Shown here: positions 1 to 64,000 of the stretch, in pieces
How positions within the stretch are numbered: position 1 is the first letter of the stretch
Layout of the letters: each line of letters begins with the position of its first letter
Assembly: GCA_040766135.1 (NCBI GenBank)
Contig: JAXGRA010000012.1
Coordinates: 9,744 to 73,743 of the forward strand
From: Christensenellales bacterium
GTDB taxonomy: Bacteria; Bacillota; Clostridia; Christensenellales; Aristaeellaceae
Length of the DNA: 64,000 nt
Direction: 5' to 3'
Notes under the pieces: model-generated
Seen by the model: the letters and a program-made list of their open reading frames with translations, nothing else
Told to the model about the DNA's origin: nothing
Databases searched by the model: none
Translations under genes and position numbers: made by a program

Positions 1-137
1 TCGACCCGGACAAACCTGTTACCATGATGGTCTTTTTCGAGTTTACGCCGCCGGAGCAGTACCCGGACGCATTCCGTTTAGGACACAGCGAGCAGGATTC
101 TATCCTGATCCCCTTTACCAGATTACCGGCGCAGTAA
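1..137 (+). CDS. 3' end of an unidentified CDS (5' part outside the window)
   Basis: Frame 3 is open from the window edge to TAA 135-137 (DPDKPVTMMVFFEFTPPEQYPDAFRLGHSEQDSILIPFTRLPAQ*). Same strand as the downstream secreted-protein genes. No family recognised. Confidence 0.3.
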   Translation, partial: DPDKPVTMMVFFEFTPPEQYPDAFRLGHSEQDSILIPFTRLPAQ

Positions 138-206
138 GCGCTGTGCAGATCAATATGTAAGCCCGCCAGGCGGCAGGCTGGTTTGTCGATGCCACAATGA
201 AAGGAC

Positions 207-617
207 ATGCATATGAAACATGCAAGGAAAACTCTGGTTTGGATGCTTCTGCTGGCTCCGTCCGGCGTGGTGGCACAGGATGTGCCGCTGGTCGGCGTGC
301 AGCACATGATAAGCACCTATGAAACCTTGATAAAAAACGGTCAGCTGCGCCGGGTGGATAGCGTACAGTTGGGGTATATCGGCTGGTACAACCGGCGCGA
401 CCCCGGCACGCTGACGCTGCTGCCCTGCTGGATGTTGGAAGGCCTGCTGTATAACAGCGCCGCGGACACCGGCCTGTTGGAGGGCACAGATTACCCCATA
501 CTGGACGATCACGTAAGCCAGGTGCTGGTATGCGCGCAGACCGGGCAATGCATCGACCCCTGGCGCGCCGATCAAGGCCGCCTGTACGACCTGCCTGTAA
601 AACTGCCCAAACAATAA
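207..617 (+). CDS. small secreted protein; stand-alone copy of the C-terminal domain shared by the paralogs at 2835, 4065 and 5362
   Basis: ATG 207/213 follows GAAAGGA. Signal-like MKHARKTLVWMLLLAPSGVVAQ. LRRVDSVQLGYIGWYNRRDPGTLTLLPCWMLEG and AQTGQCIDPWRAD align by eye with LRSVDALRLGYVGWYNKSDSGTLTLLPFWVLEG and AQTGELIDSWRAD of ORF 4065..5303. Confidence 0.6.
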   Translation: MHMKHARKTLVWMLLLAPSGVVAQDVPLVGVQHMISTYETLIKNGQLRRVDSVQLGYIGWYNRRDPGTLTLLPCWMLEGLLYNSAADTGLLEGTDYPILDDHVSQVLVCAQTGQCIDPWRADQGRLYDLPVKLPKQ

Positions 618-628
618 GGAGGAACCCC

Positions 629-2821
629 ATGAACATGAGGAAACTGATGTGCCTGTTGCTGTTGCTTGCGCTGCTGCCGCTGACGGCAGGCGCGCAGCCC
701 GCTGCGGCCTTTGCGCCGGGGATGAACCTGTCCGAACGCTTTGACCCGCCACACCGCAATTTAACGGCGCTGACCGCCTTTGACGGACAGGTGGTGTTTG
801 CCGACAACAGCCAGCTGTATGTGGCAACGCCGGACGGGCAAACATACGTGAAGCCCCTCCACGATTTCTTGGGCCCCGTGCGCGAGGGCGGCTACCGCTC
901 CCCTGCCTTTGCACAGGATGAAAAACGCTTGGCGCTGCTGGACACACAAAGCGGCGCGCTGGCGTGGTTAGACCCGTCCGGCGGCGCGCCCGCGCCCGGC
1001 GCCCGGTTGGCGCTGGACTGGCAGGACTATACCGCCGACATGGGCTACTATATGCAGGTAGAGCCGCCCGTGCAGTATGCGCTGGCCGGCGATACGCTGT
1101 ACGCGCTGGACGCCCGGGGTGCCAACATCACCCGTTTTTCATTGGACACCGGCAAAAAACTGCCCGCACTGTCCGCCGCCGCACAGGCCATCGTATCCTA
1201 CCGGGACGGCAAGCTGCTGCTGGTGCAGGCCTTGCCCAGCGCGGATGGGCAGGGGGCCGTGCCCTCGCTGATGGTATACGACCCGCAGGCAAATGCCGCC
1301 GCCCCGGTGCAAGCGCTGACCGGGCAGGTGGGCAGCGTCAGCTATGACCCCGTCAGCGATACGCTGCTGGCCGCGCAGGGCAATACGGTGTACGCCTATC
1401 CCGCCTTGGGGGAGGGAAAGCCCTGCGCCTCGCTGCCCCAGAACGATTTCTTTATGGAATATCTGCCCATTGCGGCGCTGCCCGGCCAGCTGTTGGCCGT
1501 GGGCACGCGCGACAGCATCTACCTGAAATCCGCCGATGCCGCCGCCTTTGCCGAGAAAACGCCGCTTAAGCTGCTGCTGGCCGCCTCCAGCAGCGATGGC
1601 CTCAACCAGGCCGCCAACGCCGTGGAAAACGTGGCGCTCACCGTGGTGCAGGATTCTCTGTCGCCGCTGGAATTTGCGCAGATGATCATCACCGGCGACA
1701 CCGAGCACGACCTGTATTGGGTGAACCTCAGCGCGGTGGATTTTGTGAGCCTGATGAAAAAGGGCTATGCCGCCGACCTGTCCGGCAGCGCCAAGTTAGC
1801 GCAGGCGCACCGGGAGCTGTATCCGCAGGTGCAGCAGGCGGTATCCGATGGGGAGGGCATCTATGCCGTGCCCCTGTCCGCCACCGGCATCACACTGTTG
1901 GGCGAGAAAAGCTATGTGTTTGACGAAAACGGGCAGCCCACGCTGCACACGCTGGACGACCTGCTGCAATATATGCAGATGTGGCCGGACACCATGGCCG
2001 AGGAGCACCCGGACATGACGCCCTACCGGGGGTATGAGGTGAAGTACGGCGCGCATGAGCTGGTGCTGAAAACGTATATCGACAGCTGCATCGGCACCGG
2101 GCAGGAACTGTCCTTTGACACCCCGCAGCTGCGGCAGATGATGGAAAAGCTGGCCGCCATGGACTGGGATGTGCTGGAATGCGGGGACGAGGACTACACC
2201 GCCCCGGTGGTGTTCAGCGATGAATGGCTGATGTTTTTGCATCTGTTCAACGGCGATGGGCGGGACAGCCATGACTATTTCCCCTTTTTGCTGGCGCTGT
2301 CGCCCGATGTGCCCGCGGTGCTGCCGCTGGAGGTCAGCTGCGTGTTTATCAACCCGCGCAGCCCGCATCAGGACGCCGCGCTGCAATTGGTGGAGGCGCT
2401 GCTGGATGCCATGCCCGACGATGACCGCATCATGCTGCACGAGCAGGAGAACACCCCGGTGGAAAACCCATCCTATCAGCAAACGCTTGCCGAATATGAG
2501 GCCCTGCTGGCCCGCAAGCGCGCCCAGATGGACGCCGCCACCGGCGGCGAGCGCAACGAGCTGAAAGCCTGGCTTACGCGCGCCGAACAGCACTATGAGG
2601 AGTTAAAGGTTACCCAGCGCTGGCTCATCAGCGAGCAGAACATCCGCGATTACCGCGCGCTGGCCGCGCACGCCTATGTGCGGCAGTACAACGGCGAATT
2701 CTTAGGCGCGCGCACGGCGGTAGAAACGCTGAGCCAGTATACCGGCGGCAGCATCGACCTGGACAGATTTTTGAGTGACATCCAAAATCGTCTGAATCTG
2801 ATCCGCAACGAAAGCCGGTAA
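629..2821 (+). CDS. large secreted protein of unknown function; the C-terminal half resembles a family-1 solute-binding protein
   Basis: AAGGAGG 616-622 precedes ATG 629, so the track ORF from 530 is an in-frame upstream extension. Signal peptide MNMRKLMCLLLLLALLPLTAGAQP. The middle region DLYWVNLSAVDFVSLMKKGYAADLS is SBP-like. Function not recognised. Confidence 0.7.
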   Translation: MNMRKLMCLLLLLALLPLTAGAQPAAAFAPGMNLSERFDPPHRNLTALTAFDGQVVFADNSQLYVATPDGQTYVKPLHDFLGPVREGGYRSPAFAQDEKRLALLDTQSGALAWLDPSGGAPAPGARLALDWQDYTADMGYYMQVEPPVQYALAGDTLYALDARGANITRFSLDTGKKLPALSAAAQAIVSYRDGKLLLVQALPSADGQGAVPSLMVYDPQANAAAPVQALTGQVGSVSYDPVSDTLLAAQGNTVYAYPALGEGKPCASLPQNDFFMEYLPIAALPGQLLAVGTRDSIYLKSADAAAFAEKTPLKLLLAASSSDGLNQAANAVENVALTVVQDSLSPLEFAQMIITGDTEHDLYWVNLSAVDFVSLMKKGYAADLSGSAKLAQAHRELYPQVQQAVSDGEGIYAVPLSATGITLLGEKSYVFDENGQPTLHTLDDLLQYMQMWPDTMAEEHPDMTPYRGYEVKYGAHELVLKTYIDSCIGTGQELSFDTPQLRQMMEKLAAMDWDVLECGDEDYTAPVVFSDEWLMFLHLFNGDGRDSHDYFPFLLALSPDVPAVLPLEVSCVFINPRSPHQDAALQLVEALLDAMPDDDRIMLHEQENTPVENPSYQQTLAEYEALLARKRAQMDAATGGERNELKAWLTRAEQHYEELKVTQRWLISEQNIRDYRALAAHAYVRQYNGEFLGARTAVETLSQYTGGSIDLDRFLSDIQNRLNLIRNESR

Positions 2822-3785
2822 CCGGAGGGATTTGATGAAACGCTTGTTGATATGGCTCCTTGTTTGTTTGGGCGTATGGACGCCCGCAGCGCACGCTGAT
2901 GAGTGGCAATCCGTGCAGCAGCTGCACCGGCAAGCTGCCGCCGGATGGCGTCAGACGATACAGGCGGGCCGCCGCACGGTGGTCATTGACATAGACATCG
3001 ACGTGCCCGATGTGCAGGCTGTGCCCGTGCTGCGCATTGCCCGCGGCAGCACGGCATATACCCCGCAGGCGCAGCCGGACGAATTGCTCTATACATTCAA
3101 TGGCGGCGGCATCCCCGACTACCCCGGTTGCTTCGCCCTGGTTCATAACGCCCCGGACGGCGAATACTTTTGGGACAAGGGCGGCCTGAACCGGCGGCAG
3201 CCCACGGAATGGAAAAACGCTTATACGCAGGTATATGTCTGGCTGCGCCCGTGGGACATGCAGCGCGCCTGCACGCAGGGCAACCCCTATCCCTTGGGCG
3301 ATGCCGTGCGCGATGTGCAGGCGCTGCTGGATCGCGCAACGGACAGGCAATTGCAATTCTCACTGGACACCGTGGAGACCGTGGGCATTTACAGCGTCAA
3401 GGAATGGACAGGGCAAACCCCAATCTTGGGCGAACTGCTGGCACCGGAATATTACAGGCTGAAATGTACGCAGCACCTGCGCGGCCTGCCGCTGCTGCGC
3501 GCTATGGACATAGAGCTGATGAACAACGATGCCCCCAAAAATGTTCAGAAACATGCTGTGTTTGCCCCAGGCGATGCCGTGGTTAGAATCGCGTCCGCTT
3601 CTTCCTACAGCTTCGGCGTGCGGCCTGTGCATGAAACCGCCGTACTGCACGATGACATCCCGCTGTGCCCGCTTGCCACCATCCAGCAATCCATTGAAAA
3701 ATTGATTTTCTCCGGCCATCTGCGCTCGGTGCACAGCCTGCGCTTTGGGCTGGTGGCCTATAACGACCCGGACAGCGCGGATGGC

Positions 3786-3813
3786 ATCATCGCCATGCCC
3801 GCGTGGGTGGTCA
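3786..3813. repeat. 28-bp direct repeat, copy 1 (ATCATCGCCATGCCCGCGTGGGTGGTCA)
   Basis: Identical to 3847-3874. The bases flanking the two copies differ on both sides, so the repeat is exactly 28 bp. Confidence 0.95.
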
Positions 3814-3846
3814 GAGAAATTGAAATCAATGGCATTAAGGTTGAGG
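3814..3846. other. 33-bp AT-rich insert between the two 28-bp repeats
   Basis: GAGAAATTGAAATCAATGGCATTAAGGTTGAGG. Composition is clearly AT-richer than the surrounding gene, and I saw no second copy in the window. Confidence 0.9.
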
Positions 3847-3874
3847 ATCATCGCCATGCCCGCGTGGGTGGTCA
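3847..3874. repeat. 28-bp direct repeat, copy 2
   Basis: Identical to 3786-3813, offset 61 bp (not a multiple of 3). Confidence 0.95.
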
Positions 3875-4064
3875 AGGGCAACTACTACCGCAACCCGGCC
3901 GTGTCTGACAACCCCTGGAACAGCTTCACCCCGGACGGAAAGGCCTTTATCGGGGGTGCCAACAACTACCTGACCGATATCGTCATCAACGCACAGACCG
4001 GCCGGACGCTGATTGACCTGACCGATGTCCGTGACGTGCTGGCACCGGAGGTGGTGACAAAACA

Positions 4065-5303
4065 ATGAAACCTGCAAAAATCCTTTTATTGGCATTTGTT
4101 TTGTGCTGTCTGACTTTCACGGGCATCACCGCTGAATCAGTAAGCAGTGAACAGATGCAAAGCATCGTTGAATTGAGGGCGAGCGCGCCAGCCACCTGGA
4201 CAGCTGTATATGAAGCACATGGCCGTAAGGTTTCTGTAGATGTCCCGATTACGATTCCTGCGGTGCATACATTTCCCATCGTGCAGGCAACGGGCATGCC
4301 CGCTTCCTCCCTGTTGGATGTGAACCCGGAAGGGATCAACAGCCCATGGGGCCAGATTCTGGATGGTATCGGCGTTATTAACAGCCCGCTCTATTTCAGA
4401 TGGGACAAGCCGGATATGAAGACAAGCAACGATCTGGCGGCAGCCCATCCCACCCCCAAAGGGCTTGTCGGTTCTCTGAAAATACTGACGGTGAATCACA
4501 TCGATATGGATGCTTCCTATGCCTATAAGAACAGCGGTACGATGCGGCAGGCGGAGACATTTCTTAAAGAAGTCTGGGATACATATTTCCCTGGCGTGCC
4601 GTTGGATCTGCTGCCGTATCGAATCTATGCCGGCCAGGAGATGCGGAAACGCGTTGAGGGAAATAGCGCAGCCAAAGGAAAAATTTGGGAGGACTATGAG
4701 GGATATCTATACTGTGAGTTTCATCAAGTCATCAACAGCATACCATTCCTGGATGTGATTGAGCGCGCTTATACGACCTATGCAGGCGGGATGAACCTTC
4801 CTGTATCTGACGACTATTTCAACATGCCGTTTATCAAGCAGCCGCCGCGCTGCATGGCCATGCTCAATGGAGGGAAACATTACGGGGTGGATGGGTTGCG
4901 AACCGCGATTTTCTCCACCGTCACTGTACAGAAGACAATCGCCGACGATGTGCCGCTGTGCAGCTTTGATAAAGTGCTCTCCATCTTTGAAAGCCTTATC
5001 GAGCAAGGAAAACTTCGCAGCGTGGATGCCCTTCGTTTGGGGTATGTTGGGTGGTACAACAAAAGCGATTCTGGGACATTAACCCTTCTTCCTTTTTGGG
5101 TATTGGAGGGGGAGCTGTTTGAATCATCAACAAAAAACGCTCCGCTTTACGGCGATGGATATGATGATGCGGATGCTATTTACCCCCATAGCGCCGAATA
5201 TGGAATGGTTATGGTAAACGCCCAGACAGGCGAGTTAATCGACTCCTGGAGGGCAGACAAGGAGCGCGTTTTTGACAGGCCTGACATCATTACGTGGAAG
5301 TAA
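4065..5303 (+). CDS. secreted paralog-family protein, function unknown
   Basis: ATGA overlap with the restored stop of the upstream gene. Signal MKPAKILLLAFVLCCLTFTGITA. C-terminal domain DDVPLCSF...LRLGYVGWYNKSDSGTLTLLPFWVLEG...VNAQTGELIDSWRAD is shared with three neighbours. Visibly lower GC than the flanks. Confidence 0.75.
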   Translation: MKPAKILLLAFVLCCLTFTGITAESVSSEQMQSIVELRASAPATWTAVYEAHGRKVSVDVPITIPAVHTFPIVQATGMPASSLLDVNPEGINSPWGQILDGIGVINSPLYFRWDKPDMKTSNDLAAAHPTPKGLVGSLKILTVNHIDMDASYAYKNSGTMRQAETFLKEVWDTYFPGVPLDLLPYRIYAGQEMRKRVEGNSAAKGKIWEDYEGYLYCEFHQVINSIPFLDVIERAYTTYAGGMNLPVSDDYFNMPFIKQPPRCMAMLNGGKHYGVDGLRTAIFSTVTVQKTIADDVPLCSFDKVLSIFESLIEQGKLRSVDALRLGYVGWYNKSDSGTLTLLPFWVLEGELFESSTKNAPLYGDGYDDADAIYPHSAEYGMVMVNAQTGELIDSWRADKERVFDRPDIITWK

Positions 5304-5361
5304 GCGCATTTCTTGTCATCTTGATTGGCGACTATGATGCGGGATTACGCGAGGAGGCTTT

Positions 5362-6501
5362 ATGAACAAATCGATTCTTTGCATGCTGTGCGCGCTGATG
5401 CTGGCCGCCTTGATGCCCTGCGCTGCGGCAGGGCAGGCGTATGTGCCGCTGCCCGTTTTGCGCGAGCAGGCACAGGCAGGCATGACCGGCACCTGGGACA
5501 TCAAGGGCTGGACGGTAACGGTCAACATGCAGCCTGACCTGCCGCAGGCGGACACGTGCCCGCTGGTGCGCGTCAAGCTGCCCGGCGACCTGCGGCACCT
5601 GATCCCGAAAAATGCCAGCGATGCAACGTTGCCGTTGGAGCGCGACTACGACACGGCATTCCGCGCCCGCAGCGGCGCCGATGTGTTCTTTGTAGATACG
5701 CCGGGCAACATGGAATTTGCCTATGAGGCGCTGCCCGCAGGCAGCCCAGCCGAGGACAGCCCGCTGACCTGGGCCACCGCCATCGATGCCGTTGCGGCCA
5801 TTGTGGACCCTTTTCTGAAAGAAACCGGGCCGTGCACAATGACCACAAGCAGGCGCATGACGGCCACCACACGCACATACCGCAACATGGCGGAGGGGAT
5901 ATACCGCTGGGACTTACCGGAGCTTGACCGGAGCACGCCGCTGACCCAGATGGGCTTTTATGACCTGCATTGCCTGCAAGCCTTCCACGGCATCCCGCTG
6001 CTGGGCATCACATCCGGCAGCTGGGCCGACAAAGCCACCCGCGATGTGCCGCTACCACGGGGCAGCATAGATGCCGCTATCGCCACCCCGGAGGACTATA
6101 TGATTTCGCTCTCGCTTGCACGGTATGATGCCCTGCTGGCAGATGACCTGCCCCTTGCGCCCTTTGCGCGCATTGTGCAGGAGATTGAGCGCATCTTGGA
6201 TGACGGCCTGGCCTGGAGCATCTCCGGCCTGCGCTTCGGCACGCTGTGCTTCCATGACCCGGACAATGTGGGCAGCGCCTATCTTTTGGTGCCCGTTTGG
6301 GAACTGCAGGGCAGGTTTGTGGAGCAATCCTCCTCCCCTTTCCCCGACCCCGCCGACCCTTTCCTGCCCATCTCTTTGCGCGATGCGAATTACCAAACCT
6401 GCTACATCCATGCCCAGACCGGTGCGTTCCTGAACCCCATGGAACAAACGCCCGGCCGCAGCCTGGCGGAGATTATTACATGGGAGCAGGTGGGGAAGTA
6501 A
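5362..6501 (+). CDS. secreted paralog-family protein, function unknown
   Basis: GAGGAGG precedes ATG 5362. Signal MNKSILCMLCALMLAALMPCAAAGQA. C-terminus DDLPLAPF...LRFGTLCFHDPDNVGSAYLLVPVWELQG...IHAQTGAFLNP matches the family pattern. Confidence 0.75.
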   Translation: MNKSILCMLCALMLAALMPCAAAGQAYVPLPVLREQAQAGMTGTWDIKGWTVTVNMQPDLPQADTCPLVRVKLPGDLRHLIPKNASDATLPLERDYDTAFRARSGADVFFVDTPGNMEFAYEALPAGSPAEDSPLTWATAIDAVAAIVDPFLKETGPCTMTTSRRMTATTRTYRNMAEGIYRWDLPELDRSTPLTQMGFYDLHCLQAFHGIPLLGITSGSWADKATRDVPLPRGSIDAAIATPEDYMISLSLARYDALLADDLPLAPFARIVQEIERILDDGLAWSISGLRFGTLCFHDPDNVGSAYLLVPVWELQGRFVEQSSSPFPDPADPFLPISLRDANYQTCYIHAQTGAFLNPMEQTPGRSLAEIITWEQVGK

Positions 6502-6607
6502 GAGCGCGCCTTAGATTTTATGACACTGCACTCGTATTCAGGAGGTTTTGAATTCGTTATTTATGGTACCACTAAAATAGCGTAAATCTGACCGTTTAAA
6601 CGCTTTC

Positions 6608-7162
6608 TTATGGCGATAAAACCGATGCTTTCCCATATTCTTCAAAAACGCTCAAAAAATATTCCGCAAGTTCGTTGCACCAGGGAGTTTTCGGATTGCC
6701 GTCTACTTTAAAGTAAATGCTTTCTCCGCTTGCATATTCGGCTTTAAAAAACATTGATGAATGGGATTCCGGTAACTCCGGTATGTCCGTTTCGCTAAGC
6801 TCTGACAGCTTAAACTTTTCAATAAGCTTCTGAGCGCCGCTGAGCACTTCATCGCCAACCCTTGTGCTTACGCCGTAGCGGTATGCTTCGCTCAAGATAA
6901 GCTCGTTATTTTCGTTTCGTTCCAGTTTAAACCGGAGGCGCTCGCTGTCACTGCGGTTTATGTCTTTACCTGCATAAAAGAATTCGGCCTCCATTGATGT
7001 TAAATCTTTTGATTCAATCACCTTTGAAGCATCAACGCTTCTATCAACTTTTCCTCCAGGCTCAACATCCGGGGTTATATTGTTTCCTCCGTTATCAGTA
7101 CAAGCGCTCAGCGCAAATGCTATGAGAATGATGAACGCCAATAATTTTATCGAGCTTTTCAT
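6608..7162 (-). CDS. lipoprotein, function unknown
   Basis: GGAGGAGG precedes ATG 7162. MKSSIKLLAFIILIAFALSAC carries a lipobox (LSAC). AT-richer than its neighbours. No family recognised. Confidence 0.7.
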   Translation of the reverse strand: MKSSIKLLAFIILIAFALSACTDNGGNNITPDVEPGGKVDRSVDASKVIESKDLTSMEAEFFYAGKDINRSDSERLRFKLERNENNELILSEAYRYGVSTRVGDEVLSGAQKLIEKFKLSELSETDIPELPESHSSMFFKAEYASGESIYFKVDGNPKTPWCNELAEYFLSVFEEYGKASVLSP

Positions 7163-7252
7163 GGTTTCCTCCTCCAACAATGGTCTGTTTTATAATGTTC
7201 ATGCGAAAGATCAAATGTTCTTCATCATGCAAAGTATAACAGTATTTATACC

Positions 7253-7411
7253 GATATAAAACAGCCATACATCCAAAGAGGAGAGAGAATTTGGCCTGCA
7301 ACAAGAAGCAGACAAGGTCAGCGTAGTGCCGCTCCGCTGACCAAGCAGCCAACACAGTTGCAGGCCAAATTCTCTGGCACGACGATGCGCTCATGTTTGG
7401 AGTCAGTGTTA
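7253..7411. repeat. structured intergenic element, copy A (homolog of 54665-54826)
   Basis: Aligns along ~160 nt with 54665-54826. Long imperfect palindrome GAGAGAATTTGGCCTGCAAC...GTTGCAGGCCAAATTCTCTG with inner stem GGTCAGCG...CGCTGACC. Abuts the thrS stop codon. Confidence 0.8.
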
Positions 7412-9328
7412 GTTCCAGTGCCCCTCCAGCGCCTGGCTGTCGTTCTCAGCCACCAGGCCTTCCATCACCTCGTCCTGCATCAGGCCGTTGATGGTCTTGC
7501 CGGAGCGGGTGCGCAGCGATACCGTGCCGTTTTCAGCTTCCTGGTCGCCCAGCACCAGCATGTAGGGAATTTTCAGCATCTGCGCCTCGCGCACCTTGAA
7601 GCCGATCTTTTCATTGCGCAGGTCGGTCTCGACACGCAGGCCGGCAGCGGTCAGTTTTTGCTTGAGAGAGCGCGCGGCGTCATCGGCGCGGTCGGTGATC
7701 GTCAGGATCTTGGCCTGCACCGGCGCCAGCCACAGCGGGAACGCACCAGCAAAGTGCTCCACCAGCACCGCGATGAAGCGGTCAATGGAGCCGTACACCA
7801 CGCGGTGAATCATCACCGGGCGATGCTTTTCGCCGTCCGGGCCAATATAGCTTAGGTCAAAGCGCTCGGGCAGGTTCATGTCCAGCTGGATGGTGCCGCA
7901 CTGCCAGGTGCGGCCTAAGCTGTCGCGCAGGTGGAAGTCAATCTTGGGGCCGTAGAACGCGCCGTCGCCCTCGTTGACCTGATAGGGCACGCCGATTTCA
8001 TCCAGCGCGCCGCGCAGGCCCTCGGTGGCCAATTCCCACATTTCATCGGTGCCGATGCTCTTTTCGGGGCGCGTGCTTAATTCCACCTTATAGCCCAGGC
8101 CAAACACCTTGTACACCTGATCGGTCAGGTTGAATACGCCGATAATTTCCTCTTTGATTTGCTCCGGCGTCATGAACAGGTGCGCATCGTCCTGGGTAAA
8201 ACACCGCACGCGCATCAGGCCGTGCAGTGTGCCGCTTTTTTCGTGCCGGTGCACCAGGCCCAGTTCGCCCATGCGCACGGGCAGGTCGCGGTACGACCAC
8301 ATGCGCCGCTTGAACGCCAGCATGCCGCCGGGGCAGTTCATGGGCTTGATGGCAAAGTCCTGATCGTCTATCCGGGTTGTATACATATTTTCGCGGTAGT
8401 TTTCCCAGTGGCCGCTTTTCTCCCACAGCTCACGGGACAGGATCATGGGTGTCTTGACCTCCTGATACCCGGCCTGCACGTGCACCTTGCGCCAGTAATC
8501 CTCCAGCACATTGCGCAGCACCATGCCTTTGGGATAGAAGAACGGGAAGCCCGGCCCCTCATCCAGCACGTCAAACAGATCCAACTCGCGTCCTAACTTG
8601 CGGTGGTCGCGCTTTTTGGCCTCTTCAATCATGGCCAGATATTCGTCCAAATCTTCCTTGTTGGTAAACGCCGTGCCATAGATGCGCTGCAGCATTTTGT
8701 TCTTTTCGCTGCCGCGCCAGTAGGCGCCCGCGATGCTCAGCAGCTTGAACGCCTTGATGCGCCCCGTGCTGGGCAGGTGGGGGCCTGCGCACAGATCGAC
8801 AAAATCATCGCCTTGCTTATAAAACGAGATCTCCTCGTCCTCAGGCAAGTCACGGATGAGCTCCACCTTGTAGGGTTCGCCGTGCTCCTCCATCAGGGCA
8901 ATGGCCTCGTCACGCGGCAGCGTGAAGCGCACCTCGCGCTCGTTTTTCTTGATGATGCGCTTCATTTCCTTTTCAATCGCATCCAAGGCTTCCGGTGTGA
9001 AGGGCTCCTCCACATCAAAGTCGTAGTAAAAGCCCGTGTCAATGGCCGGCCCGATGGCCAGCTTGGCGTTGGGGTACAGTTTTTTCACCGCAGCCGCCAG
9101 CACGTGAGAGGCCGTGTGCCGCAGCACATGGCGTGCATCATCATCTTCAAAGGTAATGAATGTCAGCTCCCCGTCCTCATGAATGGGCGCGGCCAGTTCG
9201 ATGACTTCGCCGTTCAGCTTGGCGGCCAGCGCGTTCTTTTTGATGTCCCCGTCCAGCCCTGCCAGGATGTCCAGCGCATTCTGTCCGTCCGGGTAGTTGC
9301 CCTTCTTGCCGTTGATAATCAGCTCCAT
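7409..9328 (-). CDS. thrS: threonine--tRNA ligase
   Basis: AGGAGG precedes ATG 9328 (MELIINGKKGNYPDG..., a TGS-like N-terminus). HVLRHTASHVLAAAVKKLYP, class II core and anticodon-binding domain; 639 aa. The track ORF extension to 9607 is the T-box leader. Confidence 0.95.
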   Translation of the reverse strand: MELIINGKKGNYPDGQNALDILAGLDGDIKKNALAAKLNGEVIELAAPIHEDGELTFITFEDDDARHVLRHTASHVLAAAVKKLYPNAKLAIGPAIDTGFYYDFDVEEPFTPEALDAIEKEMKRIIKKNEREVRFTLPRDEAIALMEEHGEPYKVELIRDLPEDEEISFYKQGDDFVDLCAGPHLPSTGRIKAFKLLSIAGAYWRGSEKNKMLQRIYGTAFTNKEDLDEYLAMIEEAKKRDHRKLGRELDLFDVLDEGPGFPFFYPKGMVLRNVLEDYWRKVHVQAGYQEVKTPMILSRELWEKSGHWENYRENMYTTRIDDQDFAIKPMNCPGGMLAFKRRMWSYRDLPVRMGELGLVHRHEKSGTLHGLMRVRCFTQDDAHLFMTPEQIKEEIIGVFNLTDQVYKVFGLGYKVELSTRPEKSIGTDEMWELATEGLRGALDEIGVPYQVNEGDGAFYGPKIDFHLRDSLGRTWQCGTIQLDMNLPERFDLSYIGPDGEKHRPVMIHRVVYGSIDRFIAVLVEHFAGAFPLWLAPVQAKILTITDRADDAARSLKQKLTAAGLRVETDLRNEKIGFKVREAQMLKIPYMLVLGDQEAENGTVSLRTRSGKTINGLMQDEVMEGLVAENDSQALEGHWN

Positions 9329-9334
9329 AATGCC

Positions 9335-9572
9335 TCCTGTATGCTTGTAAAAATCCATAAAAAATGCGCCCGTCCGCTGGGACGAATGCGCGCCATCCGT
9401 GGTTCCACCCTGTTTGCCCATATGGGCCACTTGTGCGGCGCTGTATCGCTCGCCCTGCGCTATCGTCCGGGGGTGGTATCGGCCTTCGTCCTTGCCCGGA
9501 TGCCCTTTCAGCCACGGGGCACCCTCTCTACAGGGGCGGTGCGAAGGGACGTGTCCCCCTTCTTCCGACAGT
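9335..9572 (-). promoter_or_regulatory. T-box leader (tRNA-sensing riboswitch) of thrS with intrinsic terminator
   Basis: Minus strand reads AAACAGGGTGGAACCACGGATGGCGCGC (T-box core, + coords 9391-9410). This is followed by the hairpin GCGCATTCGTCCCAGCGGACGGGCGC and AUUUUUU (9359-9394). ACC (Thr) codons lie in GAUACCACCCC (~9471-9480), a candidate specifier. Confidence 0.85.
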
Positions 9573-9578
9573 AAATAC

Positions 9579-9607
9579 AGTATAGGACGCTTGTTCGCTT
9601 CGGTCAA
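9579..9607 (-). promoter_or_regulatory. sigma-A-type promoter of the thrS leader
   Basis: Minus strand: TTGACC (9607-9602), 17-nt spacer, TATACT (9584-9579). Confidence 0.6.
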
Positions 9608-9663
9608 GCGGTGTTTTTGCTCAAATCATGAAACGGGTGCTCTAACCCCGTGTCCATTTATCT

Positions 9664-9999
9664 TTATTTTTTGACAACGCTGGATTTTAAATACAGCGTA
9701 CCAAAACCAGCCACTCTGCCTTGAATGTCATGTCCATTATAGGGCTCGTCCAGAATGCGAAGCGCCCGCACCTTGGTTCCCTGCTTGATGGTATCCTTGC
9801 CCAGCTTCAAATCCTGAGCAATGATTACATCGTCCCCATCCTCCAAAATATTGCCGTTTATATCCCTGGTAATCAAGGCTTCTTCAGCGGCAGCCTGCGC
9901 CATGGCATCCCAGGTATGGAAACACATGGGGCAAACAAACAGGTGGCCATCTTCGTAGGTTAAGTTTTCGTGACACTTGGGACATGCGGGTAAACCCAT
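9664..9999 (-). CDS. phnA: PhnA/YjdM-family zinc-ribbon protein
   Basis: GGGAGG RBS. 111 aa. N-terminal CPKC...CPMC zinc ribbon. C-terminal DLKLGKDTIKQGTKVRALRI...GFGTLYLKSSVVKK closely resembles E. coli PhnA/YjdM. Confidence 0.85.
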   Translation of the reverse strand: MGLPACPKCHENLTYEDGHLFVCPMCFHTWDAMAQAAAEEALITRDINGNILEDGDDVIIAQDLKLGKDTIKQGTKVRALRILDEPYNGHDIQGRVAGFGTLYLKSSVVKK

Positions 10000-10090
10000 T
10001 GAGTTTTCCTCCCTTTAGTTTATATGCTCAGTTACTATTATACATGATTTTGAAAAATATTCTTCTCACAGCCCGCTTACCTCCACACGC

Positions 10091-10129
10091 AAAGAACTAA
10101 CCTACACATATACGCAGGTTAGCTCTTTT
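10091..10129. terminator. hairpin terminator downstream of the nrfA-like gene
   Basis: GAACTAACCT-loop-AGGTTAGCTC (9/10 pairs) flanked by A/T runs. Lies between the nrfA-like stop (10166) and the phnA start. Confidence 0.5.
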
Positions 10130-10165
10130 AATTACAGGGAAATAAGGAAAAATAAGATTGGAATA

Positions 10166-11473
10166 TTACTTCAGCGTGCCCTTGTGCTCCTTAAACAGCG
10201 CCTCGGCTTTGTCGTAATATTCAAGAACCTGGTCATAGTTGTGGATGGAGGTAGTCCCCGGCACTGCGCCCTGGATATAGTCACCTTCTGTTTTCTTTGA
10301 ATAGGCCAGGTAGTAGTCCCCCCGGGAATAGGCATCCCTTGCGGCTTGGATTAGTTCCTCACTCAGGCCTGCATCCATGGCGGCAATGATAGCATCCCGC
10401 AGCTCTTTTTGCGTATCCCGTACCTGGAAGTAACGCTCGCTGGCGTCATTTTGCAGCTGCTTGGTATAGGCGATCAGGTCGTCTGTGGTTTTGATGGTCT
10501 CCGTGGTGTGGCAGGCCATGCACATGTTCATTGCCGCGCGGCTTTCAAAAACCGAGCCGGATGCATTGTGGCTTCTGTACTCGGTGCCGTCAGCAGCGAT
10601 TTCCACCGGCATATGGCAGTCCACACACGACAGCCCCAGTTTTTGATGGATGCTGCCCTGGTACATCTCCACATCCAGGTAAGAACCCGTCCCATAGGTT
10701 TTTATTCCGGTTTCCTCGTCAAACACAACCGCATCCAGAAGGGCATCATTGCTTTGGTTGGGGTTTTTGTTGGTGCATTCCACCAGCGCGTTGTAGATGC
10801 TGTCCAAGTCGTAGCCATACTTATGAACATCGTAAACGCCTTCCAGATCAGATGTGAGCACCTCCAAGCCCGTAAACACTGTATGGCACTGGGCACAGAC
10901 GGCTTCGCCCGGTGCAAATTTGGGAATATCGTCGGTAATCCTGCTGGAGTAAATGACATTGGTGGTCAGAACTTCCCCGGGCTTGTTGCCGTGGCACTGA
11001 TAGCACGACCAGAAATCCATCCCGGGATGCTTCGCCTTTACATCCGACCATTTGATGTTCAGCACATCATCGCCATAGGTTTCATAGGCCCATTGATAAC
11101 CGGAGGAATGGCAGGCCAGGCAGGCCACGGAAAAACTCTCCGGCGTATTGGGATAGGCTGCAAAAAATGTTTGCTCCAAGGTGGAGTGGCCATTTTGCGC
11201 AAAGATGCCGTACTTGTCGATATCCGCCTGGCTGGCTTCCCCACCCTTCCTGAACGATGCAACCACATGGGGATATACCTTTGACCAATCGTCAGCGTTC
11301 TTTACCTCTTCAAAGGTTGTCGCCCTTTCCTCCGGCGCAAACGTATGGGTAAGAGGCCGCGGGTTAGCCGCCAAAGGCAGTTCGGCCGTGTTTTCAGGGC
11401 CGATGACATAGGCTACGGAAAGCGCCACCACCCAACCCAGAATCAGGGTTAATCCGATAATCCTCTTCTTCAT
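10166..11473 (-). CDS. nrfA: pentaheme cytochrome c, NrfA-like (ammonia-forming nitrite reductase family), N-terminally membrane anchored
   Basis: GGAGG RBS. TM helix MKKRIIGLTLILGWVVALSVAYVIG. Five CxxCH motifs: CLACH, CYQCH, CAQCH, CVDCH(MP), CMACH, with spacing and CAQCH/C.DCHMP context as in NrfA. Heme 1 is CxxCH rather than CxxCK. Confidence 0.7.
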   Translation of the reverse strand: MKKRIIGLTLILGWVVALSVAYVIGPENTAELPLAANPRPLTHTFAPEERATTFEEVKNADDWSKVYPHVVASFRKGGEASQADIDKYGIFAQNGHSTLEQTFFAAYPNTPESFSVACLACHSSGYQWAYETYGDDVLNIKWSDVKAKHPGMDFWSCYQCHGNKPGEVLTTNVIYSSRITDDIPKFAPGEAVCAQCHTVFTGLEVLTSDLEGVYDVHKYGYDLDSIYNALVECTNKNPNQSNDALLDAVVFDEETGIKTYGTGSYLDVEMYQGSIHQKLGLSCVDCHMPVEIAADGTEYRSHNASGSVFESRAAMNMCMACHTTETIKTTDDLIAYTKQLQNDASERYFQVRDTQKELRDAIIAAMDAGLSEELIQAARDAYSRGDYYLAYSKKTEGDYIQGAVPGTTSIHNYDQVLEYYDKAEALFKEHKGTLK

Positions 11474-11801
11474 GTTTGATTAACCTCCGCTGTATCTTTG
11501 TTGACGCTATTGTACATATATTGGCTTTGTTGGACAAGGGCTGTTGCAAAGTCTATCAAAAGATAAAAAAAGAAGAGCCAGTTAAAAGTTGCGCGCTTTT
11601 TAGTACCTGAACAACCTGTGCTTCAATGCATCTAAGCCTTTGGGAATGATTGTATTAATGTACAGTCTAACTTTTTTACGATATATCAGTGGAATGGGCA
11701 AACGTCAGAAACTCATCAGAATTTTACCTTAATTATACCAAACCAGCACATAAAATTAGTATGCTATAATTGACATCAGAATAAAGAAAGGGGCTGTTTT
11801 T

Positions 11802-12818
11802 ATGAAAGAAAAACAACTGAATGCCAGGCCAGGGATGCCGGTTTTGTTGATATCGGTTGTGCTCTACCTTGTTGCTATCGGGTTTGTTATATTGGGCGCT
11901 GTTTTGCTGGATCAGGAAAAAGGCATTGGTGCCCTGCCCTTGGTGCTGGGTATCCTTTGGCTGATTGTCGGCTTTATTCCGTTTATAGGGTTGAAGGTGC
12001 TTAAGCCCAACGAAGCGCTGGTGCTGACCCTGTTTGGGCAATACACGGGCACCTTGCGGGAGCCGGGCTTCTTCTTTGTCCATCCGTTTTCGGTGGCCGT
12101 CAATCCCGCCGCCAAAACCAAGTTGGGGCAAAGCGGTGATGTAGGCGAGGGCAAACAAGGCATTGTTATCTCCAGCGATGGCGGAAAGATCGATGTGGAA
12201 TCCCTGGGCAAACGGGTTTCCCTCAAGGCTATGACGCTCAACAATGCCAAACAGAAGGTCAACGATTGCCTGGGCAACCCGGTGGAAATCGGCATCGCGG
12301 TTATCTGGCGCGTGGTGGACACCGCCAAGGCCGTGTTCAACGTGGACAACTACAAGGAATACCTGTCGCTGCAGTGCGACAGCGCACTGCGCAACATTGT
12401 GCGCATTTATCCCTATGATGTCGCCCCCAATGTGGATACCACCGGCGATGGCGAGCCGGACGAGGGCAGCCTGCGCGGCTCCAGCGAGGTGGTCGCCCAG
12501 CGTATCAAGGATGAAATCCAGGGCAAGGTAAACGATGCCGGGCTGGAGATTTTGGAAGCGCGCATTACCTATCTGGCCTATGCGCCGGAGATTGCCGCCG
12601 TGATGCTGCAGCGCCAGCAGGCCAGCGCCATTGTGGATGCCCGGAAGATGATTGTGGACGGCGCTGTGGGCATGGTGGAGATGGCGTTGGAAAAGCTTGC
12701 AAAAAACGAGACCGTGACCTTGGATGAGGAACGCAAGGCCGCCCTGGTATCCAATCTCCTGGTGGTGCTGTGCGGCAACCGCGATGCCCAGCCCGTAATC
12801 AACAGCGGAAGTATCTAA
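11802..12818 (+). CDS. SPFH/band-7 (stomatin/prohibitin-like) membrane protein
   Basis: AAAGGGG RBS. Two N-terminal TM helices, then [31 protein letters not shown] and ...[28 protein letters not shown], typical of SPFH domains. No NfeD partner is adjacent. Confidence 0.75.
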
Positions 12819-12834
12819 CACCAATCGCTGATAA

Positions 12835-12898
12835 GGGGCTGTAACTGATTTTTGCTACAGCCCCTGTATGAATTATGAGGCCGCTTTCACAGCGGCCT
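12835..12898. terminator. two hairpins between the convergent SPFH and MFS genes
   Basis: GGGGCTGTA...TACAGCCCC (12835-12864) and AGGCCGCT ttcac AGCGGCCT (12878-12898). Confidence 0.5.
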
Positions 12899-12912
12899 TA
12901 AGTTATGTAGGT

Positions 12913-14085
12913 TTATACTGACTGCGGCTTCCCCAGCAGCCGGTGCGCCGCCCAGGCCGAGGCCAGCGAAACGCCTGCCATTACAAAGTACGATACCGAC
13001 AGCCCCGACCAGCGGATGAGATACCCCATCAGCACGGGGCCGATGGTCATGCCGATGCCGTACACGGCTTGGTACAGGCCCATGCCCGCACTGCGCTTTT
13101 CGGGCGCAATGGTGCGCACGCATTGCCCCAGCAGGATGGAGAACGTAAAGGAAAAGCCCACGCCTGCCAGACTTTGCACCGCAAACAGCTGCGTCATGTT
13201 GACCGCCAGCGGTGCCAATACGCAATAGAGCGCCTCCAATAAAAAGCCTAGCGTGATGATGCCGCGTGCACCGATGCGCTGAAACAGCCATTTGGTGGCC
13301 ACCAGATTGGCCAGCACCAGCGGCAGCATCAGCGCAATGTTGAGGAAACTCAGCTGCGCATCGGTAGCCTTCAGCTCCACGGCGAGGTTGACGGTAAACG
13401 TATAGAAGGTGCCAAAGGAAATGACCTGAATCAGCGCGCCCAGCAGCGAGGTAACCTGCAGGTTGCGATCCTGCGCCACCACTAAGAAATCCTTTATATC
13501 CATGGGCGTGCGCTTGCGCGGCACATCGCGGATAAACAAGCTCATCCCCAGCGACAGAACGGCGGTAACAAACCCCGCCCAGAACGCCGCGCGCACGGTG
13601 TACCACGTTACTAGCGCGCCCATGGCGACAAAGCACACCAGCCTGCCCAAATGGTTGGCGTTGCTTAGCTGCGAAATGCGGCGCGGGGCCTCGTCCACCG
13701 CAAAATAGCTGCCATACAGAACAGTGAACGACACCCAGGAGCCCGAACCAATACCCGCGATGCCGCGGAACACAAAAAAACCGGTGGGGTTATAAAACAG
13801 CAGCATACCGGCCGTGGACAGCACCGCCATCAGGCAGCCCATTACAATAAAAGGCTTTTGCCGGCCCATACGGTCGGCCCATATGCCGATAGGAATGCGC
13901 ACCACCAGCTGCGTCAAGCCGTATATGCCTGCCACCAGCCCCATAAAATCGGGTGAAGCCCCCATCAGCTTCATCTCCGGGTTCAGGTACGGCGCGCAGG
14001 TGTACTGCGAAAACCAGAACCACCCCGTCAGCACAAAAAGCAGCGCTGCCGATGTGCGGTATGGGTTGGGTTGTGACTGCTGCAT
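12913..14085 (-). CDS. MFS transporter
   Basis: AGGAGG RBS. 390 aa, about 12 hydrophobic segments. The loop GIWADRMGRQKP is a typical MFS signature. Confidence 0.8.
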   Translation of the reverse strand: MQQSQPNPYRTSAALLFVLTGWFWFSQYTCAPYLNPEMKLMGASPDFMGLVAGIYGLTQLVVRIPIGIWADRMGRQKPFIVMGCLMAVLSTAGMLLFYNPTGFFVFRGIAGIGSGSWVSFTVLYGSYFAVDEAPRRISQLSNANHLGRLVCFVAMGALVTWYTVRAAFWAGFVTAVLSLGMSLFIRDVPRKRTPMDIKDFLVVAQDRNLQVTSLLGALIQVISFGTFYTFTVNLAVELKATDAQLSFLNIALMLPLVLANLVATKWLFQRIGARGIITLGFLLEALYCVLAPLAVNMTQLFAVQSLAGVGFSFTFSILLGQCVRTIAPEKRSAGMGLYQAVYGIGMTIGPVLMGYLIRWSGLSVSYFVMAGVSLASAWAAHRLLGKPQSV

Positions 14086-14170
14086 GGCTATGCCTCCTGT
14101 TCCCGGCCATTAACGGCCGCACGGCACTCAGCATACGCCCAATTGCCGCAAAAAGCCAGCGTTGGTAAAA

Positions 14171-15049
14171 TCAGGGAGCAGGCTTGCGCGCGGATTTTCT
14201 GGTTGTCTTTTTAGCGTGCTTGGGAGGGATGGCCTCGCTGGGGTATGGCAAACCCACGCCACGGAATATCGCCAGGGCGATCAGCATATCCACCGCGCCC
14301 ATCAGCGCAGTGCGCGTAGCGATGGAGCAGAATTCCTCCGGTGCGTTGGCAGCCGCATACTGTATAATCACATCACACACCTGCTCAGCCTCGGGCGTTG
14401 TGCGCCGGAGCATGGCAATCACCCGCGCGCCATTTTGGCGCGCACGCGCCGCACCGGCCACCAGTTCCTTGTGCTGATCAATGTCGGACAATACCATCAG
14501 CACATCATCCTGTCCCAAAGAGGACATGCGCTTGAGCTGCTCCTCCACATCCGCAGATAAATAGGGGTTCATACCCGCGCGCCCCAGCCCGCGATGGGCT
14601 GCCCGCACCGCTATCATGCCGGAGCCCAGGCCGCACAGGTCGATGCGCGGCGCCTTTCTCAGCAGCTGCACAGCATCCTCCACATGGTTGCTGTCTACAT
14701 GCAATACAATATCTTCCAGCGCGGCAATTTCCCAGTACGCTACCGCCCTGCAGATGTCGTCCGCTGAGCTTTCAGGCGTCAGGGAGAAAAAATCCGGCCG
14801 GTTATCGTGCGCTGTGATGGCCTGCTCGGCGCTGAGCGTCGTCAAAAGCTCTTTATAGCCGCTAAAGCCCAGCTTTTTGCACAGGCGCACCACCGCCGGT
14901 TTGGACGTGTCGCAAGCCTTCGCAATATCCAGCATAGGCGTCCGCGGCAAATTGGCTGCATTATCGAAAAAATAATCTGCTAAGCGGCGTTCGGTCGGGG
15001 TAAGGGTAGCATACATCCCTTTCAAACAAAATAAAGTGTTGGTTTTCAT
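14171..15049 (-). CDS. MurR/RpiR-family transcriptional regulator (HTH + SIS domain)
   Basis: GGAGGG precedes ATG 15049. LTPTERRLADYFFDN...IAKACDTSKPAVVRLCKKLGFSGYKEL (HTH_6), then an SIS-like domain. Divergent from the ROK kinase gene. Confidence 0.85.
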   Translation of the reverse strand: MKTNTLFCLKGMYATLTPTERRLADYFFDNAANLPRTPMLDIAKACDTSKPAVVRLCKKLGFSGYKELLTTLSAEQAITAHDNRPDFFSLTPESSADDICRAVAYWEIAALEDIVLHVDSNHVEDAVQLLRKAPRIDLCGLGSGMIAVRAAHRGLGRAGMNPYLSADVEEQLKRMSSLGQDDVLMVLSDIDQHKELVAGAARARQNGARVIAMLRRTTPEAEQVCDVIIQYAAANAPEEFCSIATRTALMGAVDMLIALAIFRGVGLPYPSEAIPPKHAKKTTRKSARKPAP

Positions 15050-15241
15050 TGCAATCCCTCCGAAAAACGAATACAGTAACAAAGCTGTGCGTACAATCGT
15101 TCAACCATCTATGGTGTTGATATTAGTTTACTATATTTGTCCTACCTTGACAAGTATCTGGGGCTTCCGTAAACTTTTAGAACAGGAAGGAAACAAGCAG
15201 CTACCCGCATGGAGGGAGCACACGATCAGGAGGTATAACCA

Positions 15242-16183
15242 ATGAGCCATTCGCTGCGTCTTGGCATTGATCTGGGCGGCACCACAGCCAAGGTGGGTGT
15301 GGTGGATGAGCGTGCGCAGGTGCTGCACGCCATCAGCGTGCCCACGCCGATGGATTTTTCACAGGCTGCCGATGCCATGGCCGCCGCCGTGCATGAGGTT
15401 GCTGCGCTGTCGGGCTGCACGGTGCAGGATTTCCCCTTTGTCGGTGCCGGCGTGCCCAGCATGATCAACCCGCGCACCGGGCGCATGGTGTTTGCCAACA
15501 ACACGGGCTGGCATGACGCGCCCATGCGCGAAGCGCTGGAACAGCGCCTTGGCATCCCCGTGCATTTGGCCAACGACGCGGACTGCGCGCTGCTGGCCGA
15601 GGCGCAGGCCGGTGCCGCGCAGGGCGCTGACCATGCGCTGATGATCACGCTGGGCACCGGAGTGGGCAGCGCCATCATCCTCAACGGACACCTGTTTACC
15701 GGCGGCGATGGCATGGGCATGGAGGCCGGGCACCTGCCGCTGGTGGCAGGCGGCTACCCGTGCACCTGCGGCGCGCGCGGCTGCTTGGAGGCCTATGCCT
15801 CGGCTACGGGCCTGGCTGCCCTTGCGCGTGAGGAACTGCAACAGGTGCAACACAGCGCGCTGCACGCCCCGGATACCAAGCTCACCGGCCGCACCATCTT
15901 TGCGGCCGCCAACCAGGGGGATGCTGCTGCCATCCGCATCATTGACCGGTACTGCGCACTGCTGTCACAGGGCCTAGGCGGGCTGATCACGGTGTTCCGT
16001 CCGCAGGTGGTGGTCGTGGGCGGCGGTATCAGCCATGCCGGGGCACCGCTGTTTGACCGGCTGCATACACTGGTGCCGCAGTTTGTATTTGCAAACGCAC
16101 AAATCGGCACGCCGGATATCCGCCCCGCCGCGCTGGGCAACGAAGCCGGCATCGTCGGCGCGGCGTTCTTAGACCGCGCCTGA
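15242..16183 (+). CDS. ROK-family sugar kinase
   Basis: AGGAGG RBS. LGIDLGGTTAKVGVVD, and the zinc motif CTCGARGCLEAYAS is typical of ROK kinases. Confidence 0.85.
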   Translation: MSHSLRLGIDLGGTTAKVGVVDERAQVLHAISVPTPMDFSQAADAMAAAVHEVAALSGCTVQDFPFVGAGVPSMINPRTGRMVFANNTGWHDAPMREALEQRLGIPVHLANDADCALLAEAQAGAAQGADHALMITLGTGVGSAIILNGHLFTGGDGMGMEAGHLPLVAGGYPCTCGARGCLEAYASATGLAALAREELQQVQHSALHAPDTKLTGRTIFAAANQGDAAAIRIIDRYCALLSQGLGGLITVFRPQVVVVGGGISHAGAPLFDRLHTLVPQFVFANAQIGTPDIRPAALGNEAGIVGAAFLDRA

Positions 16184-16216
16184 ATACGCGCCTTTGCGCG
16201 AAAAGAAAGGATTATT

Positions 16217-18631
16217 ATGCCAAACACACAGGATTTGTTGCTGCCGCTATCAAATGAAGGATATGTACCATGCTGGCTGGTCAGCGGGATGCAGCTGGCA
16301 CCCTACACACCACCCAAGGAAGAAGGGCGCTGGGATGACCAGATCGCCTATGAAGTACACCTGCGCGAGCAGTTTTATCGCAAGCCGGATATTGCGCCCG
16401 AAGCCGCTGTAATCGGGCAGCCCTCGGCGCTGGGCTTGCCGTGGCGCTATGTGCCCATGCGCAGCCGTTTTGTGAACGAAAACCGGTTTTTTAACTCCCT
16501 GACCGATGTAAAGCTGCTGGCCGCCACCTGCCTGGTGTCGGAATGCGACCAGCAGGTCGATGCCGCGCTGTGGACATATATGGCAGCCGATGTCTATGTA
16601 AACGGCCAGCACGTATGCTGCAACAGGGTGCCGCGCTATAAGCCCATCCGGCGCATTGCCTGCACGCTGCCGCTCAAAAAAGGGCGCAATGAAGTCTTTC
16701 TGTACCTGCAAAACTTGGGCGTGCGCGATACGCGCAACATGGTGGCGCTGCAGCTGCCCGCAGCGCAGGGCGTACAGGCCAGCCTGCCCGATGAAGCGCA
16801 GGCGGCCGACTTTGTCGCCGCCGACCAATGGCTGCACGGCCTGACCGTTGCACAGGGGCATTTGCAGGTGCCCGATGCGCCCCCGGCCCCCGCGCGCCTG
16901 ACCATCGCCGGGCAGGACACGCCGCTGGGCGCAGGCTCGCATGCCCTGCACGATGCCGAGAGCATCCAGATGCACGTTGACCTGCCGGGGCAGACACTCA
17001 CGCGCACCATCGACATCCAAGAAAATATCCTCCCGCGCACAAAGCCGCTGCCCGCGGATGGCGACCATGTCATGGCGTACATGCAAATGCTGGCAGGCAA
17101 GCAAACGCAACTGCGCAGCGGCGCCATCCATTTTGCGGTGTTCTTTGTGCTGGCGCGGCTGTATGTGGGGCAGCGCCTGGCCGTTGACCGCGATCTGCTG
17201 CTGGATGACCTCGCCCACATCCGCAAGCGGGTGGACTGCAGCGATTTCCTGGTTACCGGTCTAATCCGCCTGGTGCGCGAGTACCCGGTGGACGATGATT
17301 TCGCCGCGCAGATGAAGGACACGCTGCTTACCTACCGCTACTGGATGGATGAAAACGGTGCAGACGGCATGTGCTTCTGGAGCGAGAACCACGCGCTGAT
17401 GTTCCACTCTGCTCAAATGTTAGCCGGACAGATGTACCCCGACGAGGTGTTTGTGCGCAGCGGCCGCACCGGACGCCAGCAGTACGAAAAAGGCCTGGCC
17501 CGCGTGCGCGCGTGGCTTACTGACACCGAGCAATACGGCATGGAGGAGTTTAACAGTGCCGGCTACCTGCCCGTAACGGCGGCCGCGTTGCTCAACGTGG
17601 TGGACTATGGCCCGCCCGATGTATCCCAGCGCGCCGCCCGGCTGCTGGATGATATGTGCCGCCAGCTGTGCCGCCATGTGTTTGACGGCAGCTCCATCAG
17701 CCCGCAGGGCCGCGTGTACCGCGATGTCATCCGGCCGCACCGGCAGGCGGTGCAGGATTTGCTGCACTATATCCTCCCGGATGTTTCCTATGTCAACGGC
17801 GACAACATGTGGCTGTCGTGCTTTGCCACCAGCAGCTACCGCTTCCCGGAGGATTTGCGCGCCCTGGCGCAATCTGACTATGATGGTACCTATAAATCTG
17901 GGCATGCGCGCATCCGGCTGAGCAAAACGCAGGCCTATGCGCTGACCAGCGTGGACTGCCCGCGCGATAAAAACGACGCGCCGCAGTGGACCAACCTGTG
18001 CTTTGTGCCTGGCTCCGACCGCGACACCAACACCTGGACGCGCTCCATCAACGAGCGTTTTCACGGCACCAGCGTGTTTGAGCCCGGCGTGTACGGCTAT
18101 CAGCAGCACCTGTGGTATGCGGCGCTGTCGGCTGCCTGCGTGGTGTTTGTCACGCTGCCCGGCAACGATTGCGACAACGGCGGCATGCGGCCAGACTACT
18201 GGTATGGCAACGGTGTGTTCCCGGCACTGCGCCAACACGGCAACGCGCTGGGGCTGATCTATGAAATCCCGGAGGATTACCCCATCCACTTCACCCACGC
18301 CCATTGGCCGCAGGCTGCCTTTGACCGCAGCGAGCACCGGGGGCAGTGGCTGTTTGGCCGCGCGCGCCAGGGCGCGGTGGCGCTGTGGTGCTCCGGCGCG
18401 CTCACGCCGCACAACGACCAGCTGATCAACAGCGAATACCGCTGCCCGGACAGCAAGGTAGCCTGGTACTGCGCCTGCGCCCCATGCGCCGATGATGCGG
18501 CGTTTGAGGCTTTTATGGAAAAGCATATGGCCAATGCGCCGCTCTATGACGCGCAGGCGCACACGCTGCACATGCCCGGCGGGCATGACCTGGTATACGA
18601 AGCGCACGAGAATATCACGCAGTTTATCTGA
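16217..18631 (+). CDS. large cytoplasmic protein of unknown function (possibly an alpha/alpha-toroid carbohydrate-active enzyme)
   Basis: 804 aa with no signal peptide, 33 nt after the ROK gene. The central region CFWSENHALMFHSAQMLAGQMYP loosely resembles heparinase II/III-type lyase folds. This assignment is tentative. Confidence 0.6.
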   Translation: MPNTQDLLLPLSNEGYVPCWLVSGMQLAPYTPPKEEGRWDDQIAYEVHLREQFYRKPDIAPEAAVIGQPSALGLPWRYVPMRSRFVNENRFFNSLTDVKLLAATCLVSECDQQVDAALWTYMAADVYVNGQHVCCNRVPRYKPIRRIACTLPLKKGRNEVFLYLQNLGVRDTRNMVALQLPAAQGVQASLPDEAQAADFVAADQWLHGLTVAQGHLQVPDAPPAPARLTIAGQDTPLGAGSHALHDAESIQMHVDLPGQTLTRTIDIQENILPRTKPLPADGDHVMAYMQMLAGKQTQLRSGAIHFAVFFVLARLYVGQRLAVDRDLLLDDLAHIRKRVDCSDFLVTGLIRLVREYPVDDDFAAQMKDTLLTYRYWMDENGADGMCFWSENHALMFHSAQMLAGQMYPDEVFVRSGRTGRQQYEKGLARVRAWLTDTEQYGMEEFNSAGYLPVTAAALLNVVDYGPPDVSQRAARLLDDMCRQLCRHVFDGSSISPQGRVYRDVIRPHRQAVQDLLHYILPDVSYVNGDNMWLSCFATSSYRFPEDLRALAQSDYDGTYKSGHARIRLSKTQAYALTSVDCPRDKNDAPQWTNLCFVPGSDRDTNTWTRSINERFHGTSVFEPGVYGYQQHLWYAALSAACVVFVTLPGNDCDNGGMRPDYWYGNGVFPALRQHGNALGLIYEIPEDYPIHFTHAHWPQAAFDRSEHRGQWLFGRARQGAVALWCSGALTPHNDQLINSEYRCPDSKVAWYCACAPCADDAAFEAFMEKHMANAPLYDAQAHTLHMPGGHDLVYEAHENITQFI

Positions 18632-18650
18632 TATTCTACCGGCTCCAACT

Positions 18651-18689
18651 TTGCTATCACCCTTCAAAAGCGTGATAGCAAATGTTTTT
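18651..18689. terminator. bidirectional hairpin terminator between convergent genes
   Basis: TTGCTATCAC-loop-GTGATAGCAA (10-bp perfect stem) followed by ATGTTTTTA. Confidence 0.6.
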
Positions 18690-19641
18690 ATGCCTCAATA
18701 TTCATCTGGGAGGCGATGCTCTTCATATACTGTGTGGGGGTCGTTCCCCGGTATTTTTTGAACGCCTTGTAGAAAGCGGAAGCATTTTGAAACCCGCTGC
18801 GGTATGCAGCGTCCAACACGGTTATTTGTTCATGCTGCATCAGCTGAACCGCATGGTCTAACCGGAAATTTATCAAATACTGAAAAGGGGATATCCCTAT
18901 ATAGCGTTTAAAAATGCGGGAAAAATGTTCCGGCGTATAGGAGAAACGCGAGGCCATCTCCTCCAGGCTGATTCTTTCGCAAAAATGTTCGGACATGTAA
19001 TTCAGGCTTTCAAAAATCTGATGCAGCGATGAATCTCCCTGCGTATTGTGGAGGCCAATCTCCCGCGAAAATGCAATGGCCAATAAATTCAGCGTGTGGG
19101 TGATGCTCTCAACATGATACGGTTTGTCTGCGGAAGCGATCATTTCTTCACGCAGCATGTCCAGGAGCGTTTGAATCGTGTTGCACCTGTCCGAATCAGA
19201 ATACGGAATCCTATGCTGACTGGTAAAAAAGACTGTCCAAAGCTGGTTTTTGCTAAAAACATACGGGTAAAAAGCAAACATTTCATACTCCGTTTCGGAC
19301 GAATAGATTTTATGGATGTTCCTTTTGCATGCATTGTTCAAAATCATCACATCGCCGGGGGCGATTTGCAAAATTTTTCCATCAACCATCCAGTCGCAAA
19401 CGCCCTTAACGGAGCGAAGGATACGAAGATTCATCGAGACAAAATTTTTTATTTCACTTTTTTCCTTGCGGATGTAGGAGTAGCTGGCCAAGTTGCGATT
19501 TTCGTTGCTGCAAACCGTGCAGGTAAATAAATAGGAGTCGGAATGAAAATCTGCATCTGTAACGGAACGATTCTGCACAGGATCCCCCTTGTTTGCACAA
19601 ATGGCTGATGAGCTGTTTTCTCTTGCATGCAACAGCTCCAT
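18688..19641 (-). CDS. AraC-family transcriptional regulator (cupin sensor + HTH)
   Basis: C-terminal ISLEEMASRFSYTPEHFSRIFKRYIGISPFQYLINFRLDHAVQLM...GFQNASAFYKAFKKYRGTTPTQY. AT-rich gene, divergent from the 19808-24264 cluster. Start codon uncertain. Confidence 0.8.
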   Translation of the reverse strand: MELLHARENSSSAICANKGDPVQNRSVTDADFHSDSYLFTCTVCSNENRNLASYSYIRKEKSEIKNFVSMNLRILRSVKGVCDWMVDGKILQIAPGDVMILNNACKRNIHKIYSSETEYEMFAFYPYVFSKNQLWTVFFTSQHRIPYSDSDRCNTIQTLLDMLREEMIASADKPYHVESITHTLNLLAIAFSREIGLHNTQGDSSLHQIFESLNYMSEHFCERISLEEMASRFSYTPEHFSRIFKRYIGISPFQYLINFRLDHAVQLMQHEQITVLDAAYRSGFQNASAFYKAFKKYRGTTPTQYMKSIASQMNIEA

Positions 19642-19807
19642 TATAGCATGTGTTTGGTGCCTTTATGATAAACAATCAAAATAGTGGATAGTTTTGCGGC
19701 ATTATTAGATAGCCGAACCAGGGTTCCAGGGCTATAATGAGCATACATGGTTATTTCCCATTTCTATATCCTTATAATGTTTTGTGGTTTGTGAAAGGAG
19801 GGGTTTT

Positions 19808-21148
19808 GTGGGAAACGGTTGCATTGATCCCAGAAATCTTAAAATCACGGATATGCGCTTTGTGGACATTGATGGTGCCCCCAAGCGCTGTACGCTGATG
19901 AAACTGTATACCAACCAGGGGTTGCTGGGGTACGGCGAAGTGCGCGATGCATCCAGCAAAACCTATGCACTGATGCTGAAAAGTCGTCTTTTAGGTGAAA
20001 ACCCCTGTGATGTCGACCGCATTTTTCGTAAGATCAAGCAGTTTGGCGGGCACTCGCGCCAGGGCGGCGGCGTATCCGGCGTAGAAATTGCCTTGTGGGA
20101 TCTTGCCGGGAAAGCCTACGGCGTGCCTGTGTACCAGCTTCTGGGGGGCAAATTCCGCGATTCCATCCGCGTATACTGCGACACGGATGTAGACGGCCAT
20201 CATACGGGGCACGACATGGGGCTGGCGCTGAAAAGACGCATGGAAATGGGCTTTACCTTTTTAAAAATGGATTTGGGCATCGGCCTTCTGATGGACGAGC
20301 CTGGTACCATTAGCGCTCCGCTGGGGTTTATTGACGATATGAAGCAATATGCCCCGCATATTCTCAACGTGCAGGGCGGCTCGGTGACGGCCGATATGGT
20401 CAAGCATCAAAAGAGTTATTCCATCGTTCATACGGCGCATCCTTTTACAGGCATCCAGCTGACGGAAAAAGGCATAGACTTCCTTGAAAATTACGTCAAG
20501 GAGGTTCGGGAGATCATCGGCTACGAGGTACCGCTGGCGGTCGATCATTTCGGGCATGTGACGTTGGAGTCTTGTATTCGCTTTGCCCGCCGCATGGAAA
20601 AATACAACCTCGCCTGGATAGAGGATATGGCCCCCTGGTACTTGACCGATCACTACGTGCGCCTGCGCAATGCCACCACCATCCCCGTTTGTACGGGCGA
20701 GGATATCTATCTGAAGGAGGGCTTTGAGAAGCTCATCAAGGCCGGCGGCGTATCGGTTGTTCACCCGGATATTCTCACCTGCGGCGGCGCGCTTGAATTG
20801 AAAAAGATCAGCGACATCGCCGATGAAAATGGCGTGGCTGTGGCAGTGCACATGGCTGAAAGCCCGGTAGCCTGCATGGCGGCGGTGCACACTGCGGCGG
20901 CTATGCGCAATGTGCTGGCGATTGAATACCACTCGGTTGATGTGCCCTGGTGGAAGGACATGGTGTTCGGATTGCCGGATCCGCTGATAAAGGACGGCTT
21001 TATCCAGGTCCCGCAGGGCCCTGGTCTGGGCATTGAAGGGTTAAATGATGAACTGCTCAGGAAGCACATTCATCCCGACATTCCCGGCATGTGGGAAGAA
21101 ACCACGGCTTGGGATCGCGAATTTTCCAATGACCGTATCTGGAGCTAA
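19808..21148 (+). CDS. enolase-superfamily enzyme (mandelate racemase / acid-sugar dehydratase family)
   Basis: AAAGGAGGGG precedes GTG 19808. VSGVEIALWDLAGKAYGVPVYQLLGGKFRD, with DHFGH and EDM metal-ligand context typical of the MR/MLE/dehydratase subgroup. Confidence 0.8.
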   Translation: MGNGCIDPRNLKITDMRFVDIDGAPKRCTLMKLYTNQGLLGYGEVRDASSKTYALMLKSRLLGENPCDVDRIFRKIKQFGGHSRQGGGVSGVEIALWDLAGKAYGVPVYQLLGGKFRDSIRVYCDTDVDGHHTGHDMGLALKRRMEMGFTFLKMDLGIGLLMDEPGTISAPLGFIDDMKQYAPHILNVQGGSVTADMVKHQKSYSIVHTAHPFTGIQLTEKGIDFLENYVKEVREIIGYEVPLAVDHFGHVTLESCIRFARRMEKYNLAWIEDMAPWYLTDHYVRLRNATTIPVCTGEDIYLKEGFEKLIKAGGVSVVHPDILTCGGALELKKISDIADENGVAVAVHMAESPVACMAAVHTAAAMRNVLAIEYHSVDVPWWKDMVFGLPDPLIKDGFIQVPQGPGLGIEGLNDELLRKHIHPDIPGMWEETTAWDREFSNDRIWS

Positions 21149-21166
21149 GAAAGGATGTGAGTTTAG

Positions 21167-22069
21167 ATGCGTTTCAGCGCAAAGGAAGACATTATCCAGT
21201 TGACCACGCAATGGAAAGGGCCGCGCATGAGCGATGGCCGCCCTTACGTGGAGGACAAATATTTAGTCGCCTTACAAAAGATGACGCTCGAAGAAGTCTG
21301 GAAGCCCATCTATCTGCTGGGATATGAAAATCAGTTTGAGGGCGATTTCAAGCTATTGCATGATGATGGCAGAAAGCTCATCGGCCGTGCCGTAACCTGT
21401 ACCTTTGCGCCCACCCGCCCAGACCTGCACGAGGTGTTGTTTGGCATAGGTGCACAAGAAGGCCGCAAGGGCAATTATAACCAATGGGTCATTGATGCGC
21501 TGGTGGAGCGCGATGTGGTCGTGTGTGACATGTATGACAAAATCTATAAGGGAACCTTCATTGGCGGCAATCTGACCACGGCCATTAAGGCGCGCACCAA
21601 AAACGGCGGGGCGGTGGTGTGGGGCGGTGTCCGCGATGTGGAGCAGATGCTCACCGTGCCGGATGTGCAGGTCTATTATCGCGGCGTTGATCCAACCCCG
21701 ATCCGCGAGGTGGTCATGACCGGATACAATTCGGCCACGCGCATTGGCCGTGCCATCGTTCTTCCCGGCGATATCGTGTTCGGTGCGCCGGGCGGGGTTC
21801 TCTTTATTCCCAGCCATTTGGTTGCAGATGTGGTGGACGGCGCTGCCAAGACCCATGTAAAGGACGATTTTGGCTTTGAAATGATTAGCCAGAATCGTTT
21901 TACGACCGCCCAGATTGACCGTGCCACATGGACGGAGGAAATGCTGGATTTGCTGATGGAGTTCATCCGTACCGATCCGCGCGGCGAACCCTATCGCGAT
22001 CTGGACTGGAGCAGGGAATACCAGCTTGCCCGCGAAGGAGATTCGGACGATACGCAAACCACCCTGTAG
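21167..22069 (+). CDS. RraA-like / class II (HMG/CHA-type) aldolase-family protein, unusually long
   Basis: GRAVTCTFAPTRPD...GGNLTTAIKARTKNGGAVVWGGVRDVEQM...ATRIGRAIVLPGDIVFGAPGGVLFIP matches the RraA/DlpA fold pattern. It is 300 aa, against ~160-230 aa typical. Confidence 0.6.
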   Translation: MRFSAKEDIIQLTTQWKGPRMSDGRPYVEDKYLVALQKMTLEEVWKPIYLLGYENQFEGDFKLLHDDGRKLIGRAVTCTFAPTRPDLHEVLFGIGAQEGRKGNYNQWVIDALVERDVVVCDMYDKIYKGTFIGGNLTTAIKARTKNGGAVVWGGVRDVEQMLTVPDVQVYYRGVDPTPIREVVMTGYNSATRIGRAIVLPGDIVFGAPGGVLFIPSHLVADVVDGAAKTHVKDDFGFEMISQNRFTTAQIDRATWTEEMLDLLMEFIRTDPRGEPYRDLDWSREYQLAREGDSDDTQTTL

Positions 22070-22148
22070 CAAGGTCAGCGCCTATGCTTTTTGAGCTGTG
22101 CGCGTTTTCGTGATAATAATGGCACAACACCAACAGGAATCAGGAGGT

Positions 22149-23513
22149 ATGATGATGTCTAATCGTCGCAAGGAAATCCTCAAACCGTTCCAGGCCGCCC
22201 AGGAGTACATGGACGACCGGGTCAAAAACGGCATTGAATCACACCGGAAAGGGTTCGCCACGCTTTCGTTTGTCGATAAGGAAGGGAAACCCGTCGAGCA
22301 GGTACACGTGGAGCTAAAGCAGAAGACCCATGACTTCCGCTTTGGCGCGAACTGCTTTATGTTAGATAGCTTAGAATCCGAGGAAAAGGATACAGAATAC
22401 AAGCGCTTGTTTGCGAAGCTGTTCAATCTGGCCACCCTTCCCTTTTACTGGAACGATCTGGAGCCGGAAGAAGGGAAGCCGCGCTTTGCAAAAAATAGCC
22501 CCAAGGTGTACCGCCGTCCAGCGCCTGATTTGTGCATTGAATTTTGCAATGAGCATGGCATTGAGCCGAAAGTGCATTGCTTGAATTATGACCATTTTTC
22601 CCCGGCGTGGCTTTCTCCTGACGCGGATGTGCAAACTGTAAAAAAATATCTTGACAAACGTTTCTTCGAGATTGCCAAGCGTTATCGTGACGTGATTCCA
22701 AGTATGGAGGTGACCAACGAAACGCTATGCGACAAAGTTCAGCCGTCGCGTTGTATCGCAGAGCATCGACACAATTCCTGCTTCTTCCATGAACCCGACA
22801 TTGTAGAGTGGAGTTTTGAACATGCGCGTACATATCTGCCCTACACCCGGCTTATCATCAACGAAGCGACGGATCTTATCTGGGGCGAAGCATATCATTG
22901 GAACCGCAGCGCCTACTATATGCAAATTGAACGCGCGCTGAGCAGGGGCGCTTCTATCGATTCTATCGGCATGCAGTACCATATGTTTTATCCGGCTGAG
23001 GAGGAAGCAGAAAGAACGCGGCTGCATTATGATCCACACACGCTCTATCGTGTGATGGATCAGTACGCCGACTTTGGAAAGCCCCTGCAGGTGACCGAAA
23101 TCACAATCCCTGCCTACTCATGCCGCATGGAGGACGAGGAACTGCAGGCGGAAATCATCAGGAATTTGTACAGCATCTGGTTTAGTCATCGCAACATGGA
23201 AGCAGTTGTTTACTGGAATATGGTCGATGGCTATGCAGCCTTTGCCCCGCAGGGCGATATGACCAGCGGAGAAAATTACTTCCATGGCGCGCTGGTACGC
23301 TATGACATGACCCCCAAGCCTGCCTACAGGATGCTGGACGATCTGATAAACCGTCAGTGGCGTACAAACGGCGGATATGACGGCGCAGATCAGGTCACAT
23401 TCAAGGGCTTTTACGGGGAGTATGAGGCGCAGGTGACCGTCAGCGGCAATACGTTCCCCATTTCCTTCCATGTGAAGAAAATCCAGGAAAACCGCTTTGT
23501 CTTTACCGTCTGA
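22149..23513 (+). CDS. GH10-like glycoside hydrolase (no signal peptide)
   Basis: AGGAGG precedes ATG 22149-22155. FRFGANCF, LPFYWNDLEPEEGKPRF, MEVTNET (acid/base Glu context), IGMQYHM and LQVTEITIP (nucleophile Glu context) follow the GH10 motif order. Confidence 0.6.
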   Translation: MMMSNRRKEILKPFQAAQEYMDDRVKNGIESHRKGFATLSFVDKEGKPVEQVHVELKQKTHDFRFGANCFMLDSLESEEKDTEYKRLFAKLFNLATLPFYWNDLEPEEGKPRFAKNSPKVYRRPAPDLCIEFCNEHGIEPKVHCLNYDHFSPAWLSPDADVQTVKKYLDKRFFEIAKRYRDVIPSMEVTNETLCDKVQPSRCIAEHRHNSCFFHEPDIVEWSFEHARTYLPYTRLIINEATDLIWGEAYHWNRSAYYMQIERALSRGASIDSIGMQYHMFYPAEEEAERTRLHYDPHTLYRVMDQYADFGKPLQVTEITIPAYSCRMEDEELQAEIIRNLYSIWFSHRNMEAVVYWNMVDGYAAFAPQGDMTSGENYFHGALVRYDMTPKPAYRMLDDLINRQWRTNGGYDGADQVTFKGFYGEYEAQVTVSGNTFPISFHVKKIQENRFVFTV

Positions 23514-23532
23514 TATACAGGAGACATTTAGG

Positions 23533-24264
23533 ATGTTTGATCTCACGGGAAAACGCGCTTTGGTCACAGGCTCCACCCAAGGAATTGGCAAAGCAATTGC
23601 CGCGTGCCTTGCATCGCATGGTGCGGAGGTTATTGTTCATGGCTCTTCCAGCCGTACAAAGTGCGAAGATAGTGCCGCTGCTATGAAAGGAAAGATCCGC
23701 ACCGCCGTACAGGATCTTTCACAACCTGCCTGCGCTGAAAATCTGTACAAGCAGACCGGGGACATCGACATACTGGTGCTGAACGCCTCTGTGCAATTTC
23801 GCAAGGCATGGAACGAAATCACCGCCGATGAATTTGACGCGCAGATGCATACCAATCTACGCGCCTCGCTCCTGCTTGCCCAGAAGTATGCGCCGCATAT
23901 GATTGCGCAGAAATGGGGCCGGATTGTAACGGTCGGTAGTGTGCAACAGTATAAGCCGCATAAGGATATGGCTGTTTATGCCGCAAGCAAGTGCGCACAG
24001 ATGAGCCTTGTAATAAACCTTGCAAAGCAGCTTGCGCCCCACGGTATTACGGTCAACAACATGAGCCCCGGTGTTATTGATACCCCGCGCAATGCCCGTG
24101 CGCTTTCGGATCCCGATTACAGCAAGCAGGTTGTTGCCCGCATCCCCGCAGGATATGCCGGTCAGGCGGAGGACTGCGCAGGCGCTGTGCTTCTGCTTTG
24201 TTCCGAGGAAGGCCGCTATATCACAGGGACGGATTTGATTGTAGATGGCGGCATGCATCTGTGA
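23533..24264 (+). CDS. SDR-family oxidoreductase
   Basis: MFDLTGKRALVTGSTQGIGKAIA (TGxxxGIG), NASV, YAASK and PGVIDTP motifs. 243 aa. Confidence 0.85.
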   Translation: MFDLTGKRALVTGSTQGIGKAIAACLASHGAEVIVHGSSSRTKCEDSAAAMKGKIRTAVQDLSQPACAENLYKQTGDIDILVLNASVQFRKAWNEITADEFDAQMHTNLRASLLLAQKYAPHMIAQKWGRIVTVGSVQQYKPHKDMAVYAASKCAQMSLVINLAKQLAPHGITVNNMSPGVIDTPRNARALSDPDYSKQVVARIPAGYAGQAEDCAGAVLLLCSEEGRYITGTDLIVDGGMHL

Positions 24265-24298
24265 TTTCATGACATCCCATCCGCTGTAGCAGCGAAAA

Positions 24299-24330
24299 GG
24301 GGAGCCGTGCTCAAACGGCTCTCTTTTTAT
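24299..24330 (+). terminator. rho-independent terminator
   Basis: GAGCCG-tgctcaaa-CGGCTC followed by TCTTTTTATTGTTTT. Confidence 0.6.
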
Positions 24331-24364
24331 TGTTTTGTATTTCAAATTTTTCCCAAATAGATAC

Positions 24365-24397
24365 TTGACGCCCACGCAAACATGTGTATACTGTATA
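24365..24397 (+). promoter_or_regulatory. promoter with overlapping palindrome (candidate YtrA-type operator)
   Basis: TTGACG (24365-24370), 16-nt spacer, TATACT (24387-24392). The palindrome TATACTGTATA (24387-24397) overlaps the -10. Confidence 0.4.
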
Positions 24398-24405
24398 TAT
24401 GTTTC

Positions 24406-24798
24406 ATGAACAGCGAGGTGAGGTTGGTGCGTATCGTGCTGTCCAATGACAGCAAGCAGGCCATCTGGGAACAGATTGCCGAGCAAATCAAGGACGCCAT
24501 CATGAAGGGGGAGATAAACCCCGGCGATCCGCTGCCCTCCATCCGCTCGCTGGCGCGGGAGCTGCGCATATCGGTGATCACCACCAAGCGCGCGTATGAC
24601 GAGCTGGAGGCCGAGCGCTTTGTGGACTCGGTGCAGGGCAAGGGATCCTTTGTGGCCACGCAGGACACCGCGCTGATGCGCGAAAAGCGCCTGCACACCA
24701 TCGAAGCCCGGCTGTCCGAGGCGCTCATCGAAGCGCGGCTGTTAGGGCTTACATATCCAGAATTGGAGCAGATGCTCCGCATTCTATGGGAGGAATAG
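24406..24798 (+). CDS. GntR-family (YtrA-subfamily) transcriptional regulator
   Basis: IWEQIAEQIKDAIMKGEINPGDPLPSIRSLARELRISVITTKRAYDELE is a winged HTH, and the protein is short. Given the predicted promoter and the GAGGTGAGG SD, GTG 24427/24436 may be the true start. Confidence 0.8.
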   Translation: MNSEVRLVRIVLSNDSKQAIWEQIAEQIKDAIMKGEINPGDPLPSIRSLARELRISVITTKRAYDELEAERFVDSVQGKGSFVATQDTALMREKRLHTIEARLSEALIEARLLGLTYPELEQMLRILWEE

Positions 24799-24799
24799 C

Positions 24800-25654
24800 A
24801 TGGACAACATACTGGACATCCGCGGCCTGTGCAAATCATTTAAAAGTTTTGCGCTGCAAGACCTTACGTTCAGCCTGCCCCGGGGGTACATCATGGGCTT
24901 CATCGGGCCCAATGGTTCGGGTAAAACCACCACGTTGAAATTAATCATGAACTTGCTGCGCCCGGACGCAGGCGAGATCTGCATATTCGGGCAGGATCAC
25001 ATCGCCTTTGAGCGTGAGGTCAAGCAGCGCATCGGCTTTGTGTATGATGAATCGGTGTTTTACGAGCAGCTGAGCATCGAACACATGACCAGCCTGATCC
25101 GCCCGTTTTACAGGCAGTGGAATCAGCCGCTGTACGAGGATTATATCCACCGGTTTGACCTGAACCCCAGGCAGAAGATCAAAACGCTGTCCAAGGGCAT
25201 GCGCACCAAGTATGCGCTGGCGCTGGCGTTAAGCCACGGCGCCGAGCTGCTCATCATGGACGAGCCGACAGCCGGGCTGGATCCGGTGTTTCGCCGCGAA
25301 ATGTTAGATATTTTGTTGGAGGTTATGCAGCGGGAGGAAAACAGCATCCTGTTCTCCACGCACATCACCTCCGATTTGGACCGCGTGGCGGACTATATCA
25401 CCTTCATCCACAAGGGGCAGTTGGTGCTGTCCCAGGAAAAAGACGCCCTGTACGAGCAGTATACGCTGGTCAAGGGCGGGCGGGAGGAGCTGACCGACAG
25501 CCTGCACCGGGAGCTGGTGGGCGTATCGGTAAACGAGCACGGCTTTGAGGGCTTAGCCGATCACCCGGTGCGCAGCGATGGCCTGGTGCTGGAAAAGCCC
25601 ACTTTAGAGGACATCATGTACTTTCATACAAAGGGGGAGCAGCATGGCCGTTAA
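24800..25654 (+). CDS. ABC transporter ATP-binding protein
   Basis: GGGAGG RBS. Walker A GPNGSGKTT, signature LSKGMRTK, Walker B LLIMDEPTAGLD. Confidence 0.9.
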   Translation: MDNILDIRGLCKSFKSFALQDLTFSLPRGYIMGFIGPNGSGKTTTLKLIMNLLRPDAGEICIFGQDHIAFEREVKQRIGFVYDESVFYEQLSIEHMTSLIRPFYRQWNQPLYEDYIHRFDLNPRQKIKTLSKGMRTKYALALALSHGAELLIMDEPTAGLDPVFRREMLDILLEVMQREENSILFSTHITSDLDRVADYITFIHKGQLVLSQEKDALYEQYTLVKGGREELTDSLHRELVGVSVNEHGFEGLADHPVRSDGLVLEKPTLEDIMYFHTKGEQHGR

Positions 25655-26234
25655 CGTAATGATCCGGGAGTGGAAAGCGCTGCTGTATGACCTGCGCATG
25701 ATGCTGCTTACCTTTGGCGCGCCGTTCCTGTTTTGGTTTTTCCTGCCGGGGTTTAACGGCGGCGCGTTCCCAGCGGTGCTGGTGGCCTATGTGCTGCTGG
25801 GGCTGTTTAACTCCAGGAGCGATGCACGGGTCATCCGCGCAGGCTTGACCCAATTCCCCGTAACGGCCAAAGACCATGTGGCCGGGCTGTTTTTGTATCA
25901 GGCTGTGGCGGTGCTGTTTACCGGCGCGGTGGCCGTGGCATTTATGCAGCTGGTGGGGCCGGAGCGGTTTATGGCCGATGTGCTGCCCAAGGCGCTGGGG
26001 GTGGGGCTATTGTTGACAGGCATACTTACGGTGCTGGGCCTGTGGCTGCCGCCGCAGGCAGCGCGCCTTGCCAGCATTTTGCTGATTGTCCTGTTCATGA
26101 ATTTTGCCATCTTTCAGGATGTTAGCCAAACTGTGTTTATGCCCTGGCTGAGCGTGCCGGCCACGCTGCTGCTGAGCGCAGGGGGCTGGGGTCTGTTTTT
26201 GCTGCTGGGGCTGCGTTTCCCGCCGCAGGTATGA
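25644..26234 (+). CDS. ABC-2-type membrane protein
   Basis: Overlaps the ATPase stop. About 5-6 hydrophobic helices. Operon position is typical of YtrA-type ABC modules. Confidence 0.55.
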   Translation: MAVNVMIREWKALLYDLRMMLLTFGAPFLFWFFLPGFNGGAFPAVLVAYVLLGLFNSRSDARVIRAGLTQFPVTAKDHVAGLFLYQAVAVLFTGAVAVAFMQLVGPERFMADVLPKALGVGLLLTGILTVLGLWLPPQAARLASILLIVLFMNFAIFQDVSQTVFMPWLSVPATLLLSAGGWGLFLLLGLRFPPQV

Positions 26235-26246
26235 AGGAGAAAAAAG

Positions 26247-26897
26247 ATGCTGAATTTGCTGCGCAAGGAATGGATGGTTTCGCGCTGGGTGCATATCATC
26301 GCGCTGCTGGTAGGCTTAGGGCTGGTTTTTGTCGCGAAAGCAGAGCCGCAGGCCGCACTGTTCATGGCGCTATTCACCAACCTGATGTACACACACCTGA
26401 TATCCAACATGACCCGCACATCAGCCATGAGCCGGCCGAACAACATGTTGCTCAACTCCCTGCCCGTAACACGCACGCAGATTGTCGTTGCAAAATACCT
26501 GTATGTTGTGCTGTGCGCCATACTGTTTGCACTGTATGTAAGCCTTTTGATGCTGGCGGCAACAGCCTTGGGCGTACCACTGGGCCTGCCGTTGTGGATG
26601 CTGTGGCTGATGTTGGCTGCCATGGGCATGCTGTACCATATGCTGCTGATGCCGCTATCCTACCTGGATGCCAAATACGGCGCCTGGGCCAGCATGGCTA
26701 TTTACCTGGCCATCCTCATCCTGCCCTCCCGCCTGGGCAAGGGCAAAGCCGGCGAGGTGTTAGCCTCGTTCTTTACACGCATCATGCCGTTGCTAGGTAA
26801 TTGGGGCATCCTTATCGCCCTGGTGCTAGGCATTGCGCTGCTGGTAGGGGCATCCATGCTCATCAGCATGCGCATCTACCGCCGGGCGGAGTTTTAA
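26247..26897 (+). CDS. ABC-2-type membrane protein
   Basis: GAAGGAG RBS. About 6 hydrophobic helices. Last gene of the module. Confidence 0.55.
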   Translation: MLNLLRKEWMVSRWVHIIALLVGLGLVFVAKAEPQAALFMALFTNLMYTHLISNMTRTSAMSRPNNMLLNSLPVTRTQIVVAKYLYVVLCAILFALYVSLLMLAATALGVPLGLPLWMLWLMLAAMGMLYHMLLMPLSYLDAKYGAWASMAIYLAILILPSRLGKGKAGEVLASFFTRIMPLLGNWGILIALVLGIALLVGASMLISMRIYRRAEF

Positions 26898-26903
26898 GAA
26901 TAA

Positions 26904-27626
26904 TCAATCCCCCACAATCAGCCGCCTGCGCACCAAATGCGTACAACACACAATGCACGCAGCTATTAACAGGCACATGGGTAGCAAGTCATGAACCGCA
27001 AAAGCAAAGCTGTGCGCCACAATGCGCGTAGAACGGGTAATTACACCATCCGTTGAGGTGACCAGCAAATAGCGTTCGCCCATTGCCTTTGCAACGGCTC
27101 GCAAGAGGTACTCCACACCGCTGATAACCGCAAACCATGCCAGTGTATACCGCACGGGATAGCGCCCGCCGGATATCAGATAAGCCATTGTCACGCTGGC
27201 CGATACCTTAACACATGTCAGCAACATAGAAAACGCCATCATGCCCCATATCAGGAGTCGATTGCCCCAGGAGATTTGCGCCAGCAGTTGACCCATGCTT
27301 TGCCCCTGCCATGCAACCATGCCCAACACGGTAAATGTGCTTAGCAACCCCCATAGCACCATGGCGCTGTAGCGTATCCCCATGTGCTGTTCCGGTGACA
27401 AGCTCGTTGAAAACGTCAGCCCAGCCTCCGCGCCATGCATGCTGCGCGCATAGCGGTATACCAGGATGCCGATCGCACCAAAGAACATTACATATACAAA
27501 CGGCATATCTGTCAGCAGTAATACCTGCAGCCTGGCCAGCAGCACCCACATCAACCCCAGAGCCACCCACCCTGCAAACAGGCGGCCAGTTTCTTTCATT
27601 TCATGATTCCACAATGAACGAAGCAT
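26904..27626 (-). CDS. polytopic membrane protein (putative permease partner of the 27626..28324 ATPase)
   Basis: TAATG overlap with the upstream ATPase gene. About 6-7 hydrophobic helices. Confidence 0.55.
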   Translation of the reverse strand: MLRSLWNHEMKETGRLFAGWVALGLMWVLLARLQVLLLTDMPFVYVMFFGAIGILVYRYARSMHGAEAGLTFSTSLSPEQHMGIRYSAMVLWGLLSTFTVLGMVAWQGQSMGQLLAQISWGNRLLIWGMMAFSMLLTCVKVSASVTMAYLISGGRYPVRYTLAWFAVISGVEYLLRAVAKAMGERYLLVTSTDGVITRSTRIVAHSFAFAVHDLLPMCLLIAACIVCCTHLVRRRLIVGD

Positions 27627-28324
27627 TACAGCACCTCCCGGATGATTTGTTCCAACGGCTTGCCATGTTGTGCCCGCAACACATCCGTTTGACCCTGGAG
27701 CACCACGCGCCCTTGTGCAAACACAATCACCTCATCCAACAGCGTTTCCATGTCCACCAGCTCGTGCGTAGCAATCAAAAACGTACGCTGCGGGGTCATC
27801 ATATCAATCAAAAGTTCACGCATCAGATGGCGTGTTTTGATGTCAATGCCGCTAAACGGCTCGTCCAGCAAATACACGCGGGCATCACGTGCCAACGTCA
27901 GCACAAACAGCGCCAGCGCACGCTTGCCGCGCGACAACCGCCCCAACACATCACCCTGTGATAAGCCCAGCGCTGGCAACTGCTGCAGAGCACCCGCTGT
28001 GTTATATCCGGGATAAAATCCTTCAAACAGTTGGGCTGTGCGGGCAATCGTCCAGCCCGGATTGTGCCACGGATTGCTGGATAGCAGGCATACATTGTGT
28101 TTTGATTTCCAGGTATCGGTCTGGCCGCAGATGGCAATTCGGCCTGTATACCCCTGCAGCATTCCTGCCGCAATTTTAAGCAGCGTGGTCTTGCCGCTGC
28201 CATTGGCGCCCAAAATGCCTACGGCCGTACCTGGTTGGATGGCGATATCCACCTGGTTGAGCGCTGCCTTGCCCCGATAGGCCATGCACAGGGCTTGTGT
28301 CTGTACCGAATACTCATTCCTCAT
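27626..28324 (-). CDS. ABC transporter ATP-binding protein
   Basis: Walker A GANGSGKTT, signature LSRGKRA, Walker B VYLLDEPFSGID. Confidence 0.9.
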   Translation of the reverse strand: MRNEYSVQTQALCMAYRGKAALNQVDIAIQPGTAVGILGANGSGKTTLLKIAAGMLQGYTGRIAICGQTDTWKSKHNVCLLSSNPWHNPGWTIARTAQLFEGFYPGYNTAGALQQLPALGLSQGDVLGRLSRGKRALALFVLTLARDARVYLLDEPFSGIDIKTRHLMRELLIDMMTPQRTFLIATHELVDMETLLDEVIVFAQGRVVLQGQTDVLRAQHGKPLEQIIREVL

Positions 28325-28685
28325 GGGATGTCAGTTCCTTTCTGATGGCGGCCTCAATCTCGGCTTGGGTGAAACGTTTGCCCAGCATGTCATGAAACAG
28401 GGTGCGCACGCTGTCGGCAAGGATGTCCTGCCGCAGTTGAGCCAAGCGGTCTGCCTGGGGAGTAACGTATTTGCCGGCTGTGCGTTCGGTATATATCAAT
28501 CCCTCTTCCTCCAACTGCTGCAGCGCACGCTGCAAGGTGTTGGGCGTTACCGAAAAAGCCACCGCCAGATCGCGAATGGAAGGCAGACGGTCACCCGCCT
28601 GATAGGTACCATCCACCAACTGCAGTTTAATGGCGTTGACCAGCTGGATGTAAAGCGGAATGTCCTGCCGGAACGGATAGGTCAT
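28314..28685 (-). CDS. GntR-family (YtrA-subfamily) transcriptional regulator
   Basis: PLYIQLVNAIKLQLVDGTYQAGDRLPSIRDLAVAFSVTPNTLQRALQQLEEEGLI. 123 aa. Overlaps the ATPase start. Confidence 0.85.
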   Translation of the reverse strand: MTYPFRQDIPLYIQLVNAIKLQLVDGTYQAGDRLPSIRDLAVAFSVTPNTLQRALQQLEEEGLIYTERTAGKYVTPQADRLAQLRQDILADSVRTLFHDMLGKRFTQAEIEAAIRKELTSHEE

Positions 28686-28947
28686 AATCGCTGCCTTTCT
28701 TGTATCACTGTATCAATCTATTGATACAATATGAGTATATTGATGTAGGCAGAAAAAGTCAAGTTTTGCCGTTGGGGCGTTCCTCTTATCAGGCTTCCAG
28801 ACAAGAAAAGCAAGGAATATCAATGGTTTTCATCAACATGTAAGGGATTTGTAAGGAAAGGGACAAAATCCTTACAGTTTTCAAGGGTGCTTCCTATAAT
28901 GCATTCAGAGCTTGCAATGCAAGCAATTCACGCAAGGAGAAGAACCC

Positions 28948-29895
28948 ATGAAAAAGTATTTTGCCACCATGTTGCTTGTAAGCATGCTGCTTGCCGCCCT
29001 CGTTCCCACTGTAGCCCTTGGCTCAGCGCCTGCTTCCGGCAGGCTGATGCTGTACTCTTCCCTGCCTGCCCCGCAGTTGGATCTGATGGTTGATATGTTC
29101 AACGAGAAGTATCCCAACATTACAGTGGACGTTTTTTCCGCCAGCAGCGCGGATGTGTTTGCCCGTGCACAGGCAGAGGCCGGCGCATCCGGCGGCCTGG
29201 TGCTGGGCGGCAGTTTAGAGTCGTTCCAATCGTTACAGCATCTGTTCACCGCATATACAACGGCCAACGCCCAGGATTTCCATGACCGGTATGCTGCTGA
29301 AAGCGCTGTTTTCACCCCCATCCGGCTGCATGTAAGCACGTTGATTGTCAACAGGGATTTGACCAATCAACTCGGCGTAAATATTACAGGTTGGGAATCG
29401 CTGAAGGATGAGCGGCTGTCCGGCCGGGTGGCGTACATGGATCCCGCTGCGAGCTCTCCGGTGAGCGAGCAGACCGCCTTTGTGACCAACTTTGCCGGAG
29501 CTATCAACATCACATCCCCATCCGCCCCTTCGTTTGTATTGAACGCGGTAATCGCAGGCCAGTACGCTGCAGGAATCGTCCATGAGGAGAAAGCAATTGA
29601 ATGTCAGATGTCCGGAGCTAATATTGATGTGGTCTACTCCACAGAAGGCGCGGCAATGGGCGCATCCTATGCCGGTATTCTGACCGGCACGCAGAATGAG
29701 GAAAACGCCAAGCTGTTCCTGGATTTCATCACCGGCAAGGAGTATCAGCAGGCCGCCGCAGATATCCTATACCAGCGTTCCGTGCGTTGCGATGTTGACT
29801 TTTGCCTGACAAAAATTGCACCGACAAAGAGCCTGAAAGCGCTGGACGCTAAGAGCATGGCGCTGCTGACCGGGTTGCAGACAGCCGCCAGGTGA
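28948..29895 (+). CDS. orphan ABC substrate-binding protein (Fe(III)/thiamine-type family-1 SBP-like)
   Basis: AAGGAGA precedes ATG 28948. Signal MKKYFATMLLVSMLLAALVPTVALG. LMLYSSLPAPQLDLMVDMFNEKYPNITVDVFSASSADVFARAQAE is typical of AfuA/FbpA-like SBPs. No permease or ATPase is adjacent. Confidence 0.65.
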   Translation: MKKYFATMLLVSMLLAALVPTVALGSAPASGRLMLYSSLPAPQLDLMVDMFNEKYPNITVDVFSASSADVFARAQAEAGASGGLVLGGSLESFQSLQHLFTAYTTANAQDFHDRYAAESAVFTPIRLHVSTLIVNRDLTNQLGVNITGWESLKDERLSGRVAYMDPAASSPVSEQTAFVTNFAGAINITSPSAPSFVLNAVIAGQYAAGIVHEEKAIECQMSGANIDVVYSTEGAAMGASYAGILTGTQNEENAKLFLDFITGKEYQQAAADILYQRSVRCDVDFCLTKIAPTKSLKALDAKSMALLTGLQTAAR

Positions 29896-29924
29896 AAGGC
29901 TATATCGAATAGACTATAACAGAT

Positions 29925-29961
29925 ACCGGACGCTGCGATTGGTTCGCCACGTCCGGTTTTG
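29925..29961 (+). terminator. rho-independent terminator
   Basis: ACCGGACG-loop-CGTCCGGT followed by TTTTG. Confidence 0.6.
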
Positions 29962-30043
29962 TATATCACAGAGTTTAATGGAGCGTTGGCACCATCAAAA
30001 CTTTGTTTTGCTTCGTTTTTATATATGCATCCACTTGTAATTA

Positions 30044-30757
30044 CTATTCCTGCACAAACACTAACTTTTCCTCCGCCGGGCCGGTCAAAGCAAGTGCGTT
30101 GCCCTGGCGCACGGGAGCATATCCATTTTGGCGCAGCAGCGCTTCGGTGGCGGCGGCGTCCTTAATATGAAACACTAGGTTGTCCAGCGTGCCGCGGCCA
30201 GGGGCCATGTCCTCCATCTCGATCACATCATCGCCCAGCCGGAATCTGCGGTCATTTTCCCGTACAAAGCCCAGCTCCTGCACAAAAATGCGCGCGGTAT
30301 CGGCTTGATGGTCGGCCGGGACGCACACGGTGATGTGGTCCAGTTTCTGAAAGGCCTCGGTGGCAAACGGCGTGCGGCGGATGTCCTCGGTGCGCTCCAC
30401 CAGTTCCAGCGTCAGGCCCGCGCCATTGTCAAAAAACGCCAGGCGGCCGTTGCCCGTGCCCGCCAGCTTGGGCGCCATGCTGAACGCATAGCCCTGCCCT
30501 AACAGTTTTTCGTACATGGCATCCAAATCCTTGCCCTTGAGCAAAAATGCCAGATGCGCATAGCCTTGGGCGGCGGCGTCCCGTGTTAAAATCAGCTCGA
30601 TCACGGTGTTGCCCATCTGTACATAGATAATGTGTCCCTTGCCGTCCAGCGACAGGGCATTCAAGATAACCTGCCCGCCCAGCGTGTCGCGGTACAGATG
30701 CAGCCCCTTGTCCAAATCCAGCATGCGCAGGCCCACGTGGTTGAGTTCCTTGATCAT
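30044..30757 (-). CDS. VOC-family (glyoxalase/bleomycin-resistance/dioxygenase) protein, two-domain
   Basis: MIKELNHVGLRMLDLDKGLHLYRDTLGG and a second module LDHITVCVPADHQADTARIFVQELGF. The start at ATG 30757 was chosen for its upstream GGGGGA. Confidence 0.7.
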   Translation of the reverse strand: MIKELNHVGLRMLDLDKGLHLYRDTLGGQVILNALSLDGKGHIIYVQMGNTVIELILTRDAAAQGYAHLAFLLKGKDLDAMYEKLLGQGYAFSMAPKLAGTGNGRLAFFDNGAGLTLELVERTEDIRRTPFATEAFQKLDHITVCVPADHQADTARIFVQELGFVRENDRRFRLGDDVIEMEDMAPGRGTLDNLVFHIKDAAATEALLRQNGYAPVRQGNALALTGPAEEKLVFVQE

Positions 30758-30886
30758 TGTATGTTCCCCCATGATGTTTTTTATTATTGTAGCATAAAAT
30801 GTTGTTTTTCTGCGCACAACGCGCCAAATATATCGTATAATAGGATATATAATCCCGTCATGCGCGGGCTACAGGGAGAACATAGT

Positions 30887-31687
30887 ATGAAAAAAACACG
30901 CTTCATGGTTGCAGTGGATTGTGAGGGTGTGGCCTGCGCGGTGGGCAAGCCGGGCGGCACGCTGAACGACAGCGACAACTACGCCTTTGTGCAGCAGCAG
31001 GCCACGCGCGAGGCGGACGCCGCGGCGCGCGCGCTGTTTAACGCCGGGGCCACGCAGGTCATCGTATGTGACTATCATCACAGCGGCATCAACTTGGACT
31101 ATATGCAGCTGGACATCCGCTGCGACATCCTGCTGGGCTCCGGGCACCGGGAGCGCCTGCCAACGGTAGACGATTCCTTCGGCGGCGTGCTGTTCATCGG
31201 CTATCACAGCCGCGACAACACGGCCAAAGCCGTGATGGCGCACACCTATTCCAGCATGACATACCAAAGCTACACCATCAACGGCGTGGAAGTGGGCGAG
31301 ATGGAGATCGACGCCGCCTATGCCGGGCAGTACGGTGTGCCCGTTATCTTTGCCGCCTCCGATGATATCACGGTGTCGCAGGCCAAGGCCGCCTTCCCCT
31401 GGGCTGAAACGGTCATCACCAAGCGCAGCCTGTCGCACAACTCCGCCCTGTCCAAGCATCCCAAGCGCGTGTGCGATGACATCTACAAGGGCGTCACCGC
31501 GGCCTGCGAGCGGCTGGACACCATGCAGCCATTTACGTTTGCGGAGCCGCTGGAGGTGGCCATCCGCTTCAAGCGCATAGATGCCGCACAAAACGCGCGC
31601 CTGTTTGACCGGCATGGCGAGCCGTTTGCATTAAGCGACCCCTTTACCCGCAGCGGCACCATTGCATCCATCCGCAATCTGTTGTAG
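30887..31687 (+). CDS. M55-family (DppA-like D-aminopeptidase) protein
   Basis: GGGAGA precedes ATG 30887. MKKTRFMVAVDCEGVACAVG...VIVCDYHHSG...LFIGYHSR... follows the M55 pattern. 266 aa. The track ORF from 30632 is an upstream extension. Confidence 0.65.
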   Translation: MKKTRFMVAVDCEGVACAVGKPGGTLNDSDNYAFVQQQATREADAAARALFNAGATQVIVCDYHHSGINLDYMQLDIRCDILLGSGHRERLPTVDDSFGGVLFIGYHSRDNTAKAVMAHTYSSMTYQSYTINGVEVGEMEIDAAYAGQYGVPVIFAASDDITVSQAKAAFPWAETVITKRSLSHNSALSKHPKRVCDDIYKGVTAACERLDTMQPFTFAEPLEVAIRFKRIDAAQNARLFDRHGEPFALSDPFTRSGTIASIRNLL

Positions 31688-31722
31688 GCTACCTATACAA
31701 TACATACATGAAAGGAACTGCC

Positions 31723-32790
31723 ATGAAACAACTCAACGTTGCCATCTTAGGCCAGGGCCGCAGCGGCCGCAGCATCCACGGGGACTATCTGATAACCGTA
31801 CCGCACAAGTACAAGGTTACCCACGTGGTAGAGCCCATCCCCGAGCGCCGGGACATCGCCAAGAACATGTTCGGCTGCGCGGTGCATGCCGATTATACCG
31901 AGCTGTTTGGCGCAACGGACATTGACTTTGTGGTCAACGCCACGCCCAGCCACCTGCACGTGCCCATCACGACCGACCTCATCCGCCACGGTTTCCACGT
32001 GCTGACCGAAAAGCCCTTCGCGCAGACCGCGCAGCAGGTGGACGACATGATCGCGCTGGCCGAAAAGCACGGCCGCATGTTAGCCATCTTCCAGCAATCG
32101 CGCTTTGCCCCGTACTTTGAGCAGGTCAAATCCGTCATCGCGTCCGGCGTGCTGGGGCGGCTGGTGCAAATCAGCGTTCAGTTTAACGGCTTTGCCCGCC
32201 GGTGGGATTGGCAGTGCTGCCAGGAATATGGCGGCGGCAACCTGTACAACACCGGCCCGCACCCGGTGGATCAGGCGCTGGACCTGATGAACTTGGGCGA
32301 TGTGGAGCCGCAGGTATTTTGCAAAATGGACCGCGCCAACACCTTTGGCGACGCCGAGGACTATGTCAAGCTCATCCTCACCGCACCCGACCGCCCGGTG
32401 ACCGATGTGGAAATTTCCTCCTGCGATGCGTATCCCACGTTCACCTACCGGCTGATGGGCACACAGGGCGGCCTGAAGGGCAACATGACGCAGATTGACT
32501 GGCGCTATTTCTTGCCTGCCGATGCACCCCAGCAGAAGCTGATCCGCACACCGCTGCGGGATGAGGCTTTCACCCCGCTGTATTGCTCCGAGAAGCTGTT
32601 CTGGTATGAGCAATCCTGGCACATTGGCGATGCGTCCACCTTCACGCTGGCCACCGGCCGCCTGTATGACACCGTGTATAACCACCTGACGCAGGGCACC
32701 CCGCTGGTGGTCACGCCGCAGCAGGTGCGCCGTCAAATCGCCGTCATGGAAGAAGCGCACCGGCAGAATCCGTTGTCTAGGTTGGGGTAA
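31723..32790 (+). CDS. Gfo/Idh/MocA-family oxidoreductase
   Basis: MKQLNVAILGQGRSGRSIH (Rossmann N-terminus), LTEKPFAQT (EKP motif). About 355 aa. ATG 31708 is an alternative start. Confidence 0.85.
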   Translation: MKQLNVAILGQGRSGRSIHGDYLITVPHKYKVTHVVEPIPERRDIAKNMFGCAVHADYTELFGATDIDFVVNATPSHLHVPITTDLIRHGFHVLTEKPFAQTAQQVDDMIALAEKHGRMLAIFQQSRFAPYFEQVKSVIASGVLGRLVQISVQFNGFARRWDWQCCQEYGGGNLYNTGPHPVDQALDLMNLGDVEPQVFCKMDRANTFGDAEDYVKLILTAPDRPVTDVEISSCDAYPTFTYRLMGTQGGLKGNMTQIDWRYFLPADAPQQKLIRTPLRDEAFTPLYCSEKLFWYEQSWHIGDASTFTLATGRLYDTVYNHLTQGTPLVVTPQQVRRQIAVMEEAHRQNPLSRLG

Positions 32791-33615
32791 AGTTCTTCGT
32801 TTTGCTTCCACCATATGCCATGTATTTACCTCCTTGGGTTGTACAGCAATGTCAATCAGAAAGGGGGTAAATATTATGTGCACCGCAGGATGGTGCAGGC
32901 TGCTCATGAATTAGCATCCTGTATGTGTAGCAACAGTCGGCTGCATGTCCCCCAGGCAACGGAGTACTGAAAACTTCTCCAATCATTTTACAAAACGTGT
33001 GAGAAAAATTATGGTTTAACAATCAGGTTAATTGACCAAGAGAAAACACTTAAAACATGTCTCAACAGCTGTCCGCTTGTCATTAAGCATCACCAGTATC
33101 TTGCAGGCTGCTATTGCATTTTCTCGATCAATCTTGGTAACCGGAATGTCTACATTTCCATTGATTATTAGTTCCGTTTTCATCTACCGCAAATCATTTA
33201 TGATGGTCTCATGCAGGATGTCCTTTATCATCTTTTGGTTTCCACGGGGTATTTCCTCTCTACCACGTATATTTCGCGTGTTACAACTGCGGTCGAATAT
33301 CCTTGGAAGTGCCATATGTTTGGTGATGAGGTATTTGCTTGTTGGACTCTAACAACACAAACCGAAAATCATATTCGTTAATGACCAATCGAAAAAAATC
33401 TTTAAAAGTTCCAACAACTCGCCTGTTTGGGAACATGAAATTTGCAAAAAATTTTGTTATCATTATTATGTAGCAAAAGCTACCACGAGGGGCATTCAGC
33501 CAGTATTTCGGCGGCAGCCGTAATATCATCTTTTGTTAAGTTGCTCGATACACCTCTCTGCATTATGGGGCACATATTTCTGCCGTAATGTATGATGCCG
33601 AAAGGAGGTGTTTTC

Positions 33616-33864
33616 GTGAAACGTGTAAAATCGGCGTGTATCTTTCAAACTCTGGTTTTTTCTCAGAAGCCCGAATGTGGGTTCAACAAAGAAGAGGTGC
33701 TTAAAAATAATCGCGATGAGTTCGAGTATTACAAGGCTACTCTCGAACGCTCAAAAATCAAACATCAGATTGATGATGTAGCCGAGCAGGAAGACGGTTC
33801 TCTCGTTGTCCGCGTTAGAAAGCAATACAACGTAAAAACCGATGTTTCTGAATACTTCAATTAA
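33616..33864 (+). CDS. small hypothetical protein in the AT-rich island
   Basis: AAAGGAGG precedes GTG 33616. 82 aa, charged. Followed by a strong terminator. No family recognised. Confidence 0.5.
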   Translation: MKRVKSACIFQTLVFSQKPECGFNKEEVLKNNRDEFEYYKATLERSKIKHQIDDVAEQEDGSLVVRVRKQYNVKTDVSEYFN

Positions 33865-33865
33865 A

Positions 33866-33908
33866 AAAAGGTCGCCCGATTGAATTTTTTCGGGCGACTT
33901 TTGTTTTT
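33866..33908 (+). terminator. rho-independent terminator
   Basis: GGTCGCCCGA-loop-TCGGGCGAC followed by TTTTGTTTTT. Confidence 0.8.
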
Positions 33909-33929
33909 GAAATACAGGAGATATTGATC

Positions 33930-34175
33930 ATGACTGCTGTGAATGAAATTAAGCGCAGAATTCAAAGGCTTTTCCACATGAATCCGACAATTCATATAGA
34001 TGTTTCTATAAACCGCCCAAAAGTAAGGATTACAAATCAAGAAGCAGTATTAAAAGGAGTTTATTCAAATGTTTTTCAAATAGAAACACAAGGAAAACTC
34101 TATACCATACAATACGTAGATGTCCTAACAAAAAACATCAAGATAGCCGAAATTCAAAAAGAAACTCTTATTTGA
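33930..34175 (+). CDS. Veg-like small protein (DUF1021-type)
   Basis: CAGGAG precedes ATG 33930. 81 aa. IKRRIQRL...NRPKVRITNQEAVLKGVYSNVFQIE...YTIQYVDVLTKNIKI parallels B. subtilis Veg ([23 protein letters not shown]...VSYSYADILTETVEL). Confidence 0.55.
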   Translation: MTAVNEIKRRIQRLFHMNPTIHIDVSINRPKVRITNQEAVLKGVYSNVFQIETQGKLYTIQYVDVLTKNIKIAEIQKETLI

Positions 34176-34508
34176 AGACCTTATAATTATTTTACTTAAG
34201 CAATAAATAGATACTCCAGTTTTAAAAGTTGGAAACACCGTCAGGATGATAGCATCCGTTATACCACTGGTCAAACAGTACCTAAGTGAGTGAAAGAAAG
34301 AACACGCAAAGGTCAGTTTGCCACAATCAATATACCATTCTTAAAAACACTTCGGAATCGCTGGGCTTCTGATGGGATGCGTTGGTAAGATCTGTGGGCG
34401 CACAACATTCGCATCGTTGAGGTCAGCCATTTGAATCCGCTATGCTGCACAGGTGCGCCTGTGCAGGGGATTTCCTTTCGTCCTGCACAGTCCCCCCCTG
34501 CCTTATCC

Positions 34509-34537
34509 TTGCAATTTCCCCCACTCTATGCTATCCT
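34509..34537 (+). promoter_or_regulatory. sigma-A-type promoter of the kdgF operon
   Basis: TTGCAA (34509-34514), 17-nt spacer, TATCCT (34532-34537). Confidence 0.5.
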
Positions 34538-34540
34538 ACC

Positions 34541-34557
34541 TGTAAGACAGCCTTACA
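34541..34557 (+). promoter_or_regulatory. palindromic candidate operator (GntR/FadR-type)
   Basis: TGTAAG-ACAGC-CTTACA lies immediately after the -10 and fits the T.GT...AC.A style of FadR-family sites. Confidence 0.45.
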
Positions 34558-34590
34558 CCTAAGGCAAAACAAACAGAGAGGAGGGAACGC

Positions 34591-34917
34591 ATGGCGAAGT
34601 TTCATATGGCCGATGAGGCCGCGTTTCAAGAGGTAGATCCGGGCGTGTTCCGGCGGGTGCGCACCCACACGGACAACCTGATGATGGTAGAGATCAAATT
34701 CAACAAAGATGCTGTGGGCAGCGAGCATACGCACCCGCACGAGCAGCAAACCTATATTCTGGAGGGGCGCTTCCGTTTCTCCAACGATGGAGAGACGCGC
34801 GAAGTGGGCCCCGGCGATACCATTTGCTTTGCGCCCAATGTGAAGCATGGCACGGTGTGCTTGGAAGCGGGACGCCTGATAGACGTATTCAGCCCTGCGC
34901 GCAAGGATTTCCTGTGA
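34591..34917 (+). CDS. kdgF: cupin KdgF (unsaturated-uronate processing protein)
   Basis: GAGGAGGGA RBS. 108 aa. DNLMMVEIKFNKDAVGSEHTHPHEQQTYILEGRF...GDTICFAPNVKHG...LEAGRLIDVFSPARKDFL follows the KdgF pattern. Located at the head of the kduI-kduD-eda-kdgK operon. Confidence 0.8.
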   Translation: MAKFHMADEAAFQEVDPGVFRRVRTHTDNLMMVEIKFNKDAVGSEHTHPHEQQTYILEGRFRFSNDGETREVGPGDTICFAPNVKHGTVCLEAGRLIDVFSPARKDFL

Positions 34918-35636
34918 TGAAAGGATTTCCCATGCCCACGGCGCTGGAAGGCGCGCACCTGTATGAGCAGGTGGCCGACCGCTTAGAACAGCAGATTTTG
35001 AGCCACCCGGACACAGTGGGCACCAAGCTGCCCTCCGAGCAGGAGTTGGCCCACGGTTTTTCGGTCAGCCGCCCGGTGGTACGCGAGGCGCTCAAGCTGC
35101 TCAAGGAGCGGCAATTGGTCACTGTGCGCAACGGCGAGGGCGTCTTTGTGGAAAAGCCCGGCGCCCAATCGCTGGCCAAGATGCTCTCCCGCGTGATGAC
35201 GATGGAGCGCGTTGACCCCCGGCAGGTGTACGAGCTGCGCCTGATCTTGGAGCCTGCGGCCTGCCAGATGGCGGCCGAGCGCGTCACGCAGGAGGATTTG
35301 GACGGCCTGCGCGCGCTGCTGGAGGACACGCAGCGGGACAAGGCCGACCATGCCGCGCGCGTGGAAAACGACTTTGCCTTCCATCTGGCCATCGCCAACC
35401 TGTCGGGCAACCGGCTGATTGCCTACATCCTGACCGCCATCAAGGATTTGTTCTGCGCGTTGATTGAGCCTGCAATACTGTCCCCCCAGGGCAGCGCACG
35501 GGGCATTCAATTCCACGGGCGCATCATTGAAGCGCTGGCCAGCGGCGACGGCGAAGCCGCGCGCGAAACCATGCGCACACACCTGACCGCCTGCAAAGGC
35601 GATTACAAACTGTCACCCAAGAAAACCAAAATATAA
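34917..35636 (+). CDS. GntR/FadR-family transcriptional regulator
   Basis: TGATG overlap with kdgF. LYEQVADRLEQQILSH...KLPSEQELAHGFSVSRPVVREALKLLKERQLV plus an FCD-type C-terminal domain. Confidence 0.85.
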   Translation: MKGFPMPTALEGAHLYEQVADRLEQQILSHPDTVGTKLPSEQELAHGFSVSRPVVREALKLLKERQLVTVRNGEGVFVEKPGAQSLAKMLSRVMTMERVDPRQVYELRLILEPAACQMAAERVTQEDLDGLRALLEDTQRDKADHAARVENDFAFHLAIANLSGNRLIAYILTAIKDLFCALIEPAILSPQGSARGIQFHGRIIEALASGDGEAARETMRTHLTACKGDYKLSPKKTKI

Positions 35637-35647
35637 GGAGGAACATC

Positions 35648-36490
35648 ATGGACATTCGCTATTCCTGCCACCCGAACGATTTCAAGCGCTACACCACCGA
35701 GGAAACCCGCAAGGAATTCCTGATTGAAACGCTGTTTACCCCGGATACGCTGCACTGCGTATACAGCCATGTGGACCGCATGGTGACGCTGGGCGCTATG
35801 CCTGTCAAGGGCAAGGTGTCCATCGACCAGGGCATTGACGTATGGGCCAACTTTGGCACCGATTACTTCCTGGAGCGTCGCGAAGTGGGCATCTTCAACG
35901 TGGGCGGCCCCGGCACCATCACGGTGGACGGCACCGAATATCCTCTGGATTTCAAGGATTGCCTGTACATCACCCGCGGCGCCAAGGACGTGCAGTTTGC
36001 AAGCCTTCACGCCGACAACCCGGCCAAGTACTACATGGTATCCGCACCTGCGCACCGCAGCTACGAGACCAAGCTGCTCAAGATCGAAGACGCCGCCAAG
36101 AAGCCGATGGGCAGCCTGGAAACCAGCAACAAGCGCGTCATCAACCAGTTCATCCATCCCGACGTGCTGGAAACCTGCCAGCTGTCCATGGGCATGACGG
36201 TGCTGGAGCCCGGCAGCGTATGGAACACCATGCCCGCCCACACGCATGAGCGCCGCATGGAAGTGTACTTCTACTTTGAGGTGCCCAAGGACAACGTGGT
36301 GTTCCACATGATGGGCCAGCCGCAGGAAACCCGCCATGTCGTGATGCAGAACGAGCAGGCCATCATCGGCCCCAGCTGGTCCATCCACGCCGGCGCCGGC
36401 ACGGGCAGCTACACCTTCATCTGGGCCATGGGCGGCGAAAACCAGGCCTTTGATGACATGGACGTTATCGCCACGACGGACTTGAAATAA
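35648..36490 (+). CDS. kduI: 5-dehydro-4-deoxy-D-glucuronate isomerase
   Basis: AAGGAGG RBS. MDIRYSCHPNDFKRYTTEETRKEFLIETLFTPDTLHCVYSHVDRMVTLGAMP parallels E. coli KduI. 280 aa. Confidence 0.92.
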   Translation: MDIRYSCHPNDFKRYTTEETRKEFLIETLFTPDTLHCVYSHVDRMVTLGAMPVKGKVSIDQGIDVWANFGTDYFLERREVGIFNVGGPGTITVDGTEYPLDFKDCLYITRGAKDVQFASLHADNPAKYYMVSAPAHRSYETKLLKIEDAAKKPMGSLETSNKRVINQFIHPDVLETCQLSMGMTVLEPGSVWNTMPAHTHERRMEVYFYFEVPKDNVVFHMMGQPQETRHVVMQNEQAIIGPSWSIHAGAGTGSYTFIWAMGGENQAFDDMDVIATTDLK

Positions 36491-36500
36491 GGAGCGGCAC

Positions 36501-37301
36501 ATGTTTGATATGAATGCATTTTCCCTGACCGGCAAGGTAGCGCTGGTCACCGGCGGCAGCTATGGCATCGGGTATGCCATGGCCACCGCCCTGCACAAGG
36601 CAGGGGCCACCATCGTGTTTAACGACCTGAACCAGGAGCTGGTGGACAAAGGCCTGGCCAGCTACAAGCAGGACGGCATCCCCGCCCGCGGCTATGTATG
36701 CGACGTCACCGATGAAAAAGCGGTGCAGGCGCTGGTAGCCCAGATTGAAAAGGACGTAGGCGTCATTGACATTCTGGTCAACAACGCCGGCATCATCAAG
36801 CGCATCCCCATGCACGAGATGAGCGCCGAGGACTTCCGCAAGGTCATTGATGTAGACCTGAACGGCCCGTTCATCTGCGCCAAGGCCGTCATCCCCGCGA
36901 TGATCAAAAAGGGCGCAGGCAAGATCATCAACGTATGCTCCATGATGAGCGAGCTGGGCCGTGAGACGGTGTCGGCGTATGCAGCGGCCAAGGGCGGCCT
37001 GAAGATGCTTACGCGCAACATCTGCTCGGAATATGGCGAGCACAACATCCAGTGCAACGGCATCGGCCCGGGCTACATCGAAACGCCACAGACCGCGCCG
37101 CTGCGCGAAAAGCAGGCCGATGGCAGCCGCCATCCGTTTGACCAGTTCATCATCTCCAAGACGCCGGCCGCGCGCTGGGGCACCACTCAGGACCTGATGG
37201 GGCCCACGGTGTTTTTGGCCAGCCGCGCCAGCGACTTTGTCAACGGCCACATCCTGTATGTGGACGGCGGCATCTTAGCCTACATCGGCAAGCAGCCGTA
37301 A
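36501..37301 (+). CDS. kduD: 2-dehydro-3-deoxy-D-gluconate 5-dehydrogenase / gluconate-5-dehydrogenase-type SDR
   Basis: FSLTGKVALVTGGSYGIGYAMA, NNAGI, YAAAKGGLKMLT, TPAARWG...FLASRASDFVNGHILYVDGG. Sits next to kduI. Confidence 0.8.
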   Translation: MFDMNAFSLTGKVALVTGGSYGIGYAMATALHKAGATIVFNDLNQELVDKGLASYKQDGIPARGYVCDVTDEKAVQALVAQIEKDVGVIDILVNNAGIIKRIPMHEMSAEDFRKVIDVDLNGPFICAKAVIPAMIKKGAGKIINVCSMMSELGRETVSAYAAAKGGLKMLTRNICSEYGEHNIQCNGIGPGYIETPQTAPLREKQADGSRHPFDQFIISKTPAARWGTTQDLMGPTVFLASRASDFVNGHILYVDGGILAYIGKQP

Positions 37302-37316
37302 CGGGGAGGGCTTCAC

Positions 37317-38267
37317 ATGTTGGATCAATTGGCACTGGCCGGGCTGATACCGGTCATTAAAGTCAATGATGCCCAGGACGCCGTGCCGCTGTGCAAGGTG
37401 CTGCAGGACGGCGGGCTGCCGGTGGCGGAAATCACATTCCGCACCGCAGCCGCCGAGGAAGCCATCCGGCTGGTGCACGAGCAGGTGCCCGACGTATTGT
37501 TGGGCGCCGGCACCGTGCTCACCCCGGAACAGGCCGACCGCGCCTGGGCCGCGGGCGCGCGATATATCGTATCGCCAGGATTTAACCCGCGCGTGGTCAG
37601 GCACTGCTTAGATAAGGGCTATCCCATTTTGCCCGGCTGTTCGTCGCCCAGCGACATCGAGCAGGCGCTAGAAATGGGCCTGTCCGCCGTTAAAATATTC
37701 CCCGCCGGTGCGCTGGGCGGCATTGCCACCATCAAGGCGCTGGCCGGCCCCTACCCGCAGATGCACTATGTGCCCACCGGCGGCGTGAACGCCAACAACC
37801 TGATGGATTACCTGAACTTTCCCAAGGTACTGGCCTGCGGGGGCAGCTGGATGGTGCCGCAGGATGCGGTGGGCGCAAAGGACTGGGGCAAAATCCAGGC
37901 ATTGGCCGCCCAGGCCGTTGACCTGATGTTAGGCTTCAACATCGTGCACATCGGCATCAACAACCCCGATGCGCAGGCAGCGAAAACGGCGGCCGACCGC
38001 CTGTCGCAGCTGTTCCACTGGCCCATCAAGGAGGGCACCAACTACTTTGTGGGCACCGGGATTGAACTGATGAAAGCGCCAGGCCGCGGTACCCACGGGC
38101 ATGTAGCCATCGGCACCCCCAACGTGGAACGCGCCAAATGGCACCTGGAAAAACGCGGGTTTGTCTTTGACGACAGCACCGCGCGCAGAGGAGCGGACGA
38201 CAAGCTGACGTTTATCTATGTACAGGATGAGATGGCAGGCTTCGCATTTCATCTGATCCAGAAGTAA
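37317..38267 (+). CDS. eda: KDPG/KHG aldolase (Eda) fused to a C-terminal VOC-like domain
   Basis: N-terminal ~205 aa: IPVIKVNDAQDAVPLCKVLQDGGLPVAEITFRT...PGCSSPSDIEQALEMG...VKIFPA...PTGGV (Eda). The C-terminal ~110 aa, FNIVHIGIN...GHVAIGTPNVERAKWHLEKRGF, look glyoxalase/VOC-like. Confidence 0.85.
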   Translation: MLDQLALAGLIPVIKVNDAQDAVPLCKVLQDGGLPVAEITFRTAAAEEAIRLVHEQVPDVLLGAGTVLTPEQADRAWAAGARYIVSPGFNPRVVRHCLDKGYPILPGCSSPSDIEQALEMGLSAVKIFPAGALGGIATIKALAGPYPQMHYVPTGGVNANNLMDYLNFPKVLACGGSWMVPQDAVGAKDWGKIQALAAQAVDLMLGFNIVHIGINNPDAQAAKTAADRLSQLFHWPIKEGTNYFVGTGIELMKAPGRGTHGHVAIGTPNVERAKWHLEKRGFVFDDSTARRGADDKLTFIYVQDEMAGFAFHLIQK

Positions 38268-38279
38268 GGAGGCATACGC

Positions 38280-39314
38280 TTGAAACAAGTAGTCACCTTT
38301 GGCGAGGTCATGCTGCGCCTCAAATCCCCCGGCGTGGAGCGTCTGCTGCAGACGCCCACCTTGGAAGCCACCTTTGGCGGAGGCGAGGCCAACGTGGCCG
38401 TATCGCTGGCCAACTATGGGGTGGACAGCGCGTTTGTCACGCTGCTGCCCGACAATGTGTTGACCGATGCCTGCCTGCGCGAGCTGCGCGGCTTGGGCGT
38501 GGACACGCGCCACGTTCAGCGTGCACCCGGTCGCATGGGCATCTATTTCTTAGAAACCGGCGCCGTGCAGCGCCCCAGCAAGGTGGTGTATGACCGTGAA
38601 GGCAGCGCCATTTCGCAGGCCAAGCCCGGCGACATCCCCTGGGACAAGGTGTTTGAAAACGCCGGATGGTTCCACATCACCGGCATCACGCCGGCCATCT
38701 CCCAAAGCGCCGCCGATGTAGCCATTGAGGCCGTAAAGGCCGCGCAAAAGCACGGCGTTACCGTCAGTTGCGACCTGAACTTCCGCAAAAACCTGTGGAA
38801 ATACGGCAAAACCGCACAGCAGGTGATGCCGGAGCTGGTCAAGCACACCGATGTCATCGTCGCCAACGAGGAGGACTGCCAGAAATCGCTGGGGCTGCAC
38901 GCCGACAGCGTGCACGCCGTGGAAAAGGGTGAGCTGGACGCCGCGCAATATCAGCGCACGGCTAAGTTGTTGATGAACACCTACCCCAATGTATCCAAGG
39001 TAGCCATCACCATGCGCGAAAGCTACTCCGCCGATCACAATGGCTGGAGCGCCTGCCTGACCACGCGCGACGGCTTCTACGTCAGCCGCCGGTATGACAT
39101 CACCGACATCGTAGACCGCGTGGGCGGCGGCGACAGCTTCGCCGGCGGCCTGATCTACGGCCTGAACCACCTGGACGGTCCGCAGCAAGCGCTGGAGTTT
39201 GCCGTGGCGGCCTCGTGCCTGAAGCACACCATCCACGGCGACTACAACCGCGTGACGGTAGCCGAAGTGCAGGCGCTGGCCAAGGGATCGGGTTCCGGGC
39301 GGGTGGAGAGGTAA
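38280..39314 (+). CDS. kdgK: 2-dehydro-3-deoxygluconokinase (PfkB family)
   Basis: AAGGAGG precedes TTG 38280. [15 protein letters not shown]...[15 protein letters not shown]...[17 protein letters not shown] matches KdgK. Confidence 0.9.
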
Positions 39315-39369
39315 GAGGAACATCGGTTAGCAACCAAGCACATAAACAGGCATTATGCCTGGCAGACTG

Positions 39370-39408
39370 CAAACAAAGTCCCGGCGATGAAAGCTGGGCT
39401 TTGTTTTA
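39370..39408 (+). terminator. rho-independent terminator of the kdg operon
   Basis: AAACAAAGTCCC-loop-GGGCTTTGTTT followed by TATG. U-rich 3' arm. Confidence 0.6.
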
Positions 39409-39415
39409 TGTGCGA

Positions 39416-39444
39416 TTGACATGCCGCAGCATGGGCATTACGAT
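39416..39444 (+). promoter_or_regulatory. sigma-A-type promoter upstream of the methyltransferase leader
   Basis: TTGACA (39416-39421), 17-nt spacer, TACGAT (39439-39444). Confidence 0.55.
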
Positions 39445-39587
39445 AGGTCAAGCTACGGGAAAGGGGTGTTTTACATGAGGCAGATTCAATCAATGGAACA
39501 CATTATCACAGGGAGGATGACCTCAGCCTGATATAGGCTGTTTTGCCATCAGGCGGGTGTGTCCTCTCACACGAAAACGGAGGACAT

Positions 39588-40394
39588 ATGTCATACAACT
39601 GGATAAGTCCCGAAAACTATACCATGGACACCCTGCTGTACTTTGACCGATGGGTGTTGCGCTATCTGTTCAACAACCAGCCAAACGAAAAGGATCACAT
39701 GGCCTATCAGTCTTTGGTGGGCAGGGCTCTGTGGCGCTATCCTTATGTGGCGGATTTCTGCCGCCACAAAGCGCCGGAGTGCGCTTCCTATGTGGATGCA
39801 GCGCTGGCGCTGGTGCCGCACGACCTGGACGACCAGGCCGCCCGTCAGGCGGAAACCGACTTTCTTGGATACCACGAAACCTTTGTCGTCTATGCCTGGC
39901 CAGAGGTGATGGAGCAGGTAAACTACATCGCCGATTGGGATCGCAAATGGCTGGATGAGTTGATTGACCTCACCGGCATGGTGGTGCTGGATGTGGGCGC
40001 GGGCACCGGCCGCCTGGCCTTTGCCGCCGCCCGGGACGCCTTGCGCGTGTACGCCAGCGAACCCTGTGACCGCCTGCGCGAGTATATGCGCGACCAGATT
40101 GTTTACAACATCACAAACATGAAGGTGCTGGACGGCACCGTCACCTGCCTGCCCTATGAGGACGCAACCTTTGACGCCGTGCTGTCAGGCCATGTGGTGG
40201 GAGATGACTATGAGAGTGAGCTGGCCGAGATGCGCCGTGTAACCAAACCCGGCGGCTGGCTGATCATCTGCAACGGCGATGATGAGTTCCAGCGCAAGCG
40301 TCCGGATCCCGAACTGACCCGCCGCGGATTCGAGGCTTTCTGCCACGAAAGCCCCTCCGGCGGCATCATCTACAACTACCGTCTGCGCGTGTAG
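39588..40394 (+). CDS. class I SAM-dependent methyltransferase with an unknown N-terminal domain
   Basis: ACGGAGGAC precedes ATG 39588. VLDVGAGTGRLAFAAA (motif I) and PGGWLIICN. The ~140-aa N-terminal region was not recognised. Confidence 0.75.
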   Translation: MSYNWISPENYTMDTLLYFDRWVLRYLFNNQPNEKDHMAYQSLVGRALWRYPYVADFCRHKAPECASYVDAALALVPHDLDDQAARQAETDFLGYHETFVVYAWPEVMEQVNYIADWDRKWLDELIDLTGMVVLDVGAGTGRLAFAAARDALRVYASEPCDRLREYMRDQIVYNITNMKVLDGTVTCLPYEDATFDAVLSGHVVGDDYESELAEMRRVTKPGGWLIICNGDDEFQRKRPDPELTRRGFEAFCHESPSGGIIYNYRLRV

Positions 40395-40495
40395 CACAGA
40401 AACGTACCGGGGCCGCTTGTTTGAGCGTCCCCGGTGTTTTGTATTCATATAGCGTAGTTATAAAATCAGCAACACGGACAAAAACTTCTGTATGT

Positions 40496-41008
40496 TCATA
40501 CTGTTTCTCTTTGCTCCACAGCCTGACGCACCACGCGCCAGGCCTCTGTCAGCCTGTCCGCATCCCAGGCCGCATTGGCCGGGCTGGTGGACGGCAGCAC
40601 GGTAAACGGAAGCCCCGCCCGTTCGGCCTGCGGCTGGGCATACCGCGCCGCAGTGCGGCCATTCAAAAACACATGCCCGATGCGGCTGTTTTCTATCAAC
40701 GGTGTCAAATCCTGCGGCACCGCCTGCCGGATGGCGGCATCGGCCGAACCGCGAATTTCGCAGGCCTGCAGTGCATCCCACAGCGCAATGTGATGCGCCA
40801 GCAGCCACTGCTTTCGTCCCGCAATATCGTCCGGCACATCCTCCCCCCACACCCTGCCCAGCACCTGCCAGAAACGGTTGCGTGGGTTGCCATAATAAAA
40901 GGCATTCTGGCGGGACAGCACCGAAGGAAAACTGCCCAGCACCAGCACCCGGCAATGCCTGTCCCACACCGGTTCAAAGGGATGTACGTGCGCCGCATGC
41001 TGTGCCAA
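40496..41008 (-). CDS. UDG-superfamily DNA glycosylase (deoxyinosine/hypoxanthine-DNA glycosylase-like)
   Basis: AGGAGG precedes TTG 41008. VLVLGSFPSVLSRQNAFYYGNPRNRFWQVL...HIALWDALQACEIRGSAD...FLNGRTA. Confidence 0.6.
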   Translation of the reverse strand: MAQHAAHVHPFEPVWDRHCRVLVLGSFPSVLSRQNAFYYGNPRNRFWQVLGRVWGEDVPDDIAGRKQWLLAHHIALWDALQACEIRGSADAAIRQAVPQDLTPLIENSRIGHVFLNGRTAARYAQPQAERAGLPFTVLPSTSPANAAWDADRLTEAWRVVRQAVEQRETV

Positions 41009-41137
41009 TGTGTTCCTCCTGTGTTTTTCTATACACCATTATATCAGAATTGCACCAGAACAAGCCAAGGCATACCATGTCAACAACAACACCTCCCCAA
41101 GTACGTGTCTGGGGAGGTGTCGATTATGTTTCAGTGA

Positions 41138-42397
41138 TCAGCGCTTCAACTGTACTTCCTTCTCGTAGCGGCGCACATCGTCCAGCCAGGTCAGGCCCAC
41201 GCCCTTGCCGGTGGTCAGGCACAGATAATCCCACACCGCGTTGCTGGGCAAATCACGGAATTCGTCCATCATGGCCAGGCGACCGGTTTTGTCATCGTTT
41301 TCCTCCGCTTGTTTGAGCAGATGGCTGGGCTCTAAGATGGCGGCCAGCATGGTCTTGCCCAGCGCACGCAGACCGATAATCCACGCCGCCGTGCGGTTGA
41401 TGGTGGCGTCAAAGAAGTCGAGACCAATGCCGATGTTCTTGCCCAGCAGGTCGGCGCGCTTGATTTCCAGCAGCATGTCGCGCAGCGGGTCATCCTGGAT
41501 GAGCACATGGTCGCTGTCCCAGCGCACGCCGCGCGTTAAGTGCAGCAGCACATAATCCAAGAATGGGTACACCGCCGTGATTTTGTCCGCCGCGCTTTCC
41601 TGCGGGTGGTAGTGGCCGGTATCGATGGTAACGCCCACGCCGTTTTTGATGGCATAGGCCAAGTAGTAATCGTGCGAACCCACCACGAACGCCTCGGAGC
41701 CGATGCCAAACACCTTGCCCTCTAACGTGTCGCACATATGCTTGCGGTCATAGGGCTTTTCTAAGATGATATTCAGCGATTCGGTCAGCCGCGCACGCCA
41801 GGCTGCGCGGTCAGCGGGCAGGTCCTTGGTGCCATCGGGCACCCAAGTGTTGTTGACGCACAGCTGCCCCAGTTCGCGCCCCATATCAGCGGCGATTTTA
41901 CGGCCCCCGATGCCGCACTTGATCCAGTAATCGCGCACGGCCTTGTCCGGCGAGGCCAGCGAGCAGCCGTCCTTCATCATGCGGTGGGTAAAGTAGGACA
42001 CGTTGAAGTCCATGCCGTAGCCGTTTGCCTTGCACCAGTCAATCCATGTGCGGAAGTCCTCGGTGTCCAGGTCGCAGCGCTCCTTGGCGTGTTTGGGCTC
42101 TGCATACATGCAGTGCAGGTTGACTTTATGCTTGGCCGGCGAGTATTTAAAGGCCATCTCATAGTCCTGGCGCATCTGATCGCCATTGGTGGCGCGCCCG
42201 GGATAATTGCCCGTCACCACATTTTCGCTGTGGATACCCTCGGAACCCTCAAACCCCCGCACATCGTCGGCCTGCCAGTTGTGCAGCGATACCGGAATGG
42301 TCTGGAAGAACGCCATGGCCTTTTCGGTGTCCACACCCAGCCCGGCGTACACATCCTTCGCGCGCTCATAGCTTGCCAATATAGCTTTGTCTTTCAT
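41138..42397 (-). CDS. rhaA: L-rhamnose isomerase
   Basis: GGGAGGG RBS. 419 aa. IPVSLHNWQADDVRGFE...TGNYPGRA...VNLHCMYAE parallels E. coli RhaA (LPVSMHCWQGDDVSGFE...TGNYPGKA). Confidence 0.9.
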   Translation of the reverse strand: MKDKAILASYERAKDVYAGLGVDTEKAMAFFQTIPVSLHNWQADDVRGFEGSEGIHSENVVTGNYPGRATNGDQMRQDYEMAFKYSPAKHKVNLHCMYAEPKHAKERCDLDTEDFRTWIDWCKANGYGMDFNVSYFTHRMMKDGCSLASPDKAVRDYWIKCGIGGRKIAADMGRELGQLCVNNTWVPDGTKDLPADRAAWRARLTESLNIILEKPYDRKHMCDTLEGKVFGIGSEAFVVGSHDYYLAYAIKNGVGVTIDTGHYHPQESAADKITAVYPFLDYVLLHLTRGVRWDSDHVLIQDDPLRDMLLEIKRADLLGKNIGIGLDFFDATINRTAAWIIGLRALGKTMLAAILEPSHLLKQAEENDDKTGRLAMMDEFRDLPSNAVWDYLCLTTGKGVGLTWLDDVRRYEKEVQLKR

Positions 42398-42531
42398 GAT
42401 AAGCCCTCCCTTGTCACATTTTGCTTGATCACATTACTGGAATTATACCGTGCCAGCCGCGCAATGGCAAGGAACGAGCAGCGTTTAATGGCTGCGGCGT
42501 CTCTAAGGAATGGATATCCTGAAATTAGCAA

Positions 42532-42560
42532 CCGCCATGCCGTTTTAAGCAGCATGGCGG
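42532..42560 (-). terminator. hairpin downstream of the secreted-protein operon
   Basis: CCGCCATGC-loop-GCATGGCGG (9-bp perfect stem). On the minus strand it is followed by TTGCTAATTTC, a weak U tract. Confidence 0.45.
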
Positions 42561-42580
42561 TTGGCGTTTCCGGCATCTCT

Positions 42581-43429
42581 TTATGGGGTTTGCGGACCAA
42601 AATAGTACGGATCCCAGGGGAAATTTTCCCAGACTTCATCGCGCGCAGGGACGCTTTCCATGTCCGTCTTGTACATTGTAAAGGTTACGTCCACACCGGC
42701 CTCTCCCCGATGCTGCCCGGCGTATTTCACATGGATTGCATCCTTACCCACATAGTACAGGACGGCCGTGATGCCTAATTCTACCCGGCCGGCATAGATG
42801 GCGTTTCCAGCATACTGGCTGATTACACCCGGGTCCGCTGTGATGCTGCCTCCCTGGTTTGAGGTAATAATGCGCCCGTCCTTAATGCCGATATAAACGG
42901 GCGGTTTCAGCCCCAATTCCGCCAGCTCAATCTCCATCGACATAGGCGGTTCGGCCAGCGTCACAATCCCTCCGGTCATTTCCCAGACGCCGTCAAAGGC
43001 GCTCCTTGGCGCAAACTGCGCCGGTTCATAGGGCTCCAAAAACACAATATCCGGCACGCCTCGGTCGAATTTGCGCCCGTCTGAGCTTTCCAGCACGCCA
43101 TCTTTGAAGAACATGATATCGAGAACCGTCATCTGTCCATCGCCAAAATCAGCTTTTATTTCGATTTCGATGCCCATGTCCGGGGCCAGGAAATGAGCTT
43201 CCCAGGTCAGGGGAATTTCCTGATGCGGGTTGCGCATGGTGCCGGTGCCGTCCGCGTTGAGCTCAATTTCCCAGGCTTCTCCCTGGTAATCCGTCTGATA
43301 CCATGTCCCGGCAAAACTCTCCTTGGCCGCTTGGGCATCCACGACGCCCTGAGGAGTTTGGGAAGCCAAACCCGTCAGGGGCTGGGTTACAAACAGCAAT
43401 GACAGAAAGAAAATCAACAAACGTTTCAT
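42581..43429 (-). CDS. secreted protein of unknown function (lipocalin-like GTWY repeats)
   Basis: GAGGGGAG precedes ATG 43429. Signal MKRLLIFFLSLLFVTQPLTGLA. No family recognised. Confidence 0.65.
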   Translation of the reverse strand: MKRLLIFFLSLLFVTQPLTGLASQTPQGVVDAQAAKESFAGTWYQTDYQGEAWEIELNADGTGTMRNPHQEIPLTWEAHFLAPDMGIEIEIKADFGDGQMTVLDIMFFKDGVLESSDGRKFDRGVPDIVFLEPYEPAQFAPRSAFDGVWEMTGGIVTLAEPPMSMEIELAELGLKPPVYIGIKDGRIITSNQGGSITADPGVISQYAGNAIYAGRVELGITAVLYYVGKDAIHVKYAGQHRGEAGVDVTFTMYKTDMESVPARDEVWENFPWDPYYFGPQTP

Positions 43430-43456
43430 GCCACTCTCCCCTCTTATTCTTTTCAT

Positions 43457-44577
43457 TTATTCCTCACAGCCCGGGAATTCAACCGCATCCGCGCTCAAGA
43501 AACCAAGGCCTGCGTTTTCGACCCACCTGGGGTTATACAGCATCGCCCATACCGTATCGCCAAACACAAGGAACATGCCGTAATCCATCCTGTCATCAAG
43601 CCCTACCCAGTCCATGATGGGGCCATTGTAGGCCGGGAAAGCATATACCGGCACCTTCGTGCCTTCGTCAATGCCGCAAATCAAGGCATTGGTAAGCCAG
43701 GTGGTGCCTGCAATCAACTGGTCGCTGGGGGGCGGGATTTCGGGCAGCGGCTCCGTACCAATCTCAAAAGGCCAGGTCAGCACACGCCCATCGGGCAGTG
43801 TTTCCTGGGGCAGGAAGCTGCTTCCGCCCGATTGTGCCGACTGCCAGTTGGCGATCATCAGGCAGTTCATCACCCGCGGGTTATCCGGATAATAGTCAAA
43901 GGGCTTGCTCAAATCCCAAATATATGACCGCCCGTCATGGACGATGTTTCCGTTGCCGGCATCGGTGAACAGCACACTCCACCCCAGGAAGACGGATTCC
44001 GCCCGGAAAGGTTTTACAAGCATCTCCCCTTCCAGGCCATTGATGGGCATGGACTGTCCGGTTGGGGCGGTGATGGTGTGGGGCGACAGGGCCAGCCCAT
44101 CGGGCCAGGAGCCGCCCCTCAGGTCATGGCTGACATGCACTGTCCAGACATCAATGACCGGCTTGGCCGCCACACGCCAGCGGGCGGTCATCCGGCAGTT
44201 CATCACCAGGGGGTTGCCGGTATAATAGTCAAAAGGATGGTTTAATCCCAGACCTCGTCCCCACCGTCATAAATCACCTTTCCGTCCGCAGCGCTGGTAA
44301 ACAGCACGCTCCAGCCCCGGAAATCAGCGCCCGCCTTCACGGGGATGATGCTCCGCTCTGGCTCCAACGCAGAGGGAGACATGGATTCCTTTGGTTTTGC
44401 CTCTATGGTGCGGGGATAGATGCTTTTGCCGGCCGGCCACTGCCCGCCGTTCAAATCATGGCTTATATTGACCTTCCAGCGCACATTGGCCCAGGGATCC
44501 CCCGCCAGGGCGCTCCAGGGCAGGACGAGCAGCGCCACCAGCAGCAGCGCAAGCAACCTTGTTGTGTTTTTGTTCAT
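43457..44577 (-). pseudogene. secreted protein with two Listeria-Bacteroides (InlB B-repeat/Flg_new-like) modules, interrupted by a 1-nt frameshift
   Basis: AAGGAGG precedes ATG 44577. Signal MNKNTTRLLALLLVALLVLPWSALA. ORF 44242..44577 ends ...DGGDEVWD*. The next frame continues LNHPFDYYTGNPLVMNCRMTARW into ORF 43457..44206, mirroring the second repeat WDLSKPFDYYPDNPRVMNCLMIANW. Confidence 0.7.
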
Positions 44578-44610
44578 GGTTCCTCCTTCATATTATCGAA
44601 CGTTTCCTTA

Positions 44611-45934
44611 TTACCGATTAAGCCGCGCTTCGCTCCCACCTTCTTTGGGCAGAATGATTACGGCGCTGCCGCTTTGCGGCTCAAAGGCGATGTGAGTTTC
44701 AAATACATAGATGTTTTTGGCAGGCGATTCACTCAGCGGCACCGCCACCCCGCTGTCCGGCTCCAAGCGGTACACCCTGTTGTTGTCCAATGCATTGGTA
44801 AAATAGACATAGGTGTTATCCGCATTGAGCGCGCCCGCTTTCAGCCCCTCCAGCGCCTGGGGAGAGGTTCCGTCCAGCCCTGCGTGGAAAAGCTGCTGCG
44901 ATGCGTCTGCATAGAACAGGGTTGGCGCGCCCTGAAAGAGCGCCGTTGTATAGGCGGTTACCCGGCCGGGGCTCAGCGGCTCCGCCACCTGTCCGTCCAG
45001 GGGCATGCGGTAGAGACCCGTCATTTTGCCCGGTGAAATAGGCATAGCCGTTATAGGGAAACGCGCTGGCCGCCTGTATCTCCCCTCCGCCCGCATAGGC
45101 CCGCATGCTGCTTTCCTTGCCGTTTGCAAGGGCTGCCCGCTTTAGGAGCCCGTCCTGGATATACAGGACAATCTCATTGGTTACCGACAGGTTGCTGATC
45201 CTTTTCTTCAGCGTCACCAGGGTGTTACGGCCTTTTTGATTGATGGAATCCTGCACAATCCGGGTGACATACTGTTTTTTGGGGGTGGTTTTATGGGTTA
45301 GCGGGGTCGACTTCTGCTTTACCGTTTCCAGATAATGATGAAAATAGTATAGGTCATTTCCCAAGGTGTCCAGACAGTCGTATTCCACCGCACCGTACGA
45401 CCTTTCCGCCTTTCGGAAAGGGTCTGTGGACTGCATCAGATAGCCTTTGCTGTCAACAAAAAACAGGAATCCTTTCCCCATGGCTGCCTTCCCGCCGTTT
45501 GGCGCGTTGGCAACGCCTGTCAGGTCATCTGCGCCTGAGCCAATTACTTGGGCATTGGTGCCGCCTGCTTTCAGCGCGTTTTCGTCAAAGGGCTTGACCG
45601 TCAGGTAGAAGATGCTGGTGGTATGCGCAGGGAAAGCCTTGTCTTCCGCCTTCACCACAAATGAGTAGTTGCCCGCTTTTTGCGGCGTACCATAGATCAG
45701 CCCTTCCTTGTCCATGGTGAGCCCCTGGGGAAAGCTATGGGCTGTATAGTCGCCCGGCTCAAAGGAAAGGGTGATGGGGTTGGAACCGCTGGCCTTGATT
45801 CTTGTGGAATAGTATACGCCCTGCATGGCGTCCGGCAGATGTTTGTCGGATACAAATTCCGGCGCGACATAGGTAAGGCCGGGCAGAGGGAGCACGATCA
45901 GGACAGCAATCAGGATAAGCACCAGTTTTTTCAT
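44611..45934 (-). pseudogene. secreted Ig-like + beta-propeller-like (DUF5050-like) protein, interrupted by a 1-nt frameshift
   Basis: GAGGAGG precedes ATG 45934, with a signal peptide. After ...AFPYNGYAYFTG the 372-aa ORF turns Arg/Gly/Pro-rich. ORF 44611..45129 continues sensibly (KMTGLYRMPLDGQVAEPLS...VYFTNALDNNRVYRLEPDSG). Confidence 0.7.
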
Positions 45935-46127
45935 GGAACAGCCTCCTCTTTGGGGTTTGTGATGTGGCAGTGCAGTATTGTTTCGGGCACAAAGGAATAT
46001 GATGATGTAACCATATAAAATATACCATTTTTGGCTGTTGAATCAACCTACACTTATGGGTAGGTTGGGTGATTTTGAGTAATATTGATGTAAAACAGTA
46101 TCATCTTACGATTTCTCGTAGCATGAA

Positions 46128-46156
46128 TTGACGCTCTCCCGCCTGCATGCTACCAT
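46128..46156 (+). promoter_or_regulatory. candidate promoter of the rpiB-MFS-ABC-GH29 locus
   Basis: TTGACG (46128-46133), 17-nt spacer, TACCAT (46151-46156). Confidence 0.4.
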
Positions 46157-46183
46157 AAAGCATCAATATGCGGGGGGCTTCCT

Positions 46184-46636
46184 GTGAAAATCGCCATTGC
46201 CAATGACCATACCGGGTTGGAGCTAAAGCGTGAGCTTGTCGCGCTGCTGGAGGGACTTGGACATGAGGTGGCCGACTTGGGCACCCAGACGCCGGACAGC
46301 GTGGACTACCCCATCTATGGCGTGCGCGCGGCGCGCGCGGTGGCCAGGGGGGAGTATGACTTGGGCATTGTTATCTGCGGCACCGGCGTGGGCATCGGCA
46401 TGTCCGCCAACAAGGTAAAGGGCATCCGCTGCGCCACATGCTCGGAGCCGTATTCCGCGATGATGGCGCGGCGGCACAACAACGCCAACATGCTGGCCAT
46501 GGGGGCGCGGGTGGTGGGCGTGGAGCTGGCCAAGATGATCGTGCTGGCTTTCCTGCAAAATGAGTTTGAGGGCGGGCGGCACACACGCCGTGTGGAGCAG
46601 ATTGTATCCGTTGAAAACGACGGACAGATCGAATGA
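46184..46636 (+). CDS. rpiB: ribose-5-phosphate isomerase B / LacAB-family sugar-phosphate isomerase
   Basis: GTG start. MKIAIANDHTGLELKRELVALLEGLGHEV...VICGTGVGIGMSANKVKGIRCA...ARRHNNANMLAMGARVVG matches the RpiB pattern. Confidence 0.88.
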   Translation: MKIAIANDHTGLELKRELVALLEGLGHEVADLGTQTPDSVDYPIYGVRAARAVARGEYDLGIVICGTGVGIGMSANKVKGIRCATCSEPYSAMMARRHNNANMLAMGARVVGVELAKMIVLAFLQNEFEGGRHTRRVEQIVSVENDGQIE

Positions 46637-47826
46637 AGCGCACGAATTACCCTTGGGCATACGGGTTGTTTATTGCAGCCTATTATGCCACCAACGCGGT
46701 GTTCCAGGGCTACTTGCCCAAGTATTACCAGTTGATGGGCATGGACGGCATGCGCATGATGACGCTGCTGGCTGCAGCGCCTGCCATCGCCATCGTGGCG
46801 CAGCCTGTTTGGGGCCGCATTGGCGACCGTATGCGCACCCGCAACCAGGCGCTGACGGTGATGATTGTTGCATCCACCGTGTTGATTTTGCTTATCCTTG
46901 TCAACCCAATCTATGCCTGGCTGCTGCTGATCACCTGCCTGTATGCAGCATTTTATACACCGATACAGCCCATGGGCGATTCCATCATATTGGAAAACCT
47001 GGAAAGACAGCGTGCACCCTTTGGCCCTATCCGGCTGTTTGGCAGTTTTTCTTTTGCACTAAATAACCTGCTGGTGGGGCATCTGTTTGAAGGGCGCTTC
47101 CACATCGTGCCATGGGTAACCGCACTGTTCCTTTTGATCATGCTGCTGTCCTCCCGTGTGCTGCCGCCCACCCGCGGGCATCAGCGCGGCAAAACCAAGG
47201 TGCCGCTGCGCGCCATCCTGCGCATTCCATATCTGAAGCCGCTGATGGCGCTGGTCATCGTGCTGCAACTGGGCATGGGCTATTATTACAGCTATTTTGT
47301 GCTGCATTTTACATCGCTGCCCGGCGGCACCTCAGGGTTGGTGGGGCTGGCGTTCTTTATCTCCGCGACGAGCGAGACGCCGTTTTTAATTTTCTCCGAT
47401 CGCCTGTTTCAGCGTTTTGGCACCGGCAAGCTGATGGTCATGTCCGCGCTGCTCATCAGCATCCGCTTTCTGGTGCTGGGGCTATCGCAGAACATCACGC
47501 TGCTGCTCCTCAACCAGATCACGCACGGCGCCGGCTTTATCGTCATCACCGTGACCATGGCCAAGTACATCAGCCTCATGGTGCCTGATGAACTCAAAGC
47601 CGGGGGGCAAATGCTGTTAGCCGTGGTGGGCTACGGCCTGGCGCGCGTGTTCGGCGTGCTGTGCGGCGGATACGTCCAACAAATCACCGGCGGCCCTGCC
47701 GGTGGTTTCCTCGCCATGGGCACGCTGGCCGTGGTGGCCTTTTTGCTGTCTGCGTGGTACTTCCTCCCCCGCCCGCCGCTGAATGGCGAACCGATAGGGA
47801 TGGACAAAGCGAAAATAAAGAGGTAG
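46633..47826 (+). CDS. MFS transporter
   Basis: ATGA overlap with rpiB. About 12 hydrophobic segments. The WGRIGDRMRTR loop is MFS-like. Confidence 0.75.
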   Translation: MKRTNYPWAYGLFIAAYYATNAVFQGYLPKYYQLMGMDGMRMMTLLAAAPAIAIVAQPVWGRIGDRMRTRNQALTVMIVASTVLILLILVNPIYAWLLLITCLYAAFYTPIQPMGDSIILENLERQRAPFGPIRLFGSFSFALNNLLVGHLFEGRFHIVPWVTALFLLIMLLSSRVLPPTRGHQRGKTKVPLRAILRIPYLKPLMALVIVLQLGMGYYYSYFVLHFTSLPGGTSGLVGLAFFISATSETPFLIFSDRLFQRFGTGKLMVMSALLISIRFLVLGLSQNITLLLLNQITHGAGFIVITVTMAKYISLMVPDELKAGGQMLLAVVGYGLARVFGVLCGGYVQQITGGPAGGFLAMGTLAVVAFLLSAWYFLPRPPLNGEPIGMDKAKIKR

Positions 47827-47889
47827 AATAAAAATACGCTGCTGGGCATAATGTCCGATAAAGCATAAAAGTAAAAAGGAGGATCCCCT

Positions 47890-49551
47890 ATGCGCAAGTT
47901 TCTTTCTCTGGTGGCAGTAATCGCCATGTTGGTCGCTGCGCTGAGCGGCGCTGTGGCCGAAACGGCGGAGCGTGAAACCCTTACCTATGGTTCCACCATG
48001 AACATGAACACCGACAAACCCTTCTACCCGACCAAGTTCATCACCTATCTGGAAGACATGATCGATGCCAACATCGAGTTTATCCAGTATGACAACGACA
48101 CATTGAAGCTCACCCTGGCCAGCGGCGACATGCCCGACCTGATGATGGTCAACACCGCCAGCAATATCTTAGACGGCAGGCTGGCTGTGGCCATGGATGA
48201 CTATCTGGAAGAATATGGCCCCAACATCCTGAAGTTTGAAAAGCGTAACGCTGTCATGCGCGAGCTGGTCTCCGGCGGGGATGGCAAGCTGTATTTCCAC
48301 ACCCCCAATACTGGCCCCGAAGCGTTGACCGGCAGCACCACCACCTGGAACGGCTACTTGGTACGCTGGGATCTGTACAAGCAACTGGGCGCACCCGCCA
48401 TCAACAGCGATGATGAGTATATTGATGTACTCAAAAAGATGGTAGAGATTGCTCCCAAGCCCGCCAATGGCGCGCCGGTGTACGGCATGGGTCTGCATGG
48501 CTCCCAGCAGTGGGCATGGAATATCCGCGCTATGGCCAATGAGGGCTATTCCAACTCCACCACTTGGGCGTATGCCATCAGCACCACCACCACCGAGGTT
48601 ATGCAGAACTACATGGATCTAAACTCCCCATTCTGGAGCAACATGCGCTTCTATTTCAAGCTTAACCAGGAAGGGCTGCTGGATCCGGACAGCTACACCA
48701 TGAACGGTGACCAGGTACAGGAAAAAGCCGCCAACGGCCAGTACGTAGGCAGCTATTGCACATGGTACACCAGCGACCTGTACAACACCGCGCGCCTGGC
48801 CGACCCTGACACGCTGACAGGTATGATCGCCGTATACGGCGAGGGTATGAGCGGCTGGTACGGTTCCAACCACACCGTGGGCTGGGGCGACAAGCTGACG
48901 TTCATCACCACCAGTTGCAAAAATATCCCGCTGGCGGTCAAGTTCCTCAACGCTATGGACTCTGATGAGCTCAACCGTGTCCACTATTCCGGCATCCAAG
49001 GTGAAGAATGGGATTATGTAGACGGCGTACCCACACTCTTCCCCGAAACCGTCGCCCTGCGCGCTACCGGCGGTGAGGAGTGGCAGCACCTGGGGATTGG
49101 CAGCTTCAGCAACACCATTGGCGCATCGGAATTTGGCACGGCTGAAGATGGTGGATTCTACTCCCTGTGGGACGACCCGGACCTGAAGTATTCTGGCCTC
49201 AACCCGCTGGAGAAGGACTATGCCGACTTCTACGGTGTCAAATACCCCGCGCAGGTGCACTTCGACATGGTCCAGGCCGGCAAAGCCATCAACCAGGCCG
49301 GCAACCAGACGCAGGCCGTGCAGTTGGGCCTGTCCGTGCGCCCGGATAACATCATCCGCATTGACTCCCGCATGGAGGAGATTGTCAACCGCACCATCCC
49401 CACGCTGGTCAGCGCCGCTGATCAGGCTGCCTTTGACGCTGCGCAAGCCAGCCTGCTGGATGAGCTTAAGGCTGCCGGCGCAGAGGAATCCTGGGCCTGG
49501 TGGAACGAAAACTGGAACGGCACCCTGGAAAAAATCCAGAACATCCAATAA
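47890..49551 (+). CDS. large extracellular solute-binding protein (LplA-like, carbohydrate ABC system)
   Basis: AAAGGAGG RBS. Signal MRKFLSLVAVIAMLVAALSGAVA. ~550 aa, followed by two sugar-type permease genes. Confidence 0.8.
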   Translation: MRKFLSLVAVIAMLVAALSGAVAETAERETLTYGSTMNMNTDKPFYPTKFITYLEDMIDANIEFIQYDNDTLKLTLASGDMPDLMMVNTASNILDGRLAVAMDDYLEEYGPNILKFEKRNAVMRELVSGGDGKLYFHTPNTGPEALTGSTTTWNGYLVRWDLYKQLGAPAINSDDEYIDVLKKMVEIAPKPANGAPVYGMGLHGSQQWAWNIRAMANEGYSNSTTWAYAISTTTTEVMQNYMDLNSPFWSNMRFYFKLNQEGLLDPDSYTMNGDQVQEKAANGQYVGSYCTWYTSDLYNTARLADPDTLTGMIAVYGEGMSGWYGSNHTVGWGDKLTFITTSCKNIPLAVKFLNAMDSDELNRVHYSGIQGEEWDYVDGVPTLFPETVALRATGGEEWQHLGIGSFSNTIGASEFGTAEDGGFYSLWDDPDLKYSGLNPLEKDYADFYGVKYPAQVHFDMVQAGKAINQAGNQTQAVQLGLSVRPDNIIRIDSRMEEIVNRTIPTLVSAADQAAFDAAQASLLDELKAAGAEESWAWWNENWNGTLEKIQNIQ

Positions 49552-49569
49552 CAACAGCTTCATTCTATG

Positions 49570-49605
49570 CCCGCCCGCAACAGCCTCGGCCTTTGCGGGC
49601 GGGCA
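49570..49605 (+). terminator. intra-operon stem-loop after the SBP gene
   Basis: GCCCGCCCGCAA-loop-TTGCGGGCGGGC (12-bp perfect stem) with a weak U tract. Likely an attenuating or stabilising hairpin. Confidence 0.45.
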
Positions 49606-49649
49606 CTTTCACAGATGCATCGACATCGTTCCATAAATGAGGTGATTCC

Positions 49650-50573
49650 ATGAGCACAGTAAACCCTAACATCCAGTTTAAGCCGCGCAAAAAGAAATAT
49701 CAGTTGCTGCTGATGGCCGCGCCCTTCCTGCTGCTGGTATTGATGTTTAACTATGTGCCGCTGTTTGGCTGGTCTTTTTCCTTGTTCAACTATCGGCCCG
49801 GCGTTCCCCTGTTGGAAAGCAAATTCGTTGGGCTCAAGTATTTCCAGATGTTCCTGACCGACAAGTACGACATGTACCGCGTGATGAAGAACACCGTCAT
49901 CTTCGCGCTGATTGGATATCTGGTCTCCCCGCTGCCGATGATCTTTGCCATCATGCTCAATGAAGTAAAGCACGTACGGTACCAAAAAGCGGTACAGACC
50001 ATCTCCACCATGCCTAACTTTGTCAGCTGGGTCATCGTGTACTCCTTGATGTTTACAATTTTCTCCACCGATGGCGTATTCAACGAAGTCATGATGCGCC
50101 TGGGGATTATCTCATCACCCACCAATGTGCTGGCAGACAAGAATGCGGTGTACTGGTTCCAGACGCTGCTAGGACAATGGAAAAACTTAGGCTGGTCGTC
50201 CATCATCTACCTGGCCGCCATTGCAGGCATTGACCAGGAAATGTACGAAGCCGCCAACATTGACGGCGCCAACCGGTTCCAGTCCATCATCCATATTACG
50301 GTGCCCAGCCTGATGCCTACCTTCATCGTGCTGCTGCTGTTATCCATCGGCAATTTCGTCAACGTAGGCTTTGACCAATACTTTGTGTTCAAAAACAACG
50401 TGACCGCCGCCAACATCGAGGTGCTGGATTTGTATGTGTACCGCATCGGCTTGATGAACAGCGACTACTCCTATGGTGTGGCCATTGGCATTATGAAATC
50501 CTTTGTGTCCATCGCATTGCTGGTCATCGCCAACACCCTGTCCAAAAAGGTGCGCGGCACCTCGATCGTGTAA
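49650..50573 (+). CDS. carbohydrate ABC transporter permease (LplB-like)
   Basis: GAGGTGA RBS. 6 TM. The EAA-type loop YEAANIDGANRFQSIIHITVP is typical of binding-protein-dependent permeases. Confidence 0.88.
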   Translation: MSTVNPNIQFKPRKKKYQLLLMAAPFLLLVLMFNYVPLFGWSFSLFNYRPGVPLLESKFVGLKYFQMFLTDKYDMYRVMKNTVIFALIGYLVSPLPMIFAIMLNEVKHVRYQKAVQTISTMPNFVSWVIVYSLMFTIFSTDGVFNEVMMRLGIISSPTNVLADKNAVYWFQTLLGQWKNLGWSSIIYLAAIAGIDQEMYEAANIDGANRFQSIIHITVPSLMPTFIVLLLLSIGNFVNVGFDQYFVFKNNVTAANIEVLDLYVYRIGLMNSDYSYGVAIGIMKSFVSIALLVIANTLSKKVRGTSIV

Positions 50574-50585
50574 GGAGGCGATATC

Positions 50586-51485
50586 ATGATTCACAAGAAA
50601 ACGCCCGGCGCGATTGCGGCAGATGTAATAATCTATATTCTACTGGGATTTTTCGCGCTGCTTTGCCTGTATCCGTTCTGGTACCTGGTGATCTATACAT
50701 TCTCCGACCCTGGCGAGGCCTTGAAGGGCGTTTCGTTCTGGTTTCGCGGGTTCAGCCTGTACAACGTGGAGCAAGTGCTGCGCTTGCAAGGCATCGACCG
50801 TGCACTGTTGAACAGCGTGCTGCGCACGGTGCTGGGCACCGGCATCACGGTGTTTTCCTGCACCTTCCTGGGGTACCTGTTTACCAAGGATGAAATGCCT
50901 GCCCGCAGTTTTTTCTATCGTGCGGTAATTATCACCATGTATGTATCCGGCGGCCTTATCCCGACCTACCTCATTTACCGTATGTACGGGCTGACCAACA
51001 ATTTCCTGGTGTATATACTGCCCAGCGCTGTGTCGGCGTACAACATGATTCTGGTCAAAACATTCATTGAGCAGTTGCCCGCCGCACTGGAGGAGGCCGC
51101 TATGATCGACGGTGCATCCTACATGCGGGTATTCTTCCAAGTTATCTTCCCGCTGAGCATCCCGATCGTGGCCACCATCGCCATCTTTGCTGCGGTGGGG
51201 CAATGGAACAGCTGGTTTGACAACCACATCTACAACACCAACAGCGCCCATTTGATGACGCTGCAATATCAGCTGTACAAGTTCCTGAACGAGGCCCAGC
51301 GTCTGGCAGAGCTGCTAAAGCAGGGCAACATCAAGGACGTAGAAGCCGCTGTCACCCAACAGCTGACGCCCAAGGGCGTGCGGGTAACCGTCACGCTGTT
51401 TGCGGCGGTGCCTATCTTCCTGGTGTATCCGTTTATGCAGCGGTACTTCATCAAGGGCATCATGATTGGTGCCGTGAAAGGCTAA
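50586..51485 (+). CDS. carbohydrate ABC transporter permease (LplC-like)
   Basis: AAGGAGG RBS. 6 TM. EAA loop EEAAMIDGASYMRVFFQVIFP. Confidence 0.88.
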   Translation: MIHKKTPGAIAADVIIYILLGFFALLCLYPFWYLVIYTFSDPGEALKGVSFWFRGFSLYNVEQVLRLQGIDRALLNSVLRTVLGTGITVFSCTFLGYLFTKDEMPARSFFYRAVIITMYVSGGLIPTYLIYRMYGLTNNFLVYILPSAVSAYNMILVKTFIEQLPAALEEAAMIDGASYMRVFFQVIFPLSIPIVATIAIFAAVGQWNSWFDNHIYNTNSAHLMTLQYQLYKFLNEAQRLAELLKQGNIKDVEAAVTQQLTPKGVRVTVTLFAAVPIFLVYPFMQRYFIKGIMIGAVKG

Positions 51486-51488
51486 ACA

Positions 51489-54400
51489 ATGGACGAAAGC
51501 ATCTTCCTGGCGCGGCCTACCAAGGCGCAGCTGGCCTGGCAGGACATGGAGCTGGGCCTGTTTATCCACTGGTTTCCTACAGGTTGGTACCACGAGATAG
51601 ACGAAAACCGCTTGCAAGACCAAGGCTATCAGAAAGAGCTGCTTGCACGCGTGACCTGTGAGGAGTTAGACACCGACCAGTGGGCGCAAAGCGCGCTGGA
51701 CATGGGTGCTAAGTACATTGTGTTTGTGGCCAAGCATGGCCTGGGATTGTGCCTGTGGCAGAGCGATGTGGGCGACTTTAACATGAAGAACGCACCATAC
51801 CGCAACGGCCAGGGCGACCCAGTGGCCATGCTGGCCGCATCCTGCCGCAAGTATGGTTTAAAACTCGGATTATACTTGCAGGCCTCCACCTTTACACACG
51901 GGGCCGCCACCGGCGGCCTGCTGCCCACGCGGGAGGAGCAAAAGACGTATAACCAGATATACCGCGCCTGGCTGACAGAGCTGTTGTCCTGCTATGGCGA
52001 GGTCGTTGAAATATGGTTTGACGGCTCGCTGCAAATAGAGGTGGGCGATATCCTTCAAAAATACGCGCCGGACGCCATGGTGTTCCAAAGTAAGTATGCC
52101 ACCATCCGCTGGGTGGGACAGGAACAAGGATACGCCTCCGATCCTGCATGGAACAGCGTCAAGCGATATGATGCTCTCAGCGGGGTGGCCACGCAGCGAC
52201 ATGGTAACCCTGACGGCGAATGCTGGATGCCGCTGGAGTGCGACGCCCGCATCCGCGCTGACTGGGGCTGGCACGATGACCTGGCCTCCAATCCGCTGAA
52301 ATCTGTGGATGAGTTGATGGACATGTACTATCACTCCGTCGGACACGGCGCTGTGCTGCTGCTCAACCAGGCTCCCAACCCGGCAGGCCGCATCATTGAC
52401 GAAGATATGGCGCGCATGAAGGAATTCGGCAACGAAATCCGCCGCCGCTTTGGGCAACCGCTGGCCGTTACGCAAGGCGAAGGCACGGAACTGAACCTTA
52501 ACCTGGATGCCGCACAGCTGGTTGACCACATCGTTCTGATGGAAGACATCCGCTATGGGGAGCGCATCCGTGCCTATGTGGTGGAAGGCTTTGACGGGCA
52601 TAAGTGGCGCAGGTTATGCGCAGGCTCAGCCATTGGGCACAAGAAAATTGATTACTTCCCCGCGCAGACGGTTTGCAGCCTGCGCCTGAGGGTGTTGCAC
52701 CATGTGGGCGTACCCAAGGTGCGCAGCATGGCCGCCCATTATGTGGGTACCATCCCGCAAAAACGCAGCGATACCATACACGCCGCGCACGTTATCGGCG
52801 GATGGGGCACGGAGATGTATGACCTGAACACGTTTACCGCACACTTTAGCTACCAAATCGCGCCCTATGTGGACGATGCCGGGCAGTATCGTGTGCAGTT
52901 TGTGCCCGACAGCGCCAGCCGTACACCGCTAACGCTGGAGGACGCTTGGGTTGAAATCGACGGCGTGCGCATGCCGGACTATGTGCGCCCGGGCCAGGAA
53001 CCGCTGACCTATGGGTATATATGGGCGGTACAGGCCAGGACATTACCTTCCATGCCGTCAGTCGATATACCAAAACACCCTTCCTGCGCGGCGAAGCGAT
53101 CATTCAACGGATGGAGTAGTATGCACAACATTGTTAACATCATCAATTTTGTCCGCGGCGCCGAGCCGCGCGACCGCACCATCGACCTGGTAGAGCCTGT
53201 ACGCGAGCAGATCGCCCTGATGCAGCGGCATCATCTGCCCGGCACCTTTCTGGTGCAGTATGATGCCATGATGCGCGCCGACCTGATGGCGTTGCTAACG
53301 CCGCTGGATCCGGAGCAATTCGAGATAGGCCTTTGGCTGGAAATGAACGAGCCGCACACCGATGCCGCCGGGCTGCCCTGGCGCGGCCGCCCCGGCTATG
53401 AATGGGACTGGCATGCCCATGTGGGCTTTTCAGTAGGATATACCCCCAAGGAGCGCGAGAAGCTGGTGGATGTCGCCATCGAAAAATTCCGCCAAGTGTT
53501 TGGCCGCCTGCCGCAATCAGTAGGCGCGTGGATGCTGGACGCGCACACCCTGGCCTACCTGCACGACAAGCATCGCATCATAGCCAGCTGCAACTGCAAA
53601 GACCAATGGGGCACCGATGGCTATACCATCTGGGGCGGTTACTGGAACCAGGGCTACTATCCCTCGCGCTGCAATGCGCTGTGCCCGGCACAGGATAGTG
53701 AGCAGCAAATTAACCTGCCCATTTTCCGCATGCTGGGCAGCGATCCGGTATCGCAGTATGACCTGGGCCTCAGCGTTGAACACGGCGCTACCCCGGTGCA
53801 AAAAGTAGAATCACTGGAACCCGTCTATACCAACGCAGGGGCCGATCCTATTTGGATTGACTGGTTTTTTGAGCAAAGCTTCGGCAACGAATCGCTGGCC
53901 TTTGCCTATGCCCAGGTAGGGCAGGAAAACAGCTTTGGCTGGCCTGCCATGCAAAAGGGGCTCGCCTATCAGATGGAACTGCTGGCCGCCCATCGCGGTC
54001 AATGGCGCATTGAACGCCTAGCCGACACCGGCCACTGGTACCGTGAAAACTTCCCGGTGACGCCTGCCACCGCCGTGTGCGCGCTGGCCCCCTACAAAAC
54101 GCGGGACAAGCAATCCATCTGGTACAACTGCAAAAACTACCGTGTCAATGTATATGCCGATGAGCACGGCCTGCGGCTGCGCGACCTGTTCCTGTTTGAT
54201 GACAGGATTGCTGAACGATACTTGGAAACACCCTGCATCACGGAATATCTGGTGTATGAAAACCTGCCCATCATTGACGGCAACCGCATGAGCGGCAACG
54301 GCATACGCGCAGGCGGATATATCCGGCACGCCGATGATACCCCCGCCCGCCTGGCCGTCAATGCCATTTCAGCACAGCAAAGCACGCTAAGTGTCCAGTT

Positions 54401-54641
54401 AGAGGGCGGCACCCTGCAGGCCAATGAACAAAGCGTCACGCTTACAGGCGATTTTGAGTTGTCCATTCGCTGGCTGCCTGAGCGCACCGCTTTTACGGGA
54501 TTAAAAGATGATTGCATCCTATTTGCATATCATGGACATCCTTATGCACTGCGCATAGTCGGACACATTCGAGCCACCGATACTGGTATCAACATCACAC
54601 CGCACAATGGGCGCATTGTGTTGATGCCGGAGCGAGTATAA
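51489..54641 (+). CDS. GH29 alpha-L-fucosidase read through into a ~506-aa protein of unknown function. This is one ORF as sequenced, but probably two genes joined by a frameshift near 53013-53016.
   Basis: N-terminus: QLAWQDMELGLFIHWF...AKYIVFVAKHGLGLCLWQS...YRNGQGDPVAMLAASCRKYGLKLGLY (GH29). An out-of-frame natural end ...LRGEAIIQRME* (TAG 53117-53119) lies 1 nt before ATG 53121 (MHNIVNIINFVRGAEPRD...). Confidence 0.75.
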   Translation: MDESIFLARPTKAQLAWQDMELGLFIHWFPTGWYHEIDENRLQDQGYQKELLARVTCEELDTDQWAQSALDMGAKYIVFVAKHGLGLCLWQSDVGDFNMKNAPYRNGQGDPVAMLAASCRKYGLKLGLYLQASTFTHGAATGGLLPTREEQKTYNQIYRAWLTELLSCYGEVVEIWFDGSLQIEVGDILQKYAPDAMVFQSKYATIRWVGQEQGYASDPAWNSVKRYDALSGVATQRHGNPDGECWMPLECDARIRADWGWHDDLASNPLKSVDELMDMYYHSVGHGAVLLLNQAPNPAGRIIDEDMARMKEFGNEIRRRFGQPLAVTQGEGTELNLNLDAAQLVDHIVLMEDIRYGERIRAYVVEGFDGHKWRRLCAGSAIGHKKIDYFPAQTVCSLRLRVLHHVGVPKVRSMAAHYVGTIPQKRSDTIHAAHVIGGWGTEMYDLNTFTAHFSYQIAPYVDDAGQYRVQFVPDSASRTPLTLEDAWVEIDGVRMPDYVRPGQEPLTYGYIWAVQARTLPSMPSVDIPKHPSCAAKRSFNGWSSMHNIVNIINFVRGAEPRDRTIDLVEPVREQIALMQRHHLPGTFLVQYDAMMRADLMALLTPLDPEQFEIGLWLEMNEPHTDAAGLPWRGRPGYEWDWHAHVGFSVGYTPKEREKLVDVAIEKFRQVFGRLPQSVGAWMLDAHTLAYLHDKHRIIASCNCKDQWGTDGYTIWGGYWNQGYYPSRCNALCPAQDSEQQINLPIFRMLGSDPVSQYDLGLSVEHGATPVQKVESLEPVYTNAGADPIWIDWFFEQSFGNESLAFAYAQVGQENSFGWPAMQKGLAYQMELLAAHRGQWRIERLADTGHWYRENFPVTPATAVCALAPYKTRDKQSIWYNCKNYRVNVYADEHGLRLRDLFLFDDRIAERYLETPCITEYLVYENLPIIDGNRMSGNGIRAGGYIRHADDTPARLAVNAISAQQSTLSVQLEGGTLQANEQSVTLTGDFELSIRWLPERTAFTGLKDDCILFAYHGHPYALRIVGHIRATDTGINITPHNGRIVLMPERV

Positions 54642-54664
54642 ATCGGATAGATCATGCCTGATAC

Positions 54665-54826
54665 TGATGTAAAACATTATTGCATCCAAAGGGGAGAGGA
54701 TTTTGGCTTGCGGCAAGGAGCAGCCGAGGGAAGCGTAGCAGCGCTACGCTGACCGAGCAGCCGACACAGCCGCAAGACAAAAGACCCGACACGACGATGC
54801 AATAATGCTTGGAATCAGTATAATTA
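54665..54826. repeat. structured intergenic element, copy B (homolog of 7253-7411)
   Basis: GATGTAAAACA...CATCCAAAGGGGAGAGGATTTTGGCTTGCGGC...AGCGTAGCAGCGCTACGCTGACCGAGCAGCCGACACAGCCGCAAGACAAAAG...CACGACGATGC... is collinear with copy A. Stem differences between the copies are compensatory. Confidence 0.8.
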
Positions 54827-56629
54827 CAGGCAACAAAAAGCAGGCGGCTGGAGATATTTCCAGCCGCCCGCTTTTTGATTATGGTTTATTCCTCTGTTTT
54901 TTCCTTGGCCTGCGCGCTGCCGGTTTGCGCGTGGTTTTCGCCTTGGGGACGTCCTCTTTTTCCGCATCGGCTGGGGCAGCCTTGGCTGCGGGTTTTGCAG
55001 CAGGTTTCGCCGTGGCCGTGGTTTTGGCAGCAGGCTTCGCTGCCGCCTTGAGGCGGGCTTGTCAGCAGGTGCTTTCTTCGCCGGGGCTTTGCGCGCGGGC
55101 TTGGGGGCCGGCGCTTCGGGCGCGGGTTGCTCCTCCGCCGCAGGTTCGGCTTGCGCGGCAGGTTTTTCCGCAGCGGGTTTTTCCTCCGCTGCCGGGTTCA
55201 GCATGCTGTTGTACAGGGAGAGGTAGGTCTCCGCCGAGTGCGCCCAAGAGAAGTCGCCCGTCATGCCGCGCTGCATCAGCATGTGCCAGATGTCCTTGCG
55301 GTTCCAGTAGTAGTGCAGCGCACGCTGCAGGGTGTGCAGCATGTCGTGGGAGTTGTAGTTGAAGAACGTAAACCCGTTGCCTGCGTTGGTAAATTCGTTG
55401 TAGGACAGCACGGTATCGCGCAGGCCGCCCGTTTCACGCACCAGCGGCACGGTGCCGTAGCGCATTGCAATCATCTGGCTCAGGCCGCAGGGCTCAAACT
55501 GCGAGGGCATCAGGAAAATGTCGGCGCCGGCATAGATGCGGTGAGCCAGCTCATTGTCCATGGCAAAGCGCGCGGCCACGCGGCCGGGATAGCTTTGCTC
55601 GGCCCAGCTGAAGAGGTTGACATACCGCGCATCGCCCATGCCCAGCACCACCAGCTGCACGTCCTCACGCAGAATATCCACGATGACATAATCTACCAGA
55701 TCCAGCCCCTTTTGGCTGGCTAAGCGGGAGATGATGCCGATGACGGGCACCTCAGGGCGCACCTGCAAGCCCAATTGCTCCTGCAGGGCGCGCTTGTTTT
55801 CAGCCTTGCCGGACATATCCTCAGCCGTGTAGGGCGCTGCAATCATGGGATCGCTGGCGGGGTTGTAGTCGTTGATGTCAATGCCGTTGAGGATACCGGT
55901 CAGGTGGTTGTTCTTGGCGCGCAGCAGGCCGTCTAAGCGCTCGCCATAATAGGCGGTCTGGATTTCTTCGGCATAACTGGGGCTGACGGTGGTCACCTCG
56001 TCACTGTATACAATGCCGGCCTTCAGGTAGTTGGCGCAGCCAAAGCACTCCAGCTTGTCATCGGTGAACACATTGTCCGGCAGGCCCAGCACCTCCTGCA
56101 CATCCTTGATGCCAAAGATGCCCTGGTACTGCAGGTTGTGGATGGTCATGACCGTTTTGATGCGATCATAGCCGGGGATGCCGCCATACTGGATGCGCAG
56201 CAGCGCGGGCACCATGCCGGCCTGCCAGTCATGCGCATGCAGGATGTCGGGCATAAAGGGAATGAGTGTGAGCGAGTTGAGCACAGCGCGGGCGAAAAAT
56301 GCAAAGCGCTCGTACTCATCCCCGCCTAAGCCGTACACATAGTTGCGGCCAAAGTAGTAGCGGTTGTCGACAAAGTAATACGTAACGCCATCCATCTCCA
56401 GCGCTTCGATGCCGCAGTACTGCCTGCGCCAGCCCAGCTGCACCTCAAAGTCCACCGCGTGGCGCATTTGGGATGCATACTGCTCCGGAATGTGGGCATA
56501 CTTGGGCATCATCACGCGCACATCATGCCCCTTCTGGGCCAGCACGGGCGCGAGGGAACCCACCACATCGGCCAGGCCGCCGGTTTTGAGAAAGGGCACA
56601 CATTCACTTGCAACGAATAAAATTTTCAT
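54824..56629 (-). CDS. glgA: glycogen synthase with a long Ala/Lys/Pro/Glu-rich C-terminal tail. The 3' end is uncertain; the likely true stop is at 54879-54881 in another frame.
   Basis: AAGGAGA precedes ATG 56629. MKILFVASECVPFLKTGGLADVVGSL, and the full GT5 core matches GlgA. As sequenced, the last ~75 codons are Arg/Pro-rich and read through the terminator hairpin. Confidence 0.9.
   Translation of the reverse strand: MKILFVASECVPFLKTGGLADVVGSLAPVLAQKGHDVRVMMPKYAHIPEQYASQMRHAVDFEVQLGWRRQYCGIEALEMDGVTYYFVDNRYYFGRNYVYGLGGDEYERFAFFARAVLNSLTLIPFMPDILHAHDWQAGMVPALLRIQYGGIPGYDRIKTVMTIHNLQYQGIFGIKDVQEVLGLPDNVFTDDKLECFGCANYLKAGIVYSDEVTTVSPSYAEEIQTAYYGERLDGLLRAKNNHLTGILNGIDINDYNPASDPMIAAPYTAEDMSGKAENKRALQEQLGLQVRPEVPVIGIISRLASQKGLDLVDYVIVDILREDVQLVVLGMGDARYVNLFSWAEQSYPGRVAARFAMDNELAHRIYAGADIFLMPSQFEPCGLSQMIAMRYGTVPLVRETGGLRDTVLSYNEFTNAGNGFTFFNYNSHDMLHTLQRALHYYWNRKDIWHMLMQRGMTGDFSWAHSAETYLSLYNSMLNPAAEEKPAAEKPAAQAEPAAEEQPAPEAPAPKPARKAPAKKAPADKPASRRQRSLLPKPRPRRNLLQNPQPRLPQPMRKKRTSPRRKPRANRQRAGQGKNRGINHNQKAGGWKYLQPPAFCCL
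54835..54877. terminator. bidirectional rho-independent terminator (glgA / GH29-locus convergence)
   Basis: AAAAAGCAGGCGGCTGGAG-atatt-TCCAGCCGCCCGCTTTTT: 12/13-bp stem, with an A-run upstream and a T-run downstream. Confidence 0.8.
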
Positions 56630-56716
56630 AGTTACTCTCCTTGTGGTCGCGTCATAAAGCGATTTTTCGCACACGTTTTATCGCATGCGGTCAATTTGAC
56701 GCTAACACGGGGTGCC

Positions 56717-57841
56717 TCAAATTGTCAAGTTCTTGCCCACAACGACCGGATACTCCCTGGGCGCTATCATGCGTGTGCCTTCCCGTACAGTGGTCTGTTT
56801 GTCCAGGATACAGCCATCGATTTCCGCATCGCGGTTGATCAATGCATCCTGCATGACAATGCAATTTCTGATTACCGCACCCGGCTTGACCACCACCGAG
56901 CGGAACAGAATGCTGTTTTCCACCGTGCCCTCAATAACGCAGCCATCGGCTACCAGCGAATTAACTACCTTGGCGGTGTCGGTATAGCGCGCGGGCATTT
57001 CATCGCGCAGCTTGGTCCAGATGGGCTGTTTATCGTTAAACAGCTGCGTGCGCACCTTGGTATCCAGAAAAGCCATGTTGGCCTGGTAGTAGGCCTGTAT
57101 GGAATCAATGCTCCAGATATCGCCGGGGCATTCGTAGCCGCATATCTTATACAGCCGCTCCTGAAGCATTTGCACCAGCAACTCGCGCGTGAAGTGATGC
57201 ATGCCGGCCGCCACCGCGCGGTCGAGCACATCGATGAGCAGTTCGCGCCGGATCAGGAAAGCGCCCATGTAGGTGTTGGGATAGTGCGGGATGATGGGGT
57301 CAAACTCCATGCTCTGCACGATGTTGTCCCCGTTAATGTCTAAATAGCGGCCCCAGCCATTGCGCCGCACGGTACGATCCTTGGTGTACAGCAGCGTAAT
57401 GTCCGCCTTGCTTTCGATGTGCTGCTTGCATACATCATCATACTGCACCCGGTACAGCAGGTAGCTGTCGGTGACCAGAATGTAACGCTCGGTGCTGCGC
57501 CTTAAGAAATTTAAGTTCGCATACAGGGCGTCTAACATGCCCTCATACACGCCTCCGCGCACCGTGGATGTATGCGGCGGCAGGATGGTCAGGCCAGAGC
57601 GCTTGCCATGCAAGTCCCACTCGCGGCCCGAACCGATGTGGTCCATCAGGCTGTGATAATTGCCCTGCATGATGATGCCCACATTCTGCACGCCTGAATG
57701 GATCATGTTGGATAACAAAAAGTCAATCAGCCGATAGCGGCCTAACATGGGCAGCGCCGCCACCGAACGGATGCGGATCAGATCGCGCAAATCCTCAATG
57801 CGATCTCCGGTATATATCAAACCTACCACGTTGCTTTTCAT
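56717..57841 (-). CDS. glgD: glucose-1-phosphate adenylyltransferase, GlgD subunit
   Basis: GAGGAGG RBS. IRSVAALPMLGRYRLIDFLLSNMIHSGVQNVGIIMQ lacks the catalytic GGxGxRL of GlgC. Position between glgC and glgA. Confidence 0.9.
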   Translation of the reverse strand: MKSNVVGLIYTGDRIEDLRDLIRIRSVAALPMLGRYRLIDFLLSNMIHSGVQNVGIIMQGNYHSLMDHIGSGREWDLHGKRSGLTILPPHTSTVRGGVYEGMLDALYANLNFLRRSTERYILVTDSYLLYRVQYDDVCKQHIESKADITLLYTKDRTVRRNGWGRYLDINGDNIVQSMEFDPIIPHYPNTYMGAFLIRRELLIDVLDRAVAAGMHHFTRELLVQMLQERLYKICGYECPGDIWSIDSIQAYYQANMAFLDTKVRTQLFNDKQPIWTKLRDEMPARYTDTAKVVNSLVADGCVIEGTVENSILFRSVVVKPGAVIRNCIVMQDALINRDAEIDGCILDKQTTVREGTRMIAPREYPVVVGKNLTI

Positions 57842-57854
57842 GTTCTTCGCCTCC

Positions 57855-59027
57855 TCACTCGCCCACCTGCTGGCCGGCGGCTACAAACTCGCCCGCCTTT
57901 AGGCTTGTGTTGCTGCCTACCACAGCGATGTCGCCCTCTTCTTCGCCCACCACGCAGCCCTCGCCAATCACAGCATTTTCAGCCACGATGGCGCGCCGGA
58001 TTACCGCGCCCTTGCCAATGCGCGCGCCGGGCATCAGCACGCTGTCTATCACAACGGCGCCTTCCTCCACGATGGCGTTGGTGGACAGCACGCTGTGCGT
58101 TACGCTGCCCATAATCTGGCAGCCTTCGGTGATCAGGCTGTCGATGACCGAGCCGCCCTCGGCCACATAGTGCGGCGGGCTGCCGACGTTGCGCGCATAG
58201 ATGCGCCATTCCCTGTCGCGCAGGTCAACGGGCACGGGATCCTTGAGCAGATCCATGTTGGCATCCCACAGGCTTTCAATGGTGCCCACATCCTTCCAGT
58301 AGTCGTTGAAGGTGTAAGCTGTCATACACTCGCCTGCATTCAGCATGGCGGGGATGATGTTCTTGCCAAAGTCGTTGGAGGATTCAGGATCCTGCTCATC
58401 GGCCTCCAAATAGCTGCACAGCTTGTCAAAGCTGAACACATACACGCCCATGCTGGCGTTGTTGGACTTGGGATTGGCCGGCTTTTCCTCAAACTCGATG
58501 ATGTTGTTGTTCTCATCGGTGTTCATGATGCCAAAGCGGCTGGCTTCCTCCCACGGCACCTGCCTGACAGCAATGGTGGCCGCGGCGTTGTGCTTTACGT
58601 GGTGGGCAATCATCTCCGCATAATCCATCTTATAAATGTGATCGCCCGACAAAACCAGCACATAGTCCGGATTGTACTGCTTGGCAAATTCCAGGTTCTG
58701 GTAGATGGAGTTGGCGGTACCGCGGTACCATTCGCCGGTTTTTCCGGTGTGATAGGGCGGCAGCACATACACCCCGCCGGAGTTTACGTCCAAATCCCAC
58801 GGCGCGCCGGAGCCAATATAGGCATTGAGCTCCAACGGGCGGTACTGTGTCAGCACGCCGACCACATCGATGCCGGAGTTGACACAGTTGGACAGCGGAA
58901 AGTCAATAATGCGATACTTCCCGCCAAAGGGTACCGCTGGTTTAGCGACATGCCGGGTCAATATCCCCAACCGGCTGCCCTGGCCGCCCGCCAGCAGCAT
59001 CGCCACACAGCTTTTTTTCCTGTACAT
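57855..59027 (-). CDS. glgC: glucose-1-phosphate adenylyltransferase
   Basis: GGGGAGGGG precedes ATG 59027. [52 protein letters not shown]. The track ORF extension to 59177 is out-of-frame overlap with the glgB tail. Confidence 0.93.
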
Positions 59028-59061
59028 AACGACCCCTCCCCTAATCATGTAACGTGTATTT

Positions 59062-61182
59062 TTAGGCCTTCTCGGTGCCCTGCGCGGGTGTTTCCTCTTT
59101 CTTTTCGCGCTTTTTCTTGGGTTCCTTGACGGCCTTTTCATCTTTCTTGCGCACAGCCTTGGCCGTTTCCTTTTCATTCGATTTTTTATCAGCCTTGGCT
59201 GCCTGTTTCTTAGTATCCTTGGCCGCCAACTTTTTGACAGCCTTGGGCGCGCGCTTGTAGTGGAAGTACATAAACGCCAGCGGCGGCACGCAGATTTTCA
59301 CCGATTGCTCAAACCCTAAACAGGCGACTTCCTCGCTTTTCAGGGGCTGTGCGTTATACTGATTGGAGCCGCCGTATTTCGCCAGGTCGGAGTTGAACAC
59401 CTCGGTAATCTCGCCTGGGTCGGGCAGCCCCAATTGATACTGCGCATGGAACGCCGGGGTGAAGTTCACAACGGCAATGATGCTGTTGCCCTTTCTATCG
59501 GTACGCATAAAAGCCACCAGGCTGTTGGCCTTATCATCGGGCACCAGCCACTGGAAACCCTCCCAGCTGTCCTCAATTTCATAAAATGGCGGGTTGCTGC
59601 GGTAAAAGGCGTTGAGATCCTTGACCATCTGGTGCAGTTCCGGGTGTTTTTCGTACAGCAGCAAAAACCAATCCAGCTGGTCATCGTCCTTCCACTCGAT
59701 AAACTGCCCAAACTCGCTGCCCATGAACAGCAGCTTTTTGCCCGGATGCGCCATGGTATATCCATACAGCGCGCGCAAGCCTGCAAATTTGCGCCAGATG
59801 TCGCCGGGCTGTTTGTCTAACATGCTGTACTTGCCATGCACGACCTCATCATGTGAAAACGGCAGGATATAGTTTTCAGAAAACGCATAGAACAGCGAGA
59901 ACGTCAGCTTGTCGTGATGCCACTGGCGGTATATGTGATCGAACTTGATGTAGCTTAGCATGTCGTTCATCCAGCCCATGTTCCACTTAAAGCCAAAGCC
60001 CAGCCCGCCCATGTACACCGGGCGCGTTATCATGGGGTAGGCGGTGGATTCCTCCGCAATGGTCATCACGCCGGGGAAGTCATGGTATACCGTCTGGTTC
60101 AGGCGCTGGAAAAAGGCAATGGCGTCCAAATTTTCGCGCCCGCCGTGCTTGTTGGGCAAATAGTTGCCCTCGCGCCCAAAGTCTAAGTACAGCATGCTGC
60201 TGACCGCATCGCACCGCAGGCCGTCCGCATGGAACTGCTCCAACCAGAAGCAGGCGTTGGACAGCAGGAAACTGCACACCTCGCCGCGCGCCAGGTCAAA
60301 CATCATGGTGCCCCACTGCGCCATTTCGGAACGGCGGGTGTCCACATGCTCATAACAGGGCGTGCCGTCAAAGTTGCGCAAGCCGATTTCATCACGCGGG
60401 AAGTGCGCCGGCACCCAGTCCAAAATGACGCCTATGTTGGCCTGATGCAGCCGGTCAATCAGCGCCATCAGGTCTTTGGGCGCGCCGTGGCGCGCGGTGG
60501 CCGCATAATAACCCGTCACCTGATAGCCCCAGGACATATCCAGCGGATGCTCCATCACGGGCAGCAATTCCACATGCGTGTAGCCCATCTCCGTGATATA
60601 CGGGATGAGCAGATCGGCGATTTCCAAATAGGACAGCATGCGCCCGTCCTCGCCGCGCCGCCAGCTGCCCAAGTGCAGCTCATAAATGTTGATGGGGCTG
60701 CGGTAGGGATTCCACTGGGCGCGCTGCTGCATCCATGCGCTGTCGCCCCATTCATAGCCCGACAGGTCGTACAGCACGCTGGCGGTGTTGGGCCGCAGCT
60801 CGGCACGGAAGGCATAGGGGTCGGCGCGCAGGTGCCAGTGGCCCTGCTTGGTCTGCACCGCAAATTTATATGTGCGCAGTTTTTGTGCGGCATCGGGGTA
60901 ATTGTAGCGCTCCGGGTCGCTTTCGGGGCGGAACAGTGCATCGGGCAGGCGCAATTCCCATGTGCCGTCGTGCTGCTTGATCATGGGGTACTGTTCATAC
61001 GCCCAGGCACAAAACTCCCCCGTTACGCTTACCTGGCGCGCGTTAGGCGCCCATACGGCAAAATGCCAATAGGGCGCGCCATCCTGCATAACCGGATGCG
61101 CACCCAACATGCGGTACGCATGGCGGCTGGTGCCCTGGTGAAAAGCCTGCCGGGCCTTTTCATCGGGAGGATGATACAACAA
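59062..61182 (-). CDS. glgB: 1,4-alpha-glucan branching enzyme with a Lys-rich C-terminal tail
   Basis: TTG start after GAGGGGGA. GH13 core ([44 protein letters not shown]). The last 64 aa, [25 protein letters not shown]...KKKREKKEE..., are low-complexity. Confidence 0.93.
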
Positions 61183-61241
61183 ACACGCTTTCCCCCTCTC
61201 TGTCGGATAATGCTTCCTGATCGCTGTGAATTTCTATGCGA

Positions 61242-61270
61242 AGTATAGCACATGCATCATTGCTTGGCAA
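61242..61270 (-). promoter_or_regulatory. candidate promoter of the glgBCDA operon
   Basis: Minus strand: TTGCCA (61270-61265), 17-nt spacer ending in TGC, TATACT (61247-61242). Confidence 0.5.
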
Positions 61271-61331
61271 TGTGGCAAAGCATTCTGGAGGGCATACCTA
61301 TGTTTTTCAAATGTGCTCTAAGCATCCTTGC

Positions 61332-61363
61332 AAAAAGGCACAGGGAAACTCCTGTGCCTTTTT
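61332..61363. terminator. bidirectional rho-independent terminator
   Basis: AAAAAGGCACAGG-gaaact-CCTGTGCCTTTTT. Separates the GH127/Gfo/Hyi-like operon from the glg operon. Confidence 0.8.
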
Positions 61364-61384
61364 GTATAACAGTAAAAAACGATA

Positions 61385-62143
61385 TCAGTCCCTTAAATAT
61401 ATCCTTCGGAACTCCTGCAGGCTCTTTACGCTGTCCATTGTAGGACGATACTCCAGTCCGCATGCGCCGGTGTAGCCCGCCTCGTCCACCTTTTGGAAGA
61501 TCACCTTGTAATCATTTTCACCAAACTGCAGGTCAATGCGGCCGGGATGGCCGGCGCTGTGTAGGTGGGCGATGCAATCCAAGTGGTTGACGATGCTGGG
61601 GATGATGTTGCCCTCCATCACCTGCTGGTGATAAATATCGTACACCACCTTGACCAGCGGGTGATCCACTTCCCGGATGATGTCAAAGGCCTCCTTGGAG
61701 TGCCACAGGTAATAGCCGGGGTGGTTGACCAGCGTGTTGAGCGGCTCGATCATGATGGTGATGCCGCTGTCCTCTAAGATGGGCTTTGCGGCCTTGAGCG
61801 CCGCCACGATGCTGTCATGCTGCACCTGGCGTTCAGCGCCGGTATCGGCGCCCACCTGGGTGATCAGCTTGCTGGCGCCCACGCGCCACGCGGCGGCGCA
61901 GCTTTCACGCAGGCCGTCCAGCCAGTCCTGCCGTTTGTCCGGGTTGGTCATGTTAAACTCGGTGGTGCACATGCTCAGCAGTTCAACGCCCGCTTCTTCA
62001 CAGGCCGCGCGCACTTTGTCCAAGTCTAACTTTTTCCAGTTGTAGGTTTCGGCGGCGTCAAAGCCTAAGGAGCCGATCTTTTTGATGGCCTCGGCAAAGT
62101 CCATGTCGCCAAAGAAGCATGGCACCGGGATACAAATCCTCAT
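61385..62143 (-). CDS. xylose-isomerase-like TIM-barrel protein (hydroxypyruvate isomerase-like)
   Basis: GAAAGGGG RBS. 252 aa. FAEAIKKIGSLGFDAAE...ITIMIEPLN...LHSAGHPGR...GYTGACGLEY follows the Hyi/AP-endonuclease-2 fold pattern. Confidence 0.75.
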   Translation of the reverse strand: MRICIPVPCFFGDMDFAEAIKKIGSLGFDAAETYNWKKLDLDKVRAACEEAGVELLSMCTTEFNMTNPDKRQDWLDGLRESCAAAWRVGASKLITQVGADTGAERQVQHDSIVAALKAAKPILEDSGITIMIEPLNTLVNHPGYYLWHSKEAFDIIREVDHPLVKVVYDIYHQQVMEGNIIPSIVNHLDCIAHLHSAGHPGRIDLQFGENDYKVIFQKVDEAGYTGACGLEYRPTMDSVKSLQEFRRIYLRD

Positions 62144-62160
62144 ACAAATCCCCTTTCCTG

Positions 62161-63156
62161 TCAGAAGTGGATCACCTTGCCGGTGTCCATCGACTCATTG
62201 GCGGCAAAGGTCATCTTAAGCGATTTGAGCGCGTCGGCATACGGCGAGCGGATGCCGCTGGGGTCGCCGGTTTTGACGGCATCGATGAATGCACGGTCCA
62301 GGTCATATGTCTGGTCGTTGCCGCGCTTGACATCCACCATGCGCCGGTCGGTAAACATGATCAAATTATTGCGCAGGCGGTAATCAATGACCAGGTCACG
62401 CAGCTTGATTACAAGGCCGTTGTTGGGCCGGGCACCGGCCATATAGCATGCGCTTTCCAGCGTGGCGGTCACATTGTCCTTAAAGCGATAGATACACACG
62501 GAGTAGTCATCGGTGTCATACTCCGGGCTGGCGGTGACGCCGGGCTCAACAATGCCGCGGCTGCTGACGGCATACACCGACAGCGGCTCGCCAAACAAAT
62601 AACGCAGGCCGTCGGCTAAGTGGATGTTCTGCTCCACCAACTGCCCGCCACAGGTGGAACGCTTCTGCCACCACCACACGCCGGGGATGCCGCCAATCCA
62701 CGCGCCGTTGACCAGCCCGCCCTTGGGATGCTTGGGCAGCTCTTCCTTGATCATGTCCATCAGATCTAAGTACCTGTCCTGAAAGCCCACGGCAGTGATG
62801 AGCCCTGTTTCCTCAATGCGTTTGGCGATAAGGTCAGCCTGCTCCAAATCCAGCGTCATGGGTTTTTCCACCATGAAGGGCAGCCCCAGATCAATGGCGC
62901 GCATTTCGGTGTCGGTGTGCGCGGTGGGTTCAATGCTGATAAACACCGCATCCAGCATTTTTTTGCTTTCGCTGTCGTACAGTTCCTTGTGCGTTTCATA
63001 GGCGCGTGCGCCGGTCTTGGCAGCCGCGGCCTCGCGCCGCTCCTTCACAGGTTCGGCCAGCGCCACGATCTGCACATCGTCCATTTTCATCAGCGCATCG
63101 ATATGCGCGCCCTGCCGCCCGCCGCAGCCAATCAGTCCTACCCGTACCTTGCTCAT
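62161..63156 (-). CDS. Gfo/Idh/MocA-family oxidoreductase
   Basis: AAAGGGG RBS. MSKVRVGLIGCGGRQGAHI Rossmann start. FMVEKPMT (EKP motif). Confidence 0.85.
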   Translation of the reverse strand: MSKVRVGLIGCGGRQGAHIDALMKMDDVQIVALAEPVKERREAAAAKTGARAYETHKELYDSESKKMLDAVFISIEPTAHTDTEMRAIDLGLPFMVEKPMTLDLEQADLIAKRIEETGLITAVGFQDRYLDLMDMIKEELPKHPKGGLVNGAWIGGIPGVWWWQKRSTCGGQLVEQNIHLADGLRYLFGEPLSVYAVSSRGIVEPGVTASPEYDTDDYSVCIYRFKDNVTATLESACYMAGARPNNGLVIKLRDLVIDYRLRNNLIMFTDRRMVDVKRGNDQTYDLDRAFIDAVKTGDPSGIRSPYADALKSLKMTFAANESMDTGKVIHF

Positions 63157-63245
63157 GCTTCTATCCCCTTTTTATCCGGCATAGCGCCGGTTTTTTCGCT
63201 TTATATTATACGATATTTTATGTAGTATGCACACACCTTTCGACA

Positions 63246-64000
63246 TTATGGCCACTCCACCGCAGGATAAACGTCAAACGGTTCATCGTGAATGTCCAAA
63301 TATGCCATGTACATGTGATGCGGGTCATCGCGCAGCGTCAGCGTGCGCTTTTCACCGCGCTGCGGCATGAACCATTGCTCCGGATGCTCAGGGTCAAACC
63401 GCAGCGTCAGCGGGTTGGGGGCCCCCAGCGCTGCGTACAGCAACGGCCCATGTGTAAGCGCCCAGCGCTCATGCGTTTTCAGTTCTTCCCCGCCGGTGTA
63501 GTGCACCGTTCGGAAGGTAAACGGAAACTCCATTTCAAACACCTGGCCGGCCTGCACATTTTCATGCGTGCGGTAGATGCCAATGCCCTCTGGCCGTGCC
63601 CATCCCGGGATACGCAGCTTGAGCGTGAAAGGCTTGGCCGCCTCCAGCACCGTCACCTTCACGCGCCCATCATCGGGCAACCCAGTGTCCACGCGCAGCG
63701 TTACACCATTGGGCAGCACGGCCTGACTGGGCGCATACAGGTCACAATACACGGTGTCCTCATTGTATGTGTACAGGAATTGCGGCAACAGGCCTGCCAG
63801 CCGCGTGCCCATGGCGGCGCAGCAGGTGGCGCGGTCTAAGTACCGCCAATCCTTGTTCTTTTGCAGGAAGTTCAGGTAGTGATATCCCTGATCGCCTACC
63901 TGGGCGGCCAGCAACACGTTGTACAGCGCGTTTTCCATCTGATCGGTATGCAGGGCATTGTCAGGCTCCAGCCGGTGCATGCGCTGATGCAGCAGCACCC
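63246..64000 (-). CDS. GH127-like (DUF1680, beta-L-arabinofuranosidase family) protein, C-terminal part; the 5' end lies outside the window
   Basis: ENALYNVLLAAQ...YHYLNFL...RATCCAAMGTRLAGLLPQFLY...VTLRVDTGLPDDGRVKVTV resembles the C-terminal half of GH127 enzymes. The ORF is open to the window edge. Confidence 0.7.
   Translation of the reverse strand, partial: VLLHQRMHRLEPDNALHTDQMENALYNVLLAAQVGDQGYHYLNFLQKNKDWRYLDRATCCAAMGTRLAGLLPQFLYTYNEDTVYCDLYAPSQAVLPNGVTLRVDTGLPDDGRVKVTVLEAAKPFTLKLRIPGWARPEGIGIYRTHENVQAGQVFEMEFPFTFRTVHYTGGEELKTHERWALTHGPLLYAALGAPNPLTLRFDPEHPEQWFMPQRGEKRTLTLRDDPHHMYMAYLDIHDEPFDVYPAVEWP

What the first reader, a model, noticed from the sequence alone, without database searches (positions are those of the whole stretch)
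3786..3874. Exact 28-bp duplication flanking a 33-bp AT-rich insert splits a secreted-protein gene; the footprint resembles an off-target CRISPR spacer integration
ATCATCGCCATGCCCGCGTGGGTGGTCA occurs at 3786-3813 and again, identically, at 3847-3874. The bases flanking each copy differ on both sides, so the repeat is exactly 28 bp. The 33 bp between the copies (GAGAAATTGAAATCAATGGCATTAAGGTTGAGG) are much more AT-rich than the host gene, and I found no second copy in the window. The 61-bp unit shifts the reading frame. ORF 2832..3908 runs into ...IIAMPAWVVREIEINGIKVEDHRHARVGG.... Frame +1 resumes ...IIAMPAWVVKGNYYRNP...INAQTGRTLIDL...VVTKQ*, which is the conserved C-terminus of the paralogs at 207, 4065 and 5362. 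Deleting 3814-3874 restores a single ORF of ~390 codons. A tandem duplication would repeat all 61 bp, and an IS element would be far larger. Repeat-length target duplication around a ~33-bp foreign segment is what Cas1-Cas2 integration produces. Non-canonical integration outside arrays (neo-CRISPR formation) has been shown experimentally in E. coli, whose type I-E geometry is 28/33. No cas genes or arrays lie in this window, so the mechanism is inference only.
Basis: partly seen in the sequence, partly recalled or inferred. Interest (0 to 1): 0.8.

Follow-up and report, generated by a model that had tools for sequence, protein, structure and literature searches.

The report
Stray CRISPR spacer insertion splitting a gene
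A 61-base insertion that breaks a secreted-protein gene in an uncultured digester bacterium looks like a CRISPR memory enzyme (type I-E Cas1-Cas2) pasting a "spacer" into the wrong place, which has rarely been seen in nature.

Summary
An exact 28-bp direct repeat (3786-3813 and 3847-3874) flanks a unique 33-bp segment (3814-3846). Related strains carry the uninterrupted 390-codon allele, with one copy of the 28-mer and no 33-mer, so the event is a derived, precise insertion plus target duplication.

It is not an assembly artefact. The same allele occurs in at least eight independent metagenome assemblies.

The duplicated 28-mer matches type I-E CRISPR repeats in exactly the register of the duplication, on the + strand only.
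- It shares up to 20/28 bases with 241 published I-E repeats.
- It ranks 2nd of 127,824 possible 28-mers in the window with an I-E weight matrix.
- It is ordinary with a type I-F matrix, with permuted matrices and at every offset within ±10.

The 61-bp period equals that of the E. coli I-E array. The insert also starts with G, the PAM-derived 29th base of most I-E repeats.

Best explanation, about 0.8: off-target integration by a type I-E Cas1-Cas2 integrase (a one-spacer "neo-CRISPR").

Two things could not be tested. No source (protospacer) was found for the 33-mer.

The parts
3786..3813 (+). First copy of the duplicated 28-bp target. In the proposed orientation this is the 'leader-proximal' neo-repeat.
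   Evidence: Exact repeat. Single copy in intact alleles. In-register similarity to type I-E repeats: rank 2 of 127,824.
3814..3846 (+). 33-bp spacer-like insert, GAGAAATTGAAATCAATGGCATTAAGGTTGAGG. Its first base G corresponds to the PAM-derived 29th base of I-E repeats.
   Evidence: Unique in the window. Absent from intact alleles. No source found in viral, metagenome, genome, phage or plasmid collections.
3847..3874 (+). Second copy of the duplicated 28-bp target.
   Evidence: Identical to 3786-3813. Also identical in all eight other assemblies that carry the allele.
2835..3908 (+). N-terminal fragment (357 aa) of the interrupted secreted-protein gene. It reads through the first repeat and the insert into a frameshifted tail.
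   Evidence: ORF list. Called as a 357-aa gene in independent assemblies. Belongs to the same 90% cluster as the 390-aa intact proteins.
3856..4068 (+). C-terminal fragment (70 aa) of the same gene. It starts at the ATG inside the second repeat copy and carries the conserved ...NAQTG... end of the domain.
   Evidence: Called as a 70-aa gene in other assemblies. Aligned with paralogs and orthologs.

Best explanation
A type I-E Cas1-Cas2 integrase inserted one 33-bp prespacer at a chromosomal site that happens to resemble a type I-E CRISPR repeat.

Proposed mechanism (inferred): the two staggered strand-transfer reactions, set 28 bp apart by the integrase's ruler, were followed by gap repair, which duplicated the 28-bp target. 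The result is repeat-spacer-repeat, a one-spacer 'neo-CRISPR', inside the conserved C-terminal domain of a secreted protein of unknown function. The 61 added bases shift the frame and split the gene into 357-aa and 70-aa ORFs.

Shown:
- the insertion is derived and precise;
- its geometry is 28 + 33 = 61 bp;
- the target resembles I-E repeats in register and on one strand;
- the insert starts with G;
- the allele recurs in many samples.

Inferred:
- the enzyme itself;
- that the host or a resident mobile element encoded it;
- that the 33-mer came from foreign DNA.
For: 1. Intact 390-aa alleles exist (98% protein identity; about 96-99% DNA identity in the flanks). They have a single 28-mer and no 33-mer. 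More distant orthologs (48-53% identity) read ...P(A/S)WVV(K/M)GNYY... without interruption.

2. The geometry is a 28-bp duplication plus a 33-bp insert, 61 bp in all. The E. coli K-12 I-E array read here has the same period, 29 + 32. The published PAM catalogue shows that the 29th repeat base follows the last PAM base: AAG gives ...CCG, AAC gives ...CCC, AAT gives ...CCT.

3. I compared the 28-mer with 241 unique published I-E repeats (Vink et al. 2021, PMC8482600, Additional file 3).
- On the + strand it shares up to 20/28 bases (median 15). On the reverse strand the maximum is 13 and the median 10.
- A sequence-weighted I-E matrix ranks it 2nd-4th of 127,824 window 28-mers (1.6e-5 to 3.1e-5). 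Against a GC-matched background the fraction is 2.5e-5.
- Only 6 sites reach 20/28 identity.
- The score is 10.9 at offset 0 and at most 0.8 at every other offset within ±10.

4. The result is robust.
- Rank 8 after removing all panel repeats at least 17/28 identical to the 28-mer.
- Rank 1 with the 'GGGGGTG' subclass matrix.
- Only 7e-5 of shuffles of the 28-mer reach its score.

5. Controls show nothing. A type I-F matrix of the same length puts it at the 56th-70th percentile. None of 500 column-permuted matrices did as well. An independent 13-repeat panel from Briner 2015, E. coli and P. aeruginosa gave a fraction of 3.3e-4.

6. In the orientation chosen by the matrix, the insert's first base is G. 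So is the 29th base in 138 of 191 I-E repeats of 29 nt.

7. The allele is real and heritable. It is identical in five Logan assemblies, one ENA MEGAHIT k127 contig and one JGI contig end, as well as in this window.

8. Off-target integration at sites resembling the native repeat is established for E. coli in vivo and for P. furiosus in vitro (as cited).
Against: - No cas1/cas2 or CRISPR array lies in the window or in about 12 kb of flanks.
- The rest of the host genome could not be reached. The species is absent from the genome collection, and a Cas1e protein search was swamped by Gammaproteobacteria.
- I know of no evidence that this Christensenellales lineage has type I-E, and the literature search found none.
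- No protospacer was found, so the PAM and a foreign origin are unverified.
- The 28-mer carries bases never seen in the panel at positions 7, 19 and 28. It starts with A rather than the usual G.
- Its hairpin potential is ordinary, and it matches no Rfam CRISPR-DR family.
Confidence: 0.8

Rival explanations
1. Replication template switching or microhomology-mediated repair. The polymerase copied 33 bp from an unknown donor, then re-annealed 28 bp upstream and re-copied the 28-mer. On this view the 28/33 lengths are coincidental.
For: The mechanism needs no cas genes, and none were seen. The donor of the 33-mer is unknown in every collection searched, so a donor elsewhere in the same genome cannot be excluded.
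Against: - It does not predict a duplication of exactly 28 bp, an insert of exactly 33 bp, a leading G, or a target that ranks 2nd of 127,824 for in-register similarity to I-E repeats on one strand only.
- There is no donor within 64 kb. The longest shared k-mer is 10 nt, as in shuffles.
- The insert is not an inverted or direct copy of neighbouring sequence.
Confidence: 0.08
2. Recombination or gene conversion imported the segment from a divergent allele or paralog that naturally carries extra sequence here.
For: Haplotypes around the site are mosaic in two assemblies (L014, L015). Recombination between strains, or chimeric assembly, therefore does occur at this locus.
Against: - No ortholog or paralog has extra residues here.
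- Insertion of 33 bp alone would be in frame, but the 28-bp duplication breaks the frame. The segment is therefore not a coding variant.
- The mosaics carry the same insertion with window-type flanking SNPs (3762-3957). That pattern suggests spread of one event rather than independent origins.
Confidence: 0.03
3. Footprint of another mobile element (IS, MITE, casposon or integrative element), or an assembly or sequencing artefact.
For: Direct repeats flanking an insert are the general signature of transposition. One JGI contig breaks inside the insert.
Against: - The same sequence occurs in eight or more independent assemblies from different projects and assemblers. One is a k=127 contig that spans the whole 89-bp structure.
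- A 33-bp insert is too short to be an element, and by inspection it has no terminal inverted repeats.
- From established knowledge, target duplications are 2-14 bp for IS elements and 14-15 bp for casposons, not 28 bp.
- There is no other copy in the window or in any collection.
Confidence: 0.02

Closest known systems
Non-canonical (off-target) Cas1-Cas2 spacer integration, or 'neo-CRISPR' genesis. Shown in E. coli type I-E by Nivala, Shipman and Church, Nat Microbiol 2018, who also reported putative natural cases in Yersinia pestis and Sulfolobus islandicus.
   Same: - The target duplication has repeat length and flanks one spacer-length insert.
- The target is outside any array but resembles the native repeat.
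- The geometry is 28 + 33 = 61 bp, as in E. coli I-E.
- The PAM-derived G is at the repeat-proximal end of the insert.
   Different: - It was found in nature, in an uncultured Christensenellales-like bacterium from anaerobic digesters.
- It lies inside a conserved coding domain and disrupts the gene.
- The ancestral allele is available in sister strains.
- The cognate cas genes have not been seen.
- The Nivala paper itself could not be read here. Its content is taken from my memory and from papers that cite it.
Canonical type I-E CRISPR array (for example E. coli K-12 CRISPR-I)
   Same: The period is 61 bp. The repeat-like unit is 28 bp followed by G. The 28-mer shares 13-20 of 28 bases with real I-E repeats in register.
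   Different: There are only two repeats and one spacer. There is no AT-rich leader and there are no adjacent cas genes. The repeat stem-loop is degenerate and matches no Rfam CRISPR-DR family. The structure sits inside an ORF.
In-vitro off-target integration by P. furiosus Cas1-Cas2 (PMC6698737)
   Same: [quoted passage not shown]
   Different: That work used a different subtype with different repeat and spacer lengths, in a plasmid-based in-vitro system.

Membership tests
Off-target Cas1-Cas2 integration (neo-CRISPR), type I-E | Target-site duplication equal to the I-E repeat length (28 bp) | tested here: met
   The direct repeat is exactly 28 bp, with differing flanks on both sides.
Off-target Cas1-Cas2 integration (neo-CRISPR), type I-E | Insert of I-E spacer length (32 nt plus 1 PAM-derived base = 33), giving a 61-bp period | tested here: met
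   The insert is 33 bp and the unit 61 bp. The E. coli K-12 array read here has a 61-bp period. Catalogue entries given as 28 nt (PAM 'AA') lack the PAM-derived base, which then counts with the spacer.
Off-target Cas1-Cas2 integration (neo-CRISPR), type I-E | The pre-integration allele has one copy of the target and no insert | tested here: met
   L004 to L010 and proteins P0001, P0008, P0009 and P0014 show this (alignment A1).
Off-target Cas1-Cas2 integration (neo-CRISPR), type I-E | The target resembles the native CRISPR repeat, in register | tested here: met
   Tested against the I-E family, not the host's own repeat, which is unknown. Rank 2-4 of 127,824, up to 20/28 identity, + strand only, with a sharp peak at offset 0. 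The I-F, permutation and shuffle controls were all negative.
Off-target Cas1-Cas2 integration (neo-CRISPR), type I-E | PAM-derived base (G for an AAG PAM) at the repeat-proximal end of the spacer | tested here: met
   The insert starts with G in the orientation set by the repeat similarity. 138 of 191 I-E repeats of 29 nt end in G. The chance expectation is about 1 in 4.
Off-target Cas1-Cas2 integration (neo-CRISPR), type I-E | A cognate Cas1-Cas2 (type I-E adaptation module) and native array in the same genome | not testable with these tools
   None lies in the window or flanks. The species is absent from genome contigs. The Cas1e protein search listed only Gammaproteobacteria.
Off-target Cas1-Cas2 integration (neo-CRISPR), type I-E | The spacer comes from a protospacer with an AAG-type PAM in foreign (or self) DNA | tested here: inconclusive
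   No match beyond chance was found. Exact 33-, 24-, 22- and 20-mers gave nothing. 17-mer seeds extended to at most 26/33. BLAST E-values were about 1.
Off-target Cas1-Cas2 integration (neo-CRISPR), type I-E | Leader-like context upstream (AT-rich, IHF or anchoring motifs) | not tested
   The upstream flank is ordinary GC-rich coding sequence. Leader requirements for I-E systems in hosts without IHF are not defined.
Canonical CRISPR array | Three or more regularly spaced repeats, a leader, and a repeat belonging to a known repeat family | tested here: not met
   There are two repeats and one spacer only. No R-X-R variants or expansions occur in JGI metagenomes. There is no Rfam CRISPR-DR hit at E ≤ 10.
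Tandem duplication (slippage) | The whole unit is repeated, so the segment between the copies equals the segment flanking them | tested here: not met
   The 33-mer resembles neither flank and nothing else in the window.

The most novel reading that the evidence does not exclude
This is a natural CRISPR array caught at birth. One stray spacer seeded a neo-CRISPR inside a gene. The allele then persisted for years and moved between co-existing strains by homologous recombination, shown by window-type patches in two other haplotype backgrounds. On this reading it may be favoured because it knocks out a surface or secreted protein that other strains inactivate independently. It might even be transcribed within the mRNA and processed into a crRNA.
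Probability: 0.1. Interest if true: 0.85.

Novelty: new member of a known kind. Interest (0 to 1): 0.62.

Why it matters
Off-target spacer integration has been demonstrated with over-expressed Cas1-Cas2 in E. coli. Natural cases are few and circumstantial. This case has four useful properties:
- the ancestral allele is available;
- the junctions are exact;
- the target site is statistically repeat-like;
- the allele is seen in many samples.

It bears on two questions:
- It shows a fitness cost of CRISPR adaptation, namely insertional mutagenesis of a host gene.
- It is a concrete starting point for how new arrays arise.

It also makes a sharp prediction that anyone holding the MAG can check. 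The host should carry a type I-E system whose 28-nt repeat belongs to the '...GGGGGTGnTnC' class.

Tried and rejected
Source of the 33-mer. All searches were negative or at chance level:
- exact full 33-mer and two 20-mers in viral contigs;
- 24-mer core in JGI metagenomes;
- 22-mer core in GTDB representative genomes;
- blastn against GenBank phages and PLSDB plasmids, E about 1;
- three 17-mer seeds in viral contigs, with the 73 resulting loci extended in Python, best 26/33.

Array growth or alternative spacers at the same site. The pattern R-N{20,50}-R in metagenomes gave no hit.

Host identity and cas content:
- The relative-locus search found no relative in genome contigs.
- The E. coli Cas1e protein search returned only Gammaproteobacteria at 77% identity or more, mostly 85% or more. 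This was a poor use of a capped search.
- A literature search for Christensenell* plus type I-E found nothing.
- The 6.8 kb beyond the window end and 4.9 kb upstream hold no cas genes.

Other checks:
- Rfam gave no CRISPR-DR match to the 28-mer.
- The hairpin strength of the 28-mer is ordinary, at the 17th percentile.
- No intact allele with the window's exact protein haplotype, whether immediate ancestor or revertant, is in the collection.
- The Nivala 2018 paper is not held.
- I first compared only the reverse strand of the 28-mer with I-E repeats by eye and nearly dismissed the similarity. The computed scan showed that the + strand is the relevant one.
- The closest panel repeats turned out to be Klebsiella, Vibrio and Dickeya I-E variants, so they say nothing about the host's taxonomy.

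Full report
**Observation.** ATCATCGCCATGCCCGCGTGGGTGGTCA occurs at 3786-3813 and 3847-3874 and nowhere else in the window, even with three mismatches. No shuffle of the window produced a match. The bases on both sides of the two copies differ, so the repeat is exactly 28 bp. The 33 bp between the copies are unique in the window. Their longest shared k-mer with the rest of the window, on either strand, is 10 nt, which is typical of shuffled versions. The insert has 36% GC against 60% for the gene. That is only the 5.6th percentile of window 33-mers, so composition alone is weak evidence. The window holds no tandem array, no other regularly spaced repeat and no protein matching a Cas family.

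**The insertion is derived and precise.** Removing 61 bp gives a 390-aa protein. A search of the protein collection found a natural 390-aa protein that is 98% identical over its full length. It also found three orthologs at 48-53% identity that read straight through the site as ...P(A/S)WVV(K/M)GNYY.... Aligning the DNA of one intact allele (L004) with the window and two other assemblies shows a clean 61-column gap. The intact allele has one 28-mer and no 33-mer. Six further loci (L005-L010) also lack the 61 bp.

**It is not an artefact.** The identical insertion allele is present in five Logan assemblies from different runs (L001, L002, L011-L013). It is also in an ENA MEGAHIT k127 contig from an anaerobic-digester metagenome (L015). 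A JGI contig (L014) starts six bases before the end of the insert. Source names attached to members of the cluster identify the organism as an uncultured Christensenellales or Clostridiales bacterium.

**The gene.**
- It has a signal-peptide-like N-terminus and no Pfam family.
- It lies in a cluster of paralogs downstream of an ECF sigma factor.
- The paralogs share a C-terminal domain with invariant D..PL, P.W and AQTG. The insertion sits at the invariant P.W.
- The gene appears dispensable. Other strains carry an independent 1-bp deletion in an A5 run at 3537, which splits it into 289 + 101 aa.

**Mechanism: the decisive new evidence.** The duplication boundaries fix a 28-nt register. I asked whether that 28-mer resembles type I-E repeats, the subtype implied by the 28/33 geometry.

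The first panel had 13 repeats: 11 from Table 1 of Briner et al. 2015, plus E. coli and P. aeruginosa, whose sequences were confirmed by text search.
- The + strand matched 13-16 of 28 positions of every panel member. The reverse strand matched 8-11.
- A weight matrix ranked the site 42nd-47th of 127,824 window 28-mers.
- The score peaked sharply at offset 0.
- None of 500 column-permuted matrices did as well.

I then took all 241 unique I-E repeats from the PAM catalogue of Vink et al. 2021.
- Identity reaches 20/28, with a median of 15. The reverse strand reaches 13, with a median of 10.
- The sequence-weighted matrix ranks the site 2nd-4th of 127,824 (1.6e-5 to 3.1e-5). Against GC-matched 28-mers the fraction is 2.5e-5.
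- Only six sites reach 20/28.
- The score is 10.9 at offset 0 and at most 0.8 at every other offset within ±10.
- A type I-F matrix of the same length finds the site ordinary.

The result survives several variations.
- After removing every panel repeat at least 17/28 identical to the site, it still ranks 8th.
- With the subclass of repeats ending ...GGGGGTG..., it ranks 1st.
- With the E. coli-like subclass, it ranks 85th.
- Only 7e-5 of shuffles of the 28-mer reach its score.

In the orientation picked by this test, the insert begins with G. The catalogue shows that the 29th base of I-E repeats tracks the last PAM base, and 138 of 191 are G. The E. coli K-12 array read here has the same 61-bp period.

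Taken together, four features are what full-site integration by a type I-E Cas1-Cas2 complex produces:
- the exact duplication length;
- the exact insert length;
- the leading G;
- a target among the most repeat-like sites available, in the right register and on the right strand.

None of the rival mechanisms predicts these features.

**What remains unshown.** I could not reach the rest of the host genome.
- The species is not in the representative-genome collection.
- A protein search with E. coli Cas1e listed only close gammaproteobacterial relatives.

Whether this lineage has, or once had, a type I-E adaptation module is therefore untested. No protospacer was found in any collection, so the PAM and the foreign origin of the 33-mer are inferred. 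The 28-mer has bases unseen in real I-E repeats at positions 7, 19 and 28 and only ordinary hairpin potential. It matches no Rfam CRISPR repeat family. It is therefore an imperfect target, as expected for an off-target site, and there is no reason to think it is processed as a crRNA.

**Population picture.** Flanking SNPs define a window-type haplotype that carries the insertion (L001, L002, L011-L013; 99.9-100% identical). Two other assemblies carry the insertion within a window-type patch embedded in other backgrounds.
- L015 is like L009 outside roughly 3762-3957, and it also has the A5 frameshift.
- L014 is window-like up to 4088 and like L005 beyond.

This is either homologous recombination between co-existing strains or strain-chimeric assembly. 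Read-level data are needed to decide. In either case the linked flanking SNPs point to a single origin. No intact allele with the window's exact protein haplotype is in the collection.

**Comparison with the known.** The phenomenon is known. Off-target integration by Cas1-Cas2 at repeat-like sites was reported in E. coli in vivo, with circumstantial natural cases in two other species (Nivala et al. 2018; the paper is not held here, so I rely on my memory of it and on citing papers). It was also seen in vitro for P. furiosus. This locus is therefore a new member of a known kind.

It is unusual in three respects: it is natural, it lies inside a conserved coding domain, and the ancestral allele is preserved in sister strains. 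It fails the tests for a canonical array, a tandem duplication and a transposon footprint.

**Verdict.** My confidence that a type I-E Cas1-Cas2 integrase made this insertion is about 0.8. Interest is 0.62.

Noticed in passing
window 3533-3537 (A5 run); L005-L010 and L015: Other strains carry a 1-bp deletion (A5 to A4, after CCCCC) that independently splits the same gene into 289 + 101 aa. L015 appears to carry both this frameshift and the 61-bp insertion. The gene is therefore inactivated repeatedly in this species.
   Followed up: partly
L014 (window 3841-5769) and L015 (window 3341-4416): The haplotypes are mosaic. A window-type SNP patch containing the insertion is embedded in L005-like or L009-like backgrounds. 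This is either recombination between co-existing strains or strain-chimeric metagenome assembly. L014 also breaks exactly inside the insert, which suggests that both alleles co-exist in that sample.
   Followed up: partly
window 3833-3843 vs L016 (E. coli K-12 CRISPR-I leader, about -65 to -55): The insert shares the 11-mer CATTAAGGTTG with the E. coli K-12 CRISPR-I leader, just upstream of the reported integrase anchoring site (-53 to -50). The naive chance of this is about 1.5e-3, but I noticed it unsystematically. It is probably coincidence.
   Followed up: partly
window 3837-3858: The end of the insert supplies a Shine-Dalgarno-like GAGG 9 nt upstream of the ATG inside the second repeat copy. 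Gene callers therefore annotate the C-terminal 70 aa as a separate gene. Without a signal peptide it is unlikely to function.
   Followed up: no
window 1-6501 and L001 3399-11440: A gene cluster runs from an ECF sigma factor through a 373-aa protein to five secreted proteins without a Pfam family (134, 730, 390, 412 and 379 aa). At least four of these, not including the 730-aa protein (which was not aligned), share a C-terminal domain with invariant D..PL, P.W and AQTG. One paralog gives a weak, sub-threshold DUF6034 match. The 730-aa gene is itself split 79 + 647 in L005.
   Followed up: partly
window 18057-18084 (+): This is the only site in the window that scores higher than the insertion target with the type I-E repeat matrix (GTTTTCACGGCACCAGCGTGTTTGAGCC, 13.7 bits). 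It carries no insertion here. It could be examined in other strains as a second potential off-target site.
   Followed up: no
window, unspecified ORFs among 6608-63998: A PADLOC scan of 48 window ORFs gave hits to mad3 (two ORFs, best 1e-27), mad2 (3e-15) and mad8 (5e-8), and to several AAA-ATPase defence families (AriA, GajA, PtuA). These may be generic ATPase or ABC domains rather than a defence system. I did not identify which ORFs hit.
   Followed up: no
whole window: The species has no relative of this gene in the GTDB representative-genome collection. It is seen only in anaerobic-digester metagenomes and MAGs labelled Christensenellales or Clostridiales bacterium.
   Followed up: partly
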